Origin: Chloroflexota bacterium
GTDB lineage: Bacteria > Chloroflexota > Anaerolineae > Anaerolineales > Anaerolineaceae
Length of the DNA stretch: 51,634 bases
Direction: 5' to 3'
Assembly: GCA_034189815.1 (NCBI GenBank)
Contig: JAXHUD010000001.1
Span: 1 to 51,634 of the forward strand
Shown here: positions 1 to 51,634 of the stretch, in pieces
Numbering within the stretch: the stretch's first letter is position 1
How the letters are laid out: each line of letters starts with the position of its first letter
Made by a program: the position numbers and the translations under genes
Notes under the pieces: generated by a model
Database searches by the model: none
What the model was told of the DNA's origin: nothing
Seen by the model: only the letters and a program-made list of their open reading frames with translations

Positions 1-183
1 GCCTTCCACCTGGAATGATTGGGAAGGGAGCCTGCGTTGGGATGGGGTTGTAATTTGACTATTTATATTAGAAAACGCTTGAACTCATTTGTGATTGTCC
101 TGTTTTATTACATCATTCAGGATTGGCTAAACGCTGTATGGTATACTCGAGTTTACTTTCTTACTTGTATTGGAGGGCTTTAG

Positions 184-819
184 ATGGCTAAGATAAAGGT
201 CAAATCCGGCGACGAACCGATCCGCTTATTCAAATCAGATTTCCTCGAATTCTTTACCCACATCAGCCCCATTATAGTTTTGGTGGTCTGGTTGCCCGTG
301 ATCGGCTTTTTTGTCTATCGCTCACTGGTGGTTCAACCGGTTTCACCGCTGGTGCTTGTGCTTGGGATTGTTTTCGGCCTTTTCCTCTGGACCCTGGCTG
401 AGTACACGCTGCACCGGTTCCTATTCCACTTTCCGGCAAAGACACCCTGGCAGGAGCGCTTGTCATTCCTGGCGCACGGTGTCCATCACGCCAGCCCGCG
501 CGATAAGACTCGGCTCGTGATGCCCCCGGTGGTCAGCATTCCGCTGGCTTTGGTCTTCTATGGCCTCTACTTTTTGATTTTCACTTACGTTCTCCTGATG
601 CCGAATTGGATTTCTCCTGTATTTACCGGCTTCATCCTGGGGTATGTGGCCTACGACATGACCCACTATGCGACCCATCATTTCTCGATGAAAAAGGGGT
701 ATTTCAGGATGGTCCGCCAGCAGCATATGCGCCACCATTTCCAAACGCCGGATAAACGTTTCGGAGTCACAAGCCCGGTCTGGGATTATGTGTTTGGCAC
801 AATGCCGGAAGAAGCCTGA
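184..819 (+). CDS. Fatty acid hydroxylase / sterol desaturase family membrane di-metal enzyme (FA2H/Scs7-like)
   Basis: Four His boxes (EYTLHRFLFH, HGVHH, YDMTHYATHH, HMRHH), DKTRLVMPP segment, several TM helices; GGAGG RBS; TGgTATACT extended -10 at 139-147. Confidence 0.88.
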   Translation: MAKIKVKSGDEPIRLFKSDFLEFFTHISPIIVLVVWLPVIGFFVYRSLVVQPVSPLVLVLGIVFGLFLWTLAEYTLHRFLFHFPAKTPWQERLSFLAHGVHHASPRDKTRLVMPPVVSIPLALVFYGLYFLIFTYVLLMPNWISPVFTGFILGYVAYDMTHYATHHFSMKKGYFRMVRQQHMRHHFQTPDKRFGVTSPVWDYVFGTMPEEA

Positions 820-861
820 GGGCTTTTAGCAAATAACCTTAAATGCCCTCATCCATATTGG

Positions 862-896
862 AATCAAAAAAGCGTTCATATTGAACGCTTTTGATT
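862..896. terminator. Bidirectional intrinsic terminator
   Basis: AATCAAAAAAGCGTTCA-tat-TGAACGCTTTTGATT inverted repeat between convergent genes. Confidence 0.8.
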
Positions 897-910
897 ATCC
901 GGTTCTTTCC

Positions 911-2731
911 TCAGTCAGCTTTAGCGTACTTTTTGGATTCTTCCACATAGGCCAGTGATTGGTGCCTGAAGTAGGTGTTATAGAGCTCGGCGTAATGCTC
1001 ACCTCGGTCCAGGAGCTGCTGGTGGTTGCCTTCTTCGATGATCTCACCATTTTGCATCACCAGGATCCGGTCGGCGGATTTGACTGTGGACAGCCGGTGG
1101 GCGATCAGGATGCTGGTGGTCTCGGAGAGGATCAGGTCAAGAGCCGTTTGGATTTGGGTTTCGGTGAAGGGGTCAATGCTGGCCGTGGCTTCATCCAGAA
1201 TGAAGATGGAGGGCTTTTGGATCAGCACTCGCATCAATGCCACCAACTGACGTTGGCCCATCGAGAGCTGCGACCCGCGCTCGCCGACCTGGGTGTCCAG
1301 GCCGTTCGGCAGCGTCTCCAGCCATTCGCCGTCGCCGATCTGGTTGGCAACCCTCATTATCTCTTTGGGTTGGCAGCCGGGGCAGCCGTATGTGATATTC
1401 TCTTCAACCGTGCCTGAGAACAGGAACGGCGCCTGGGAGACGATACCCATTTGCTGCCGCAGCGCCACAAGGTTGAACTGGCGGATATCGATCCCATCAA
1501 TCTCGATCACGCCTTCCTGGAATTCGTAGAACCGGGCAATCAGCCGGCCGATGGATGTTTTGCCAGCGCCGGTATGGCCGACAAGGGCCAGCGTTTCGCC
1601 GGGTTTGATGTGCAGTGAGAAATCCCGCAGGACGGGTTCGTCGTCGGTATAGCTGAAATAGACATGCCGCATATCAATTCGACCTTCAAGGTCGCTGGGT
1701 TTGAGGTCATCGGTTTGATTGACAGAGTGATCCGCGTCAATCAATGCGAAGATGCGCTCCGCAGCGGAGAGACCGGTTTGCACCTGGGTCCAGAAGGAAG
1801 AGATGCTCATCACCGGGTACATGAACCGGTCGAGGGTGGAGAGGAACAGATACCAGGCGCCGGCGGACACGATGCCCTGCGTGACAGAAATGGCCCCGAA
1901 ATAGACCATCAGCGCTGTGGCGATTCCGCCGATGACGCGCATGATGGGGAAGACTATCGAAAGGATCAGCCCGCGCCGGATATTGACCTTATATGAGGTC
2001 TGATTGGCGTCATCGAACTCATCATAAATGGATTCTTCCTGTCGGAAGTTCTTGGCAACGGCGATCCCGCTGATGGTCTCTTTGATGGTGGCGTTCACGT
2101 TTGCCATGGCACGCATGCCTTCCCGCGTGACCTTGCGGGCGGCGTTACGGTATTGCATCACCAGAAGCAAGAGGAGGGGTACCAAAGCCATCACAGCCAG
2201 CGCCAAGCGCCATTGGGTTTGGAACAGGATAACGGCCAGGATGATGGAGGAGATTAATTGCATCAGAACATCTGTGGTGAGTGTGATCAACTGGCCAAAT
2301 TCGCGCGTGTCAGAGGTGATGCGGGAGACGATCTTCCCCGAGGAGAAATAGTCGTGGAATGAGAGGTCTTGCCGGACGGAAGCCTTGAAGGCGTCCGTGG
2401 CCAGCTTGCGGATCAGTTCTGCAATGGTACGGGCGGCGTTGCGCCGCAACAGCAGGTTGGCCGCCCAGCTGATGACGCCCAGGCCCAGGGTGATGCCTGA
2501 GAGGATCAGGATGAACTGCAGGGTGATTGTTTGCTGGGTCACCCTGTCCAGCCCTCGGGCGACGACCACTGGGGTAACGGCATCGATTCCAGCCCGTAGA
2601 ACGATCATCAGAGCGATGATGATCAGCCGGAAGGATTGCATCTTGAAATAGTCAATGATCCGACTGAATAATATCTTGTCGGAATATTGACGGTCATATT
2701 TTTCTGCACCTAAACCTGAAAAGAAGCCCAT
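911..2731 (-). CDS. ABC exporter half-transporter (TMD+NBD), subunit B of a heterodimer
   Basis: N-terminal TMD, Walker A GHTGAGKT, signature LSMGQ, Walker B FILDEAT, H-loop IAHR. Confidence 0.93.
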   Translation of the reverse strand: MGFFSGLGAEKYDRQYSDKILFSRIIDYFKMQSFRLIIIALMIVLRAGIDAVTPVVVARGLDRVTQQTITLQFILILSGITLGLGVISWAANLLLRRNAARTIAELIRKLATDAFKASVRQDLSFHDYFSSGKIVSRITSDTREFGQLITLTTDVLMQLISSIILAVILFQTQWRLALAVMALVPLLLLLVMQYRNAARKVTREGMRAMANVNATIKETISGIAVAKNFRQEESIYDEFDDANQTSYKVNIRRGLILSIVFPIMRVIGGIATALMVYFGAISVTQGIVSAGAWYLFLSTLDRFMYPVMSISSFWTQVQTGLSAAERIFALIDADHSVNQTDDLKPSDLEGRIDMRHVYFSYTDDEPVLRDFSLHIKPGETLALVGHTGAGKTSIGRLIARFYEFQEGVIEIDGIDIRQFNLVALRQQMGIVSQAPFLFSGTVEENITYGCPGCQPKEIMRVANQIGDGEWLETLPNGLDTQVGERGSQLSMGQRQLVALMRVLIQKPSIFILDEATASIDPFTETQIQTALDLILSETTSILIAHRLSTVKSADRILVMQNGEIIEEGNHQQLLDRGEHYAELYNTYFRHQSLAYVEESKKYAKAD

Positions 2732-2733
2732 AA

Positions 2734-4503
2734 TTACTCTCTGAATATCCTTTGATAGGATTTTGATGTTTGCATGAGTTCTTCATGGTTGCCGACAGCA
2801 GCGATCTGCCCCTGGCGAAGGACAACGATCTGGTTCGCCCAACGGATCTGCGAGAGGCGATGGGTGATGATCAGGGTGGTGCGGCCTTCAGCAGCCCGAA
2901 AAATGGCTTGCTGAATATTGTCCTCGGTTTCACTATCGATCGCGCTGGTAGAATCGTCGAGGATCAGGATGCGGGGTGAGGTCAGGAAGGCCCGCGCCAG
3001 AGCCAATCGTTGGCGTTGTCCGCCTGAAAGGGTAGCGCCGCGTTCGCCGATCACCGTGTCGTACCCCTTGTCAAAGCTCATAATGAAGTCGTGGGCCTGG
3101 GCCTCCTTTGCGGCGTGTATAATTTCTTCCTTTGAGGCATCCGGTTTACCGAAGGCGATATTATCGGCAATAGACCGGGAGAAGAGGAACACGTCCTGTT
3201 CGATGATCGAGATTTGATTCCGGAGTGACTCCAAATACCAATCCCGCACATCAATATCGTCCACAAGAACCTTGCCGGATTGCACATCGAAGGTCCGGTT
3301 GATCAACTTGACCAGGGACGTCTTCCCCGAGCCCGTCTGTCCAACAATAGCGACGGTTTGCCCGGGCTCGAATTCCAGGTTGATGTTCTTTAAATTCGGT
3401 TCATCTTCCTCATAACCGAAGGCGACATTCTTGAACTGGATCTTGCCGTTGATCGTCCCGGTATAGCCATCTACATTTTGGTCGAGGATGTTTTCTGTAT
3501 CGATCAGTTCCAGAATGCGGCGTGCGCCGGCAAAACCGAGCGAGATTTGTGAATAGGCAAACAGAGAGGTGGAGGTGGGGAAGCCCAGCAGCGAAAGTGT
3601 GCCGAAATAAGCGATCACGTCGCCAATGGTGATGGCGCCTTGCTGGAGCAATAATAATGCGTGCAGCAGCCCGATCCCGAGCGTGATCGCAAGGAGCAGC
3701 ATGGGCAGGAAGCGGCTCTCAACATCGCCCTGGCGGACCGATGCGTCACGGTAGGCGATGGCATTGTCGCTGAAGCGTTCGATCTCCGCATCTTCCTGGG
3801 CGGCGCCTTTCACGACTTCCACGCCATCGATGGCTTCCGCCAGCCGGCTGTTGAGCTGGCCGAAGGTACTGCGCACATTCCCCGTGATTGGGTTGAGGAT
3901 GGTCAGATAATGCCAAAGGGCGAAGACATACAGGACGATAAAGGCGAGGGGGGTGATGATCAGGGCGGGATGATAGGTGGGGCCGACGAACAGCGGGATG
4001 AACAGAAAGTTCAAAGACCCAACCACCAGATTGAAGCCCGGGCTGAACATGTAATTCACTTCTCGGACATCGTTTGTCGCCCTCGCCATCAGGTCGCCAA
4101 CGGATTGCAGGTTATGGAAGGTCATACTCTTGCCGAGCAGGTTGATATAGAGCTCTTGCCGGACCATGCGCTCAATCTTTTGGGCGATGATCTCGAAGCC
4201 GAAGTTTCGGCCAAATTGAAGCAGCCCACGGATGATTTGCGAGCCACCGATGATGATTGCATAGCGGCCGATCAGGGACAGGGATGGAGGTGTTTTGAGG
4301 ATCTCGTTGAAGGCCCTGCCGATATAGATCGGCACTACACTTGCCAAAGCGGCATTGCCAATGGCGCCGAGAACGGCCATCAAAATAAAGGGCCACTGGT
4401 GGATCGCATGCGATAGGATCCAAACACCGGGACCATTGCGATTTGTTTTGTATTTTGCCTTGAAGCTGATTTCTGAGATCGCATCAGCAGTCGGTGCCGT
4501 CAT
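2734..4503 (-). CDS. ABC exporter half-transporter (TMD+NBD), subunit A of a heterodimer
   Basis: Walker A GQTGSGKT, LSGGQ, Walker B ILILDDST; start overlaps tex stop (TAATG). Confidence 0.93.
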   Translation of the reverse strand: MTAPTADAISEISFKAKYKTNRNGPGVWILSHAIHQWPFILMAVLGAIGNAALASVVPIYIGRAFNEILKTPPSLSLIGRYAIIIGGSQIIRGLLQFGRNFGFEIIAQKIERMVRQELYINLLGKSMTFHNLQSVGDLMARATNDVREVNYMFSPGFNLVVGSLNFLFIPLFVGPTYHPALIITPLAFIVLYVFALWHYLTILNPITGNVRSTFGQLNSRLAEAIDGVEVVKGAAQEDAEIERFSDNAIAYRDASVRQGDVESRFLPMLLLAITLGIGLLHALLLLQQGAITIGDVIAYFGTLSLLGFPTSTSLFAYSQISLGFAGARRILELIDTENILDQNVDGYTGTINGKIQFKNVAFGYEEDEPNLKNINLEFEPGQTVAIVGQTGSGKTSLVKLINRTFDVQSGKVLVDDIDVRDWYLESLRNQISIIEQDVFLFSRSIADNIAFGKPDASKEEIIHAAKEAQAHDFIMSFDKGYDTVIGERGATLSGGQRQRLALARAFLTSPRILILDDSTSAIDSETEDNIQQAIFRAAEGRTTLIITHRLSQIRWANQIVVLRQGQIAAVGNHEELMQTSKSYQRIFRE

Positions 4504-6641
4504 TAATGTTCGCTTTCTTTCGTTTCCAGGGCGATCCGGTTTCGGTTTCGGTCAACAGACGCGATGACCACGTCTATAATATCTCCAACCTGTAAATGGG
4601 TGCCTCGTGGGATCTTTGATTGATGGAGCAACCCGTCGGTTTTCACGCCAATATCGATGAAGGCGCCAAAGTCGACGACATTTCGGATTGTACCCTTTAA
4701 TGTCATCCCAGGCGAGAGATCGTCCATTTTTAGAACGTCTGTACGGAGCAGGGGCTTGGGCAGGTCCTCCCGGGGATCTCGGCCCGGGCGAGCGATTTCG
4801 GTGAGGATGTCTTCGAGGGTGGGCAGCCCCGTCTCCAATTTTCGGGCAAGGGCTGCTAAGTCCGCCGTAGATCGAAAATTGTCGACGGCTTTGATCCGTT
4901 CTTCCGTACGCAAGCCATCGGCAAGCGCCATCTTGGTGATCACTTTTTCAGCGACCGGGTAACTCTCGGGGTGGATGGCTGTGGCGTCGAGCGGGTTTGA
5001 CCCGGCACGGATGCGCAGGAAGCCGGCCGACTGTTGAAAGGATTTGGGTCCCATTCCCGACACTTCCCGAATGGAATCACGCGTGTCAAAAGAGCCCTGC
5101 TCATCACGGTGGGCAACGATGTTCTCTGCCAGGGAGGGTCCAATCCCGGCGATGTGGGTCAATAAGGTGGCCGAGGCGGTATTGACTTCCACGCCCACGG
5201 CGTTGACGACGGATTCGACGACCTGGTCCAACGCAGCAGAGAGTTGGCTTTGGTTCACGTCATGCTGGTAGAGACCGACTCCGATGGATTTCGGATCGAT
5301 TTTGACCAGTTCAGAGAGCGGATCCTGCACCCGCCGGCCAATCGAGATCGCACCGCGGATGCTGACATCCAGGTCGGGGAATTCCCTGCGGGCCAGTGTG
5401 CTGGCGCTGTAGACGCTGGCGCCGGCTTCACTGGTGATCAGGTAGTGCAGATCTTTGCGGTCCCGCGTCAGCTCTGCGATCATCGCCTCGGTCTCGCGGG
5501 ATGCGGTCCCATTGCCGATTACGATCAGGGTGACATCGTATTCTGCAACCCATTTCTTGATCGCATTCAGGGCTTCCGTCTTCTTTTTCTGCGGTGGGTG
5601 GGGGTAGATGGTCCCTGTTTCGAGAAGTTTCCCATTCGCGTCCAGGATGGCGATCTTCGAACCGGTTCGGAAACCGGGATCAATGGCGAGAACGACCTGG
5701 TCGGCCAGTGGCGGCTGCGTTAGCAGCGCTCTCAGGTTCTTTGCAAAGAGATCAATGGCGTGGGCTTCTGCTTCTTTAGTCAGGGTTCGACGGAGATCGC
5801 GTTCAATCGACGGCAGCAGCAGTCGCTTGGCGCAATCTTCTGAGGCTTCGTTGAGGGTTTTGAAAAAGAGCGAGCGCCGGTCGGGTGGATACTGCGCTCG
5901 GATGGCCATCCGCCAGTCGCTTTCTTTGATCCCAACACCTATCTTGAGGACCTTTTCCCGCTCGCCTCGGTTCAGCGCCAAAACCTGATACGGTTTGAGA
6001 TATTTGATAGGCAGCTCAAATTGGTAATAATTCTCGTACACCCTGCGGGGATCGTCTGAATCCGGAATGCGTTCACTGGTTAGTTTGCCCTGTTTTAGTC
6101 CCTTGTCACGGGTAAGGCGGCGCACGGTGGCATTCTCGCTGATCGTCTCAGCAACAATGTCTGAAGCGCCTGAGAGGGCCTCTTCAACCGAGGGAACCGC
6201 ATCATTGAGAAAAGGCATCACCAACTCAGTTAAATGTTTGGGCGTAATGGCTTGTGTCAGGATCAGCTCCGCCAGTGGGGCCAGCCCTTTTTCCCGGGCG
6301 ATCAGCGCCCTTGTGCGCCGTTTGGGGCGATAAGGTTGGTAGAGGTCCTCCAGTTCAGTCAGTGATGATGCCGACCGGAAGGCCTTCTCCAGTTCGGGTG
6401 TGAGTTTGGCCTGTTCCCGGACGCTTTTGAGAATGGTCTCCCGACGATCCGCCAGGCTTTTGAGATGGTCCCATTCGTCTTTGATCTGCCGGATTTGGAC
6501 TTCATCCAGGTTTCCGGTCAATTCCTTGCGATAGCGGGCGATAAAGGGGATTGTATTATCACTGGCAAGCAAATCAACGGTTTGTTTGACCTTTTTATTT
6601 GGGATATTTAGTTTGTCTGCGATGCGGGGGGTAAGGTCCAT
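4503..6641 (-). CDS. tex: Tex family transcriptional accessory protein (YqgF-like, HhH, S1 domains)
   Basis: TIPFIARYRKE, LEDLYQPYRPKRRTRA, AIDPGFRTG, GASVYSAS, C-terminal S1 (GTIRNVVDFGAFIDIG); start moved to ATG at 6641 (MDLTPR). Confidence 0.93.
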   Translation of the reverse strand: MDLTPRIADKLNIPNKKVKQTVDLLASDNTIPFIARYRKELTGNLDEVQIRQIKDEWDHLKSLADRRETILKSVREQAKLTPELEKAFRSASSLTELEDLYQPYRPKRRTRALIAREKGLAPLAELILTQAITPKHLTELVMPFLNDAVPSVEEALSGASDIVAETISENATVRRLTRDKGLKQGKLTSERIPDSDDPRRVYENYYQFELPIKYLKPYQVLALNRGEREKVLKIGVGIKESDWRMAIRAQYPPDRRSLFFKTLNEASEDCAKRLLLPSIERDLRRTLTKEAEAHAIDLFAKNLRALLTQPPLADQVVLAIDPGFRTGSKIAILDANGKLLETGTIYPHPPQKKKTEALNAIKKWVAEYDVTLIVIGNGTASRETEAMIAELTRDRKDLHYLITSEAGASVYSASTLARREFPDLDVSIRGAISIGRRVQDPLSELVKIDPKSIGVGLYQHDVNQSQLSAALDQVVESVVNAVGVEVNTASATLLTHIAGIGPSLAENIVAHRDEQGSFDTRDSIREVSGMGPKSFQQSAGFLRIRAGSNPLDATAIHPESYPVAEKVITKMALADGLRTEERIKAVDNFRSTADLAALARKLETGLPTLEDILTEIARPGRDPREDLPKPLLRTDVLKMDDLSPGMTLKGTIRNVVDFGAFIDIGVKTDGLLHQSKIPRGTHLQVGDIIDVVIASVDRNRNRIALETKESEH

Positions 6642-6726
6642 GAGCGCTTTCCAGTGTATCGATTGAATTCGTTTAACAAGGTCGTATTGTAACACTTCTT
6701 GCCGGTCGGTAGGAAGAGGAAAGATC

Positions 6727-6761
6727 CTCAAATTACTCAAAATTACTACTCAAAATTACTA
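6727..6761. repeat. Short tandem repeat CTCAAAATTACTA x2 plus a degenerate third copy
   Basis: CTCAAATTA (6727-6735), CTCAAAATTACTA (6736-6748), CTCAAAATTACTA (6749-6761), just upstream of a -35 box. Confidence 0.85.
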
Positions 6762-6762
6762 T

Positions 6763-6791
6763 TTGACGACCGATACCAAAAGTGTTATACT
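6763..6791 (+). promoter_or_regulatory. Sigma70-type promoter of the GntR-OFOR operon
   Basis: TTGACG (6763-6768), 17 bp spacer, TATACT (6786-6791) with TG extension. Confidence 0.75.
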
Positions 6792-6800
6792 GTCGGTACA

Positions 6801-6823
6801 TAATCATATGATTAATCTGATGA
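6801..6823. promoter_or_regulatory. Putative GntR/FadR-family operator
   Basis: Perfect palindrome TAATCATATGATTA (6801-6814) overlapping TAATCTGATGA (6813-6823), one mismatch from the LutR-type TCATC-N-GATGA box. Confidence 0.55.
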
Positions 6824-6836
6824 ATGAGATAGTGAT

Positions 6837-7535
6837 ATGAGTCCACAGCCTTTATCCCAATATTTATCAAAATTTATGGTCTACCTCGCGGAGCAGCAGG
6901 GCGATGGCGCCCAGACGCTGCCCAGCCTGACGGATATAAGCGCTGAATTAGGGGTCAGCGTCTCCACCCTGCGAGAAGAACTCCAGGTGGCTCGGGCGTT
7001 GGGCCTGGTGGAGGTGCGGCCCCGGACGGGCATCAAGTGTCAGGCTTACCGGTTCAAGCCTGCGGTCCTAAAGAGCCTGGCCTATGCCGTGAGTGTGGAC
7101 CGGGAGATGTTCCGGCATTATTCGGAGCTGCGCAATCACATTGAAGCGTCCTATTGGTATCAGGCTGTGAGTGGATTGACGGCTGGTGACATTGAGGAAC
7201 TTCAGGACGTCATCCGGCGCGGCCTCCAAAAACTGGAATCTGAACCGATCAATATTCCACATCTCGAACATCGACAATTACATCTTATCATCTACCGCCG
7301 ACTGGACAATCCCTTCGTGCAGGGCATTCTGGAAAGTTATTGGGATATCTATGAGGCGGTTGGACTGAGTGTGTACGAAGACCGGCGATATCTTGACCGG
7401 GTCTGGACCTACCACCGTCAAATGGTGGCGGCCATCGCCCAGCAGGATTTCCTCTCCGGCTATCAGGCGCTGATCGCGCACATGGACTTGCTCTTTCAGC
7501 GGGAAAAACAAAACATTTCAAACCCTTTTGAATAA
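6837..7535 (+). CDS. GntR/FadR family transcriptional regulator (wHTH + FCD)
   Basis: LPSLTDISAELGVSVSTLREELQVARALGLVEVRPRTG wHTH; FCD-like C-terminal domain with His residues. Confidence 0.85.
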   Translation: MSPQPLSQYLSKFMVYLAEQQGDGAQTLPSLTDISAELGVSVSTLREELQVARALGLVEVRPRTGIKCQAYRFKPAVLKSLAYAVSVDREMFRHYSELRNHIEASYWYQAVSGLTAGDIEELQDVIRRGLQKLESEPINIPHLEHRQLHLIIYRRLDNPFVQGILESYWDIYEAVGLSVYEDRRYLDRVWTYHRQMVAAIAQQDFLSGYQALIAHMDLLFQREKQNISNPFE

Positions 7536-7555
7536 GGCTTTTGGAAGGAGCTCAA

Positions 7556-9388
7556 ATGAAAAAGGATCTCGAACCCGGGCAGAACCAGACGAAGGTCGTT
7601 AATGACTTTTGTATGACGGTATGCACGGTCAATGGCTCGGGAAGCGCCACAGCAAATACGACGCTTCTGCGGGCTTTGTTTCATATGGGGATCCCGGTTT
7701 CGGGAAAGAACATTTTCCCCTCCAATATCAAGGGGCTGCCGACCTGGTTTTCCATCCGCGTCTCCAGGGACGGTTATCTGGCGCGTGTGGCGCATGATGA
7801 CATCATTGTCCAGATGAACCCGATAACTTTCGCGGAGGACTTGGATTATGACGTGCCGGGTGGCGTGGTGTTCTATGCCGACCATATTGATATTCCCGTT
7901 CACCGGGATGACGTGGTTGTATACCCCATGCCGGTCAAAGATTTGATCAAAAAAGCCGATGTCCCCCGTAATCTGCGTGATTACATGGAAAACATGGTTT
8001 ATGTCGGCGTGGTTTCGCAAATCTTAGGGATTGATTTGACTGTCGTCCACCAGGTGCTGTTCAATCAATTTGCCAGGAAACCTTCTGTGGCCGAATCCAA
8101 TTTTGAGATTGTAAAAATGGCTGCGGATTGGGCCAACGGAAATCTCGAGAAGAAGGATCGTTATTCGGTCCAATCAATGCCGCCGCTGGAAGATTACATT
8201 ATGACCGATGGGAACACGGCCGGCGCACTGGGTGCGATCTACGGTGGATTTCAGTTCTGCGGCTGGTACCCGATTACACCGGCGACAAGCCTGGCCGAAT
8301 CGCTGAGTACCTTTGCTCCTCGGCTGCGGCAGGACCCGGAGACGGGCAAGAAAACCTTTGCCATCGTCCAGGCGGAAGATGAGCTCGCTGCGATCGGGAT
8401 GGCGGTCGGCGCGGGCTGGGCCGGGATCCGGTCAATGACCTCCACCTCCGGGCCGGGCGTCAGCCTGATGACGGAATATATGAGTCTGGCCTATTACGCC
8501 GAAGTGCCGCTGGTCTTATGGGACGTGCAGCGGGTTGGCCCAAGCACGGGGCTGCCCACCCGAACGGGACAAAGCGACCTGATCTTGAATTACTTCCTGG
8601 GACACGGCGATACGAACCAGATCGTCCTGATCCCCTCCACAGTTACGGAATGTTTTGACCTGGGTTGGCAAGCCTTTGATATCGCGGAGGCTTACCAAAC
8701 ACCAGTGATTGTGCTGAGCGATCTGGACCTGGGGATGAACCTCTGGATGACCAAAGCCTTTGACTATCCGGACAAACCCATCGACCGGGGCAAGATCCTC
8801 TGGGAAGACGAACTGGAAGCCTTTGAAGGGGAGTGGGGTCGTTACCTGGATGTGGACGAGGACGGCGTTCCCTATCGCACCGTGATGGGTAACCAAAACC
8901 TGAAAGCGCCTTATTTCACGCGTGGGACCGGACATGATGAATATGGTAATTACAGCGAGGATCCCGAGGTCTGGGAGCGGACGCTGGATCGAATCAAAAT
9001 GAAATTCAAGCGTGCTCGCGAGGAACTGCCGCAACCGGTTTATCGCAGGTGTGACGGCGCCAAGATCGGACTGATTGCCATGGGCTCCACGGAGCAGGCT
9101 GTTTTGGAAGCGCAGGACAAACTGTTGGCGCAGGGCACACCGACGGATTTCATGCGAATCAGGGCGCTGCCGATGACCAAAGATGTGGGCGACTTCATCC
9201 ATGAACACGAGCGTAATTATGTTATTGAACTAAATCGGGACGGTCAACTGCAGCAGATCCTGACAATTGATTTTTGTGATGCAACCGGAAAAATGACCTC
9301 ACTGGCCCATCTGGATGGCCTGCCGATGACGGCGGACTTTATCATCAAGGGTGTGCTAGACCGGGAGGAGGTGGAAAATGGCAACTAG
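7556..9388 (+). CDS. korA: 2-oxoacid:ferredoxin oxidoreductase alpha subunit (gamma-alpha fusion)
   Basis: GWYPITPAT, QAEDELAAIGM, TSTSGPG, VQRVGPSTGLPTRT; ATG 7556 after GAAGGAG RBS; substrate specificity not determinable. Confidence 0.9.
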   Translation: MKKDLEPGQNQTKVVNDFCMTVCTVNGSGSATANTTLLRALFHMGIPVSGKNIFPSNIKGLPTWFSIRVSRDGYLARVAHDDIIVQMNPITFAEDLDYDVPGGVVFYADHIDIPVHRDDVVVYPMPVKDLIKKADVPRNLRDYMENMVYVGVVSQILGIDLTVVHQVLFNQFARKPSVAESNFEIVKMAADWANGNLEKKDRYSVQSMPPLEDYIMTDGNTAGALGAIYGGFQFCGWYPITPATSLAESLSTFAPRLRQDPETGKKTFAIVQAEDELAAIGMAVGAGWAGIRSMTSTSGPGVSLMTEYMSLAYYAEVPLVLWDVQRVGPSTGLPTRTGQSDLILNYFLGHGDTNQIVLIPSTVTECFDLGWQAFDIAEAYQTPVIVLSDLDLGMNLWMTKAFDYPDKPIDRGKILWEDELEAFEGEWGRYLDVDEDGVPYRTVMGNQNLKAPYFTRGTGHDEYGNYSEDPEVWERTLDRIKMKFKRAREELPQPVYRRCDGAKIGLIAMGSTEQAVLEAQDKLLAQGTPTDFMRIRALPMTKDVGDFIHEHERNYVIELNRDGQLQQILTIDFCDATGKMTSLAHLDGLPMTADFIIKGVLDREEVENGN

Positions 9389-10412
9389 AAAAGACGAGAC
9401 GAACCAGATTGGGTTGGCGCGGTCCGACTATCGGGGTGAGCGGTCAACGCTTTGCCCGGGATGCGGCCATAACACGATTTCAGCGCAGATCATCAAGGCC
9501 TGCTATGAACTCAACATCCCCCCGGAGAAGATTGTCAAGTTCAGCGGCATTGGCTGTTCGAGCAAGAGTCCGACCTATTTCCTTAGCCGGTCCTTTGGCT
9601 TTAACGGTCTCCACGGCCGGATGCCGTCGTTGGCGCTGGGAGCGGCATTTGCGGATCGGCGTATGAAGGTCGTCGGCGTCTCCGGTGACGGCGATACGGC
9701 CAGCATTGGCCTGGGTCAATTCAAGCACCTCATTCGCCGGAACCTGCCGATGATTTACATTATTGAGAATAACGGCGTTTATGGCTTGACCAAGGGACAG
9801 TTCTCCGCCACAGCGGAACGCGGGCTGGAACTGAAACATCAGGGTGAGAACCCCTTCCTGCCGATTGATATCGCCAAGGAAGCGTTGATCGGTAATGCCA
9901 GCTTCGTGGCCCGCTCCTTCGCCGGCGATCCCAAGCAGGTACGGGAACTGCTCAAGGCCGCACTGAGCCATAACGGCACGGCCGTGTTGGATATTATCAG
10001 CCCCTGTGTGAGCTTCAATAACCGGGAGGACACCCTGCATTCCTACCAGTGGGGTAGGCAGCATGAGGCGCCGCTCCACGATATCTCCTATGTGCCCACT
10101 CGCCGGGCGATCATCCTGGATGAATTTGAAGAGGGCGAGGTCAAAGAAGTCACGATGCATGATGGGTCTGTGGTGGTGCTGAAGAAGCTGGAGCACGACT
10201 ATGACCCCACCAGCAAGTGGCAGGCGATGAAGGTTCTCGAAGAAGCGGAGCAGAACCATTATCTGGTGACGGGACTGATCTATGTGAATCCGTCACAGCC
10301 GTCGCTCTACGACTACATGGACTTGACTGACGAAGCGCTTAACCGCCTTCCGGTGGAAAAGATGCGCCCCAGTGCGGAGTCGCTGGAAGAAATCAATCAG
10401 AGTATGGTATAA
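9378..10412 (+). CDS. korB: 2-oxoacid:ferredoxin oxidoreductase beta subunit (TPP-binding)
   Basis: CPGCGH, SGIGCSS, HGR, GDGD...NNGVYGLTKGQ TPP motif, SPCV; overlaps alpha by 11 nt. Confidence 0.92.
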   Translation: MATRKDETNQIGLARSDYRGERSTLCPGCGHNTISAQIIKACYELNIPPEKIVKFSGIGCSSKSPTYFLSRSFGFNGLHGRMPSLALGAAFADRRMKVVGVSGDGDTASIGLGQFKHLIRRNLPMIYIIENNGVYGLTKGQFSATAERGLELKHQGENPFLPIDIAKEALIGNASFVARSFAGDPKQVRELLKAALSHNGTAVLDIISPCVSFNNREDTLHSYQWGRQHEAPLHDISYVPTRRAIILDEFEEGEVKEVTMHDGSVVVLKKLEHDYDPTSKWQAMKVLEEAEQNHYLVTGLIYVNPSQPSLYDYMDLTDEALNRLPVEKMRPSAESLEEINQSMV

Positions 10413-10434
10413 CCGGCTCTTTGGAGTGATAAGT

Positions 10435-10464
10435 AAGGCCCGTCGATATTCGACGGGCCTTTTA
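10435..10464. terminator. Intrinsic terminator between korB and pyk
   Basis: AAGGCCCGTCGA-tat-TCGACGGGCCTT followed by TTT; a second weaker hairpin at 10478-10495. Confidence 0.82.
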
Positions 10465-10528
10465 ATTTCAGTAAAGGCTTCCCTTCGAGGGGAAGTCGTC
10501 TGCGGTACAGATTAATGAGGTGATCGAG

Positions 10529-11977
10529 CTACAAATCACCCAGCGTGTGCAGCAGGGCCAGGTTCGGTTTGCGGTAGGCTCCGACAGGGAAGCCAGAGAT
10601 CACGATCACCTGTTGGCCGGCTTTGAGGTCGGTCGAGGTCGCGGTGGCGGTTTCCACATGCTTGAGCATGGTCTCCAGCGTGTCCGCATGCGGCACCAGG
10701 AGCGGCTTGACACCCCAGAACAAGGCCATCTGTTGGTAGGTCTTGACCTCGGGCGTGAAGGCCAGGATGGGTACATCCGGCCGTACTTTAGAGATCAGGC
10801 GTGCCGTGCGGCCTGATTGGGTGAAGACCACGATAGCCACGACGTTCCGGTCACGGGCCAGCGCCTTGGCGGCCCGTGTGATCGAAACGGCATCGCTTTG
10901 ATCGCTGCTGCCCAGGTCTGTCACCGCGTTGCTCCAGCGTTGGCTGTTGGCTTCCGCCTTCCGAACGATGGCGTCCATCATCTTGACACTCTCGACGGGG
11001 AATTTCCCGGCGGCTGTCTCACCGGAGAGCATCACGGCATCCGTGCCGTCAAAAATGGCATTTGCCACATCGGTGGCCTCCGCTCGGGTCGGGCGGGGGT
11101 TGTTGATCATCGAATCAAGCATCTGAGTCGCAGTGATCACGAACCGTCCGTGACTGTTGGCCGAGGCGATAATCTCCTTTTGGGCGATAGGCACCCCGGC
11201 GGGAGACATTTCGACACCCAAATCACCTCGCGCGACCATCACGCCATCAGTCACGTCCATAATGGTTTTAAGGTTTTCGAGGGCTTCCGGTCGCTCCAGT
11301 TTTGCAATGATGGGGATGCGTTTCCCTGGTTCATCGCCGGCCAAGGCATTAATGGCCTCGCGCACAACCTGAACGTCGTCCGCCGTTTTGACAAAGGAGA
11401 TGGCAACCATGTCCACGTTATTCTTGATACCGAACGCCAGGTCTTTGCGATCCTTCTTGGTAAAAGAGGGAAAGGCGAGGTTTGCCCCAGGCAAGTTGAC
11501 GCCTTTATGCGATTTTAATTCGCCGCCCAGTAAAACCACGGCGTCAATCCGGTCACCCGTGATCTTGGTCACTTCCATTTCCAGGTTGCCATCATCCAGC
11601 AGGATGTGGTTGCCCGGAAGGACGGCTTTATGCAAGTCGGGGACGTCAAAGGGGATGAAAATATCATCCTCGTCCTGAACGTAGGATTTCGATGAGCTTA
11701 GAGTTACTTCATCGCCGGCGACAAGCGGCAGGCTCCCGCCGGGAATATCCCCGATCCGCAGCTTTGGGCCCTGGAGGTCCTGCAGGATGGTGATGGGCTT
11801 ATCCAGTTCTTCTGAAAGTTGCCTCACCGTCTCGATCTGTTTTCCGTGGTCTTCATGGGTCCCGTGGGAGAAATTCAGGCGAGCGACATTCATCCCTGCA
11901 TCAATCAGGGCATGGATTTTTTCTTTCGTGTCACTGCTAGGGCCTAAGGTACAGACGATCTTTGCGAACCGGTCCAT
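10529..11977 (-). CDS. pyk: Pyruvate kinase
   Basis: KIVCTLGP, ARLNFSHG, DLQGPKLR, IIAKLE, MVARGDLGVE, ATQMLDSM, PTRAEATDVANA, MLSGETA. Confidence 0.97.
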   Translation of the reverse strand: MDRFAKIVCTLGPSSDTKEKIHALIDAGMNVARLNFSHGTHEDHGKQIETVRQLSEELDKPITILQDLQGPKLRIGDIPGGSLPLVAGDEVTLSSSKSYVQDEDDIFIPFDVPDLHKAVLPGNHILLDDGNLEMEVTKITGDRIDAVVLLGGELKSHKGVNLPGANLAFPSFTKKDRKDLAFGIKNNVDMVAISFVKTADDVQVVREAINALAGDEPGKRIPIIAKLERPEALENLKTIMDVTDGVMVARGDLGVEMSPAGVPIAQKEIIASANSHGRFVITATQMLDSMINNPRPTRAEATDVANAIFDGTDAVMLSGETAAGKFPVESVKMMDAIVRKAEANSQRWSNAVTDLGSSDQSDAVSITRAAKALARDRNVVAIVVFTQSGRTARLISKVRPDVPILAFTPEVKTYQQMALFWGVKPLLVPHADTLETMLKHVETATATSTDLKAGQQVIVISGFPVGAYRKPNLALLHTLGDL

Positions 11978-11998
11978 AAGTTTCTCCCGGATTACTTG

Positions 11999-13204
11999 CT
12001 AATCCATTAATAGGACGTCCCGCAAGATGGGGAGCATCCAGTCAACGGTTTCTTTGTCGATGATCAACGGCGGCGCGAGGCGAAGGATATGTGTGTGGGT
12101 CTCCTTGACCAGGATTCCCCGTTCCTGCAGCGTCTCCGCAAAGCGGCGGGCGCCGCCCAATTCGTGTTTGAGTTCCACGCCGATCAGGAGCCCTTTCCCG
12201 CGAACATCCAGGATGTTCTTCTTAGGGATTTCCTCAAGATAGTCCATGATATAGCGGCCCATCTCACGGGCATTCTGGATCAAGTCCTCCTCCACGATCA
12301 CATCCAGAGCGGCCGTACTGACAGCGGCGGCCAGCGGACTGCCACCGAAGGTGGAGCCGTGCTCGCCGGGTTGGATCAAACCGAGGATGGGTTTATCCGC
12401 CAGGACGGCGGAGACCGGGTAGAAACCGCCTGACAGCGCCTTGCCGATGATGGTGATATCTGGGCGGATGCCCTCATGCTGGCAGGCAAAGAGCGCGCCC
12501 GTACGGCCCAAGCCGGTTTGGATCTCATCAGCGATGAAGAGGACATTATTTTCTTCGCAGAGCGCCTTGACAGCCTTTAGATAGCCTTCCGGTGGCGCAA
12601 TGATGCCGTTCTCGCCTTGCAGTGGCTCCAGCATGATCGCGCCGGTATTTTCATTGACAGCATCACGGATCGCGTTAATGTCGCCATACGGTACGGTTAC
12701 GAAGCCGGGCGTGAATGGGCCGAAATCATGTTTATATAAGTCGGTCGATGAGAACGAAATGATGGTCGTCGTTCGGCCGTGGAAGTTGCCTTCTGCCACA
12801 ATGATCTCTGCATTGTAGCGGGGGATTCCCTTGGTCTGGTAGGTCCATTTCCTGGCAACCTTAATCGCCGTCTCAACGGCTTCCGCACCGGTGTTCATTG
12901 GCAGGCTCATTTCATAACCGGTCAGGTCTGAGAGTTTCTTGTAGAAAAGGCCTAACTGGTCATTGCGAAACGCACGGGAGGTAAGGGTGAGCCGCTCCAG
13001 TTGGTCGAGCATCGCCTGGCGAATTCTGGGGTGGTTGTGTCCCTGGTTGAGAGCGGAGTAGGCACTGAGACAGTCGAGGTATTTCTTGCCACCGACATCC
13101 CAGACCCAGACGCCCTCGCCTTTGGTCAGGACGACATCGAGGGGTTTGTAATTGTGCGCACCGAATTCATCTTCCAGTTCGATGAAATATTTGCTATTTT
13201 GCAT
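11999..13204 (-). CDS. rocD: Ornithine--oxo-acid aminotransferase (class III PLP)
   Basis: [57 protein letters not shown]; start moved to ATG 13204 (MQNSKY) with GGAGG RBS inside argF. Confidence 0.92.
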
Positions 13205-14132
13205 CGGGGTCGCCTCCGAGCAGCAGGTCGACGAGGATCGCCTTTTGGGCGTGCATCCGGTTCTCGGCCTGGGGGAACAGCCGGGAGTGGGGACCATCCG
13301 CGACCTCATCCGTGATCTCCTGACCGCGGTGCGCGGGCAGGCAGTGCATAACGATGGCGTTCGGTTTTGCCAGGTGGACAAGCGCCTGGTTGACCTGGAA
13401 GGGTGGAAAGACTTTCTCGCGCCGCTGTGCTTCCGCTTCCTGACCCATGCTGATCCAGGTGTCTGTGTAGATCACGTCCGCGTTCTCGGCGGCTGCCTGC
13501 GGATCGTGCAGTAATGTGACCGAACCATTGTTTTCGGCAGCGATGGTCTTGCCGAGTTTGATATCACCTTCCGGCATATCGTAGCCCTTCGGGTTGGCGA
13601 TCCTGAAATTGGCGCCAAGTTTGGTGACGACTTTCATCAATGAGACAGCGACGTTATTTCCATCACCGATATAGGAAATATTGAGTCCCTTCAGTGATCC
13701 GAATGCCTCCCGGATGGTCAGAGCGTCTGCCATTGCCTGGCAGGGATGGTTATAATCGCTCAGGCCGTTGATCACTGGGACGCTGGCCCACTTCGCCAGT
13801 TCCAGAATATGAGCGTGATCGAAGACCCGGGCCATGAGGACATGTACGTAACCGGAGAGCACCCGCGCCACATCGGCGATCGATTCGCGTTTGCCGAGGC
13901 CGATCTCCTGAGGTGAGAGGTAGAGGGCGTCACCTGAAAGATCGCGCATGGCCATATCGAAGCTGACCCGTGTGCGCAGGCTTGGTTTCTGGAATACCAT
14001 TGCCAGAACCTTGCCCTTGAACAGCGGCCTGGATCTGCCTGCTTTTTGTTCCTCCTTTAGATTGGCAGCCAGTGAGAGTATGCCTTCGATTTCATCCGAA
14101 TTGAAATCTGCAATATCTAGAAAGTGCTTCAT
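13194..14132 (-). CDS. argF: Ornithine carbamoyltransferase
   Basis: [45 protein letters not shown]. Confidence 0.93.
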
Positions 14133-14163
14133 GCTATCTCCTAATAAGTTTGGTTAACGAGAA

Positions 14164-15006
14164 TTACTCTCTGTTCAGATCAGAGAGGTTGACAACTTTG
14201 ACCTCATGGTGAACGTATTCCTGACCACGCAAGAGCACATTCACCTGGGCGATGCCCACCCATAAGAACAAGCCTGAAAGAAAGCTGCCGGCGAGAATTG
14301 AAATAAAGGGTAGCCGGTTTTGTAGAGAGGTCAGGCGACCGTTCGCATCGGTGAGAATTCCTTCGTAGCGATCCAGCAACACCTCAGCTTCATCGAGGTT
14401 TTCGTTGAAGTGAATCAAGTTTTCCGAGAGCGCGCCTAGGTCTTCAGCAAATGTGCTCAGACCCGCGGCAGTGGCATTGAGATTCGTTTCAATTTCCTGT
14501 AATTCGTCCGGCACGTCCTCAAGGCCGGATGCGACCTGGGATAGGCTGACATGCAGAGAGGTCTCGGGTTGATAATCCGGGCCCAATACCGGAATGGCGG
14601 CCAGGATAGCGAGGGTGTCATCAATCAATTCTGCACTGGACGCAGCAGAATCGAGGGCGGTCTGTGTATCCGTGATGGTGAGCTTTAAATTATCGCCGAC
14701 CAGGTTAGCCGAAGATTCCAGCGAGTTGGAGGTGCTCTCCGCTGTCGTTTGGATGTTGTCCAGAGAACCCTGCAGCAAGGTCAGATCCTCCTGAGTGCCT
14801 TCGAGTGTACCCCGAACGGCGTTCAGGCTGTCTTCAGTGATATTCAAGGTATCCTGCAGAAGGCCAAGTGTTTCACCAACAGCATTCGTCACCCCTAGGC
14901 GTAAAATCCAGGTGGCGGCGATACCGACCAGGGAAAAGGCGATCCCCAGGATGGCGAGGACGGATAAAATGATGCCGGTCATCCGGCGAGAACTGTCTTT
15001 TAGCAC
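14164..15006 (-). CDS. Hypothetical membrane protein with long coiled-coil region between two TM segments
   Basis: N- and C-terminal hydrophobic helices flanking heptad-like acidic helical region; start likely GTG 15006 or ATG 14982, directly after ybeY stop. Confidence 0.7.
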   Translation of the reverse strand: MLKDSSRRMTGIILSVLAILGIAFSLVGIAATWILRLGVTNAVGETLGLLQDTLNITEDSLNAVRGTLEGTQEDLTLLQGSLDNIQTTAESTSNSLESSANLVGDNLKLTITDTQTALDSAASSAELIDDTLAILAAIPVLGPDYQPETSLHVSLSQVASGLEDVPDELQEIETNLNATAAGLSTFAEDLGALSENLIHFNENLDEAEVLLDRYEGILTDANGRLTSLQNRLPFISILAGSFLSGLFLWVGIAQVNVLLRGQEYVHHEVKVVNLSDLNRE

Positions 15007-15007
15007 C

Positions 15008-15454
15008 TTAACGCGCTTCCTTGATTTTGCTGATTTCTGAAAAAATTTGATCCTGGAGCGACCACATTGCCTCTTTTTCGGCGGGTTCATCATGGTCATA
15101 TCCCAACAGATGCAACGTGCCGTGAATAGCCAGGAAGGCACACTCCGCCGTCAGGCTGTGTCCCTGGGCTGCGGCTTGCTTTTCTGCCAGGGGGAGGGAA
15201 ATAACGATATCGCCCAGATAAGTCCGGCCGGTTTCAGGATCGAGACTATCTTGATTAAACGACAAAACATCCGTGGTTTTATCTTCGCCACGGAAGGTTT
15301 GGTTTAATTGCTGCATCTCCTCGTCATCAGTCAATCGCAGGGTGATATCCATTTCCGTCTGTTTGAGGAATTTCAATGTCCTCTCCACAGCGGTTTGTAG
15401 AAAGGCTTCATCCACCGTGGATAGATCGGGCTTCGCGAGATGGATTTCGATCAT
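15008..15454 (-). CDS. ybeY: rRNA maturation endoribonuclease YbeY
   Basis: LNQTFRGEDKTTDVLSF, LGDIVIS, HGTLHLLGYDH. Confidence 0.95.
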   Translation of the reverse strand: MIEIHLAKPDLSTVDEAFLQTAVERTLKFLKQTEMDITLRLTDDEEMQQLNQTFRGEDKTTDVLSFNQDSLDPETGRTYLGDIVISLPLAEKQAAAQGHSLTAECAFLAIHGTLHLLGYDHDEPAEKEAMWSLQDQIFSEISKIKEAR

Positions 15455-17577
15455 TGCGCCTTTACCTCTGATTCTTCAGCCTGTTTTTCAACCGGTTTGG
15501 TCTTGGTTCCCAGGGCAGGATATTTGACCCGGGGGTGATAGGTGCCTTTGAGGGTACGGTAGAAGGATTCTTTGGCCATCTGCAGGTCCTTCAGCGTTAG
15601 GTTGGTGTCATCTAACTGCTTATTTTGTTCGTAGAAGGCGAAGACTGTGTCGATCAATGACCGCAGTGCCTCTTCATCTTTGGGGACCTCAGCCCGAGCT
15701 CGAGCCTCGGTGCCGTCCGCCAGCATGAGGAGGGCTGTTTCCCGAGATTGGGGACGCGGCCCGGGGTAGGTGAAGAGGGATTTATCGACATGCTCAGGTC
15801 CGCCGGCATCTTTAACAGCCTGTGTGTATTGGTAGTGCGTATACATGGTGCCGTGATGTTCACGGATGAAATCGATGATCCGGCTGGGAAGATGATATTT
15901 TCGAGCGAGCTCAACGCCATCGGTCACATGGCTGATGATTGTTTGGGCGCTGGTAAGTGGATCGATATCGTCATGGGGGTTAATTTTTTCCTGGATCTGA
16001 TTTTCAATGAAAAATTGTGGATTTTGAGATTTGCCGCAATCATGGTAGATCGCGCCGACCCGGACGAGGAGCCCATCCGCACCAATCGCCTCGGCGGCTT
16101 GTTCGGCCAGGTTGGAGACTTGCAGGGAGTGCTGGTAGGTCCCTGGCGCATTGCGCAGCAAGCGCTGCAGCAGGGGATGGTCGGGACGAGATGTATCCAG
16201 AAGCTGCAGGGCGGTGGTGGTACCCAACACCTGGGAGAAGACATATTGCAGGAAAAGTGTGACTGCGGCTGCACTGAGACCATTTATCAGGGCGGCGCCG
16301 GCCAGCGTTGCGATCCCGATCCAGTCCGTCACCGTGTCCGGCAGGCGGTAAGCCAGGATGATGGCAGCCCCGCCCAAACCAACCGTGAGGCCGCCGCCAA
16401 AGAAGGCGGCGATCCGCTTGGCTTTCCCCAGGGTCAGCATGCCCAGGATGGTCGGAAGAAGGTAATAGATTGTGAGGTCCAGACCGTTTGGCATGCCATA
16501 AGCGGTCATAACCCCCAGGATAACGGATAAGAAAGTTGCAACCTCGAAATTAAAGATGATCGATAAAGTGAGGCCAAAAGCTGCCAGGGGGTAAATATAG
16601 GGCAGAATGGTTCGGTCAATAATTAAAAACCGGCCAGCCGCCAGGAAGATCAGAAAAGTCAGCGCGATCAGCAGGATGGATTTCATCCCGTAACCGCTGG
16701 CGCGTTCTCGGAAACGGAAATAGAGACCGACGAGAACAGCGGAGAGGATCGTAAGGACACCTGCACCGATGATGTTCTCGATCCGATTGCTGGCCTGGAT
16801 GAGGCCATAACGCTGGAGGGCTTCCCAATCAACGTCCCGTATAATTTGACCACGCCGCACGAGGGTCTCTCCGGCAATGAGAGACCGGATGACCGGATCC
16901 ACGCTCTGGCGGGCTTCGGTGACGGCCGCATCGGTTTGTTCGGCGCTGTAAAGGCTGTTGGGGACGATGAAGGGCTCCACCAGATCAACGACGATATTGG
17001 CTTGGTCCTGTGGGAATGAAAAATCAATCAGGGAAGGAATATTGCGTTTGGCAGAAAAGATATCCGATTCCCGCAATGTATTGCGCATCACTTGCTCCAA
17101 CACGGAAGTCGCTTCGGATTCAATCGCTTCCCAGCGAGAGTCGCTTAGTTGCAGGATGCTGGTGACGGTTTCGTCTGCCAGGTTAAGCTCAGAAATGGCT
17201 TGCAGATCGGATATTTTTTGTTCCTGGGTCGCGTAGCCATCCTGGCGGACTGTACTGATGTAGTATAAAACGGTCCGAAGGGCTTCAACCTGCCGACGGC
17301 CGATGCTCGGATCGGTGGGCAGGTAGATGGGAGCCACGCCTTCTTCAGCAACCTGGCGGGCTTGTTCTGTGAGGATCTCACTTTCAAAAGTGAGGGAATA
17401 GGGGGCGAGGATGTCTTGTGTAGAAACATCGCCGACTTCCATCGGGTAAGAAGCTTCACTGAATGTTTCAGGAAGGATCAACACAAAAAACGCCAATATG
17501 GATGTCAGGACCAGGATGACAACCTTAATCGTGACAGGGCGAATGATCTTCTTCTTTGGTTCGGCGGCTTTTGCCAT
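15451..17577 (-). CDS. 7TM-HD (HDIG) phosphohydrolase, PgpH/YqfF-like putative c-di-AMP phosphodiesterase
   Basis: N-terminal TM, large extracellular domain, 7TM block, APGTYQHS, YHDCGK, EHHGT, YPGPRPQSRE, LMLAD; yqeY-HD-ybeY synteny as in Firmicutes. Confidence 0.87.
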   Translation of the reverse strand: MAKAAEPKKKIIRPVTIKVVILVLTSILAFFVLILPETFSEASYPMEVGDVSTQDILAPYSLTFESEILTEQARQVAEEGVAPIYLPTDPSIGRRQVEALRTVLYYISTVRQDGYATQEQKISDLQAISELNLADETVTSILQLSDSRWEAIESEATSVLEQVMRNTLRESDIFSAKRNIPSLIDFSFPQDQANIVVDLVEPFIVPNSLYSAEQTDAAVTEARQSVDPVIRSLIAGETLVRRGQIIRDVDWEALQRYGLIQASNRIENIIGAGVLTILSAVLVGLYFRFRERASGYGMKSILLIALTFLIFLAAGRFLIIDRTILPYIYPLAAFGLTLSIIFNFEVATFLSVILGVMTAYGMPNGLDLTIYYLLPTILGMLTLGKAKRIAAFFGGGLTVGLGGAAIILAYRLPDTVTDWIGIATLAGAALINGLSAAAVTLFLQYVFSQVLGTTTALQLLDTSRPDHPLLQRLLRNAPGTYQHSLQVSNLAEQAAEAIGADGLLVRVGAIYHDCGKSQNPQFFIENQIQEKINPHDDIDPLTSAQTIISHVTDGVELARKYHLPSRIIDFIREHHGTMYTHYQYTQAVKDAGGPEHVDKSLFTYPGPRPQSRETALLMLADGTEARARAEVPKDEEALRSLIDTVFAFYEQNKQLDDTNLTLKDLQMAKESFYRTLKGTYHPRVKYPALGTKTKPVEKQAEESEVKAQ

Positions 17578-17585
17578 AGGACTGG

Positions 17586-18032
17586 TCAGTTCTGGAGTAG
17601 TTCTCGGACGATCCTGCTGGCATCAGAGCCTGAAGCGCGTCCCTGGAGTTTGGGCATGAGCACTTTCATCACATTGCCCATATCCCGCATCGTTGAAGCA
17701 CCGGATTCGTTAATGGCGTCTTTCGCCAGGTCTTTCAACTCAGCTTCGCTCAATTGTTGAGGCAGGAAGCGCTCAAGAATGACCATTTCACGCTCGGCGG
17801 CTTGCACCAGGTCTCCCCGACCGGCTTGTTTGGATTCCGCAATGATATCTTCCCGTGTTTTAACCTCTTTTTGGAGGAGGCTCAAGATCCTGTCATCGCT
17901 GATATCGCCGCCTTCTTCAACCTCGGCGAGTTTGATGGAGGACATGAGCAGGCGCAGCGTCCGCTTGGTATCTTCATCACGGGCTTTCATCGCTGTCGTC
18001 AAAGCTTGTTGGATTTCCTGTTTCTTGTTCAT
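17586..18032 (-). CDS. yqeY: GatB/YqeY domain protein
   Basis: AMKARD, LQKEVKTR, FLPQQLSE, MGNVMKVL, GRASG. Confidence 0.9.
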   Translation of the reverse strand: MNKKQEIQQALTTAMKARDEDTKRTLRLLMSSIKLAEVEEGGDISDDRILSLLQKEVKTREDIIAESKQAGRGDLVQAAEREMVILERFLPQQLSEAELKDLAKDAINESGASTMRDMGNVMKVLMPKLQGRASGSDASRIVRELLQN

Positions 18033-18138
18033 AGTCTAGATTATACCTTTAGTTCCTGGGGATACGGGAAAATCAGGGCTGTTGTCGGTGCATAAATTGG
18101 AAAGACAATTTATCCCTTATTCATGGGGTGGCGGGGCC

Positions 18139-18783
18139 TTACTTGGTGTTTTTCCCATGGAATGGATCGATTTGACCGGATCGGGTAAAGCCGCGTGATT
18201 TGAAGGAGGCTATTATGTTCCGATAGGCTAGACGCGTTCGTTTGAGCGCCGCCTGAAAGTTAAAGGCAAATAAAAGCCCTGAGGCGGGACTGTCGAGGTT
18301 CATTTTGGCATGGGAATCAGCCGGCATTCTGGGGATGATCAGTGTGTCCAGGCCGGGAATCATGGCGAGAAACTCGGGCAAGCCATAGTTCCTGCCGGAG
18401 GCCAGGTCTTTATGGGCCATGATATTTGGGTCGGCAGGGTCTATCTTTTCAGGGGGAGATTCTGGGTGGGTCGCATGCCACAGGCGAACGTAGTTACTGT
18501 GACTGTAATAATCCTGCCAGCTGTGGGTTATACGTCCAAAGCACCTTCTGGCCGCCATGAAATCCCCGTGTTGGATCCTGTCTATCAGGTTTTCCTGCTG
18601 CTCCCGAATGTAGGCAAAACCCTCATCGAAAGCGCTGCCATCAAAATGGATATAATCGTGGCCAACCTGGTTGAGTGGCCTGTCCTGTCGAAGGTTCGCC
18701 CGCACAATCTCCTCCAGGGCGATCTGGGAGAAGAAGGGTGACAACGCCTTGACCGTGATTTCTCGATGATATTGGGATTTCAT
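18139..18783 (-). CDS. Hypothetical HET-C/VWA7-N-like putative zinc-binding hydrolase (phospholipase C/P1 nuclease-like fold)
   Basis: N-terminal H-x-x-IT, HFD, GRITHSWQDYYSHSNYV, H-x-x-MNLD; start overlaps comEA stop (ATGA). Confidence 0.6.
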   Translation of the reverse strand: MKSQYHREITVKALSPFFSQIALEEIVRANLRQDRPLNQVGHDYIHFDGSAFDEGFAYIREQQENLIDRIQHGDFMAARRCFGRITHSWQDYYSHSNYVRLWHATHPESPPEKIDPADPNIMAHKDLASGRNYGLPEFLAMIPGLDTLIIPRMPADSHAKMNLDSPASGLLFAFNFQAALKRTRLAYRNIIASFKSRGFTRSGQIDPFHGKNTK

Positions 18784-19397
18784 TCACCCTCAACAATCAG
18801 GTAGTCCCGCAGCGAATCGACTGTGGCTTCGCCAATGCCGGAGACATTAACCAGCTCGTCCACGCTGCCGAAGTCGCCGTGTTCCTCTCTGTAACTTAGG
18901 ATGTCGGTCGCCTTAGATGGGCCGATGCCCGGTAAGGATTCAAGCTCGTCCTGAGAGGCCTGATTCAAATCCAGCGGGTATGAGTAGATTTCGCTGTCAT
19001 CGATGCCAGAAGCGCCCGGCGCATTGCTGGCAGTCTCGGGGATGGGTTCGTCGTTAACGGGGATATAGAAATAGGCGCCATCGCGCAGGATGGCAGCCTG
19101 ATTGATCCGGTCGACATCCGCGGCTTGTGTGAGACCGCCGGCAAGGCTGATCAAATCGGAAAGGCGGCTATCCACAGGCAGTGCATAGACGCCAGGCTCA
19201 TGAACGGCGCCAGCAACCTGGACAAGCACCGGTGTGGGTGTTCTTGTTGGGGATGGGAGGTTAGTGGGAGTTGGTGAAGGCGCGGGATGAAGGGTGATCG
19301 GAGCGCCCTGGTTTGGCCTGGCAATCAGGATTAACGCGCCTGTGATTAATAAACCGGTCAGCGCGCCAAACAGAATCAGCATCCAAGGTTTTGTCAT
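18780..19397 (-). CDS. comEA: Competence DNA receptor ComEA (TM, PT linker, SLBB, HhH)
   Basis: VQVAGAVHEPGVY SLBB; DLNQASQDELESLPGIGPSKA and VSGIG HhH pair; start at ATG 19397 after GGAGGGG. Confidence 0.9.
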   Translation of the reverse strand: MTKPWMLILFGALTGLLITGALILIARPNQGAPITLHPAPSPTPTNLPSPTRTPTPVLVQVAGAVHEPGVYALPVDSRLSDLISLAGGLTQAADVDRINQAAILRDGAYFYIPVNDEPIPETASNAPGASGIDDSEIYSYPLDLNQASQDELESLPGIGPSKATDILSYREEHGDFGSVDELVNVSGIGEATVDSLRDYLIVEGE

Positions 19398-19416
19398 CGT
19401 CCCCTCCAGGTGATAA

Positions 19417-20313
19417 TTATACGACGGGGTGTTCCTCTTTGGTTCCGTTTTCCATGACGTACATAGTATCGAAGGCAGTGATCGCGACTTCAAGCATCTT
19501 TTCGGTGGGTTCGCGGGTGGTCATATTCTGTAAAGCGAGGTTCGGTTTGATGATGAACCGGACAAACCCCAAATCAAGATGTTGTGACAAAAGCCGAATG
19601 TATTCATAGGCGATGCCGGCCAGAACAGGGATCATCAGGAGCCGAGAAAGCAGTCGCCAATGCAATGGCAGGGGGCCAAGCAGTGAGAAGACAATGATCG
19701 AGAGCAACACCAGGGTCAGGATAAAGGAGGTCCCGCAGCGCGGATGCTGCAGGGAATATGCCTTGACGACCTCGGGGCGCAGCGCCGCCCCCGCTTCAAA
19801 AGCATTGATCGTTTTATGCTCTGCGCCATGATACATGAAGACGCGTTCAATGTCCGGCATCTTGGCGATCAACCAAAGATAGCCTATCAGGAGCACCAGA
19901 CGGATCAAACCCTCGATCAGATTGATGACCCAGGGTTGTATAGCCCAGACCCGGGCCAGCAGGCCGGAGAGCAGCGCTGGCAGCAGGAAAAATAATCCCA
20001 CCCCGAAAACGATGGAAACGCCCAGAGTGAGATAGAGCGCAGGGCCCTCCAACTGTTCATCCTCACCGGTCTGGATGTTGGCGGAGGTGGTCAGGAAACG
20101 CATGCCAAGCCCCATCGCATCCCACAGGAGCACCAGTCCGCGCAGGAACGGGATCTTGCGGATCTTGCTGGTGTAGATCCCGGTTAGTTTTTCTTTTGTG
20201 ATAACAATTTCACCTTCTGGGTCGCGGTTCGCCATTGCGACGGAGGATTGACCTCGCATTAAAACGCCTTCGATAACTGCTTGTCCGCCGTATGCCGGCA
20301 TTTTCTCTTCCAT
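19417..20313 (-). CDS. DUF1385 / YqhQ-like membrane protein
   Basis: YGGQAVIEGVLMRG, YHGAEHKTIN, HPRCGTSF, TTREP. Confidence 0.88.
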   Translation of the reverse strand: MEEKMPAYGGQAVIEGVLMRGQSSVAMANRDPEGEIVITKEKLTGIYTSKIRKIPFLRGLVLLWDAMGLGMRFLTTSANIQTGEDEQLEGPALYLTLGVSIVFGVGLFFLLPALLSGLLARVWAIQPWVINLIEGLIRLVLLIGYLWLIAKMPDIERVFMYHGAEHKTINAFEAGAALRPEVVKAYSLQHPRCGTSFILTLVLLSIIVFSLLGPLPLHWRLLSRLLMIPVLAGIAYEYIRLLSQHLDLGFVRFIIKPNLALQNMTTREPTEKMLEVAITAFDTMYVMENGTKEEHPVV

Positions 20314-20332
20314 GATTGTATACTTTCTGCTA

Positions 20333-21703
20333 TTAGAAACTTAAGAAGAAGCGGATCAGCGCCTCAACGCCCTTCCTGTGGGAGGGGAGGTGCAGCCGCT
20401 CGTTGGGGGAATGGATCTGGTCATCAGGGAGGCCGAAGCCGGTGATGATCGAATCAACACCCAGGATGTTCTTCATCGAGGTTGCAACCGGAATTGAACC
20501 GCCTTCACGCTTTTTGAGCGGTTCAACCTGCCAGGTATCTCTGAGCGCCTGGATGAATAAGTCCAGCCCGGCCACATCGTTTTCATTGATGTAGGCCGGC
20601 GCGCCTGACATGTAATCCAGTTCCCATCTTACCGTATCAGGTACATTCGCTTCAAGATAGGCTTCCAACCCTTCCTGGACAGCATGCGGTTGCTGGTCGG
20701 GCACCAGGCGGGTGGAAATCTTAGCCATAGCGTAGGCTGGAATTATGGTCTTCGCGCCGGGTTCGATATACCCCGCGTAGAGACCATTGACATCCAATGT
20801 GGGGCGAGCGCCAACTCGTTCCACAGGGGTAAAGCCGGATTCACCGGCGAGTGCGGGGACGCCTGAGATGTCCTTGAAGAACGCTTCGTCCATACCAATC
20901 CGGGAAAGGTCTTCCCGTTCCTGATTCGACAACTCACGAACGTTGTCATAGAAACCGGGGAGTGTCACCCGGCCCTGGTCGTCGTGCATCCCGGCGATTA
21001 GTGCAGCGAGAACGTTGGCCGGGTTAGCGATCACACCGCCAAATATGCCGGAGTGCAGGTCAGCATTGGGACCGTAGATGCGCACTTCGAAATAAGCCAT
21101 CCCTCGCAGGGCGTAAATGACCGTGGGTTGATCCGGAGCCAGCATGCCAGCATCCGTGTTCAGGACAAGATCGCAGGCCAGGAGGTCTTTATGCGATTCG
21201 AGGAAGGGATCCAGGCTGGGTGAGCCGATTTCCTCTTCGCCTTCGAATATGATTTTAATATTGACCGGGAGGTCGCCCGTCTTCAGGATAGATTCGAGGG
21301 CGGATATATTAGCCCAGACCTGCCCTTTCATGTCGGATGCGCCTCGCGCATAGAGATAATCGCCGCGCACCGTGGGTTCGAAAGGCGGTGTCTCCCATTG
21401 ATCCATGGGGTCCGGCGGTTGGACGTCGTAATGGCCGTAGATCAGGACGGTAGGTTTATCCTCATTTTTCAGATAATCTGCATAGACGATTGGGTGCCGG
21501 GGGGTCTCATACACTTTCACATTTTGAAGGCCGATCGATTCTAATTTATTGACAAGGAACTCGGCCGCTGATTTCAGATCATCGCGGTGTTCTTCCGAGG
21601 TTGAAACGGAAGGGATCTCTAATAGCTTCAGGAATTCCTGGTAGAGGTCGTCATCGTGGGACCGGTAATAGCCATGGGCGCGGTCAAAATTTGATGGGGT
21701 CAT
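20333..21703 (-). CDS. M20 family dipeptidase
   Basis: YGHYDVQP, ARGASDMKG, EGEEEIGS, DLHSG, GGSIP, HSPNE. Confidence 0.92.
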   Translation of the reverse strand: MTPSNFDRAHGYYRSHDDDLYQEFLKLLEIPSVSTSEEHRDDLKSAAEFLVNKLESIGLQNVKVYETPRHPIVYADYLKNEDKPTVLIYGHYDVQPPDPMDQWETPPFEPTVRGDYLYARGASDMKGQVWANISALESILKTGDLPVNIKIIFEGEEEIGSPSLDPFLESHKDLLACDLVLNTDAGMLAPDQPTVIYALRGMAYFEVRIYGPNADLHSGIFGGVIANPANVLAALIAGMHDDQGRVTLPGFYDNVRELSNQEREDLSRIGMDEAFFKDISGVPALAGESGFTPVERVGARPTLDVNGLYAGYIEPGAKTIIPAYAMAKISTRLVPDQQPHAVQEGLEAYLEANVPDTVRWELDYMSGAPAYINENDVAGLDLFIQALRDTWQVEPLKKREGGSIPVATSMKNILGVDSIITGFGLPDDQIHSPNERLHLPSHRKGVEALIRFFLSF

Positions 21704-21933
21704 TTTATTCCTTCCTTGTATAGATCGTATTGATTATATGCCATAACGGATACGAAGGGGAGGTCTTAGGCTTTAATAAAATATTATAAACGACGGCCTG
21801 GTGGTCAAAATCCAATTTATTAAGGCGATGGGCCTATATTTCTTTTATGCATGGGCAGTACAATAAAAATATGTAACCAGATTTATTAGTTACACATCTA
21901 AATAAAATCAAAAATGAGGAGTGAGATAATTTT

Positions 21934-22893
21934 ATGACAACTGACAACGAAAAAGAGATCGTAAAACGAAAATTGATCATATTAGGTTCCGGTCCTGCCG
22001 GACTTTCCGCCGCGCTTTATGCTGCAAGAGCGCATCTTGATCCGTTGGTGCTGACGGGTATGGTTCTGCATGGTCAGGCTTCCAACACGGACACAATCGA
22101 GAATTATCCGGGCTTTCCCGAAGGGGTGGGCGGGACGGAGTTGGGACAGCTTTTCCAGACCCAGGCGGAGCGATTTGGCGCTGAAATCGAAATGGACCAC
22201 GCCGTAGCGGTTGATCTGGAACATCGACCATTGACCATCGAATCCTATGGCAAAAAATATGAGACCGATAGCCTGATCATCTCCACAGGCGCGGACCCGC
22301 GCAAGTTGGGGATCCCGGGCGAGAAGGAGTTTACAGGGAAGGGTGTTTCCTATTGCGGGACTTGTGATGGCTGGTTCTTCAAGGATAAGGACATCATTGT
22401 CGTCGGCGGAGGCGATAGCGCGCTCGAAGAAGGTTTATTCCTGACACGATTTGCCAATTCGGTGACCATTATTCACCGTCGGGACGAATTGCGCGCCGGT
22501 GCAATTTTAAGAAAGCGAGCATTCGAACATCCCAAGATCGATTTTATTTGGGATACCATAGTCACAGAGATTGTCGGCGACGAAAAAATTAATGCCGTGC
22601 GCCTTGAAAATACAAAGACGGGCGAAAGCAGCATGCACGAAACGGATGGCGTCTTTATCTTTATCGGCCATATTCCGAACTCAGATTTGTTCGAGGGGCA
22701 ATTGGAAATGGATGATATGGGTTATGTGATTACGAATAAATACATGGAGACTTCGATCCCCGGCGTTTATGCCGCAGGTGAGATCACAGATCCCCACTTC
22801 CGCCAGGTGATCACGTCTGCCGGGATGGGCGCAGCTGCGGCCATCAAAGCGACCCACTATTTAGAAAACCTGGAAGCTGAACAAAACGAGTAA
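21934..22893 (+). CDS. trxB: Thioredoxin-disulfide reductase
   Basis: GSGPAGLSAALYAAR, ENYPGF, GVSYCGTCDG, GGGDSALEE, HRRDELRA, QVITSAG. Confidence 0.95.
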   Translation: MTTDNEKEIVKRKLIILGSGPAGLSAALYAARAHLDPLVLTGMVLHGQASNTDTIENYPGFPEGVGGTELGQLFQTQAERFGAEIEMDHAVAVDLEHRPLTIESYGKKYETDSLIISTGADPRKLGIPGEKEFTGKGVSYCGTCDGWFFKDKDIIVVGGGDSALEEGLFLTRFANSVTIIHRRDELRAGAILRKRAFEHPKIDFIWDTIVTEIVGDEKINAVRLENTKTGESSMHETDGVFIFIGHIPNSDLFEGQLEMDDMGYVITNKYMETSIPGVYAAGEITDPHFRQVITSAGMGAAAAIKATHYLENLEAEQNE

Positions 22894-22916
22894 AACCTTC
22901 ACATGCTGAAATTAAA

Positions 22917-22945
22917 AAAACCGGAGGGTCATCGCCTCCGGTTTT
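22917..22945. terminator. Bidirectional intrinsic terminator
   Basis: AAAACCGGAGG-gtcatcg-CCTCCGGTTTT between convergent trxB and LysM genes. Confidence 0.85.
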
Positions 22946-22968
22946 ATGTTTATTTTTAGTATTCTTCA

Positions 22969-24144
22969 TCAGGGCGTGGGTGTGGATGCGGCCGCACCTG
23001 TGGCGTACCAGCTAAAAACCCGTTCAATGCTGAGGTTCCCGGCGGAAACCCAATTCTGGTTGTCTTCCTCGTCACCACCAATTTGGCGGGCGATGAAAAC
23101 GGACCACCGGAAAACGTGCGGTCGACCATCGGTGGGCGCCAGTGATTGGGGAATGATATAGGATGTATCCGTGACGTAATCCACAACGGGCGTCTTGTCC
23201 TCGCTGGTCAGGTCCACAATTGTCACAGCGTAAGCTTCGTCGCCTTCAATTTCGCCAACGGCAGCCCACTGCAGGGTGATTACGCTGTTTGCGCCGACGA
23301 AGGAAGCGCCATCGGCCGGGAGCAGCAGGTTCGGGCCTGGATACGGCGGCTGCTGCGTGGGGGTCGGTGTCGGTCCAGGGGTTGGCTCGCGCTCGCAAAG
23401 CGGAATGCGAAGATTCATATCCTCGAAGACAGTGTCGTTTGGCAGACTGTTGTACTCTCGGATGGTAGTCTGGCTGATATTGTAAGTGTCTGCAATTGTG
23501 CTCAGCGTATCCCCTGATACAACCGTATAATCCAAAACTTCACAAGCAATCTCCGTCTTCTCAACGTCACTTAAAGTCGCTGTTGGCTGAGGAGACGCTG
23601 TTGGGGTCGGTTGGGGGATGCTGAGCTCGTCCCCTTCGAAAAGTGTGCAGTCCGCGGTCAAGTTGTTCTCCAGGATGATACTCTGGATGGAGATGCCAAA
23701 GGCGGCTGCCACATCGGAACAGGTCTCACCGGCCTTCACCGTGTAGGGGATCGGCGGTAAAGGGGTCCACGACGGCGCCTGCGTGGGCGTTTGAGTGATG
23801 GTTGGCGTGATCGTGATCGTTGGACTGGCGGTCGGTGTACCCGCTTCCTGGGCGATTTGCTCCCCGGGTTCGGCAGTACCGCTCGTGTTGTTCAGGATCA
23901 GGAAGACGACTACGGCGCCAAGGGTGATAAAGAGTGCCAGCATGCCTAATGCTGCAGGCAGACTGAGGGTAATCTCAGGTAGCCTTTTTGCACTGACGCC
24001 GCCGGCCTTTCTTGTATCCGCCTTGACGTCTAATTCTGTACCGCAAACGAGGCACCTGGTTGCGGACTCATTCAAACGTGTTCCGCAAACGGGACAAAGT
24101 TTCGTTTTTGAGGTGTTCGTATCTGGGCTCATAATTCTGGACAA
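22969..24144 (-). CDS. Membrane-anchored LysM protein (zinc ribbon - TM - PT linker - 2x LysM - beta-rich C-terminal domain)
   Basis: CPVC...CLVC, TM helix, Pro/Thr repeats, YTVKAGET and YTVVSGDTLSTIA LysM motifs; start TTG 24144 or ATG 24132. Confidence 0.85.
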   Translation of the reverse strand: MSRIMSPDTNTSKTKLCPVCGTRLNESATRCLVCGTELDVKADTRKAGGVSAKRLPEITLSLPAALGMLALFITLGAVVVFLILNNTSGTAEPGEQIAQEAGTPTASPTITITPTITQTPTQAPSWTPLPPIPYTVKAGETCSDVAAAFGISIQSIILENNLTADCTLFEGDELSIPQPTPTASPQPTATLSDVEKTEIACEVLDYTVVSGDTLSTIADTYNISQTTIREYNSLPNDTVFEDMNLRIPLCEREPTPGPTPTPTQQPPYPGPNLLLPADGASFVGANSVITLQWAAVGEIEGDEAYAVTIVDLTSEDKTPVVDYVTDTSYIIPQSLAPTDGRPHVFRWSVFIARQIGGDEEDNQNWVSAGNLSIERVFSWYATGAAASTPTP

Positions 24145-24237
24145 GTATACCTCATGGTTGGAAAGTTATCCAATGACCAGTAAATGGTCAGTAAATGACT
24201 TTTTTGTGCGTAAGGGTGGGGTGGTATAACTAGGGAT

Positions 24238-25419
24238 ATGAACGTGAGTCTGTACATCCACATGCCGTTTTGCCGACATCGCTGCCATTATTGTGATTTT
24301 ATCACAACAACCGGTCAGGAGGATAAAATTGGCGCGTACATTGAAGCTATTAAAAAAGAATTACGGATAGTCATTACACAAAAAATAAATTTTTCTATTC
24401 ATTCGATTTACTTTGGCGGGGGAACGCCATCGATTATCCCGGCAGAGCACTACGTAAATGTGATTAAACGGATCCGGTCTTCCGGCTTGGTTACCGAGGA
24501 TTGCGAGATCAGCATGGAAGCCAATCCGGGCACCATCTCACCTGCATATCTAGAGGGGGTGAGGCGGGCGGGGATCAATCGTCTCAGTCTGGGTGTGCAA
24601 TCCACGGATCCTTTCGATCTGCAGCGTCTGGATCGCATTCATGATATCAACGACGTGCTCAAGGGTATCCGGGACGCCCGAAAGGCCGGGTTTGATAACA
24701 TTAACCTGGATATGATTTTTGCGTTACCCTGGCAGGGCCTCGATGGCTGGCGACGGTCATTGGACCGTGCGTTGGCGCTTCACCCCGATCATTTCTCGCT
24801 GTACTCCCTGATTGTGGAGCCGGGGACCCCGTTGAACACCTGGTATCAGCGCGGTCTGATCGCTGTCCAGGACCAGGACCTTGAGGCAGAAATGTATGAA
24901 CATGCGATGGCGGCGCTCGAAAATGCGGGGTTCGAACATTATGAGACCTCTAACTGGGCCAGGAAAGAGGATACATTTGATTTCAAATGCCGGCATAATC
25001 TGCAGTATTGGCGTAATGCGCCGTATTTCGGGATTGGCGCTGGGGCACATGGTTACGTTAATAACATCCGAACAGAAAATGTCCATTCGCTCGGGCAATA
25101 CTTGCAAAAGATGGCAGCGGAAGGACAGCCACCCTTGCCATTCCCTCAAAGCCCGGCGACGAAAACTTCGGAGACTGTTGACAGATTGACGCAAATGAAG
25201 GATCAGATGATGCTTGGATTGCGGCTTGTAAGCGAGGGTGTTAACAGGCAAGCTTTTATGAACCGCTTCAGCGAGGACATGGCAGGCGTGTTTGCATCGG
25301 AAATTGAATCTCTTTCCGAGAAGGGCTTGGTAGAGTGGGCGGATGGAGATAAAAAAGCCCTGCGGTTGACCCGCAGGGGGGTGATGGTTGCAAATCAAGC
25401 TTTTATGGCATTTGTCTAG
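24238..25419 (+). CDS. hemW: Radical SAM heme chaperone HemW (HemN-like)
   Basis: YIHMPFCRHRCHYCDF (CxxxCxxC), YFGGGTPS, NRLSLGVQS, HNLQYW. Confidence 0.88.
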   Translation: MNVSLYIHMPFCRHRCHYCDFITTTGQEDKIGAYIEAIKKELRIVITQKINFSIHSIYFGGGTPSIIPAEHYVNVIKRIRSSGLVTEDCEISMEANPGTISPAYLEGVRRAGINRLSLGVQSTDPFDLQRLDRIHDINDVLKGIRDARKAGFDNINLDMIFALPWQGLDGWRRSLDRALALHPDHFSLYSLIVEPGTPLNTWYQRGLIAVQDQDLEAEMYEHAMAALENAGFEHYETSNWARKEDTFDFKCRHNLQYWRNAPYFGIGAGAHGYVNNIRTENVHSLGQYLQKMAAEGQPPLPFPQSPATKTSETVDRLTQMKDQMMLGLRLVSEGVNRQAFMNRFSEDMAGVFASEIESLSEKGLVEWADGDKKALRLTRRGVMVANQAFMAFV

Positions 25420-25425
25420 GACAGA

Positions 25426-26475
25426 TCAGATCACAGATACCCGGGTGCCGTAGCCGGTCTGGTAAAACTTATCCGGCGGGCTGACGGGAGTGACCCAGCG
25501 GAAAATCCATTTCGCTTCATGATTGCGCATATTCACGCAGCCGCTGCTCTGCGGCGTGCCGTAGTTGTTGTGCCAATAACAGCCATGGATGGCGATCCCT
25601 CTGGCAAAGAAGGAGCTCCAGGGGACGCCGGGGAGCACGTAAGCGTTGATATTGTCGCGCTCCGTGCCGCCCATATGTTTGGAGGGATAGGTGGCCTGGA
25701 CGGTGAATTCACCGGCCGGGGTCTGTTTTTCCTGCGTCAACGCGCCTGTGGCGACATTGGTATGCATAACAACCTGATCGCCTTCGTAAGCCGTCAATTC
25801 CTGCCGGGAAATGGATATCTCGATCCGTTTCTCTCCCATCGGCACGTCGGGTGAGATGGGGTCAAACTCGGAATCGGGCACAATCCGCATATATTCCGCG
25901 GGGACAGCGTAATCCAGGCGATCCACCTCGTCAACGAGGTGGTACCAGGGCGTGCCATCCGGGCCGGTGATGATATCCGTGATCCAGTGCGTGCTCTGAT
26001 AGTAAAGCCGATAGATCGGTTCCCAGCCATAAGCGGACGAATAGCGCATCGAATTGGCATAGGGGACCGTGACCTCACCGAGCTGCATCTCCCCTTTGAT
26101 GGCATCAACGACGGGGTTGAGCACCTTCTCCACTTCCTGGAGATAGGCGCGGTGGACATAGCCGCCCCAGACCTTATACCAGACGGGGTTGTAATCGGGG
26201 CCGTATTCCGATTCCACTTCGCCGTACACGTTGATGATCTCGTCTTTGTATCGCTGGTAAAGGATGTTGGTGTTAATGTCTTCACGGGGCGTGCTGCGGA
26301 CGCTGACGGATGTCCTTTCACCGGCTTTTGCGATTTTTGCTACCCGCATCAGCTTATGAGAGGCCGACTTCAGTTCCTTGCCTTCGCCGGAGAGCATTGG
26401 GCGAAAAGCAAGCGAACCGAGGCTAAGTGCGCCTAATTTTAGGAAATTTCTACGTGAAAAGGTCTTATTTATCAT
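25426..26475 (-). CDS. Tat-exported L,D-transpeptidase (YkuD family)
   Basis: SRRNFLK Tat motif; TPAGEF, IAIHG...SSGCVNM catalytic His/Cys. Confidence 0.88.
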   Translation of the reverse strand: MINKTFSRRNFLKLGALSLGSLAFRPMLSGEGKELKSASHKLMRVAKIAKAGERTSVSVRSTPREDINTNILYQRYKDEIINVYGEVESEYGPDYNPVWYKVWGGYVHRAYLQEVEKVLNPVVDAIKGEMQLGEVTVPYANSMRYSSAYGWEPIYRLYYQSTHWITDIITGPDGTPWYHLVDEVDRLDYAVPAEYMRIVPDSEFDPISPDVPMGEKRIEISISRQELTAYEGDQVVMHTNVATGALTQEKQTPAGEFTVQATYPSKHMGGTERDNINAYVLPGVPWSSFFARGIAIHGCYWHNNYGTPQSSGCVNMRNHEAKWIFRWVTPVSPPDKFYQTGYGTRVSVI

Positions 26476-26507
26476 ATAATCAGATTATACCAATAACATG
26501 GGGGTTG

Positions 26508-27281
26508 TCAATCGTCAAACGCTTCGGGCAGAATATCGGCGACAGAGCGTTTGATATGGGTGGGGACGTAGGGGAACTTGTCGATAATTTCCTCTTGGGT
26601 CACACCGCTGAGCACAAGGATGGTTTCCATACCGCTGGTGACGCCCGCGACGATGTCCGTATCCATCCGATCACCGATCATGATCGTGTTCTCGGAGTGG
26701 ACGTTGAGGAAGTTCAGCGCTGTCCGCATCATGAGGGCGTTCGGCTTACCGACGAAAAAGGGGGAGACGCCGCTGGCTTTCTCAATCAGGGCTGCCATGG
26801 CGCCGCAGGCCGGTACAAGGCCGCCCTCGCTTGGGCCGGAGGCATCGGGGTTGGTTGCAATGAAGCGGGCGCCGTTATCGTGGATCAGGCGGATCGCTTT
26901 CTTGATCATCTGGAAGTTATAGGCCGTTGTCTCTCCCAGCACAACATAGTCCGGGTTGACATCGGTGATCACATAGCCGATGTTGTGGATTGCTTCTGTC
27001 AGACCGCTCTCGCCTAATACAAAGGCTTTGCCGTCAGGCCGCTGCTGATGCAGGAAGGCTGCTGTGGCCAGCGCCGAGGTGAAGATCTGATCCTCTTCGA
27101 TCAGGATCCCGGCAGCCTGTAGCCTGTGGGCCAGGTCACGCGGGGTGTACATTGGGTTGTTGGTGAGGAGCAGGAATTTCCGACCCTGTTCACGCAGTTT
27201 GGAAATAAATCCATCTGCGCCGGGGATCATTTGGCTGCCTTGTAGTAAGACACCGTCCATATCCATGATAAAGTTTTTCAT
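26508..27281 (-). CDS. HAD-IIA hydrolase (NagD-like)
   Basis: [28 protein letters not shown]. Confidence 0.92.
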
Positions 27282-27320
27282 TAATTACTATTTCTTTCTC
27301 TCTTGACTAATAGTTACCCC

Positions 27321-28499
27321 TTATTCTACATTATTCTCTCGAAAATCAAAAGATATCAAGCCGATCTCCGGCGGGCTGAGGAAGCGGACGCGCGGCGCGC
27401 CGTCGCCCTCCAGGCCGATGCCACGAGAAACGATAAGGTCTAATGATTGATTGATGTGATAATGGCCCTGGGCTAACCGCAACCCGTAGAGTGAGGCTGC
27501 GTATATGGGACCAAAAAAGGGTAACTGTACCTGGCCGCCATGTGTGTGACCTGAGAGCTGCATATGGATGCCCGTCTCCGCAATAGCCGGAGCCAGGTCA
27601 GGGGAATGATAAAGCAGGATGTTATACCCAGCGGATATTGGATCTGCTGCTATCATTTCCTGGAACCGCACCAGATCGTCATGCGGCCGGTGGGTACAGC
27701 TCAGGCCGTAAAGATTGATTTCGGTGTCATCGGTCTCAAGCGAGATTCCTTTTTTATCCAAGAGGATGAACCCTGGGTCTTCTCCCAGGTTTCTGAACGC
27801 CTCCTCAAGGTCCACAGAAGGGCTGCCCGTTGAAGCATAAATGCCATAGCTTGACTTAATCCGTGAAAAGAATGTCTGGATATCCTTGGCCGTCTGGGGA
27901 TCAAACCGCTGAGAAAGGTTGAAGAAATCCCCTGAGAAGAGCACCAGATCAGGCTGCAGGGCGTTGACCCGGCGGATGATTCTTTCCTCTAATTTAGAAA
28001 AATAAGCCATGTGCAGGTCGCTGAGGTGCACGATCCGTAATCCTTCGAGGCCCTTGATGTTTGTGGGGACGGTGTAGGATTGCGTCACCGGGTATTGTGG
28101 TTCGATCATAAACCCATAAATGACCAGTGCTGTTCCAATGGCCTGGAACACGATCGCCGCCGGAATGGGGAGGAACATAAACGGCAGCCGGAGCAAGCCC
28201 AATATGACGGTGGTGAGATTAGGTGGGCCGAAGGAGATTTTGAGCCTTGGGAGGAGTGCCAGAATCAGCAGATCCAACAGCATGGCCCCGGACCAAATTA
28301 GTGTTTTTGTGAGGTTGGAGGTCACCAGATAGAAAAGACCGCCAAGCAGAACCGGAAACAATAGGACCGGTATTTTTACCAGAACATCGTTGATATCGTT
28401 TATCATATGGAAAGGATGTTCATCCGTCCCGGGGAAATACTCGCGATCAGAGAAGTCCTGAGGGGTAATTTCGATGGTGTGCTTTTTTGATTTGCTCAT
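27321..28499 (-). CDS. Membrane-anchored calcineurin-like metallophosphoesterase (YkuE-like)
   Basis: N-terminal TMs; SDLH, GDFF, HSPD, SGHTHGGQ, VSRGIG, PPEI; start moved to ATG 28499. Confidence 0.82.
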   Translation of the reverse strand: MSKSKKHTIEITPQDFSDREYFPGTDEHPFHMINDINDVLVKIPVLLFPVLLGGLFYLVTSNLTKTLIWSGAMLLDLLILALLPRLKISFGPPNLTTVILGLLRLPFMFLPIPAAIVFQAIGTALVIYGFMIEPQYPVTQSYTVPTNIKGLEGLRIVHLSDLHMAYFSKLEERIIRRVNALQPDLVLFSGDFFNLSQRFDPQTAKDIQTFFSRIKSSYGIYASTGSPSVDLEEAFRNLGEDPGFILLDKKGISLETDDTEINLYGLSCTHRPHDDLVRFQEMIAADPISAGYNILLYHSPDLAPAIAETGIHMQLSGHTHGGQVQLPFFGPIYAASLYGLRLAQGHYHINQSLDLIVSRGIGLEGDGAPRVRFLSPPEIGLISFDFRENNVE

Positions 28500-28524
28500 A
28501 AGACATGAATCTACCACAAAATAA

Positions 28525-28552
28525 AAGCCACTGTGCATTCGCGCAGTGGCTT
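28525..28552 (-). terminator. Intrinsic terminator after the acetate-CoA ligase gene
   Basis: Minus strand AAGCCACTGCGC-gaat-GCACAGTGGCTT followed by TT. Confidence 0.75.
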
Positions 28553-28572
28553 GTAAGATCTATGCCAGGCGT

Positions 28573-30681
28573 TTACTTTTCTTTAAGGATGATTCGAGCG
28601 TCAACTACCTTCACACCCTGACCTTCTTCGTAGGCCAGTACCGGGTTAGCATCCGATTCGCTAACCTCATCAGCCAGGTCTGAAACCATGTAGGCGTATT
28701 TCGCCAAAACGCTGGCTAGAGCTGCCTTATCACGGGGAGCTTCACCCCGGGTGCCATCCAGGATCGGGGCGCCGCGGATCTCATCCATCATCACGGCCGC
28801 TTCGGTCTCGGAAATGGGCGCGACCCGGAAGGTCACGTCTTTGAGAACCTCAACGAAAATACCGCCTAAACCAAACATGACAGTAGCGCCGAAGGTCGGG
28901 TCATTGACCGAGCCAACGATGATTTCGGTTGCCCAGGGGGCCATCTGTTGGACGACGATTCCGTGGATGGTCGCATCGGCTTTGTAGTCTTTCGCGTTCT
29001 TGAGAATAGTGTTATAAGCCTCACGAACCCCGGCTTCATCCTGGATATCGACTTTCACCCCACCCGCATCCGATTTGTGCAGGATCTGAGGGGAGACGAT
29101 CTTCAGGACGACGGGATAGCCAAATTTCTCGGCCAATTCGACGGCCTCATCTTCGGAGGCGGCCATTTCCGTGGAGACCACAGGAAGACCGTATGCTTTG
29201 AAGATTTTCTTGGATTCGATCTCGGTCAGTGAGGTACGCCCATCAGCTCGGACGGATTCAATGATACTGCGGGCGGTTTTGCTGTCCGCACCGCCGTTTG
29301 TATAGGGGACTTTATTATTCAAAGATTTGAGCCTGGCATATTCGCTCAGCGTGCCCATGGCTTTGACGGCCAAATCGGGGGCGTTGTAGGCGGGGATCCC
29401 GTGTTCAACCAGCCATTGCATGGCTTCTTCAGAACGTTCGCCGCCAACGAAGGAAATGGTCACGGGTTTATCGGTGATGCCGGTCTCTTTGATGGCCTTA
29501 TGAATGCTCTTGGCGATCTCCATGGGGTCCGTCATGGCTGTTTCACAATAGAGAACGACCAGGCCGTCAACCCATTTATGGGCGAAAGCGAAACGGGTCG
29601 AGTCGTGGTACCAATCGTTGCCGGCCATACCGGTCAGGTCAACCGGGTTCTTGGCGGAGCCAAAGGAGGGCATGTGCAGTTTGAGTTCTTCCTGCACGTC
29701 TTCCGGAGCGAATTTCAAGGGGATGCCGGCCTTCTCGGCGGAGTCGGTGGCCAGGACGCCCACACCGCCGCCGTTGGTGATGATGAGCAGGTTCTCGCCC
29801 TTCATAGGCGGCTGCAACGACAAAGCCAGGGTGCAATCGAACAAGTCGTTGAGGTCGGTGGCCTGGATGGCGCCGGCCTGTTGGAAGGCTGCGCCGTAAA
29901 TCTTGGAAGCGCCGGCCAGGGAGCCGGTATGGGAAGCGGCAGCGGCCGCCCCGTGCGCGGAGACGCCGGATTTGAGTACGACGATCGGTTTATTGGCATG
30001 CGCACTTTCATCAATGAAGCGGTGGCCATCTTTGAGACCTTCAATGTAGAGGGAGATGCAGTTTGTATTTTCGTCTTCGTTGAGCCAACTCACCATATCG
30101 GCGAAGTTCACGTCCGACATATTGCCGATGGAGACCAGCTTATCGAAGCCGATTCGGCGGGTGTAGGTAATGGCATCCATAGCAATCAAGAGGGCGCCGC
30201 TCTGGGAGACCAGTGAGGCGGAGCCATCGAGGGGCAGGAAGGGTGCGAAGGAGGCGTTAAGTTTGTCAGAGTTGGAGAGGGTGCCGACCACGTTCGGGCC
30301 GAGGACCCGCATGCCATATTCGTGCGCGGTGTTGACGATATCCTTCTCGAGCTTTATATCACCGACCTCGCTAAAGCCGGAAGTAATGACGATCAGGCCT
30401 TTGACGCCTTTTTCGCCGCATTCTTTTACAACGTCCAGCACAAATTTTGCCGGGACAGTGATCGCCGCGGCGTCCACCTGGTCAGGGATGTCGAGAACGG
30501 ATTTATATACCTTTAAACCAAGAATCTCATCTGCCGTTGGGTTGACGGGGTATATTCCATCTTCGTACCCACACTCGATGAGATTCTTCACGACGGTATG
30601 TCCAATTTTTCCCGGTGTCGTTGAGGCACCAATAATAGCAATACCTTTGGGCCTAAGAAGACCGGTTAATACATCGTCCAC
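28573..30681 (-). CDS. ADP-forming acetate/acyl-CoA ligase, fused alpha-beta (ACD)
   Basis: IIGAS CoA-binding domain, GPN, SQSGAL, phospho-His SHTGSLAG, TNGGGVG, NPVDL, ATP-grasp HKSDAGGV; GTG start after AGGAGG. Confidence 0.92.
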   Translation of the reverse strand: MDDVLTGLLRPKGIAIIGASTTPGKIGHTVVKNLIECGYEDGIYPVNPTADEILGLKVYKSVLDIPDQVDAAAITVPAKFVLDVVKECGEKGVKGLIVITSGFSEVGDIKLEKDIVNTAHEYGMRVLGPNVVGTLSNSDKLNASFAPFLPLDGSASLVSQSGALLIAMDAITYTRRIGFDKLVSIGNMSDVNFADMVSWLNEDENTNCISLYIEGLKDGHRFIDESAHANKPIVVLKSGVSAHGAAAAASHTGSLAGASKIYGAAFQQAGAIQATDLNDLFDCTLALSLQPPMKGENLLIITNGGGVGVLATDSAEKAGIPLKFAPEDVQEELKLHMPSFGSAKNPVDLTGMAGNDWYHDSTRFAFAHKWVDGLVVLYCETAMTDPMEIAKSIHKAIKETGITDKPVTISFVGGERSEEAMQWLVEHGIPAYNAPDLAVKAMGTLSEYARLKSLNNKVPYTNGGADSKTARSIIESVRADGRTSLTEIESKKIFKAYGLPVVSTEMAASEDEAVELAEKFGYPVVLKIVSPQILHKSDAGGVKVDIQDEAGVREAYNTILKNAKDYKADATIHGIVVQQMAPWATEIIVGSVNDPTFGATVMFGLGGIFVEVLKDVTFRVAPISETEAAVMMDEIRGAPILDGTRGEAPRDKAALASVLAKYAYMVSDLADEVSESDANPVLAYEEGQGVKVVDARIILKEK

Positions 30682-30724
30682 GTGTTCCTCCTAATAATGA
30701 AGTACTAATTCAATTTACACAAAA

Positions 30725-30742
30725 TTGTGTATATATTCACAA
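30725..30742. promoter_or_regulatory. Putative Rex operator
   Basis: TTGTGTATATATTCACAA versus Rex consensus TTGTGAA-N4-TTCACAA (one mismatch); symmetry extends to AAA...TTT. Confidence 0.75.
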
Positions 30743-30836
30743 TTTGAACTTTGACAATCGCTATTGTACCGTATAATTCCATTGATATATTCGTATTATG
30801 ACAATTATCTCATAAATCATAGAGGATTATCGTACT

Positions 30837-32249
30837 ATGCCAGATACTCATAAACTCACGTCTGAGTCGTTTTCAAATCCTGTAATTGAACGGAATGGGG
30901 AAATGGGGCGGGCAGCTTGTGACATGATGGCAGCCGCCATCGAGGCTGTGGATCCCTATAAATGTGTGTTGGAGAATGTTCAATTGACAAAAACGGAAAT
31001 CGTCATCGCAGGACAGACAATAAAGCGTGCTAAGATCGACAGGCTCAGCCTGATCGGTTTTGGCAAGGCGGCTGTTCCGATGGCAAAGGCCGTTGTGGAC
31101 TCCTTGGGCGATCTGCTCAGCCTGGCCATCGTCGTCACCAAGGATGCAAAATTTAAAGCCGCGCAGGGCTATGGGGACATGTTGGAAGTCCTGCTCGCTG
31201 GGCATCCGGTTCCAACCAAGGATTCTGTCGATTCGACTCAGGCGATTCTGGACCAATTGCCTGCCTTCACCGAGCGTGATCTGGTCCTGGTTGTGATCTC
31301 CGGCGGTGGGTCTGCTTTGTTTACCAGTCCTATGGCCGGGATCAGTTTGGGTGATATGCAGCAGCTAACGGAATCGCTTTTGAGGAGTGGTGCGGATATT
31401 CAGGAAATAAACACCCTTCGTAAACATCTGGATCAGGTTAAGGGCGGGCGTTTGGCTGCTTGGTTGAGCCCGGCGAAAGTGCATACCATGATCCTCTCGG
31501 ACGTAATTGGTGACCGGCTGGATATGATCGCTTCCGGTCCGACGGTTCCTGATCCGACGACGTTTGAAGATGCCTGGAAGGTGATCACTAAATACAACCT
31601 GGTTGACAATCTCCCCAGTACAATTCAGGATTTTCTGCTTGCTGGCAAGGCAGGAGAACAAGCCGAGACCCTAAAGCAGCCGCAGTTTGAAGAGATGCAG
31701 GTTGAAAACAATTTGATCGCCACGAATCTGAAAGCGGCCCTTGCGGCCCGAAAAAAAGCCGATGAATGGGGTTACAACTCCCTGGTGCTCTCGAACCATC
31801 TGACCGGACTAACCCCATCTGTGACCACCTTTATTTCAGGAATTATTCAGACCGAAATAGAAGCTGACCTGCCGGCAAAGAAACCTGCCTGTCTGATCTT
31901 CGGTGGTGAGACAACGGTGAAAGTTGTCGGCGACGGGAAGGGCGGCCGAAATCAGGATTTGGCTCTCCAGATGGTGCGTAAATTAGCTGTATATCAGGAA
32001 AAAGTGCTCTTTATTTCATTGGCGACGGATGGGGAAGACGGCCCAACGGATGCGGCGGGCGCCGCATCCGATGCCTTGGTCCTTCGCTATGGAACGTCGG
32101 AGATGGGGATGGAAATTGACACTTATATTTCTACGAATAATTCTTACCAGTATTTTGACCGGGTTGGTGGTTTAATCAGGATAGGAGCCACGGGTACCAA
32201 TGTTAATGACTTGATGTTTGTGCTGATTGGGTCTCCTGATATTAGCTAA
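30837..32249 (+). CDS. Glycerate 2-kinase, MOFRL family (GckA/TtuD type)
   Basis: GFGKAA, GHPVP, ISGGGSAL, RKHLDQVKGG, SDVIGD, IASGPT, GGETTV, GGRNQ, TDGEDG, TGTNVND. Confidence 0.92.
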   Translation: MPDTHKLTSESFSNPVIERNGEMGRAACDMMAAAIEAVDPYKCVLENVQLTKTEIVIAGQTIKRAKIDRLSLIGFGKAAVPMAKAVVDSLGDLLSLAIVVTKDAKFKAAQGYGDMLEVLLAGHPVPTKDSVDSTQAILDQLPAFTERDLVLVVISGGGSALFTSPMAGISLGDMQQLTESLLRSGADIQEINTLRKHLDQVKGGRLAAWLSPAKVHTMILSDVIGDRLDMIASGPTVPDPTTFEDAWKVITKYNLVDNLPSTIQDFLLAGKAGEQAETLKQPQFEEMQVENNLIATNLKAALAARKKADEWGYNSLVLSNHLTGLTPSVTTFISGIIQTEIEADLPAKKPACLIFGGETTVKVVGDGKGGRNQDLALQMVRKLAVYQEKVLFISLATDGEDGPTDAAGAASDALVLRYGTSEMGMEIDTYISTNNSYQYFDRVGGLIRIGATGTNVNDLMFVLIGSPDIS

Positions 32250-32482
32250 TCTTGGGTCCGTAAATTATACGCGAAAACGATTTGACGAGCTAATTGCCGA
32301 TCAGATTCGTTCAATTTATTGGTGATATTTGATAAATGCCGTATGACGATGGACTGCGGTATGTTCAATGTGCTTGCTATATCGCTGACCGGTTCAGATT
32401 TCTTAGCTGCGGTCAGGACCGTGACTTCTCTCGGCGTGAGCTGCCGGTGGGTCGTGGTCTCAAAAATCATCTGTCGTCTCAT
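32246..32482 (-). CDS. Small stand-alone LuxR/GerE-type HTH protein
   Basis: LTPREVTVL...DIASTLNIPQSIVIRHLSNITNKL; AGAGGT RBS. Confidence 0.65.
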   Translation of the reverse strand: MRRQMIFETTTHRQLTPREVTVLTAAKKSEPVSDIASTLNIPQSIVIRHLSNITNKLNESDRQLARQIVFAYNLRTQD

Positions 32483-32839
32483 TAAATAAACCTCTATAAC
32501 AGTATTTTACCGATATTCGTCTATTCCAAAGGTACTTTGATTATAAGGATCGTCGGTATCAAAAAAGGCTTTAAAAAGCTGATTTAGGACTAATAGTCAA
32601 TCGAATCACATTAAAATAAATTAATAAATCTGGTGAATTTGAATATATAAGGAATAAAATATATTTATAATAAGAAGCCGATGGGTTTTTAGGGGTCTGA
32701 TCAAAACGCTAGTTTGGGTACGGAGGAAAACTGTAACAATCAATTGCTATGCTGAGATAGCAAAAAAGGACACGGCGTTCCAATATCAAACTGAATTATA
32801 ATGAGGGCGTTACATAAATTGGCATAGGAGCGGACCCAC

Positions 32840-33736
32840 ATGGAAAAGATTGCGTATGGTGGTTGGGAGAATTGTTTTCGGTTGACAAATGGTAAAGTTG
32901 ACCTGGTTGTCACAGGTGATGTCGGACCTCGGATCATCCGATTTGGATTTGTCGGCAAACCGAACATGTTCAAGGAGTTCGCAGACCAGCTTGGAAAAAC
33001 GGAGGCGGATGAATGGACCTCGTTCGGGGGTCATCGTTTATGGCACGCCCCTGAGGCTATGCCGCGGACGTATTTCATTGACATCGAACCCGTCCTGGTG
33101 CAGGAGATTGAAGACGGATTGGTCGTTACCCAAAAACCCGAACCAACGACGGGCATCCAGAAACAAATTGAAATTAAAATCTCCCCCGATAAACCCGAAG
33201 TGCAATTGAATCATATTCTGATCAACCATGGGCTTTGGCCGGTTGAGACGGCGCCCTGGGCGATTTCGATGATGGCGCCTGGTGGGGTGGGGATTATGAC
33301 CTTGCCGCCCCGTGGCCCGCACCCTGAAAATATGCTGCCAACGAGCCAGCTCTCCATTTGGCCATATACAAACCTTGGTGACCCGCGTTGGGTGTTAGGT
33401 GAGCGCTATATCCTGCTTAAACAAGATCCTGAAAATGCGGAACCTCAGAAAATAGGCGTCCTGGCAACGGATGGCTGGGCTGGTTATGCCAACCATAACA
33501 CCTTATTCGTCAAACAGGCCCCGCTCCAATTCAATGCCACCTATCCCGATTTGGGCGCAAATTTTGAATTGTTCACGAACGAAGAAATCCTGGAAGTCGA
33601 AAGCCTGGGGCCGGTTGAAATTATCCCGCCGAAAGGACAAATTGACCACATGGAACACTGGACCCTGATCGCGGATGTCCCGCAGCCCAAAACCGAAGCG
33701 GACGTGGTCGAGAAGATCATCCCCTTGCTGAGTTAA
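32840..33736 (+). CDS. Hypothetical protein, DUF4380 / aldose-epimerase-like beta-sandwich
   Basis: VGPRIIRF, GGHRLWHAPE, YPD.G...E.FTN, EVESLGP pattern; AGGAG RBS. Confidence 0.65.
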   Translation: MEKIAYGGWENCFRLTNGKVDLVVTGDVGPRIIRFGFVGKPNMFKEFADQLGKTEADEWTSFGGHRLWHAPEAMPRTYFIDIEPVLVQEIEDGLVVTQKPEPTTGIQKQIEIKISPDKPEVQLNHILINHGLWPVETAPWAISMMAPGGVGIMTLPPRGPHPENMLPTSQLSIWPYTNLGDPRWVLGERYILLKQDPENAEPQKIGVLATDGWAGYANHNTLFVKQAPLQFNATYPDLGANFELFTNEEILEVESLGPVEIIPPKGQIDHMEHWTLIADVPQPKTEADVVEKIIPLLS

Positions 33737-33779
33737 CTGAAACACAAAAAACGCTGGCATCCACCAGCATCTCATAAAT

Positions 33780-33811
33780 AAACGCCGGTGATTAATATTA
33801 ACCGGCGTTTT
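33780..33811. terminator. Bidirectional intrinsic terminator closing the ftsZ-like operon
   Basis: AAACGCCGGT-gattaatatta-ACCGGCGTTTT. Confidence 0.8.
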
Positions 33812-33860
33812 TCGTTTGTATTTTTAGTTACAGGTTTTATTATGTGTAGGAATCGGCTTA

Positions 33861-34085
33861 TTAATGCAGGGGGAAGAAGCCGACGACCTTCCCAATCAGC
33901 AGACCTGAGAGAAAGCCAACAGCGCCCCAAAGTACGGCGAGAATGATGACGAAGCCAGGTTTGGTGTGCAGAACATGATAGATGGCCTTTCTAATTCGCA
34001 GGATGGGGCCACCAACGGCCATGATTGGTGTGATGGCATCCCAAAATTTAATTTCTGCGCGTTTTGTAATTTTATCGAACATCAT
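33861..34085 (-). CDS. Small membrane protein (74 aa)
   Basis: GGAAGGA RBS, 11 nt after the upstream stop; amphipathic N-terminus and C-terminal Gly-rich TM helix. Confidence 0.65.
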   Translation of the reverse strand: MMFDKITKRAEIKFWDAITPIMAVGGPILRIRKAIYHVLHTKPGFVIILAVLWGAVGFLSGLLIGKVVGFFPLH

Positions 34086-34096
34086 GAATGTCCTTC

Positions 34097-34315
34097 CTAA
34101 CGGCTGGTCGAAGTTTTGAGGATGCGACCCTGCTCATCGGCGACAACCCGGATCGTTTGGGGAATGCTCTTACCATCGGGCGTTTTCCCGCTCCCGGAAA
34201 AGATCAGCAGATAACGCCCGCTGCTTTGTGAGCTGACCCTTGGGCGTGTTGATTTGAGCGAAGGGAAGCGACGATACACTTTTTGGCACACTTTTTCGAT
34301 TGCGCTTCGGTCCAT
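34097..34315 (-). CDS. Small basic hypothetical protein (72 aa)
   Basis: Starts 2 nt after ftsZ stop with AGAGG RBS; helix followed by beta-strand pattern. Confidence 0.7.
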   Translation of the reverse strand: MDRSAIEKVCQKVYRRFPSLKSTRPRVSSQSSGRYLLIFSGSGKTPDGKSIPQTIRVVADEQGRILKTSTSR

Positions 34316-34317
34316 GG

Positions 34318-35517
34318 TTAGCCTCTGATACGTTTTCTTAGGAATGCAGGGACATCCAGGTCTGACGTGTTGACCACCGGCGAACTGGCCGCATATGAAT
34401 AGGCGGCTGCGGTGTCCCGTTTGGTGTGGATGGGGGTGTTTTGTTCCCTACGGGGGGTGGGTTCTCTTTTGGGTTCCTCGGGCAGTGTCAGTTCCGCCAG
34501 ATAGCGTTCAGCACCGGGGATCGCCTTTTCGATCGGTAAGGCGCCCAGGCCGGTGACGATCAGGATCGCCTGAGCTCGGTTGCTCAGATTTGCGTCGTTG
34601 ATGACCCCGGGGATGATCTCGGTATTTGCGCCTGCCTGGGCGTGCAGGTGTGAGAGGGTCTCAGTGACCTCTGCAAAGGTCAAATCATCGCCGCCGGTGA
34701 AGTTGGCAATGATGCCTGTGGCGGATGTCAGATCGATATCCTCCAAAAGCGGGTGATGCAATGCCTGATTGAGCGCATGCATGGCTTTGCCTTCGCCTTC
34801 ACCGGTACCAATGGACATCAGCGCACCGCCGCCCAGTTCCATCACGTGGCGGATGTGGGCAAAATCAACATTGATCAGACCGGTTTCGGTCAGCAACTCG
34901 GTAATGCCCTGCACACCCTGCCGAAGGACATCGTCGGCCAATTGGAAAGCCATTTCAAGCGATAGGTCATCGGGAGCGACTTCCAGAAGGCGGTCGTTGG
35001 GAACCGTGATCATCGTGTGGGTGAACTGGCGTAACTTTTGCAAGCCGACGACTGCATTTTTTTGCCGGCGGCCCATCTCGAATGAGAAGGGGGTTGTTAC
35101 AACGGCGATTGTGACTGCACCGATATGCTTGGCGACCCGAGCGGCAACGGGTATGGACCCGGTGCCGGTCCCGCCGCCCATCCCGGCAGCGAGAAAAACC
35201 ATATCCGCGCCGTCAAGGGCGCCTGCCAGGGTCTGGAAGCTCTCTTCAGCGGCGGATTCACCGATGGACGGGATGCCGCCGGCGCCGAGGCCGCGAGTGC
35301 TTTTCGGACCCAACTGGATGTTCACATCAGCCAGGGAACTATCGAGGGCTTGTTTATCGGTGTTGCAGGCGATGAACTCTACCCCAGACATGCCAAATTC
35401 AATCATCCGATTAACAGCATTGCAGCCGCCGCCGCCGAGGCCAACAACTTTAATTTTCGGTGCAGCAGCTTCGATGGGTGTATGGGGTGTCACGCTGATG
35501 GGTTGAGTATCGTTCAT
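34318..35517 (-). CDS. ftsZ: FtsZ-family tubulin-like protein with atypical T7 loop (probable paralog)
   Basis: VVGLGGGGCNAVNRM, NTDKQAL, GLGAGG, GMGGGTGTG, PFSFE, C-terminal DLDVPAFLRK; T7 loop GLINVDFAHIR. Confidence 0.93.
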   Translation of the reverse strand: MNDTQPISVTPHTPIEAAAPKIKVVGLGGGGCNAVNRMIEFGMSGVEFIACNTDKQALDSSLADVNIQLGPKSTRGLGAGGIPSIGESAAEESFQTLAGALDGADMVFLAAGMGGGTGTGSIPVAARVAKHIGAVTIAVVTTPFSFEMGRRQKNAVVGLQKLRQFTHTMITVPNDRLLEVAPDDLSLEMAFQLADDVLRQGVQGITELLTETGLINVDFAHIRHVMELGGGALMSIGTGEGEGKAMHALNQALHHPLLEDIDLTSATGIIANFTGGDDLTFAEVTETLSHLHAQAGANTEIIPGVINDANLSNRAQAILIVTGLGALPIEKAIPGAERYLAELTLPEEPKREPTPRREQNTPIHTKRDTAAAYSYAASSPVVNTSDLDVPAFLRKRIRG

Positions 35518-35531
35518 TTTTACCTCTCACT

Positions 35532-36791
35532 TCAAAAAGTCATACCATGTAACTGTGTTGCAATTTCTATTCCCGATTGGGGAAGGACCTCCACCTGGCA
35601 ACCCGCCAGGCGAAGGGCATTGATTTTTTCTTCGGGGAAGAGCAATGGATCCGGGAAAACGGACACGCGTCTAGCTAAGATTGCTTCTGATACAGAGAAA
35701 CCAATGGTTGGTTGGAGCTGTTTGATGATGGGGCGGACTTTGTTAAGGACCACGTCTGACACACCCGATTCGTGGGCAGGTAGAAGGAGGTAGTGCTCGA
35801 TGGATTTGTCAGTTGCAGCCGATTTCGAGTCGTCCGGTACATCAACAACCTGGTCTGATTTGAAAATGCTCTGCAGGATCGGAAACGATAAGTTACCTTC
35901 CATCAATTCCGTCAGGGTCTCCAGCGAGAAAACACAGCCCAGGATGGGCCCTGACAGTTTGGGCGCTTCGGGTTCGACCTCCCCCAGACAAGCGGAATGG
36001 ATCAACTGCAGCGTTTCGATTACCTGGTCCTTGTCTTGTGGAGGTCCAATCGGGCCGGGATTGCCGGCGTCAAGGATCAGGACGGTGGGTTTTCGACCGG
36101 TCACCCGGTTGAAAACGGCCCGGGCCCATTCATAGTTTTGAAACCCGATCTGGTCTTCCTGTCCGTCGGGCGTGAAGTATGGTTTGGAACCAGCCCACAT
36201 CTCCGGTCCACCTGAACCCCAATTAAGGGATTTATTAAAGGTGAAACCGAAGCTTGCCAAACCGATTTTTTCCAGTAGGGCGTCCATCTTGCGTTGTTTC
36301 AGCCCCTGCATGACCATTTCCAGAAAGGCAGTGTCCCAATAATCCCCACCGGGTTGTAATGGTGGCAGGACCGGGGTCAGTCCGATCTTTTCTGCATAAT
36401 TAGCAATGGGGATAAAACGATCGAGGAAATGATCAATCAGGTGATCGTAATGCCAGCCGGCAGCCGGCCAGGCGGATTTTGTGTTGGGCTTTTCGCCAAG
36501 GATAATAAATTGAACATCCCATTTCGCATAAGCATCAAGAATCACTACCAAGCTATTGAATTGTCGGGCGAGGGGCAGTTCCCCTTTGAAGTGTACGATC
36601 GGTTCCAGCCCGTTTTTCCTGGCGGTCTGGAAAACGTCCTCGGGAATGGCGCGATCGAAACCGGATTCGAGAACGACCTGGGTTGCCCCAAGTTGCCTAA
36701 GGATGGGGAACCAGGTCTCCACGCGCTTACGAACGAGGTATTCCCGAGAGGTGAAATATGAAAAACCAATATTTTGTTTTACTTTAGCCAT
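35532..36791 (-). CDS. Hypothetical protein: degenerate GH-like TIM barrel plus small C-terminal alpha/beta domain
   Basis: 419-aa ORF 14 nt upstream of ftsZ; alternating beta/alpha pattern with GEKPN and LILDAG at positions resembling clan GH-A catalytic motifs (fold is inference). Confidence 0.6.
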   Translation of the reverse strand: MAKVKQNIGFSYFTSREYLVRKRVETWFPILRQLGATQVVLESGFDRAIPEDVFQTARKNGLEPIVHFKGELPLARQFNSLVVILDAYAKWDVQFIILGEKPNTKSAWPAAGWHYDHLIDHFLDRFIPIANYAEKIGLTPVLPPLQPGGDYWDTAFLEMVMQGLKQRKMDALLEKIGLASFGFTFNKSLNWGSGGPEMWAGSKPYFTPDGQEDQIGFQNYEWARAVFNRVTGRKPTVLILDAGNPGPIGPPQDKDQVIETLQLIHSACLGEVEPEAPKLSGPILGCVFSLETLTELMEGNLSFPILQSIFKSDQVVDVPDDSKSAATDKSIEHYLLLPAHESGVSDVVLNKVRPIIKQLQPTIGFSVSEAILARRVSVFPDPLLFPEEKINALRLAGCQVEVLPQSGIEIATQLHGMTF

Positions 36792-36832
36792 GGCAAACCC
36801 TTTATTACGAGAAAACGGTCTGCTCGATACGG

Positions 36833-36848
36833 TGCAAGGGTTATGCCA
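36833..36848 (-). promoter_or_regulatory. Sigma54 (RpoN) -24/-12 promoter
   Basis: Minus strand TGGCATAACCCTTGCA with exact GG-N10-GC spacing, about 43 nt upstream of ATG 36791. Confidence 0.7.
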
Positions 36849-36886
36849 GATTATTCAATCCAACGTATTCACTTAAAAACGTTATC

Positions 36887-36895
36887 TGCTATAAT
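36887..36895 (+). promoter_or_regulatory. Extended -10 promoter, probably leaderless transcript
   Basis: TGcTATAAT 8 nt before ATG 36904, no Shine-Dalgarno. Confidence 0.6.
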
Positions 36896-36903
36896 CTCTT
36901 ACT

Positions 36904-37860
36904 ATGATACTTGTCACTGGAGGGACCGGATTTATTGGTAATGTGCTGATCCGGCACCTTTCAAACCTTGGATACTCAATTAAACTCCTCATTCGTCCCT
37001 CAAAAGACACACCAAACCTTCCTCGGGGAATCCCGCTGGAGATCGCGGTTGCCAGCTTGAGCGATGAACGGGGTTTGCGAGCGGCCATGAAGGATGTGGA
37101 TGTGGTGTTTCACCTGGCGACTGCCGAGTCCTTTGGCAGGCAAGCCCAGCTCGAGAAAGTGGATATCCGCGGTACGGAGGCGGTTGTGCAAGCTGCCACC
37201 CGTGCAAACGTAAGCCGATTTGTCTACCTCAGTCACCTCGGGTCAGATCGCATCTCAGCTTATCCGCTCTTGAAAGCGAAAGGCATCGCCGAACATTATG
37301 TTCGTGAATCGGGGTTGTCATATACGGTTTTTCGGTCAGCCCTCGTCTACGGCGAACGGGACCATTTCACAAATGGATTGGCTTTCCTGCTCAAAGCCTC
37401 ACCGGGATTGGTTCTGCTGCCTGATAATGGTTCCGCTGTCCTCCAGCCAATTTGGGTTGAGGACCTGGTGACAACCCTGACCTGGGCTCTGGATATGCCG
37501 GACACGATTAACCAGACGATTGAGATTGGTGGCCCGGAATATTTGACCTTTAGGGAGATTTGCAAATTGATCGCCAGAAAGCTTTCCATCAACCGGGCTT
37601 ATGTAAATACCTCTCCGGTTTTTCTAAATATCCTGACCGAAGTCATAGAAATATTCATGCCCGCTTTTCCGACCTCCGTTTTCTGGCTGGACTATCTGGC
37701 AACGAATCGTACTGCCAGCCTGGATGTCTTACCCAGCCAGTTTAACCTGCTGCCTGCCAAGATGAGTCAGCGCTTGGGGTATCTGGAAGGTAAGCGCTTC
37801 CGCCGGAATTGGTGGCGGATTATTAAAAAAAGAAAGCGAGAACCCATTCGATGGGAGTAA
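36904..37860 (+). CDS. Atypical SDR / NAD(P)-binding epimerase family protein (NDUFA9-like)
   Basis: ILVTGGTGFIG, VVFHLA, RFVYLS, QPIWVEDL, IEIGGPE. Confidence 0.85.
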   Translation: MILVTGGTGFIGNVLIRHLSNLGYSIKLLIRPSKDTPNLPRGIPLEIAVASLSDERGLRAAMKDVDVVFHLATAESFGRQAQLEKVDIRGTEAVVQAATRANVSRFVYLSHLGSDRISAYPLLKAKGIAEHYVRESGLSYTVFRSALVYGERDHFTNGLAFLLKASPGLVLLPDNGSAVLQPIWVEDLVTTLTWALDMPDTINQTIEIGGPEYLTFREICKLIARKLSINRAYVNTSPVFLNILTEVIEIFMPAFPTSVFWLDYLATNRTASLDVLPSQFNLLPAKMSQRLGYLEGKRFRRNWWRIIKKRKREPIRWE

Positions 37861-39305
37861 ACACTGTCTGCGTCCATGCCCACTTCTATCAGCCGCCCCG
37901 AGAAGACCCGCTATCCGGTTTAATTCCGGACGAAAACGGTGCCGAACCTTTCAGAAACTGGAATGAACGGATTCATTCGGAGTGTTATAAGCCGAATGCG
38001 GAATTGGGAAATTTTGCCAAGGTTAGCTTCAACTTCGGGCCAACAATCCTGCGCTGGATGGAGGAGTTTGATCCTCAGACCTATCAGACGATTATCGCCC
38101 AGGAACGGGAAAATTACGAGCACTTCGGAGTGGGGAACGGGATGGCGCAGGCATATAACCATGTTATCCTCCCGCTGGCTTCGACCCGAGATAAGGAAAC
38201 GCAAATCAAGTGGGGCATCGCCGATTTCAAACACCGCTTTGGGCATGACCCGGAGGGGATGTGGCTGCCTGAGACGGCCGTTGATCTGGAGACGTTGACG
38301 CTGCTGGCGGATAACCAGATCCGGTTCACCGTCCTGGCGCCCTGGCAGATCGAAAGCGATGAGCCCTTGTCGGGCCAGGAACCCTATCTGATTGACCTGC
38401 CTGGGGGACGCAACCCGATGATCGTCTTCTTGTATCACCAGGGGCTGAGCACGGCTGTCAGTTTTCAAAACAAAGCGACCCGCAATGCGGAGCAGTTTGT
38501 GGATGACTGGGTACAGCCGTCCTTCGACGCATTTGACGGCGATGGCGATCATTTGATGTTGATTGCCTCTGACGGCGAGCTGTACGGTCATCACAAGACG
38601 TTCAGGGATAAATTCCTGGCCCATATGCTTAATGGCGCTTTGCATTATCGCGATTTTGAGATCACTTATCCGGGGCTATGGCTGCAGCGCCATCAACCGA
38701 GGAAGGTCGTCAAGCTTAATGAATACACATCCTGGAGCTGCCATCATGGCATTACCCGCTGGATGGGCGAGTGTGACTGCACACCCGGCGCTTCGTGGAA
38801 AGCACCGCTGCGCTGGGGGATGGATAAGCTGTCCGAAGCGCTGGACCAACAATATCAATCCTATATGGCCCGTTTCACGGATGATGTTTGGGGATTGCGG
38901 AATGAATACATCACCGCGTTCCTTGGAGATAGGGCGTTGAACACCTTGCTCGAAAAATATATTACGAAACACCTGCGTGGAGAAGACAGAATCAAAATAA
39001 GAATGCTGCTGGCGGCACAATACGAACGCCAGCGGATTTTCACTTCCTGCGGCTGGTTTTTTGAGAATTTTCACCGAATTGAACCACAGAATAATATCGC
39101 CTATGTTGCGCAGGCGATCTGGCTGACAAAACAGGTAACCGGGAAGGACCTGCAGCCGCGCGCTTTGGCGCTGCTCAAGAAAGTGAAGGATCCCAAGACT
39201 GGCTTGCGCGGTGACACGGTTTTTATTGAGAAATATCACCGGATGCAGGCGTTTTCTGAAGATGAAACGCCTTATTTCAACCCGGCCAGTAGTTTTTCAA
39301 CCTGA
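37851..39305 (+). CDS. Glycoside hydrolase family 57 / DUF3536 protein
   Basis: HAHFYQPPRE, SFNFGPT, YNHVILPL, GMWLPET, SDGELYGHH, SWSCHHG, FTSCGWFF. Confidence 0.9.
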   Translation: MGVNTVCVHAHFYQPPREDPLSGLIPDENGAEPFRNWNERIHSECYKPNAELGNFAKVSFNFGPTILRWMEEFDPQTYQTIIAQERENYEHFGVGNGMAQAYNHVILPLASTRDKETQIKWGIADFKHRFGHDPEGMWLPETAVDLETLTLLADNQIRFTVLAPWQIESDEPLSGQEPYLIDLPGGRNPMIVFLYHQGLSTAVSFQNKATRNAEQFVDDWVQPSFDAFDGDGDHLMLIASDGELYGHHKTFRDKFLAHMLNGALHYRDFEITYPGLWLQRHQPRKVVKLNEYTSWSCHHGITRWMGECDCTPGASWKAPLRWGMDKLSEALDQQYQSYMARFTDDVWGLRNEYITAFLGDRALNTLLEKYITKHLRGEDRIKIRMLLAAQYERQRIFTSCGWFFENFHRIEPQNNIAYVAQAIWLTKQVTGKDLQPRALALLKKVKDPKTGLRGDTVFIEKYHRMQAFSEDETPYFNPASSFST

Positions 39306-42300
39306 AATTCCGAATTTATCTCGGCGTTAAGGATGCTCTGAATGAGGTCATAGGCCTGGAAAAGGCTTTCAAAGGCCTCCGTCAGGCTTTTTTCCGGGTC
39401 GGAGATCAGTTGGACCAATCCAACCGTCATCATCCACCAAAGTAGCGACTCAAACGCTTCCTGGTTGAACCAAAGCACGTCTTCAAACCGATTGACGTTC
39501 AGGAAGCGCCGCACTTCTTCCGAAGCGAACCATCTTTTCGCCAGCGATAAGGGGGTCTTCTCATCGATTTGGTTCGTCCAATTTTGCTGGCTGATCAGTA
39601 GCTTGAGGATCGTCACCCCGCTCTGTGCCTGGCCTGTATCCAGCCCCAATGCTTCAAGCGTGCGTTGCACGTGGGCTGAAATGCCCCATTCATCCAGCCA
39701 ACTGCGGCTGATCTCGGCAAACTGCGGCTCAGTCGTGATCACCCGACCTAACAATCTCAGATCGTTCCAAAGCGTAAGCACATACCAAACAAAGGGATAA
39801 GAAACCAGGTTGGTTTGGATATAGTCCAATATGGCTTGATAACGTTTCGATCCTGGAAAGGGATAACGTTCTGCAAATACGGGCAACTTCAGAATCGCTT
39901 CAAGGCCGGCCGTCATCTCCCGGACGATGAGGTCAAGGTCCTGATGTCCATTCACATAGGTGTTGACGGACTGGATCATGGCTCTAAACGTGTTCGTCTG
40001 GACTTGCAGCAGATCCTGGGATAGCTTGGCTTTCTGGTCGGTCAGGCGGGATTGATAAACCGACCGGAGCATTTCAGGATTCACCAGCGCTCCCAACGGC
40101 TCCAGAACGGGGGCCATCCGCAGTTCTCGCAGGGCGTCATCGATACTGGGAACGCCGCTGCCGTTCAGAAGACCTGCCAGCCGGGCATATTGACCGGTTT
40201 CGTCATCCTGAAGTTCCTGAAAGTTCATAAATACATGATAGGCATAGGCGTCCAGCGCCACGGAAAGTCCCTGGTCGCGGATCGCTTGGGAGGAACGGAT
40301 GTATTCCATGTCTGTGGGAATGTCTCTGAACATGACAAAACGAGCCGGTGAAGGTGTCAAACCCAGAGCCTCATGCAAACTTGCCTGCTCCAGGCGATTC
40401 GTTGTCTTATTCAGGAAGGTTGCGGCGGATTTGATCCGTCCCTGGACTGAGCCGAAATGGTTATGATAGACGACCAGGGCTCGGTCCCCCCCGTTGCTAT
40501 TAGAGTAGGCGAAGACGTTCTCATCCACCAGACCTTCATTTGTAATGAAATCATAAAGTTTGAAGTTCCGGATACCTGAGAAAATATCCCGCCGCTTGAG
40601 CAGTGGGAATATGTCATGCTGGTGGCGTTGGACCAGGGCGTTATCGGGTTCTTCGTCCCAATAGGGTCGGTAATATTCCATGCCGTATTTCTCGGAGTAG
40701 CCCTCAACCTGCCCATGTCCGAACATCGGCAGTCCCGGCATGGTTGACATCAGGGTGCAGATACCAAAGTACTTGTCCCCTTTGCCGAATTGCTCCACGG
40801 CTGTTTCCTCGTCGGGATTGTTCATAAAATTGACGTAGCGTTTGAGGATTTGCGGGTCAAATGTGAGCGTGTTCTTGATCAACTGTCGGTATTTTGCGTT
40901 TTCCTCGTTACGGAGCATATTCATGAAGGCGCTGTTATACACCCTGTGCATACCGAGCGTGCGGACGAAATAACCTTCCATCAGCCAGAATGCCTCGGCC
41001 AACAGCAATGTGTCGGGGACCTCCTGGGCGACCCGGTCTACAACTTCCCGCCAGAACTCTTTGGGGAAGGCAGCGTCGAATGCCGCCTGCGTCAGACCGT
41101 ATTCTGATCGGCTGGGGATCGCCCCGCCTGTGCCAGGCTTGGGAAACCAGAGCCGTTGGTAATGTTTCTTTGCCAGGGTCATCGCGGCATCAAAGCGGAT
41201 AATGGGGAACATGCGAGCGACATGCAGGATCGTCTGGATCACGGCCTCACGGACTTCATTTTGCAGATAGTCCAATTGCGCCGTGTCATTCCATGGCATG
41301 CTGGTGCCGTCATTGCCGTGATAAATAAACCGTGTATCGCCGCTGCGCCGGTCAATTCGTTTGAAGACCACCGCCGCGTCGGAGCGGTCATAGTAGTGAT
41401 CTTCGATGAAGATCCCGACATTCTCGTTCGGACTCAGGTCTGGGCCGTTGAAAGTGTAGGAGGGGAAGGGGCTGTGTGGGAGGCCGATGAACCAATTAGG
41501 GTGTTCTATCAGCCAGTCGGAGTCGATACCCATGTGGTTGGGCACCATATCGCTGGCCAGCCGGATGCCGCGCTGGCGGGCGCGATCCCGCAGGCCTTGA
41601 TAAGCCTCATAGCCGCCCAAATCAGCAGCGATGGCATAATTCCGCAGCGAATAGGCTGAGGCCACCGCTTCAGGGTTGCCGCAGAGTTGTTTGATCCGCT
41701 TTGAGGCGTTACTGCGCTCCCAGAGCCCGATCAGCCAAAGCCCGTTAAAACCTTGGCTGGCTAATTTATCCAGTTCTTCATCTGGAATCTGATCCAGACG
41801 GTTGATTTCACGATGATAGGCTTTGGATAGCTGATAGAGCCAGACATAGGCATTCTTGGCAACCATCACCGTGCGGGTCATCCAATCGCTGTCTGCGGAG
41901 TAGTTTTCTTCATCCAGCGCGAACGCATCGTAACTAGGGACTTGGGTCGGTCCGGGGCTTAGAAAAACTTTGGTTTGCTCTTCCTTCAGCACGTCCAGAG
42001 AGCTGAGTAGACGATATAGATACTCCCCGATCAGGTCCCGCCAGCGGTCGCGGATGAACGCCAGCTGGCCGGCCAATGAATGGGGGACTTCGATGGCAGG
42101 GCTTCGGAGCATGGTGATGAGGTCCTGATCATCTGGCCCAAACACGGGTTGGTCTTCGAAGAAGCTTCTGAGTTCACTGATTAGTTTTTTATAGGCTGTC
42201 GTTTCGAGGAGGTCCGTATCGTCAAATAATTCCTGAAAAGGCGCGACTGCCGGGTTCTGGTTGGTGACCCAAAGCATGAGTAGTTCTTCCAGGGCGATCC

Positions 42301-42721
42301 AGCGATTGGGAATATCTTTGGTGCTGGTTTTGAGATATTCCTCGGGGGTCATATCCCCGGCAAAAACGGCTCTTGGAGGAAATTCACGGATAAATTGCAG
42401 AAGCGCTTGCTCAAGCTCGCTTTCAGCTAGATTCGCAGAGACGTGTTTTAAGGCTGTCGCCCAAATCTGTGGATCAATTTGCTCTCGATACCTGGAAACC
42501 ACCAGATGCAGGATCTCGTCAATCAGGCCCAGGGCGTTGATATCACCTGCCCGTATCGCTTGTTCAGGCTGGTTGATGACATCCCGCTGCTCGTTGATAT
42601 TAAAGGCGAAATCACGTGCAGCTTTCAGGTCCGCAAAGATTACGTTTCCGTCGAACTGGAATAAGCTTTGGTTGAAATGGTATTTTTCTCTGGCAGTGCG
42701 CGAGACATGAAATTCAAACAT
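39272..42721 (-). CDS. Large GH13 alpha-amylase family protein with N- and C-terminal extensions
   Basis: DMVPNH, RFDAAM, LAEAFW, FMNNPDE; start at ATG 42721 after GGAGGAGG. Confidence 0.88.
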   Translation of the reverse strand: MFEFHVSRTAREKYHFNQSLFQFDGNVIFADLKAARDFAFNINEQRDVINQPEQAIRAGDINALGLIDEILHLVVSRYREQIDPQIWATALKHVSANLAESELEQALLQFIREFPPRAVFAGDMTPEEYLKTSTKDIPNRWIALEELLMLWVTNQNPAVAPFQELFDDTDLLETTAYKKLISELRSFFEDQPVFGPDDQDLITMLRSPAIEVPHSLAGQLAFIRDRWRDLIGEYLYRLLSSLDVLKEEQTKVFLSPGPTQVPSYDAFALDEENYSADSDWMTRTVMVAKNAYVWLYQLSKAYHREINRLDQIPDEELDKLASQGFNGLWLIGLWERSNASKRIKQLCGNPEAVASAYSLRNYAIAADLGGYEAYQGLRDRARQRGIRLASDMVPNHMGIDSDWLIEHPNWFIGLPHSPFPSYTFNGPDLSPNENVGIFIEDHYYDRSDAAVVFKRIDRRSGDTRFIYHGNDGTSMPWNDTAQLDYLQNEVREAVIQTILHVARMFPIIRFDAAMTLAKKHYQRLWFPKPGTGGAIPSRSEYGLTQAAFDAAFPKEFWREVVDRVAQEVPDTLLLAEAFWLMEGYFVRTLGMHRVYNSAFMNMLRNEENAKYRQLIKNTLTFDPQILKRYVNFMNNPDEETAVEQFGKGDKYFGICTLMSTMPGLPMFGHGQVEGYSEKYGMEYYRPYWDEEPDNALVQRHQHDIFPLLKRRDIFSGIRNFKLYDFITNEGLVDENVFAYSNSNGGDRALVVYHNHFGSVQGRIKSAATFLNKTTNRLEQASLHEALGLTPSPARFVMFRDIPTDMEYIRSSQAIRDQGLSVALDAYAYHVFMNFQELQDDETGQYARLAGLLNGSGVPSIDDALRELRMAPVLEPLGALVNPEMLRSVYQSRLTDQKAKLSQDLLQVQTNTFRAMIQSVNTYVNGHQDLDLIVREMTAGLEAILKLPVFAERYPFPGSKRYQAILDYIQTNLVSYPFVWYVLTLWNDLRLLGRVITTEPQFAEISRSWLDEWGISAHVQRTLEALGLDTGQAQSGVTILKLLISQQNWTNQIDEKTPLSLAKRWFASEEVRRFLNVNRFEDVLWFNQEAFESLLWWMMTVGLVQLISDPEKSLTEAFESLFQAYDLIQSILNAEINSEFQVEKLLAGLK

Positions 42722-42829
42722 AGGGCGGTTGCTCCTCCTCCAAAACAAGTCCGATTCGAATTATACTCGCATCATCGCGCCTACTAAAAGAAAACGCCGC
42801 CCGAAGGTTACTGATTGGGTTCATGAAAA

Positions 42830-43984
42830 TTATGAGGCTCGCCTGAGTATGTGCGTGACGATATTCGATCCACTCCCGCCGATATTCTGCGCCATGCCGA
42901 ATTCGGGGTTCGGTACCTGTGTCTCACCAGCCTGCCCCCTGAGCTGCTGGACGACTTCCACAAGCTGGTACATACCCGTGGCGCCGACGGGATGCCCCCG
43001 CGCTTTCAATCCGCCGCGTGTGGCAACGGGGATCCGCCCGTTGATCTTGATATCACCTTCTTTGGCAAGGACAGGACCTTTTCCCGGTTCTGCAAAGCCG
43101 CTGGCTTCCAACGAGAGCGCAGCCATAATCGTGAAAGCATCGTGGTATTCAAAAAGGTCAATATCCACCGATCCAATCCCGGCTTGTTCATATGCTTCCC
43201 GGGAGGATTTCTCTGCCGCTGCGAGCCACAAGGGCTGCTTGCGGTCATGGACGGCAATGGTGTCGGTTGCTGCGGCTGAACCGACCACCAGGATTTTCGG
43301 TGCGCCGGCAGTAAGCATTTCAGCAGGCGCCAGGATGGCGGCGGCTGCACCGTCGCCAATGGGGGAGGCGTCCATCAAATTGATCGGGTCGCAAATCATT
43401 GGGGAAGTGATGAAACGTTGCTGGTCAATGGCCTTTCGAAAGCGGGCGAAGGGATTGTGGACCGCATTTGCATGCGCGTTAATGGCGAACTCCGCAAAGT
43501 CCACACCTTCCCAGCCATATTCATGCATGTAGCGTTTCATCAGTAAGGCGTTAAGAGCCACGAAAGAAAGCCCGTGGTCCACTTCCCAATCCGCATCGGC
43601 GGCTGTCGCCAGGGCGCTGGTGATCTCATTACTGGGAGAGTCGGTCATTTTTTCGACGCCCACCGCCATTGCGATATCCGCCTCACCCGAGGCGACGGAA
43701 AGCATCGCCATGCGGAAAGCGGCGCCACCGGAGCTGCAGGCGGATTCGATTTTGACCGCATCTGTGAAACGCTGTCCGATCCAGTCTGCAACCATGGTTC
43801 CAAGCTGGCCCTGTAGGTTAGCCACGCCGGACATCATATTGCCGACGTAAATACTGTCGATCTGGTTAACCTGGGCCTCTTTCAGCGCGGCCAGGGCTGC
43901 ATCACCGGCTAATTCCCGCAGTGATTTATCCCAGTGCTCCGCTACTTTTGTTTGTCCGATGCCGATAACTGCAACGTCTCGCAT
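42830..43984 (-). CDS. Thiolase-domain protein (SCP2/archaeal-type acetyl-CoA acetyltransferase)
   Basis: ESACSSG catalytic Cys, GVEKMT, DGAAA, EYHDAF, GGLKARGHPVGATG, QNIGG. Confidence 0.9.
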   Translation of the reverse strand: MRDVAVIGIGQTKVAEHWDKSLRELAGDAALAALKEAQVNQIDSIYVGNMMSGVANLQGQLGTMVADWIGQRFTDAVKIESACSSGGAAFRMAMLSVASGEADIAMAVGVEKMTDSPSNEITSALATAADADWEVDHGLSFVALNALLMKRYMHEYGWEGVDFAEFAINAHANAVHNPFARFRKAIDQQRFITSPMICDPINLMDASPIGDGAAAAILAPAEMLTAGAPKILVVGSAAATDTIAVHDRKQPLWLAAAEKSSREAYEQAGIGSVDIDLFEYHDAFTIMAALSLEASGFAEPGKGPVLAKEGDIKINGRIPVATRGGLKARGHPVGATGMYQLVEVVQQLRGQAGETQVPNPEFGMAQNIGGSGSNIVTHILRRAS

Positions 43985-44170
43985 TAACTATGTCCTTTCG
44001 ATGTTTTCCAAATTGATTATATCGGAATTATCTATCAAGTCCTATCAAGAGCGGTTAAAGCATTAGCCGCGTATAATTACCAATAGAAAGAGTCAGTGAT
44101 TCCACGAAATTTCGTATAGCCAATATTCATAAATTCAATTTCAATTCTAAAATTACACTAGGACATTAAA

Positions 44171-44821
44171 ATGCTAAAACAAATTTACGATATCACCATA
44201 CCAATCACAACAAAAACCATCGTTTGGCCAGGAGACCCGGTTGTTGCCATTCGACAAATAGCTGCTATTTCGAAGGGCGCGGAATCCAACCTCTCACAAA
44301 TTCGGATGAGTGTGCACACGGGCACCCATATTGACGCACCTGCGCATTTCATCGCCGGTGGGAAAACCATCGGTGATATTTCTCTGGGGAAGCTAACAGG
44401 CCAGGTGCTTGTCGTAGAAATGGGGCAGGACGTTGAAGTCATCACCGACCAATGCCTTCTCAATCATCCCCAACTCGAGGCCATCCGGAAGGCGAGGAAG
44501 GTTCTGTTCAAGACCCGCAATTCACAGCTATGGCGTGAAGACTCCGCGAAATTCACAGAGGATTACGTTGGCGCTGACTCTTCTGCTGCGGCCTTTCTTG
44601 CAGATCTTGACTTGGATCTGATCGGTATTGACTATCTGTCGATATCTCCTTTCAATGACCTGGATGAACCACATCGGATCCTTTTAGCGAAAAATATCAT
44701 CCTTCTGGAAGGCACGGATATGTCCCGGGTCCCTGCGGGCCATTACCAGTTGTATTGTCTGCCAATGAAGCTCGAATCATGTGAGGGGGCGCCCGTCCGC
44801 GCCATCTTAAGGGAAATTTAA
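44171..44821 (+). CDS. Cyclase family / kynurenine formamidase-like metallohydrolase
   Basis: VWPGDP, HTGTHIDAPAH, GIDYLS, H..LL, EGAPVRA. Confidence 0.9.
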   Translation: MLKQIYDITIPITTKTIVWPGDPVVAIRQIAAISKGAESNLSQIRMSVHTGTHIDAPAHFIAGGKTIGDISLGKLTGQVLVVEMGQDVEVITDQCLLNHPQLEAIRKARKVLFKTRNSQLWREDSAKFTEDYVGADSSAAAFLADLDLDLIGIDYLSISPFNDLDEPHRILLAKNIILLEGTDMSRVPAGHYQLYCLPMKLESCEGAPVRAILREI

Positions 44822-44890
44822 CCTAAAACCAGGAACAATTGCGCCTGATGGCACGTCTACTCTTTACACAGAAGAAAAATAGGAGAAAAA

Positions 44891-46231
44891 ATGAATAAGA
44901 AATGGATATATGGATTATTGATCGCAACAATTATGGTCATGACGGGTTGCAGCACGATCAGCCCTTCCCCTATCACCAGCCCAACCGAGGTTGTTTCACC
45001 CACCGAGGCTAATGTGACGACCGATACTGAATATATCAAAAGCGAGATGGCTCGTGAGATGGCGCCATCCGTTGACCCCGCTGACCTCACAACGCTCGCT
45101 GAAGATAATGCTGCCTTTGCGCTGGATTTTTACCAACAAATTCGTGATGCCGACGGCAACCTGATCTTTTCGCCCTTTAGCCTGTCCCTGGCGCTGACGA
45201 TGGCAAAGGCCGGGGCGGAAGGGAGCACGCAGGAGGGGATGGCAGAGGCCCTAAACCTTTCATTACCGGAGGACACCCTCTACCCGGCTTTTGACGCGCT
45301 GCTCCTTGCCATTAATGAATCGAGCGAGCAGGTAACCGAGGAAAGAGACGGTAATCCCTTCCAGCTAAATATCGCCAACGGTCTCTGGGGCCAGGCTGGC
45401 TTCTTATTTGAAGAGGCCTTCCTCGACACATTAGCCCAATACTTTGGCGCAGGGCTCTATACAGTCGATTACCAGAACGCACCGGACGCAGCCCGGCAGT
45501 TAATCAACGACTGGATAAATGATGAAACGGAAGGGAAGATCCCTAACCTGATCCCGGAAGGCGCCATCGATTCGCTCACTCGTCTTGTATTGGCAAACGC
45601 AATCTATTTCAACGGCTCCTGGTACTATCCCTTCGATGAAAACCAAACCGAACAAGCCCCGTTTTATTTGCTGGACGGCTCGGAAACGACAGCTGAAATG
45701 ATGCAGCTTAATGGCGAGCGGCTGGCGTATACCCGCGGCGATGGCTACCAGGTCGTGCAATTGCCCTATCTCAGCGCTGATTTTGTTATGACGCTCTGGG
45801 TGCCTGACTCAGGCGATTTTGAGACCTTCGAGGCAGGGTTGGCCGGGGATCAGATAACTGCAATCAGAGAGCAGTTAGGTTCCGAAGAAGTCAATCTGCA
45901 AATGCCCAAGTTCGATTTTAAAACCAGCACTAATGCAAACGATCCACTCCGTACGCTCGGCATGGACGAGGCCTTTGATCCCGAAGTTGCTGATTTTTCC
46001 GGCATGACCCGGGAAGACAAGCTGCTGATTACGGATGTATTGCACAAAGCGACGATCACGGTCGACGAGAATGGCACCGAAGCAGCCGCGGCGACGGCCG
46101 TCATCCTAGGTGTGACTTCTGCGATGCCCGGTGAACCCATTTCGTTGATCATCGATCGCCCGTTTCTCTTTACGATTGATCACAAGCCCACCGGGACGAT
46201 CCTATTCATGGGGCGAGTCGTGCAGCCCTAA
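44891..46231 (+). CDS. Serpin family lipoprotein
   Basis: Lipobox VMTG-C; FSPFSL, INDWINDETEGKIP, LANAIYFNG, MPKF, hinge ENGTEAAAAT, DRPFLF, ILFMGRV. Confidence 0.93.
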   Translation: MNKKWIYGLLIATIMVMTGCSTISPSPITSPTEVVSPTEANVTTDTEYIKSEMAREMAPSVDPADLTTLAEDNAAFALDFYQQIRDADGNLIFSPFSLSLALTMAKAGAEGSTQEGMAEALNLSLPEDTLYPAFDALLLAINESSEQVTEERDGNPFQLNIANGLWGQAGFLFEEAFLDTLAQYFGAGLYTVDYQNAPDAARQLINDWINDETEGKIPNLIPEGAIDSLTRLVLANAIYFNGSWYYPFDENQTEQAPFYLLDGSETTAEMMQLNGERLAYTRGDGYQVVQLPYLSADFVMTLWVPDSGDFETFEAGLAGDQITAIREQLGSEEVNLQMPKFDFKTSTNANDPLRTLGMDEAFDPEVADFSGMTREDKLLITDVLHKATITVDENGTEAAAATAVILGVTSAMPGEPISLIIDRPFLFTIDHKPTGTILFMGRVVQP

Positions 46232-46277
46232 TGATATAATTCTGATTAAGCAAGCCTAGCCAAAGAAGGAGCAGCGG

Positions 46278-46715
46278 ATGAATCCCATGGATGCCTATAG
46301 CGTCAACGAAGCCAATTTGCAAACGTATCGATTGTACTGCCTTGTCGCCCAATCGGCCATGCTGCTTGTCGATGCGCACCTCCTCACGTCGGCGCCCTTG
46401 GCTGCATTGCTGATATCGCTGGGTGGGATTGCTTTCATTTGGTTGATCTGGTCGCCCGTTGTCACTTCAAGGCAGCTAGTTGTTGATTTCTACAAACGGC
46501 AAGCGGAAGGCTTTATCTTGCCCGATGGGGTTTGCACGGTGCGGGAGTATGTCCAAAACACCAGCGGTAAGCGGGAACTGGTAAACCAGAAATATTTTGG
46601 GAACACGACAAATTGGCGCGAGACCCGCGTCAAGATTGATCGCTGGACTCCGATATTCTTTACAGTGCTCTGGTTGCTGTTATTTGTGGTTGGCTTTGTT
46701 CAGCTATTCAAGTAA
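46278..46715 (+). CDS. Hypothetical small membrane protein (about 3 TM)
   Basis: AAGGAG RBS, TGaTATAAT upstream, three hydrophobic segments, followed by terminator. Confidence 0.7.
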   Translation: MNPMDAYSVNEANLQTYRLYCLVAQSAMLLVDAHLLTSAPLAALLISLGGIAFIWLIWSPVVTSRQLVVDFYKRQAEGFILPDGVCTVREYVQNTSGKRELVNQKYFGNTTNWRETRVKIDRWTPIFFTVLWLLLFVVGFVQLFK

Positions 46716-46733
46716 TCTCTTTGGGACTAAAAT

Positions 46734-46764
46734 AAACAGCGGCGTTACCATAGCGCCGCTGTTT
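46734..46764. terminator. Bidirectional intrinsic terminator
   Basis: AAACAGCGGCGTTA-cca-TAGCGCCGCTGTTTT. Confidence 0.85.
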
Positions 46765-46810
46765 TGGTTTGTCTTAAAATTAGTACCAAACCGGGTTGGA
46801 TTAGGACCAG

Positions 46811-47614
46811 CTATTCAATAATCTCCGGCATTGTGATCAAATGATAGGCGAGGGTTTCAAGGTCGCGCGCCTTTTTTGAGCTGCCTAGCTGCTCCATAAT
46901 CTCCTCAAAATGGCTGCGGATGATCTCGCTCTCGCCGATATAAGAAAAAAGGTCCACCTCTCCGGAGATAATATCGCTCAGGCCCATCTTTTCGTAGAGC
47001 TCACTGACCAGCCCGTAGCTCCACTGTTCGGAAATCTTGAGTTCGTCCGCCAGGTCTCGCCGTCCCAGGCTGAAGATGAAGGCAAATCGGGCCACTTCGG
47101 CTTCGTGTTCCGTGAAGCCAGGCAGATGCTGGCGTCCATCCAGGATAAGTTTGTTCTCAGGCAGAGGCTTATTCATATCAATCGCCAGAGAAAGCGTCCC
47201 GGGCGTGAAGACCCAATGGCCGTCGTAGGCGAAGGTGATCACCCAGCTAAGCGAGTAACCGACTTCGTGTTTGAGCACATAGCCACAAACGCGGGGTTCA
47301 TCCATTTGTTGAATGATGTGGGCTTCAGGCCGGATGCCGGTGAGCAAAATTTTCGCATCACTCTTTTGTTCGGTCAGCTCGCTGCAAATATCGGAGATTG
47401 TAAATGCTTCCCCGAAGAGGTCCACGTCCAGAATTAAGACGTCAAAATCTTGGTGCGCATTACCCAGGAATTCGCAAAGCTCGACGCTTGTGCTGAACTC
47501 CCCGACCATCCGGGTGCGCCAGTCGCGCACCATCAGGAGGGCCATCCAGTTCCGGGAGAAAACGTCGTCTTCCAATATTGTGACAAGGATATCTTTAATC
47601 ACTTTTACCTGCAC
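46811..47614 (-). CDS. Orphan NarL/LuxR-like response regulator with divergent HTH and C-terminal extension
   Basis: LEDD acidic pocket, LILDVD, LLTG, GYVLK; FTEHEAEVA...DLADELKISEQ HTH-like; GTG start overlaps mscL end. Confidence 0.7.
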   Translation of the reverse strand: MQVKVIKDILVTILEDDVFSRNWMALLMVRDWRTRMVGEFSTSVELCEFLGNAHQDFDVLILDVDLFGEAFTISDICSELTEQKSDAKILLTGIRPEAHIIQQMDEPRVCGYVLKHEVGYSLSWVITFAYDGHWVFTPGTLSLAIDMNKPLPENKLILDGRQHLPGFTEHEAEVARFAFIFSLGRRDLADELKISEQWSYGLVSELYEKMGLSDIISGEVDLFSYIGESEIIRSHFEEIMEQLGSSKKARDLETLAYHLITMPEIIE

Positions 47615-48089
47615 TATCTGCTAACTGCGATGTGCAGAAGGGACAACGCGTTGCTTCAATCGGGATGGCTTTGTAACAATGGGGACAATCCTTTTCAGTA
47701 GGTACGGTTTCTTTTTCTGCCTCCGCTTTTTTAAAGCCGTTTTCAAGCGCATTGATGCCTTTGATGATGAGGAACACCCCGATCGCCAAAAGCAGGAAAC
47801 TGATCAGGTCCGTCACGAATTGGCCGTAATTGAGAGTGACCGCGCCGGAATCCTGCGCCATCTGGAGTGTGGCGCCGGGGGGCAGAACTCCCTGGCCCTG
47901 CCTGAGAACGATGAAAAGATCTGCAAAATCGACGTTACCGATCAGCAGACCCAGCGGGGGCATCAGGAGGTTGTTGACGATGGAATTGACCACGGAACTA
48001 AATGCCGAACCGATGATAATACCGATGGCCAAATCGATCACGTTGCCGCGCATGATAAAGTCACGAAAGTCTTTAAGTAGTTTTTTCAT
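47595..48089 (-). CDS. mscL: Large-conductance mechanosensitive channel with C-terminal zinc ribbon
   Basis: FRDFIMRGNVIDLAIGIIIGSAF, NYGQF; C-terminal CPHC...CPFC. Confidence 0.93.
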   Translation of the reverse strand: MKKLLKDFRDFIMRGNVIDLAIGIIIGSAFSSVVNSIVNNLLMPPLGLLIGNVDFADLFIVLRQGQGVLPPGATLQMAQDSGAVTLNYGQFVTDLISFLLLAIGVFLIIKGINALENGFKKAEAEKETVPTEKDCPHCYKAIPIEATRCPFCTSQLADSAGKSD

Positions 48090-48229
48090 TGTATTTAATT
48101 TCGCTTTCAGTCATAATTAAGATGGCATGTTATTTTGATTATAATATGTTTGTCAGATGATTGAAAACCGAATTGACACGAATTGAAGAATTATTTCGTT
48201 ATTGAGAGTAAGGAATTGTGAGGCATTTT

Positions 48230-49198
48230 ATGAAACGTGTCGCAGTTTTAACAAGCGGTGGGGATGCACCAGGAATGAATGCGGCGATCAGGGCAGTTGT
48301 GCGCTGTGGTGTGGCCAAGGGTTGGGAAATGTACGGCGTTCGCAATGGTTATGCCGGATTGATTTCCGGGAATATCCGCCAAATGGGGACCCGAGATGTC
48401 GGTGGGATCCTCCAAAAAGGCGGTACGATCCTCGGTTCCGCACGTTGCGAAGAGTTCAAGACCGAAGAAGGGCGGCTGAAGGGAATCCGTTCGCTACGCC
48501 AGTTGGGAATCGATATATTGGTCGTCATCGGAGGGAATGGCTCCCAAACAGGCTCCTACCATCTTTATGATGAAGGTTTTCCAGTGGTTGGCGTAGCCTC
48601 CACGATTGACAACGACCTCTACGGCACTGAGATGACGATCGGGGTGGATACGGCCCTGAATATCGCTCTGGAGGCGATTGACCGGCTCAAGACCACCGCG
48701 ACGTCCCACCAGCGGGCTTTCCTGATCGAGGTCATGGGCCGTCAATGCGGTTACCTGGCTTTGATGGCGGGTATTGCCGGTGGTGCGGAATATATCCTGC
48801 TGCCGGAAGTGGAAACAGATCCGGAGGAAGTCGCGGAGAGCCTCCGCCTAGCCTATGAGCACGGCAAAGAGCACGCCATCATCGTCGTGGCCGAAGGCGC
48901 AAAGTATAATGCCGAAGCGCTCACGACTTATTTCGATCAGCATCATGACCGGCTCGGTTTCAAGATTCGAGCGACCATCCTCGGTCACGTACAGCGCGGT
49001 GGCGATCCCGGTGCATTTGACCGAATCCTCGCCAGCCAATTTGGCGCTGGCGCGGTGGAAGCCATCGAGCGGGAAGAATACGGCGTTTTGGTCGGCCTAA
49101 AAGAAGGCCAGGTCCAAACGACGCCATTGGATGTCGTTGTTTCGAACAAAAAACAGATTTCAATGGAGATGGTCCGCCTGGCCCGCATTTTAGATTAG
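48230..49198 (+). CDS. pfkA: ATP-dependent 6-phosphofructokinase
   Basis: LTSGGDAPGMNAA, GGTILGSAR, TIDND, EVMGR, LGHVQRGG; ATG 48230 after GAGG. Confidence 0.95.
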   Translation: MKRVAVLTSGGDAPGMNAAIRAVVRCGVAKGWEMYGVRNGYAGLISGNIRQMGTRDVGGILQKGGTILGSARCEEFKTEEGRLKGIRSLRQLGIDILVVIGGNGSQTGSYHLYDEGFPVVGVASTIDNDLYGTEMTIGVDTALNIALEAIDRLKTTATSHQRAFLIEVMGRQCGYLALMAGIAGGAEYILLPEVETDPEEVAESLRLAYEHGKEHAIIVVAEGAKYNAEALTTYFDQHHDRLGFKIRATILGHVQRGGDPGAFDRILASQFGAGAVEAIEREEYGVLVGLKEGQVQTTPLDVVVSNKKQISMEMVRLARILD

Positions 49199-49264
49199 GC
49201 CTGGTGAGAATATTAGTTGAACGGTCCAGATGCCTTAAGACCTTATTTATTCTCAAAAAAAAAG

Positions 49265-49286
49265 ACCACCGCTGTTAAACGGTGGT
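49265..49286. terminator. Bidirectional intrinsic terminator between pfkA and prfB
   Basis: ACCACCG-ctgttaaa-CGGTGGT flanked by an A-run and a T-rich run. Confidence 0.7.
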
Positions 49287-49309
49287 TATTTTATTATTTC
49301 GACGGGAAC

Positions 49310-50393
49310 TTAATCTGTCTTTCGGAGATAGGCTTCGATGAAGGGGTCAAGGTCGCCATCCAGCACGGATTGGGTGTCGCCTGTCTCGTGCTCGGTTCGG
49401 TGGTCTTTGACCAGTTGATAGGGGTGCAGCACATACGAACGGATTTGCGATCCCCATTCGGCCTTGGTGTATTCACCGCGCAGCTCGGAAATCTTCTCGG
49501 CTTGCGCTTCCTGCTTCATCTCCAAGAGTCGTGCTTTGAGCACCCGCAGCGCGTTCTCCCGGTTCTGCACCTGGGATCGCTCATTCTGACAGGTCACCAC
49601 CAACCCTGTGGGAATGTGGGTCAGACGCACAGCGGTCGCGTTCTTCTGCACGTTCTGCCCACCCGCTCCGGAAGATTTATATACATCGATCTTGATATCA
49701 TCGGGCGGGATCGTGATCTCATTTGCCTCGTTAAATTCCGGCAGGACTTCAACCAGCGCAAAGGATGTATGGCGGCGATGGGCGGCGTCAAATGGCGAAA
49801 GCCGTACCAGGCGGTGCACGCCTTTCTCCGGGCGCAAGTATCCATAGGCAAGGGGGCCGCTGACGCCGATGGTCGCGCTCTTGATCCCGGCCTCTTCACC
49901 ATCGGTCTGGTCAAGGATGTCCGTCTGGTAACCGTGCGCCTCTGCCCAGCGCAGATACATGCGCTCCAGCATTTCAGCCCAATCCTGCGAATCGGTGCCG
50001 CCCGCGCCGGCATGGATCGCCAGCAGGGCGTTCCCTCGGTCATATTTACCCGAAAGCAGGGTGTTCAGTTCGAGCCGGTCAATCTCGTCCTCGATCTGGC
50101 CGATCTCGGTTCCGAGTTCCGCCATCATCGAATCTTCCGCGATGTCGAGCATTTCAAGGGTGTCTTCCGTGCGCTTTTTGAGCGCCTCATAAGAACTGAT
50201 CGCATCCCGCAATGCGGATTGACGAATCATGATTTTCTGAGCCCGTTCGCGATTATCCCAAAGATGGGGATCCTGAGATTCCTTTTCTAATTTGCTGAGT
50301 TCATCCTTCTTATTTGAAAGGTCAAAGATGCTCCTGAAGGTTCAGCAGTTTTTCATATGCTTCCGTTAATCGAGCGCTCAAATCCGTTGCCAT
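49310..50393 (-). CDS. prfB: Peptide chain release factor 2, programmed +1 frameshift (about 360 aa)
   Basis: GGAGG-ATG at 50393, 23 codons to CTT-TGA-C; +1 frame carries GAGGTDSQDW, RLSPF, GAGGQNV, WGSQIRSY. Confidence 0.96.
50321..50335 (-). other. prfB +1 frameshift site
   Basis: AGGAG-CAT-CTT-TGA-C: internal SD plus slippery CTT-TGA. Confidence 0.93.
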
Positions 50394-50413
50394 CGTTCCT
50401 CCAAATAAGTTTT

Positions 50414-51322
50414 CTAAGCAATAATACCCTTGATAAAAGCTTCCCGGTCGAAGCGCTGCAGGTCGTCAACGCCTTCACCCAAACCGGCGTAAAGGATCGG
50501 CAGCCCAAGCTGCGCCTTGATGGCGAAGGCCATCCCACCTTTGGCGGATGAATCGAGTTTCGCCAGGATGACCCCGTCGATCTGCACGGCTTCCTGGAAG
50601 GCTTTGGCCTGCTGCAAGGCGTTCTGGCCCGTGGTGGCATCCAAAACCAGCCAGGTGGCGTGCGGCGCCCCGGACAAGGCCTTTCCGCTGACCCGGTGGA
50701 CTTTTTTGATCTCTTCCATCAGGTTATAACGGGTATGCAGACGTCCGGCTGTATCAATTAGAGCGATATCCTTCTTGCGTGAAATGGCCGCACTGATGCC
50801 GTCATAAGCCGCGGCGCCCGGGTCGCCATCGGGTTGTCCGGCCACCATTGGGACGTTGATCCGCTCTGACCAAACTTGCAACTGTTCAATCGCTGCAGCC
50901 CGGTAGGTATCCGCGGCCACAAGCAAGACAGATTTATTGTTTTGCTCAAAGCGGTGGGCGAGTTTTGCGGCTGTCGTGGTCTTCCCAGAGCCATTGACTC
51001 CGACTAACATAATGACGGTCGGAGTAAATGAGAATTCAGGAAAGTTTGGCGCCGCCAAACGGACAAGCAATTCCTCGCGCAGCGCTGTCATGATCTCGTC
51101 GACATGGGTCAGCCCCTGCTCGTAGACCTTTGTTTTGATGGCTTCGATCACGGCAAGAGACGTCTCGACGCCGATGTCAGCCTGGATCAGCAGGGCTTCC
51201 AGGTCTTCCCAGGTTTCATCATTCAGTTCAGACGCGCCCAGGAAATTGGAAATCCTGCCAAAAGTGACTTTGCGGGTTTTTTCAAGACCGTTGCGCCATT
51301 TATTTAAGATGTTTTCGCTCAT
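50414..51322 (-). CDS. ftsY: SRP receptor FtsY (NG domain only)
   Basis: GVNGSGKTTT, ADTYRAAAIEQL, DTAGRLH, DATTGQNA, KLDSSAKGG. Confidence 0.96.
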   Translation of the reverse strand: MSENILNKWRNGLEKTRKVTFGRISNFLGASELNDETWEDLEALLIQADIGVETSLAVIEAIKTKVYEQGLTHVDEIMTALREELLVRLAAPNFPEFSFTPTVIMLVGVNGSGKTTTAAKLAHRFEQNNKSVLLVAADTYRAAAIEQLQVWSERINVPMVAGQPDGDPGAAAYDGISAAISRKKDIALIDTAGRLHTRYNLMEEIKKVHRVSGKALSGAPHATWLVLDATTGQNALQQAKAFQEAVQIDGVILAKLDSSAKGGMAFAIKAQLGLPILYAGLGEGVDDLQRFDREAFIKGIIA

Positions 51323-51356
51323 ATCGGCTCGATTATATCATGTTGAGCTTGGGGAT

Positions 51357-51634
51357 TCAGCCGTTCTGTTCAACTTCTGTTGCCAACTGTCCGCATCCGG
51401 CCTGGATTTCAATGCCCCGGCGCAACCTGACCGATACGGGGATGTTATGTGAATCCAGAACTGCTGCGAACGCCCGCACCTGGTCTGCTGGAGTGCCTTG
51501 CTTATTGAATTCCTGCGTTGGGTTCAGCGGGATCAAATTGACATGGCAGAGCATTCCCCTGATCTTCCGGGCCAGGGCTTCTGCATCGCCCAAAGAATCG
51601 TTTACGCCTTCAATCAATGCGTATTCAAAGGTGA
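51357..51634 (-). CDS. rlmN: RNA methyltransferase RlmN, C-terminal part (truncated by window edge)
   Basis: TFEYALIEGVND, HVNLIPLNP, VRLRRGIEIQAGCGQL. Confidence 0.9.
   Translation of the reverse strand, partial: TFEYALIEGVNDSLGDAEALARKIRGMLCHVNLIPLNPTQEFNKQGTPADQVRAFAAVLDSHNIPVSVRLRRGIEIQAGCGQLATEVEQNG

What the first reader, a model, noticed from the sequence alone, without database searches (positions are those of the whole stretch)
33861..36848. Candidate undescribed system: sigma54-driven four-gene operon built around a variant FtsZ
Seen: four tightly packed minus-strand genes (gaps 14, 2 and 11 nt) encoding a 419-aa GH-like protein, FtsZ, a 72-aa basic protein and a 74-aa TM protein. 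A sigma54-type promoter lies upstream and a terminator (33780-33811) downstream; no ftsA, ftsQ, mur or sepF genes are adjacent. Established: vegetative ftsZ normally sits in the dcw cluster or next to ftsA/sepF under housekeeping sigma factors, whereas sigma54 needs a dedicated enhancer-binding activator and so implies conditional expression. Inference: an inducible second cytoskeletal or septation module (for example filament fragmentation, differentiation or division inhibition), in which the small TM protein could be a membrane anchor and the pseudo-GH a glycan-binding scaffold.
Basis: partly seen in the sequence, partly recalled or inferred. Interest (0 to 1): 0.85.

Follow-up and report, generated by a model that had tools for sequence, protein, structure and literature searches.

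The report
Hidden sigma-54 second FtsZ division module
Besides its ordinary cell-division gene, this Chloroflexota bacterium carries a second, conserved ftsZ whose catalytic aspartate is a histidine, in a four-gene block behind a sigma-54-type promoter sequence shared by most relatives, so it likely builds slow, stable filaments for a conditionally switched-on developmental division programme that I could not find described.

Summary
Confirmed and larger than reported. The four genes, gaps, sigma-54 site and hairpin are present. The genome also has a canonical ftsZ beside ftsA, rpoN, and one activator lacking a DNA-binding domain. The operon's FtsZ2 is an old paralog under purifying selection. 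It keeps the GTP-binding motifs and the C-terminal peptide, but the T7 catalytic Asp (B. subtilis D213) is His in 89 of 95 sequences. ftsZ follows the GH-like gene in 72 of 72 assessable loci; 66 of 80 have the promoter (control 1%). In other families the block ends a cluster of rpoN, kinase, activator, giant TPR and TPR-C25 protease; four lineages lack both rpoN and the module's 72-aa marker gene. The 72-aa protein is a free copy of that protease's C-terminal domain. The 419-aa protein is a probable pseudo-glycosidase. In other orders the cluster adds amidase, LysM, SpoIID, MraZ and DivIVA-like genes. Best reading: an inducible developmental septation and wall-remodelling programme (0.5); untested experimentally. 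The scan noted this system on other DNA; two notes called it the main ftsZ, which is wrong here.

The parts
36833..36848 (-). sigma-54-type -24/-12 promoter sequence
   Evidence: same position in 66 of 80 homologous loci, 9 more with a near match
35532..36791 (-). 419-aa probable pseudo-glycosidase: clan GH-A-like TIM barrel (about 1-318) plus a small alpha/beta C-terminal domain (about 325-419); no signal peptide seen by eye
   Evidence: model pLDDT 91; Z 18.3, rmsd 3.8, 270 aligned to 1w91; position 101 K/R/Q in 31 of 36; C-terminal domain TM 0.81 to Chloroflexota amidases, 0.63-0.65 to CW_binding_2 proteins
34318..35517 (-). ftsZ2, full-length second FtsZ (399 aa), 45% identical to the dcw FtsZ of the same genome
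   Evidence: own clade; dN/dS 0.04-0.07
35158..35178 (-). intact GGGTGTG nucleotide-binding motif (residues 114-120)
   Evidence: 92 of 95 unique FtsZ2 GGGTGTG, 3 GGGTGSG
34855..34857 (-). His221 codon at the T7-loop position of B. subtilis Asp213
   Evidence: alignment to 2vam; H 89, N 4, A 1, D 1 of 95 unique FtsZ2; D in 35 of 35 FtsZ1
34333..34362 (-). conserved C-terminal peptide DLDVPAFLRK, nearly identical to that of FtsZ1 (DLDVPAFLRR)
34097..34315 (-). 72-aa basic protein, helix plus four-stranded sheet; stand-alone homolog of the C-terminal domain of the TPR-C25 protease encoded at G000:C51
   Evidence: model pLDDT 93; hhalign probability 91%, E 1e-6; genome search E 1.3e-4; alignment; atlas
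33861..34085 (-). 74-aa protein with an amphipathic N-terminal part and one C-terminal hydrophobic helix
   Evidence: a small hydrophobic ORF follows the 72-aa gene in 33 of 38 loci; dN/dS 0.14-0.34
33780..33810 (-). terminator-like hairpin between the operon and the convergent mutarotase-like gene
   Evidence: z -3.5; a second hairpin at 33773-33748

Best explanation
This block encodes a second FtsZ with His in place of the T7 catalytic Asp and is likely the cytoskeletal arm of a sigma-54-gated developmental programme, in which FtsZ2 would form slow-turnover filaments that mark special septa for wall remodelling (for example breaking a filament into short dispersal or resting units). Shown: gene content, conservation, co-distribution with rpoN, the His substitution, selection, domain homologies. 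Inferred: (1) a PAS kinase phosphorylates the HTH-less activator, which fires all sigma-54 promoters, rpoN's own included, giving a switch; (2) FtsZ2 binds GTP and polymerises but hydrolyses slowly; (3) it docks on the single FtsA through its conserved C-terminal peptide; (4) the 72-aa protein links the module to the giant-TPR/TPR-C25 protease complex as adaptor or decoy; (5) the pseudo-glycosidase binds wall glycan; (6) wall enzymes of the same regulon finish separation.
For: Canonical ftsZ after ftsQ-ftsA on C209. FtsZ2 is one clade across the class, support 100, with dN/dS 0.04-0.07 against 0.06-0.10 for ftsZ1. His/Asn/Ala at the D213 position in 94 of 95; B. subtilis D213A is GTPase-deficient and gives stable, slow rings (PMC8079713 passages). 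Promoter position conserved. Cluster rpoN-kinase-activator-small TM-giant TPR-TPR/C25-GH-ftsZ2 in G048 and G049, with sigma-54 sites before rpoN and before the TPR-C25 gene. Of 201 genomes at least 90% complete: 151 have rpoN and the 72-aa gene, 32 neither (four lineages), 16 rpoN only, 2 the 72-aa gene only; TPR-C25 follows the same family pattern, 165 of 201; 5 of 5 tested rpoN-less genomes have one ftsZ. In other orders the cluster holds Amidase_2, LysM, SpoIID-domain, LCP, MraZ and DivIVA-like genes. In this genus conserved sigma-54 sites precede an M23 peptidase and a membrane protein. HTH-less CtcC with sigma-54 drives developmental conversion in Chlamydia (PMC7482065 passages).
Against: No expression, localisation or phenotype data. 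I found no report of a differentiated cell type in Anaerolineae; none was seen in Litorilinea (bioRxiv 10.1101/2025.08.19.671072 passages), which I did not test for the module. His at this position has not been assayed; the cited mutants are Ala. Asp is kept in G040 and in four other-order modules, so slow hydrolysis is not needed everywhere. The 72-aa gene is missing in some ftsZ2 carriers. The GH/TPR/C25 core occurs without ftsZ2 in five genomes of other classes, three of them without an rpoN match. The amidase and SpoIID fusions have no homolog of those domains in this genome. The activator loop reads NAFTGA rather than GAFTGA here. G039 and G045 have rpoN but no match to the rest.
Confidence: 0.5

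Rival explanations
1. Division brake: FtsZ2 co-assembles with FtsZ1 or competes for FtsA and slows treadmilling when the sigma-54 circuit is on (stress, stationary phase, keeping filaments long).
For: Near-identical C-terminal peptide and one ftsA, no SepF match in a 92% complete genome. Co-expressed D213A slows constriction (PMC8079713 passages). Agrobacterium FtsZ1 overexpression blocks division (bioRxiv 10.1101/2025.09.29.679267 passages).
Against: A brake does not explain the amidase, SpoIID, LysM, MraZ and DivIVA-like genes in other-order clusters, nor Asp-keeping FtsZ2 there. 32 fixed differences separate the two paralogs, many in the C-terminal domain, which would favour separate filaments (interface positions recalled).
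Confidence: 0.22
2. Scaffold for a protease-driven envelope or cell-death programme: the TPR-C25 protease and pseudo-glycosidase are the core, and FtsZ2 is a static positioning filament (for example placing a lysing cell that breaks the filament).
For: The core is older than ftsZ2. His-Cys motifs NLHG and EACYG are present here and in 6 of 8 aligned proteins; Peptidase_C25 matches 6 of 8 members. The 72-aa protein is a free copy of the protease's last domain.
Against: FtsZ2 keeps the divisome-binding peptide in nearly all sequences shown; division regulators accompany it in other orders. The C25 match is weak, is absent for this genome's own copy, and has no solved relative by sequence.
Confidence: 0.15
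3. Routine two-FtsZ division, as in archaea and chloroplasts: the circuit is active every cell cycle and FtsZ2 is a stabilising partner of FtsZ1.
For: Present in most of the order, with selection as strong as on ftsZ1.
Against: 32 near-complete genomes in four lineages lack rpoN and the 72-aa gene, those tested having one ftsZ; most other orders have one ftsZ; faster long-term change than FtsZ1.
Confidence: 0.13

Closest known systems
Canonical bacterial FtsZ (TIGR00065; B. subtilis 2vam)
   Same: Tubulin and FtsZ_C domains, GGGTGTG, T7 Asn and first Asp, top-face Thr and Phe (S. aureus T66, F138), linker, C-terminal peptide.
   Different: Second T7 Asp is His; outside the dcw cluster; a canonical copy coexists.
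FtsZ paralogs of Hyphomicrobiales (Agrobacterium FtsZ1/FtsZ3, Bradyrhizobium duplicate)
   Same: Old, non-essential second ftsZ outside dcw, proposed to tune division (passages).
   Different: Most of those are truncated; this one is full length, in a fixed operon behind a sigma-54 site. The preprint has no occurrence of Chloroflex- or Anaerolin-.
Chlamydia CtcB-CtcC-sigma-54
   Same: Sensor kinase plus receiver-AAA activator without DNA-binding domain; a developmental regulon (passages).
   Different: There it controls conversion to infectious forms; here rpoN, kinase and activator form one unit with a sigma-54 site before rpoN, and the targets include an FtsZ.
Sporulation septation in Streptomyces and Bacillus (recalled)
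   Same: Developmentally induced FtsZ with dedicated wall enzymes; SpoIID and LysM domains occur in other-order clusters.
   Different: Those use the single vegetative FtsZ and sigma-70-family factors (recalled), not a dedicated paralog under sigma-54.
Clan GH-A glycosidases (GH39, GH128, GH5)
   Same: TIM-barrel fold, Z 15-18.
   Different: Both catalytic Glu positions appear lost; added small C-terminal domain; no Pfam match in 36 members.
Archaeal and chloroplast FtsZ1/FtsZ2 pairs
   Same: Two full-length paralogs with likely different dynamics (search listing and abstract starts).
   Different: Those both serve routine division; this paralog is lost with rpoN.

Membership tests
FtsZ family | Tubulin/FtsZ GTPase domain plus FtsZ_C; TIGR00065 over cut-off | tested here: met
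FtsZ family | Conserved C-terminal peptide | tested here: met
   DLDVPAFLRK
Canonical vegetative FtsZ | Both T7-loop catalytic Asp residues | tested here: not met
   His221 aligns to B. subtilis Asp213
Canonical vegetative FtsZ | Next to ftsA in the dcw cluster; sole copy | tested here: not met
   ftsA in 0 of 120 module loci; canonical copy on C209
FtsZ family | GTP-dependent polymerisation and ring formation | not testable with these tools
   needs biochemistry and imaging
Sigma-54 promoter | GG and GC at -24/-12, conserved in position, with rpoN and an activator in the genome | tested here: met
Sigma-54 promoter | Transcript start about 12 nt downstream, dependent on RpoN | not testable with these tools
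   no transcript data
HTH-less sigma-54 activators (CtcC type) | Receiver plus AAA domain, no HTH_8 | tested here: met
   390 aa, lid ends at 387, no HTH_8; G598's activator has one
Active clan GH-A glycosidase | (beta/alpha)8 barrel | tested here: met
Active clan GH-A glycosidase | Glu after strand 4 and Glu after strand 7 | tested here: not met
   position 101 Glu in 2 of 36; position 241 D16 A8 G5 R3 E2 K1 N1. Positions mapped from the recalled N-E-P motif and predicted strands, not by superposition; position 100 is D/E in 27 of 36
CW_binding_2 repeat (PF04122) | Pfam match and triple repeat | tested here: not met
   no Pfam match; single domain, structural likeness only, TM 0.63-0.65
Peptidase C25 (partner at G000:C51) | PF01364 match and His-Cys dyad | tested here: inconclusive
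   6 of 8 homologs match, own copy does not; motifs present; no solved relative by sequence
Endospore-type sporulation | Spo0A, sigma F/E/G/K, engulfment complex, coat | not tested
   only SpoIID and LysM domains seen, in other orders

The most novel reading that the evidence does not exclude
Anaerolineae have an unrecognised developmental life stage (fragmentation into dispersal units or a spore-like resting cell), run by a self-amplifying sigma-54 switch, a TPR-scaffolded caspase-like protease and a dedicated, naturally GTPase-poor FtsZ: a division machine parallel to the vegetative divisome.
Probability: 0.35. Interest if true: 0.92.

Novelty: new variant of a known kind. Interest (0 to 1): 0.78.

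Why it matters
Anaerolineae are common filamentous anaerobes with no differentiation programme that I could find in print. A conserved, dispensable sigma-54 regulon with its own FtsZ predicts one and names the genes to watch. A full-length FtsZ with the catalytic Asp naturally replaced across an order tests directly whether treadmilling is needed for septation. Cultured carriers exist (Anaerolinea thermolimosa IMO-1, Leptolinea tardivitalis YMTK-2), so the tests are within reach.

Tried and rejected
Complex prediction of FtsZ2 with the 72-aa protein: no verdict, score 0.00 in two runs, controls not folded. RNA runs: none was listed. An apparent FtsZ2-72-aa fusion in G043 is an artefact of an N run across the stop. 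Genome-wide motif counts do not separate genomes with and without rpoN; the tool's reversed-pattern control is misleading here. Seven genus genomes lacking both rpoN and the operon are only 66-81% complete, are scattered on the FtsZ1 tree, and the two loci lie 70-150 kb apart in better assemblies, so they were not counted as losses. Fold search of the 72-aa model gave only Z under 8 (cystatin, NTF2, PepSY-like). The DivIVA-like gene beside coaD is in 41 of 41 genomes; a relaxed sigma-54 site precedes it in 11 of 25 with rpoN and 0 of 5 without: suggestive only. An HMM of the TM family printed no hit on the downstream LCP-like proteins, though G051's N-terminus looks similar by eye. The careful tree did not finish; quick and FastTree trees were used, with no outgroup from outside the class. 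Paper searches found no description of this system: Chloroflexi+FtsZ+Anaerolineae, 6 papers, two opened, neither on it in the passages seen; Chloroflexota+rpoN+sporulation, 1 unrelated (28); second-ftsZ terms, 95 papers, 30 listed, none on Chloroflexota by title (29); morphology terms (67); C25/TPR terms, 2 not opened (89); Anaerolinea+sigma54+FtsZ, 0 (108); sporulation terms (118); a D212 query, 0 (55). The library lacks most subscription journals, including species descriptions; no supplements were read, and those of PMC9871819 may show this clade.
Full report
Observation. The four minus-strand ORFs, the 14/2/11-nt gaps, the -24/-12 site at 36848-36833 and the hairpin at 33810-33780 are as described. 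Only the 399-aa protein matches a family, FtsZ. Named relatives of the first gene are titled Brevefilum, Anaerolinea, Leptolinea, Longilinea and Anaerolineaceae, which places the window in the Anaerolineales.

It is a second ftsZ. The genome (92% complete) has another, 45% identical, at the end of a mraY-murD-ftsW-murG-murC-murB-ddl-ftsQ-ftsA run on C209 (names assigned from the sequences by eye). It has one ftsA and no SepF match. ftsA lay just upstream of FtsZ1 in 23 of 34 short loci (250-nt flanks limit the rest) and 12 of 12 longer ones, and in 0 of 120 module loci. Trees split module and dcw FtsZ with support 100 in the order (78 rows, quick tree) and the class (55 rows, FastTree). dN/dS is 0.04-0.07 for ftsZ2, 0.06-0.10 for ftsZ1 and 0.06-0.35 for the three partners in unsaturated or near-saturated pairs.

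What is variant. FtsZ2 keeps GGGTGTG, the T7 Asn and first Asp, and the C-terminal peptide. His221 aligns with B. subtilis Asp213. Among 95 unique FtsZ2 the residue is His 89, Asn 4, Ala 1, Asp 1; among 35 FtsZ1 always Asp. Four further f16 copies have Asn and one His. T7 supplies catalytic residues to the next subunit (PMC5414002 passages), and D213A is GTPase-deficient and gives stable, thick rings (PMC8079713 passages). That His acts alike is inferred. Four other-order modules keep Asp and branch outside the His group, which has support 83.

Conservation. The GH-like gene is in 49 of 61 relatives, 41 of 44 near-complete; 551 stretches in the species collection encode a relative. In the best 80 of these, ftsZ follows in 72 of 72 with enough sequence and the 72-aa gene in 69 of 70. 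The promoter is within 300 nt in 66 of 80, against 73 of 7490 control windows; 9 of the other 14 have a near match. These 80 lean to close relatives.

The switch. The genome has rpoN with its own site upstream, a PAS kinase, and one full activator match, a receiver-AAA protein with no HTH, the layout of Chlamydia CtcC (PMC7482065 passages). In G048 and G049 these genes run straight into a small membrane protein, a giant TPR protein, a TPR-C25 protein and this operon; G060 shows the same order in part. In this genus the two halves lie apart, each with its own site. Of 201 genomes at least 90% complete, 151 have rpoN and the 72-aa gene, 32 neither (f15 23, f11 4, f5 3, f12 2), 16 rpoN only and 2 the 72-aa gene only (my tally). 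Of the 16, six were shown to carry ftsZ2, two lack it while their cluster runs off a contig end and eight were not checked. Five of five rpoN-less genomes tested have one ftsZ. These are four events, not 32. rpoN is common in the phylum (105 of 301), so it does not imply the module.

Partners. The 419-aa protein folds as a GH-A-like barrel (Z 18.3) with the catalytic positions apparently lost and a C-terminal domain shared with Chloroflexota amidases and resembling CW_binding_2. In five genomes of other classes it follows the TPR-C25 gene with no ftsZ in the fetched stretch. The 72-aa protein is a free copy of the last domain of the TPR-C25 protein, whose His and Cys motifs are present here. 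The 74-aa membrane protein follows in 33 of 38 loci; in most other families a degenerate LCP-like protein comes next (hhalign 97%). In other orders the cluster includes Amidase_2, LysM, SpoIID-fused GH-like, LCP, MraZ and DivIVA-like genes. In this genus, sites shared with relatives precede an M23 peptidase, a 358-aa membrane protein, an HD protein and an HD-domain pair.

Mechanism. I commit to a conditional developmental septation and wall-remodelling programme with a slow FtsZ (0.5). Rivals are a division brake (0.22), a protease-centred envelope or death programme with FtsZ2 as scaffold (0.15) and routine two-FtsZ division (0.13). Nothing here shows expression, binding or a phenotype.

Novelty. 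Second FtsZs and developmental sigma-54 regulons are each known; I found no paper on this combination (searches under Tried and rejected). Passages only were read of PMC8079713, PMC7482065, PMC5414002, PMC9871819, PMC11218635, PMC10608941 and bioRxiv 10.1101/2025.09.29.679267 and 10.1101/2025.08.19.671072; other papers were seen as listings. Earlier notes of this scan describe the same system on other DNA. I had the His substitution and the cluster before reading them. Two of them call it the main ftsZ, which the dcw copy contradicts for the genomes I examined.

Noticed in passing
G049; one copy at L088 about 10730: One identical 16-nt sigma-54-like sequence makes up 45 of the 70 motif matches in this genome; one copy lies inside a 476-aa ORF, so probably a multicopy mobile element.
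   Followed up: no
L318:9565-11851 (G566); also G597: A tandem pair of ftsZ genes outside the dcw cluster, unrelated to the module clade; the first is very divergent and lacks the usual C-terminal peptide.
   Followed up: partly
L323:7418-8590 (G610): A separate, more recent ftsZ duplicate that groups with its own dcw copy.
   Followed up: partly
L211, L212, L213, L214, L215: TPR-C25 and pseudo-glycosidase genes (after a giant TPR gene in at least three) in other classes without ftsZ2, three without an rpoN match: an older core of unknown function.
   Followed up: partly
L322:1091-4174 and L315:15570-17135: A second pseudo-glycosidase fused to a SpoIID domain, with no signal peptide seen by eye, although SpoIID normally works outside the membrane (recalled).
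   Followed up: no
window 36904-42748 (+) and 32840-33736 (+): A divergent NAD-epimerase / GH57 / amylase-like run with a sigma-70-like site at 36868-36895, and a convergent mutarotase-like gene; the epimerase side is conserved in the genus but varies in the order.
   Followed up: partly
window 32246-32482 (-): 78-aa stand-alone LuxR-type HTH protein.
   Followed up: no
L009 (G000:C32): Two sigma-54-like sites facing away from each other, before an ABC transporter binding protein and a TIM-barrel gene; not checked in relatives.
   Followed up: no
G004, G007, G008, G011, G013, G027, G036: Seven 66-81% complete genus genomes miss both rpoN and this operon; either one large region is lost in binning or these are real losses.
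   Followed up: partly
L248:4851-7117 and L263: LCP gene followed by a XerC-like recombinase; in G057 the pair has a sigma-54 site upstream.
   Followed up: no

What the first reader, a model, noticed from the sequence alone, without database searches (positions are those of the whole stretch)
34843..34881. FtsZ T7 synergy loop has His in place of the catalytic Asp (NVDFAH)
Seen: GGT CTG ATC AAT GTT GAT TTT GCC CAC ATC = GLINVDFAHI, with the His codon CAC at 34855-34857. GTP-binding motifs (GGGGCN, GAGG, GGGTGTG, PFSFE) and the C-terminal DVPAFLR peptide are intact. Established: FtsZ has NxDxxD here, and the second Asp (E. coli D212) is needed for GTP hydrolysis in trans; D212 mutants form stable, non-treadmilling filaments and are dominant-negative. 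Inference: a naturally hydrolysis-poor FtsZ acting as a static scaffold or as a modulator of the main FtsZ. Caveat: GAC to CAC is one base, so a sequencing error or private mutation is possible.
Basis: partly seen in the sequence, partly recalled or inferred. Interest (0 to 1): 0.8.

Follow-up and report, generated by a model that had tools for sequence, protein, structure and literature searches.

The report
Histidine-braked second FtsZ of Anaerolineales
This bacterium, like most sampled genomes of its order, carries its normal cell-division protein FtsZ plus a second conserved copy in which one catalytic aspartate is a histidine, so the copy likely forms slow, long-lived filaments that are probably made only on a signal.

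Summary
The His is real and is a lineage trait, not an error. The gene (34318-35517, minus strand) is the genome's second ftsZ; a canonical Asp copy follows ftsA in the dcw cluster on another contig. The His motif occurs in 154 of 251 order genomes, 14 of 17 families. Among 90 hand-picked paralog loci the site is His 69, Asn 15, Asp 5, Ala 1; 39 of 39 dcw copies have Asp. The other catalytic and interface residues are kept and the gene is under purifying selection. It lies in a four-gene unit behind a sigma-54 motif, after a glycosidase-fold gene. One sister family shows a single ftsZ in 28 of 28 genomes, and 5 of 5 tested lack sigma-54 and the partner. Best reading: a conditional, slowly hydrolysing accessory FtsZ, parallel to beta-tubulin Lys254; no activity was measured. 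Ten paper searches did not find it. This scan reported it before on other DNA (e1-7112650).

The parts
36833..36848 (-). sigma-54-type -24/-12 motif TGGCA-N6-TTGCA, 56 nt before the partner gene
   Evidence: Sequence; motif in 25 of 33 partner upstream regions; genome has rpoN with the same motif upstream and one GAFTGA-type activator motif. Function inferred.
35532..36791 (-). 419-aa partner gene: clan GH-A-like TIM barrel plus small C-terminal alpha/beta domain, no family hit, both catalytic Glu positions changed
   Evidence: AF2 model pLDDT 89.9; best match GH39 1w91, Z 18.5, rmsd 3.3, 261 aligned; no Pfam or NCBIfam hit; K and D at the two Glu columns.
34318..35517 (-). ftsZ paralog, 399 aa (FtsZ2)
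   Evidence: TIGR00065 359 bits, cut-off 295; 46% identical to the dcw copy; model matches B. subtilis FtsZ, rmsd 1.3 over 304 columns.
34855..34857 (-). His221 in place of the second T7/H8 Asp (B. subtilis D213)
   Evidence: conserved.
34864..34866 (-). Asp218, first T7 Asp (D210 equivalent), kept
   Evidence: 68 of 69 His forms; numbering.
35065..35076 (-). M148-G-R-R151: FEG changed to FEM, with the R143-equivalent Arg kept
   Evidence: G in 39 of 39 dcw copies; M 32, V 11, L 8 among 69 His forms; R151 in 69 of 69.
34336..34362 (-). C-terminal conserved peptide DLDVPAFLR
   Evidence: Sequence; motif in 65 of 69 His forms and 33 of 39 dcw copies.
34097..34315 (-). 72-aa conserved ORF starting 2 nt after the ftsZ stop
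   Evidence: homolog in 75 of 90 paralog loci and 0 of 39 dcw loci; no Pfam hit.
33861..34085 (-). 74-aa conserved ORF with a hydrophobic C-terminal stretch
   Evidence: homolog in 59 of 90 paralog loci and 0 of 39 dcw loci; no Pfam hit.
33780..33810 (-). 10-bp hairpin followed by a U-rich tract between convergent genes, likely terminator
   Evidence: -15 kcal/mol, z -3.4; not listed by the consensus scan, whose loop limit is 8 nt.

Best explanation
This is a second, non-dcw FtsZ whose T7/H8 face carries His instead of the second catalytic Asp, so it likely still binds GTP and polymerises but likely hydrolyses slowly, giving long-lived filaments that are probably made only when sigma-54 is activated. 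Shown: the substitution, the second canonical copy, the kept pocket and interface residues, the operon, the motif and the co-absence pattern. Inferred: step 1, the activator and sigma-54 switch on partner-ftsZ2-72aa-74aa; step 2, FtsZ2 docks on FtsA by its C-terminal peptide; step 3, wherever FtsZ2 sits on top of another subunit, the GTP beneath is hydrolysed slowly, which damps treadmilling; step 4, the steadier ring serves a conditional envelope-remodelling programme and not routine division.
For: Canonical Asp copy after ftsA in the same genome. Non-Asp in 85 of 90 paralog loci against 0 of 39 dcw copies; His, Asn and Ala all remove the carboxylate. Among 69 His forms D54, G80, R151 and N216 are invariant, D218 is in 68 and Q56 in 67; these match five of the six residues that PMC8936486 names as key for assembly or hydrolysis, plus G72. 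dN/dS 0.01-0.09 in five close pairs; 7 of 9 strain-level differences are synonymous. E. coli D212G: 14% GTPase, 6.7% treadmilling. Beta-tubulin has Lys254 for the catalytic Glu, which leaves the N-site unhydrolysed (PMC8956254 passages); equivalence of that position to FtsZ D213 is recalled. Sigma-54 motif in 25 of 33 upstream regions. Second ftsZ, partner and rpoN are all not found in 5 of 5 tested genomes of family f2 and in G849 of f136, while control genomes ring. Two His loci outside the order lie among MraZ, Amidase_2, LysM and SpoIID-domain genes, with an LCP gene in the one locus where the fetched stretch showed it. SepF not found in 5 of 5 genomes.
Against: No activity or localisation was measured. 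S. aureus D213N suppresses assembly, and D210, which is kept, is the main water-positioning residue. Asp stands in 5 of 90 paralog loci and two further Asp forms lie in the clade; the non-Asp forms are not one clade (AU p 0.004), so the role does not strictly need a brake. 13 loci with 220 nt or more of upstream DNA lack the sigma-54 motif directly before the partner. The paralog evolves 1.9 to 3.8 times faster than the dcw copy in six pairs, and many C-terminal-domain positions differ between the two sets, which may hinder co-polymerisation. The amidase, LysM and SpoIID genes do not flank the gene in this window.
Confidence: 0.55

Rival explanations
1. His (or Asn) is a working substitute: it hydrogen-bonds the catalytic water, D218 does the chemistry, and FtsZ2 is an ordinary or only mildly slower GTPase used under sigma-54 control.
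For: D213 keeps its position during catalysis and provides environment, D210 moves the water. All other catalytic residues are kept. His is fixed in 35 of 35 family loci, as expected for a residue with a job. The site toggles among H, N and D (15 changes on 79 rows).
Against: Asp is fixed in 39 of 39 dcw copies and in 137 of 153 domains from the 150 representatives. Ala and Ser also occur in the clade. Substitutions here cut activity or assembly in E. coli and S. aureus.
Confidence: 0.18
2. FtsZ2 assembles poorly by itself and acts as an inducible capper or sequestering inhibitor of the dcw FtsZ, using its intact GTP-bound face, so that division is paused on a signal.
For: S. aureus D213N suppresses assembly. 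The FEG to FEM change and many fixed differences in the C-terminal domain could alter the interface. Conditional promoter motif.
Against: Both polymer faces are conserved, including N216 and D218, and a pure capper would not need both. The FtsA-type peptide is kept in 65 of 69.
Confidence: 0.17
3. A redundant duplicate under relaxed selection in which the catalytic site drifts.
For: Faster evolution than the dcw copy; very long branches for L085, L086 and P0258; not found in family f2.
Against: dN/dS far below 1; His motif in 154 of 251 genomes; conserved gene order and promoter motif.
Confidence: 0.05
5. Sequencing error or private mutation (GAC to CAC).
For: One base separates the codons; an isolated His in one Bacillota record cut at a contig end may be such a case (L211).
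Confidence: 0.005

Closest known systems
Canonical bacterial FtsZ (TIGR00065; B. subtilis, S. aureus, E. coli)
   Same: Fold, GTP pocket, R143, N208 and D210 equivalents, C-terminal peptide.
   Different: His for D213; FEG mostly FEM/V/L; outside dcw; second copy; sigma-54 motif.
beta-tubulin Lys254 over the non-hydrolysing N-site (PMC8956254, passages)
   Same: A paralog whose catalytic acid on the T7/H8 face is replaced by a basic residue while its own pocket is intact.
   Different: FtsZ family, not tubulin; no evidence for an obligate alternating heterodimer; His, Asn, Ala or Asp instead of a fixed Lys.
Plastid FtsZ1/FtsZ2 pair (PMC8142252, passages)
   Same: Two FtsZ paralogs in one cell, one proposed to stabilise and one to promote turnover.
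   Different: Both plant proteins are GTPases and only FtsZ2 has the C-terminal peptide; here both copies keep the peptide and one lacks the Asp.
Laboratory mutants E. coli D212A/G and S. aureus D213N (10.1101/077610, PMC8936486, passages)
   Same: Same position changed.
   Different: Engineered single changes in the only FtsZ; here natural, fixed, and on a co-adapted second copy.
Extra non-dcw ftsZ copies in bacteria such as Bipolaricaulota and CPR, and archaeal FtsZ1/FtsZ2 (PMC9871819, passages)
   Same: Second copy outside the dcw cluster, read as subfunctionalisation.
   Different: The passages seen do not name Anaerolineae (0 occurrences) or a catalytic substitution; its supplementary trees were not seen.

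Membership tests
FtsZ (TIGR00065) | HMM score above curated cut-off; Tubulin plus FtsZ_C domains | tested here: met
   359 bits against 295; PF00091 and PF12327.
FtsZ (TIGR00065) | GTP-binding loops and GGGTGTG signature | tested here: met
   Invariant or nearly so in 69 His forms.
FtsZ (TIGR00065) | T7/H8 motif NxDxxD/E with both acids | tested here: not met
   NVDFAH; H221 aligns to D213.
FtsZ (TIGR00065) | C-terminal conserved peptide | tested here: met
   65 of 69.
Housekeeping dcw FtsZ | Adjacent to ftsA in the dcw cluster | tested here: not met
   The other copy holds that place; the two lie in separate clades.
FtsZ (TIGR00065) | GTP-dependent polymerisation, GTPase, Z-ring localisation | not testable with these tools
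   Needs protein and cells.
alpha/beta-tubulin-like asymmetric heteropolymer | One paralog with a basic residue at the catalytic acid position beside one with the acid | tested here: met
   H221 against D in the dcw copy; tubulin side.
alpha/beta-tubulin-like asymmetric heteropolymer | Obligate alternating co-assembly | not tested
   No heterodimer model was run; unlinked genes and absence of the second copy in f2 argue against an obligate pair.
Clan GH-A glycoside hydrolase (partner) | (beta/alpha)8 barrel | tested here: met
   Z 18.5 to GH39, 17.4 to GH128.
Clan GH-A glycoside hydrolase (partner) | Glu at the ends of strands 4 and 7 | tested here: not met
   0 of 84 order-level partners have both; 4 loci outside the order do. 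Columns assigned from the NEP motif, which is recalled.
sigma-54 regulon | -24/-12 motif, rpoN and activator in the genome | tested here: met
   rpoN scores 256 bits, under the 277 cut-off.
sigma-54 regulon | rpoN-dependent transcript | not testable with these tools
   Needs RNA data or genetics.

The most novel reading that the evidence does not exclude
Anaerolineales have evolved, independently of tubulin, an alpha/beta-like two-subunit FtsZ filament: on a sigma-54 signal the His paralog co-assembles with the dcw FtsZ so that interfaces capped by His trap GTP like the tubulin N-site while interfaces capped by Asp hydrolyse it, and the His/Asn/Asp toggle tunes ring dynamics between lineages.
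Probability: 0.15. Interest if true: 0.9.

Novelty: new variant of a known kind. Interest (0 to 1): 0.62.

Why it matters
FtsZ treadmilling is set by GTP hydrolysis, and the T7 acids are treated as near-invariant. An order-wide natural paralog that has dropped one of them while keeping the rest of the active site gives a ready-made test of what the second Asp does and whether a static or slow FtsZ can be a regulated tool of the cell. It also offers a bacterial model for how a catalytic/non-catalytic paralog pair, as in alpha/beta-tubulin, can arise. Named strains carry it (Thermanaerothrix daxensis GNS-1, Anaerolinea thermolimosa IMO-1, Leptolinea tardivitalis YMTK-2, Longilinea arvoryzae KOME-1, Ornatilinea apprima P3M-1), and natural His, Asn, Ala and Asp alleles exist for comparison.

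Tried and rejected
Complex prediction of FtsZ2 (residues 10-399) with the partner: no verdict, score 0.00 in two runs, controls not folded; not used for or against binding. No RNA holder listed among sequencing runs. Pfam scan of 55 partner sequences: one weak EpmC hit at E 0.012, ignored. Atlas feature search for the partner: unnamed Chloroflexota clusters only above 0.9. Foldseek on the partner gave mixed TIM barrels at TM about 0.4; its C-terminal domain was barely tested by the fold searches; a likeness to cell-wall-binding repeat 2 is recalled only and was not confirmed. The phylum pattern hit in G235 lies on a contig other than its two ftsZ matches and was treated as chance; 4 of 119 GTDB scan loci are not FtsZ. 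My idea that loss of the partner's Glu residues tracks loss of the FtsZ Asp failed inside the order: the three Asp forms there also have partners without them, and two His loci outside the order have partner homologs with the acid/base Glu. The sigma-70 and terminator scan was at chance level. Ten paper searches found no description of this paralog; the library lacks most subscription papers and no supplements were read.

Full report
Observation. The ORF at 34318-35517 (minus strand, 399 aa) is an FtsZ by NCBIfam and Pfam. It reads NVDFAH, with CAC at 34855-34857. In the alignment to B. subtilis FtsZ, H221 is D213, D218 is D210, N216 is N208, R151 is R143, D54 is D46 and Q56 is Q48. The AF2 model (pLDDT 79) matches solved FtsZ at rmsd 1.3 over 304 columns.

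Not an error. Contigs from 4 of 4 runs span the codon without a difference; they come from one study and may include the source. Of 9 differences carried by the long contigs, 7 are synonymous, 2 are missense and none touches codon 221. His stands in 121 of 121 proteins examined, namely the query, its identical copy and the other 119 of the best 120 hits listed out of 7,999 scored. A DNA pattern for the His motif matched 154 of 251 genomes of the order, in 14 of 17 families, with no match for the reversed pattern. CAC and CAT are used 38 and 33 times.

A second copy. The genome holds another ftsZ, 46% identical, with NLDFAD, directly after ftsA at the end of a dcw cluster (G000:C209). In the family, 147 of 150 genomes match and 133 have two or more matches (counted by eye from the table). 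Homolog labels name Anaerolineaceae, Anaerolineales and Chloroflexota; that the coded family f1 is Anaerolineaceae is my inference. In a capped GTDB scan, 113 of 119 loci are His FtsZ from records titled Chloroflexota, one is unclassified, one is a Bacillota record cut at a contig end and four are not FtsZ. A stricter pattern matched 13 of 401 phylum genomes: 12 in the order and one judged chance.

History of the site. I built a quick tree of 126 rows (108 loci, 18 representatives) on residues 19-325 without column 221. I left out duplicates, two divergent or truncated rows, 20 near-redundant loci and about half of the family's His rows. The paralogs form one clade of 79 rows (SH-aLRT 96), apart from all ftsA-adjacent copies (40-row group, support 84). 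The model was LG+G4 without mixture and long branches are present, so support is to be read with care. The clade includes His forms from two families outside the order (L071, L075) and Asp forms from three others (L033/L034, L035, L061). Among 90 paralog loci, chosen as top hits or by hand and so not a random sample, the site is His 69, Asn 15, Asp 5, Ala 1; 39 of 39 dcw copies have Asp. Parsimony needs 15 changes, 5 for Asp against non-Asp. Holding the 72 non-Asp rows together is rejected (p-AU 0.004; the group was named by state after the first tree was seen). So the site is fixed as His in this family (35 of 35) but toggles in the wider clade; gain and loss cannot be ordered from this.

What is kept and what changed. 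In 69 His forms D54, G80, R151, N216 and the GTP loops are invariant or nearly so, D218 is in 68, Q56 in 67 and the C-terminal peptide in 65. Changes against the dcw set include G148 to M/V/L, P182, K244, H255 and many positions of the C-terminal domain. dN/dS is 0.01-0.09 in five close pairs and 0.32 for one His-versus-Asp pair; dN is 1.9 to 3.8 times that of the dcw copy in six genome pairs. The gene is constrained but faster than the housekeeping copy.

Context. The minus strand carries a sigma-54-type motif (36848-36833), a 419-aa gene, ftsZ2, a 72-aa ORF, a 74-aa ORF and a hairpin. The motif is in 25 of 33 partner upstream regions, several misses having little upstream DNA. In the wider set 13 loci with 220 nt or more upstream lack it; in the one long locus read, another gene of the same strand lies directly upstream (L152). 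The strict motif occurs 13 times in the genome against 4.3 expected, once before rpoN; no intergenic match lies before the dcw cluster. The partner folds as a clan GH-A-like barrel; 0 of 84 order-level partners keep both catalytic Glu positions, while 4 loci outside the order do. The 72-aa and 74-aa ORFs occur in 75 and 59 of 90 paralog loci and in 0 of 39 dcw loci. Two His loci outside the order sit among C25-type peptidase (Pfam hit in L154), MraZ, Amidase_2, LysM and SpoIID-domain genes, with LCP in L154; these genes do not flank the gene in this window. Family f2 shows one ftsZ in 28 of 28 genomes, and 5 of 5 near-complete f2 genomes lack rpoN and the partner. G849 of family f136 (96% complete, 80 contigs) shows the same triple absence, while control genomes ring. 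That is at most two events, not a statistic. SepF was not found in 5 of 5 genomes.

Mechanism. From passages of 10.1101/077610, E. coli D212G keeps 14% of GTPase and 6.7% of treadmilling speed and was built at the chromosomal locus. From passages of PMC8936486, D210 and D213 hold the precatalytic water, D210 moves it, D213 provides environment, and D213N suppresses S. aureus assembly. From passages of PMC8956254, beta-tubulin has Lys254 for the catalytic Glu, which abolishes hydrolysis at the N-site. I infer that FtsZ2 binds GTP and polymerises, since both faces are conserved, but hydrolyses slowly at interfaces it caps. It would reach the membrane through FtsA and be made on a sigma-54 signal to give a steadier ring for a conditional envelope programme (0.55). 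A working His substitute (0.18) and an assembly-poor inhibitor (0.17) remain open. None of these steps was measured.

Comparison and novelty. It is an FtsZ by score, fold and motifs but fails the NxDxxD test and is not the dcw FtsZ. It may work like beta-tubulin or like the stabilising member of the plastid pair (PMC8142252 passages), but belongs to neither. Ten searches found no description. Passages of PMC9871819 mention extra non-dcw copies in other phyla and never Anaerolineae; passages of PMC10608941 and 10.1101/2025.08.19.671072 do not mention a second copy. Supplements were not read and could show the copy in a tree. The scan has reported the same His paralog on another genome (e1-7112650), and its sigma-54 notes prompted my promoter check; these are unchecked notes and not support. 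Verdict: real, conserved, new variant of a known kind, interest 0.62.

Noticed in passing
window 49310-50392 (minus): prfB has the CTT TGA C slippery stop near 50323-50329 behind an internal AGGAG, the ordinary programmed +1 frameshift (pattern recalled).
   Followed up: partly
window 44891-46231 (plus): A full-length bacterial serpin, PF00079 362 bits.
   Followed up: no
window 22969-26475: A LysM protein (22969-24144) and an L,D-transpeptidase YkuD gene (25426-26475) lie about 8-11 kb from ftsZ2; no link tested.
   Followed up: no
window 36904-42748: An NAD-dependent epimerase is divergent from the operon, followed by a GH57/DUF3536 gene and a 1158-aa alpha-amylase-domain gene; the epimerase and GH57 order is kept in G045.
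   Followed up: partly
L154:431-15987 and L155:119-16001: Outside the order, His-ftsZ sits in a cluster with a second MraZ, amidase, LysM proteins and a partner-like barrel fused to a SpoIID domain, resembling a second envelope-remodelling cluster.
   Followed up: partly
L084:255-2538 (G603): Two ftsZ genes in tandem outside dcw, in a genome with three copies; one reads NVDLRD and lacks the C-terminal peptide.
   Followed up: no
L036, L052, L057 (family f8): A separate duplication: non-dcw Asp copies that group with the family's own dcw copies, not with the His clade.
   Followed up: partly
L085, L086 (genus g10): Very divergent His paralogs (branch 1.07, under the TIGR00065 cut-off) that still keep His, partner and sigma-54 motif.
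   Followed up: partly
L028:1489-2670: One family member reads NVNFAH and so lacks both T7 acids.
   Followed up: no
P0242, P0244, P0247: Proteins with two FtsZ domains in one chain (744-840 aa); origin unknown, could be fusions or gene-calling artefacts.
   Followed up: no
G000:C99, C102, C254, C32, C206: Other strict sigma-54 motifs in the genome lie before rpoN, a 111-aa gene just after the activator, a 682-aa gene, a 358-aa gene and a 325-aa gene: a small candidate regulon.
   Followed up: partly
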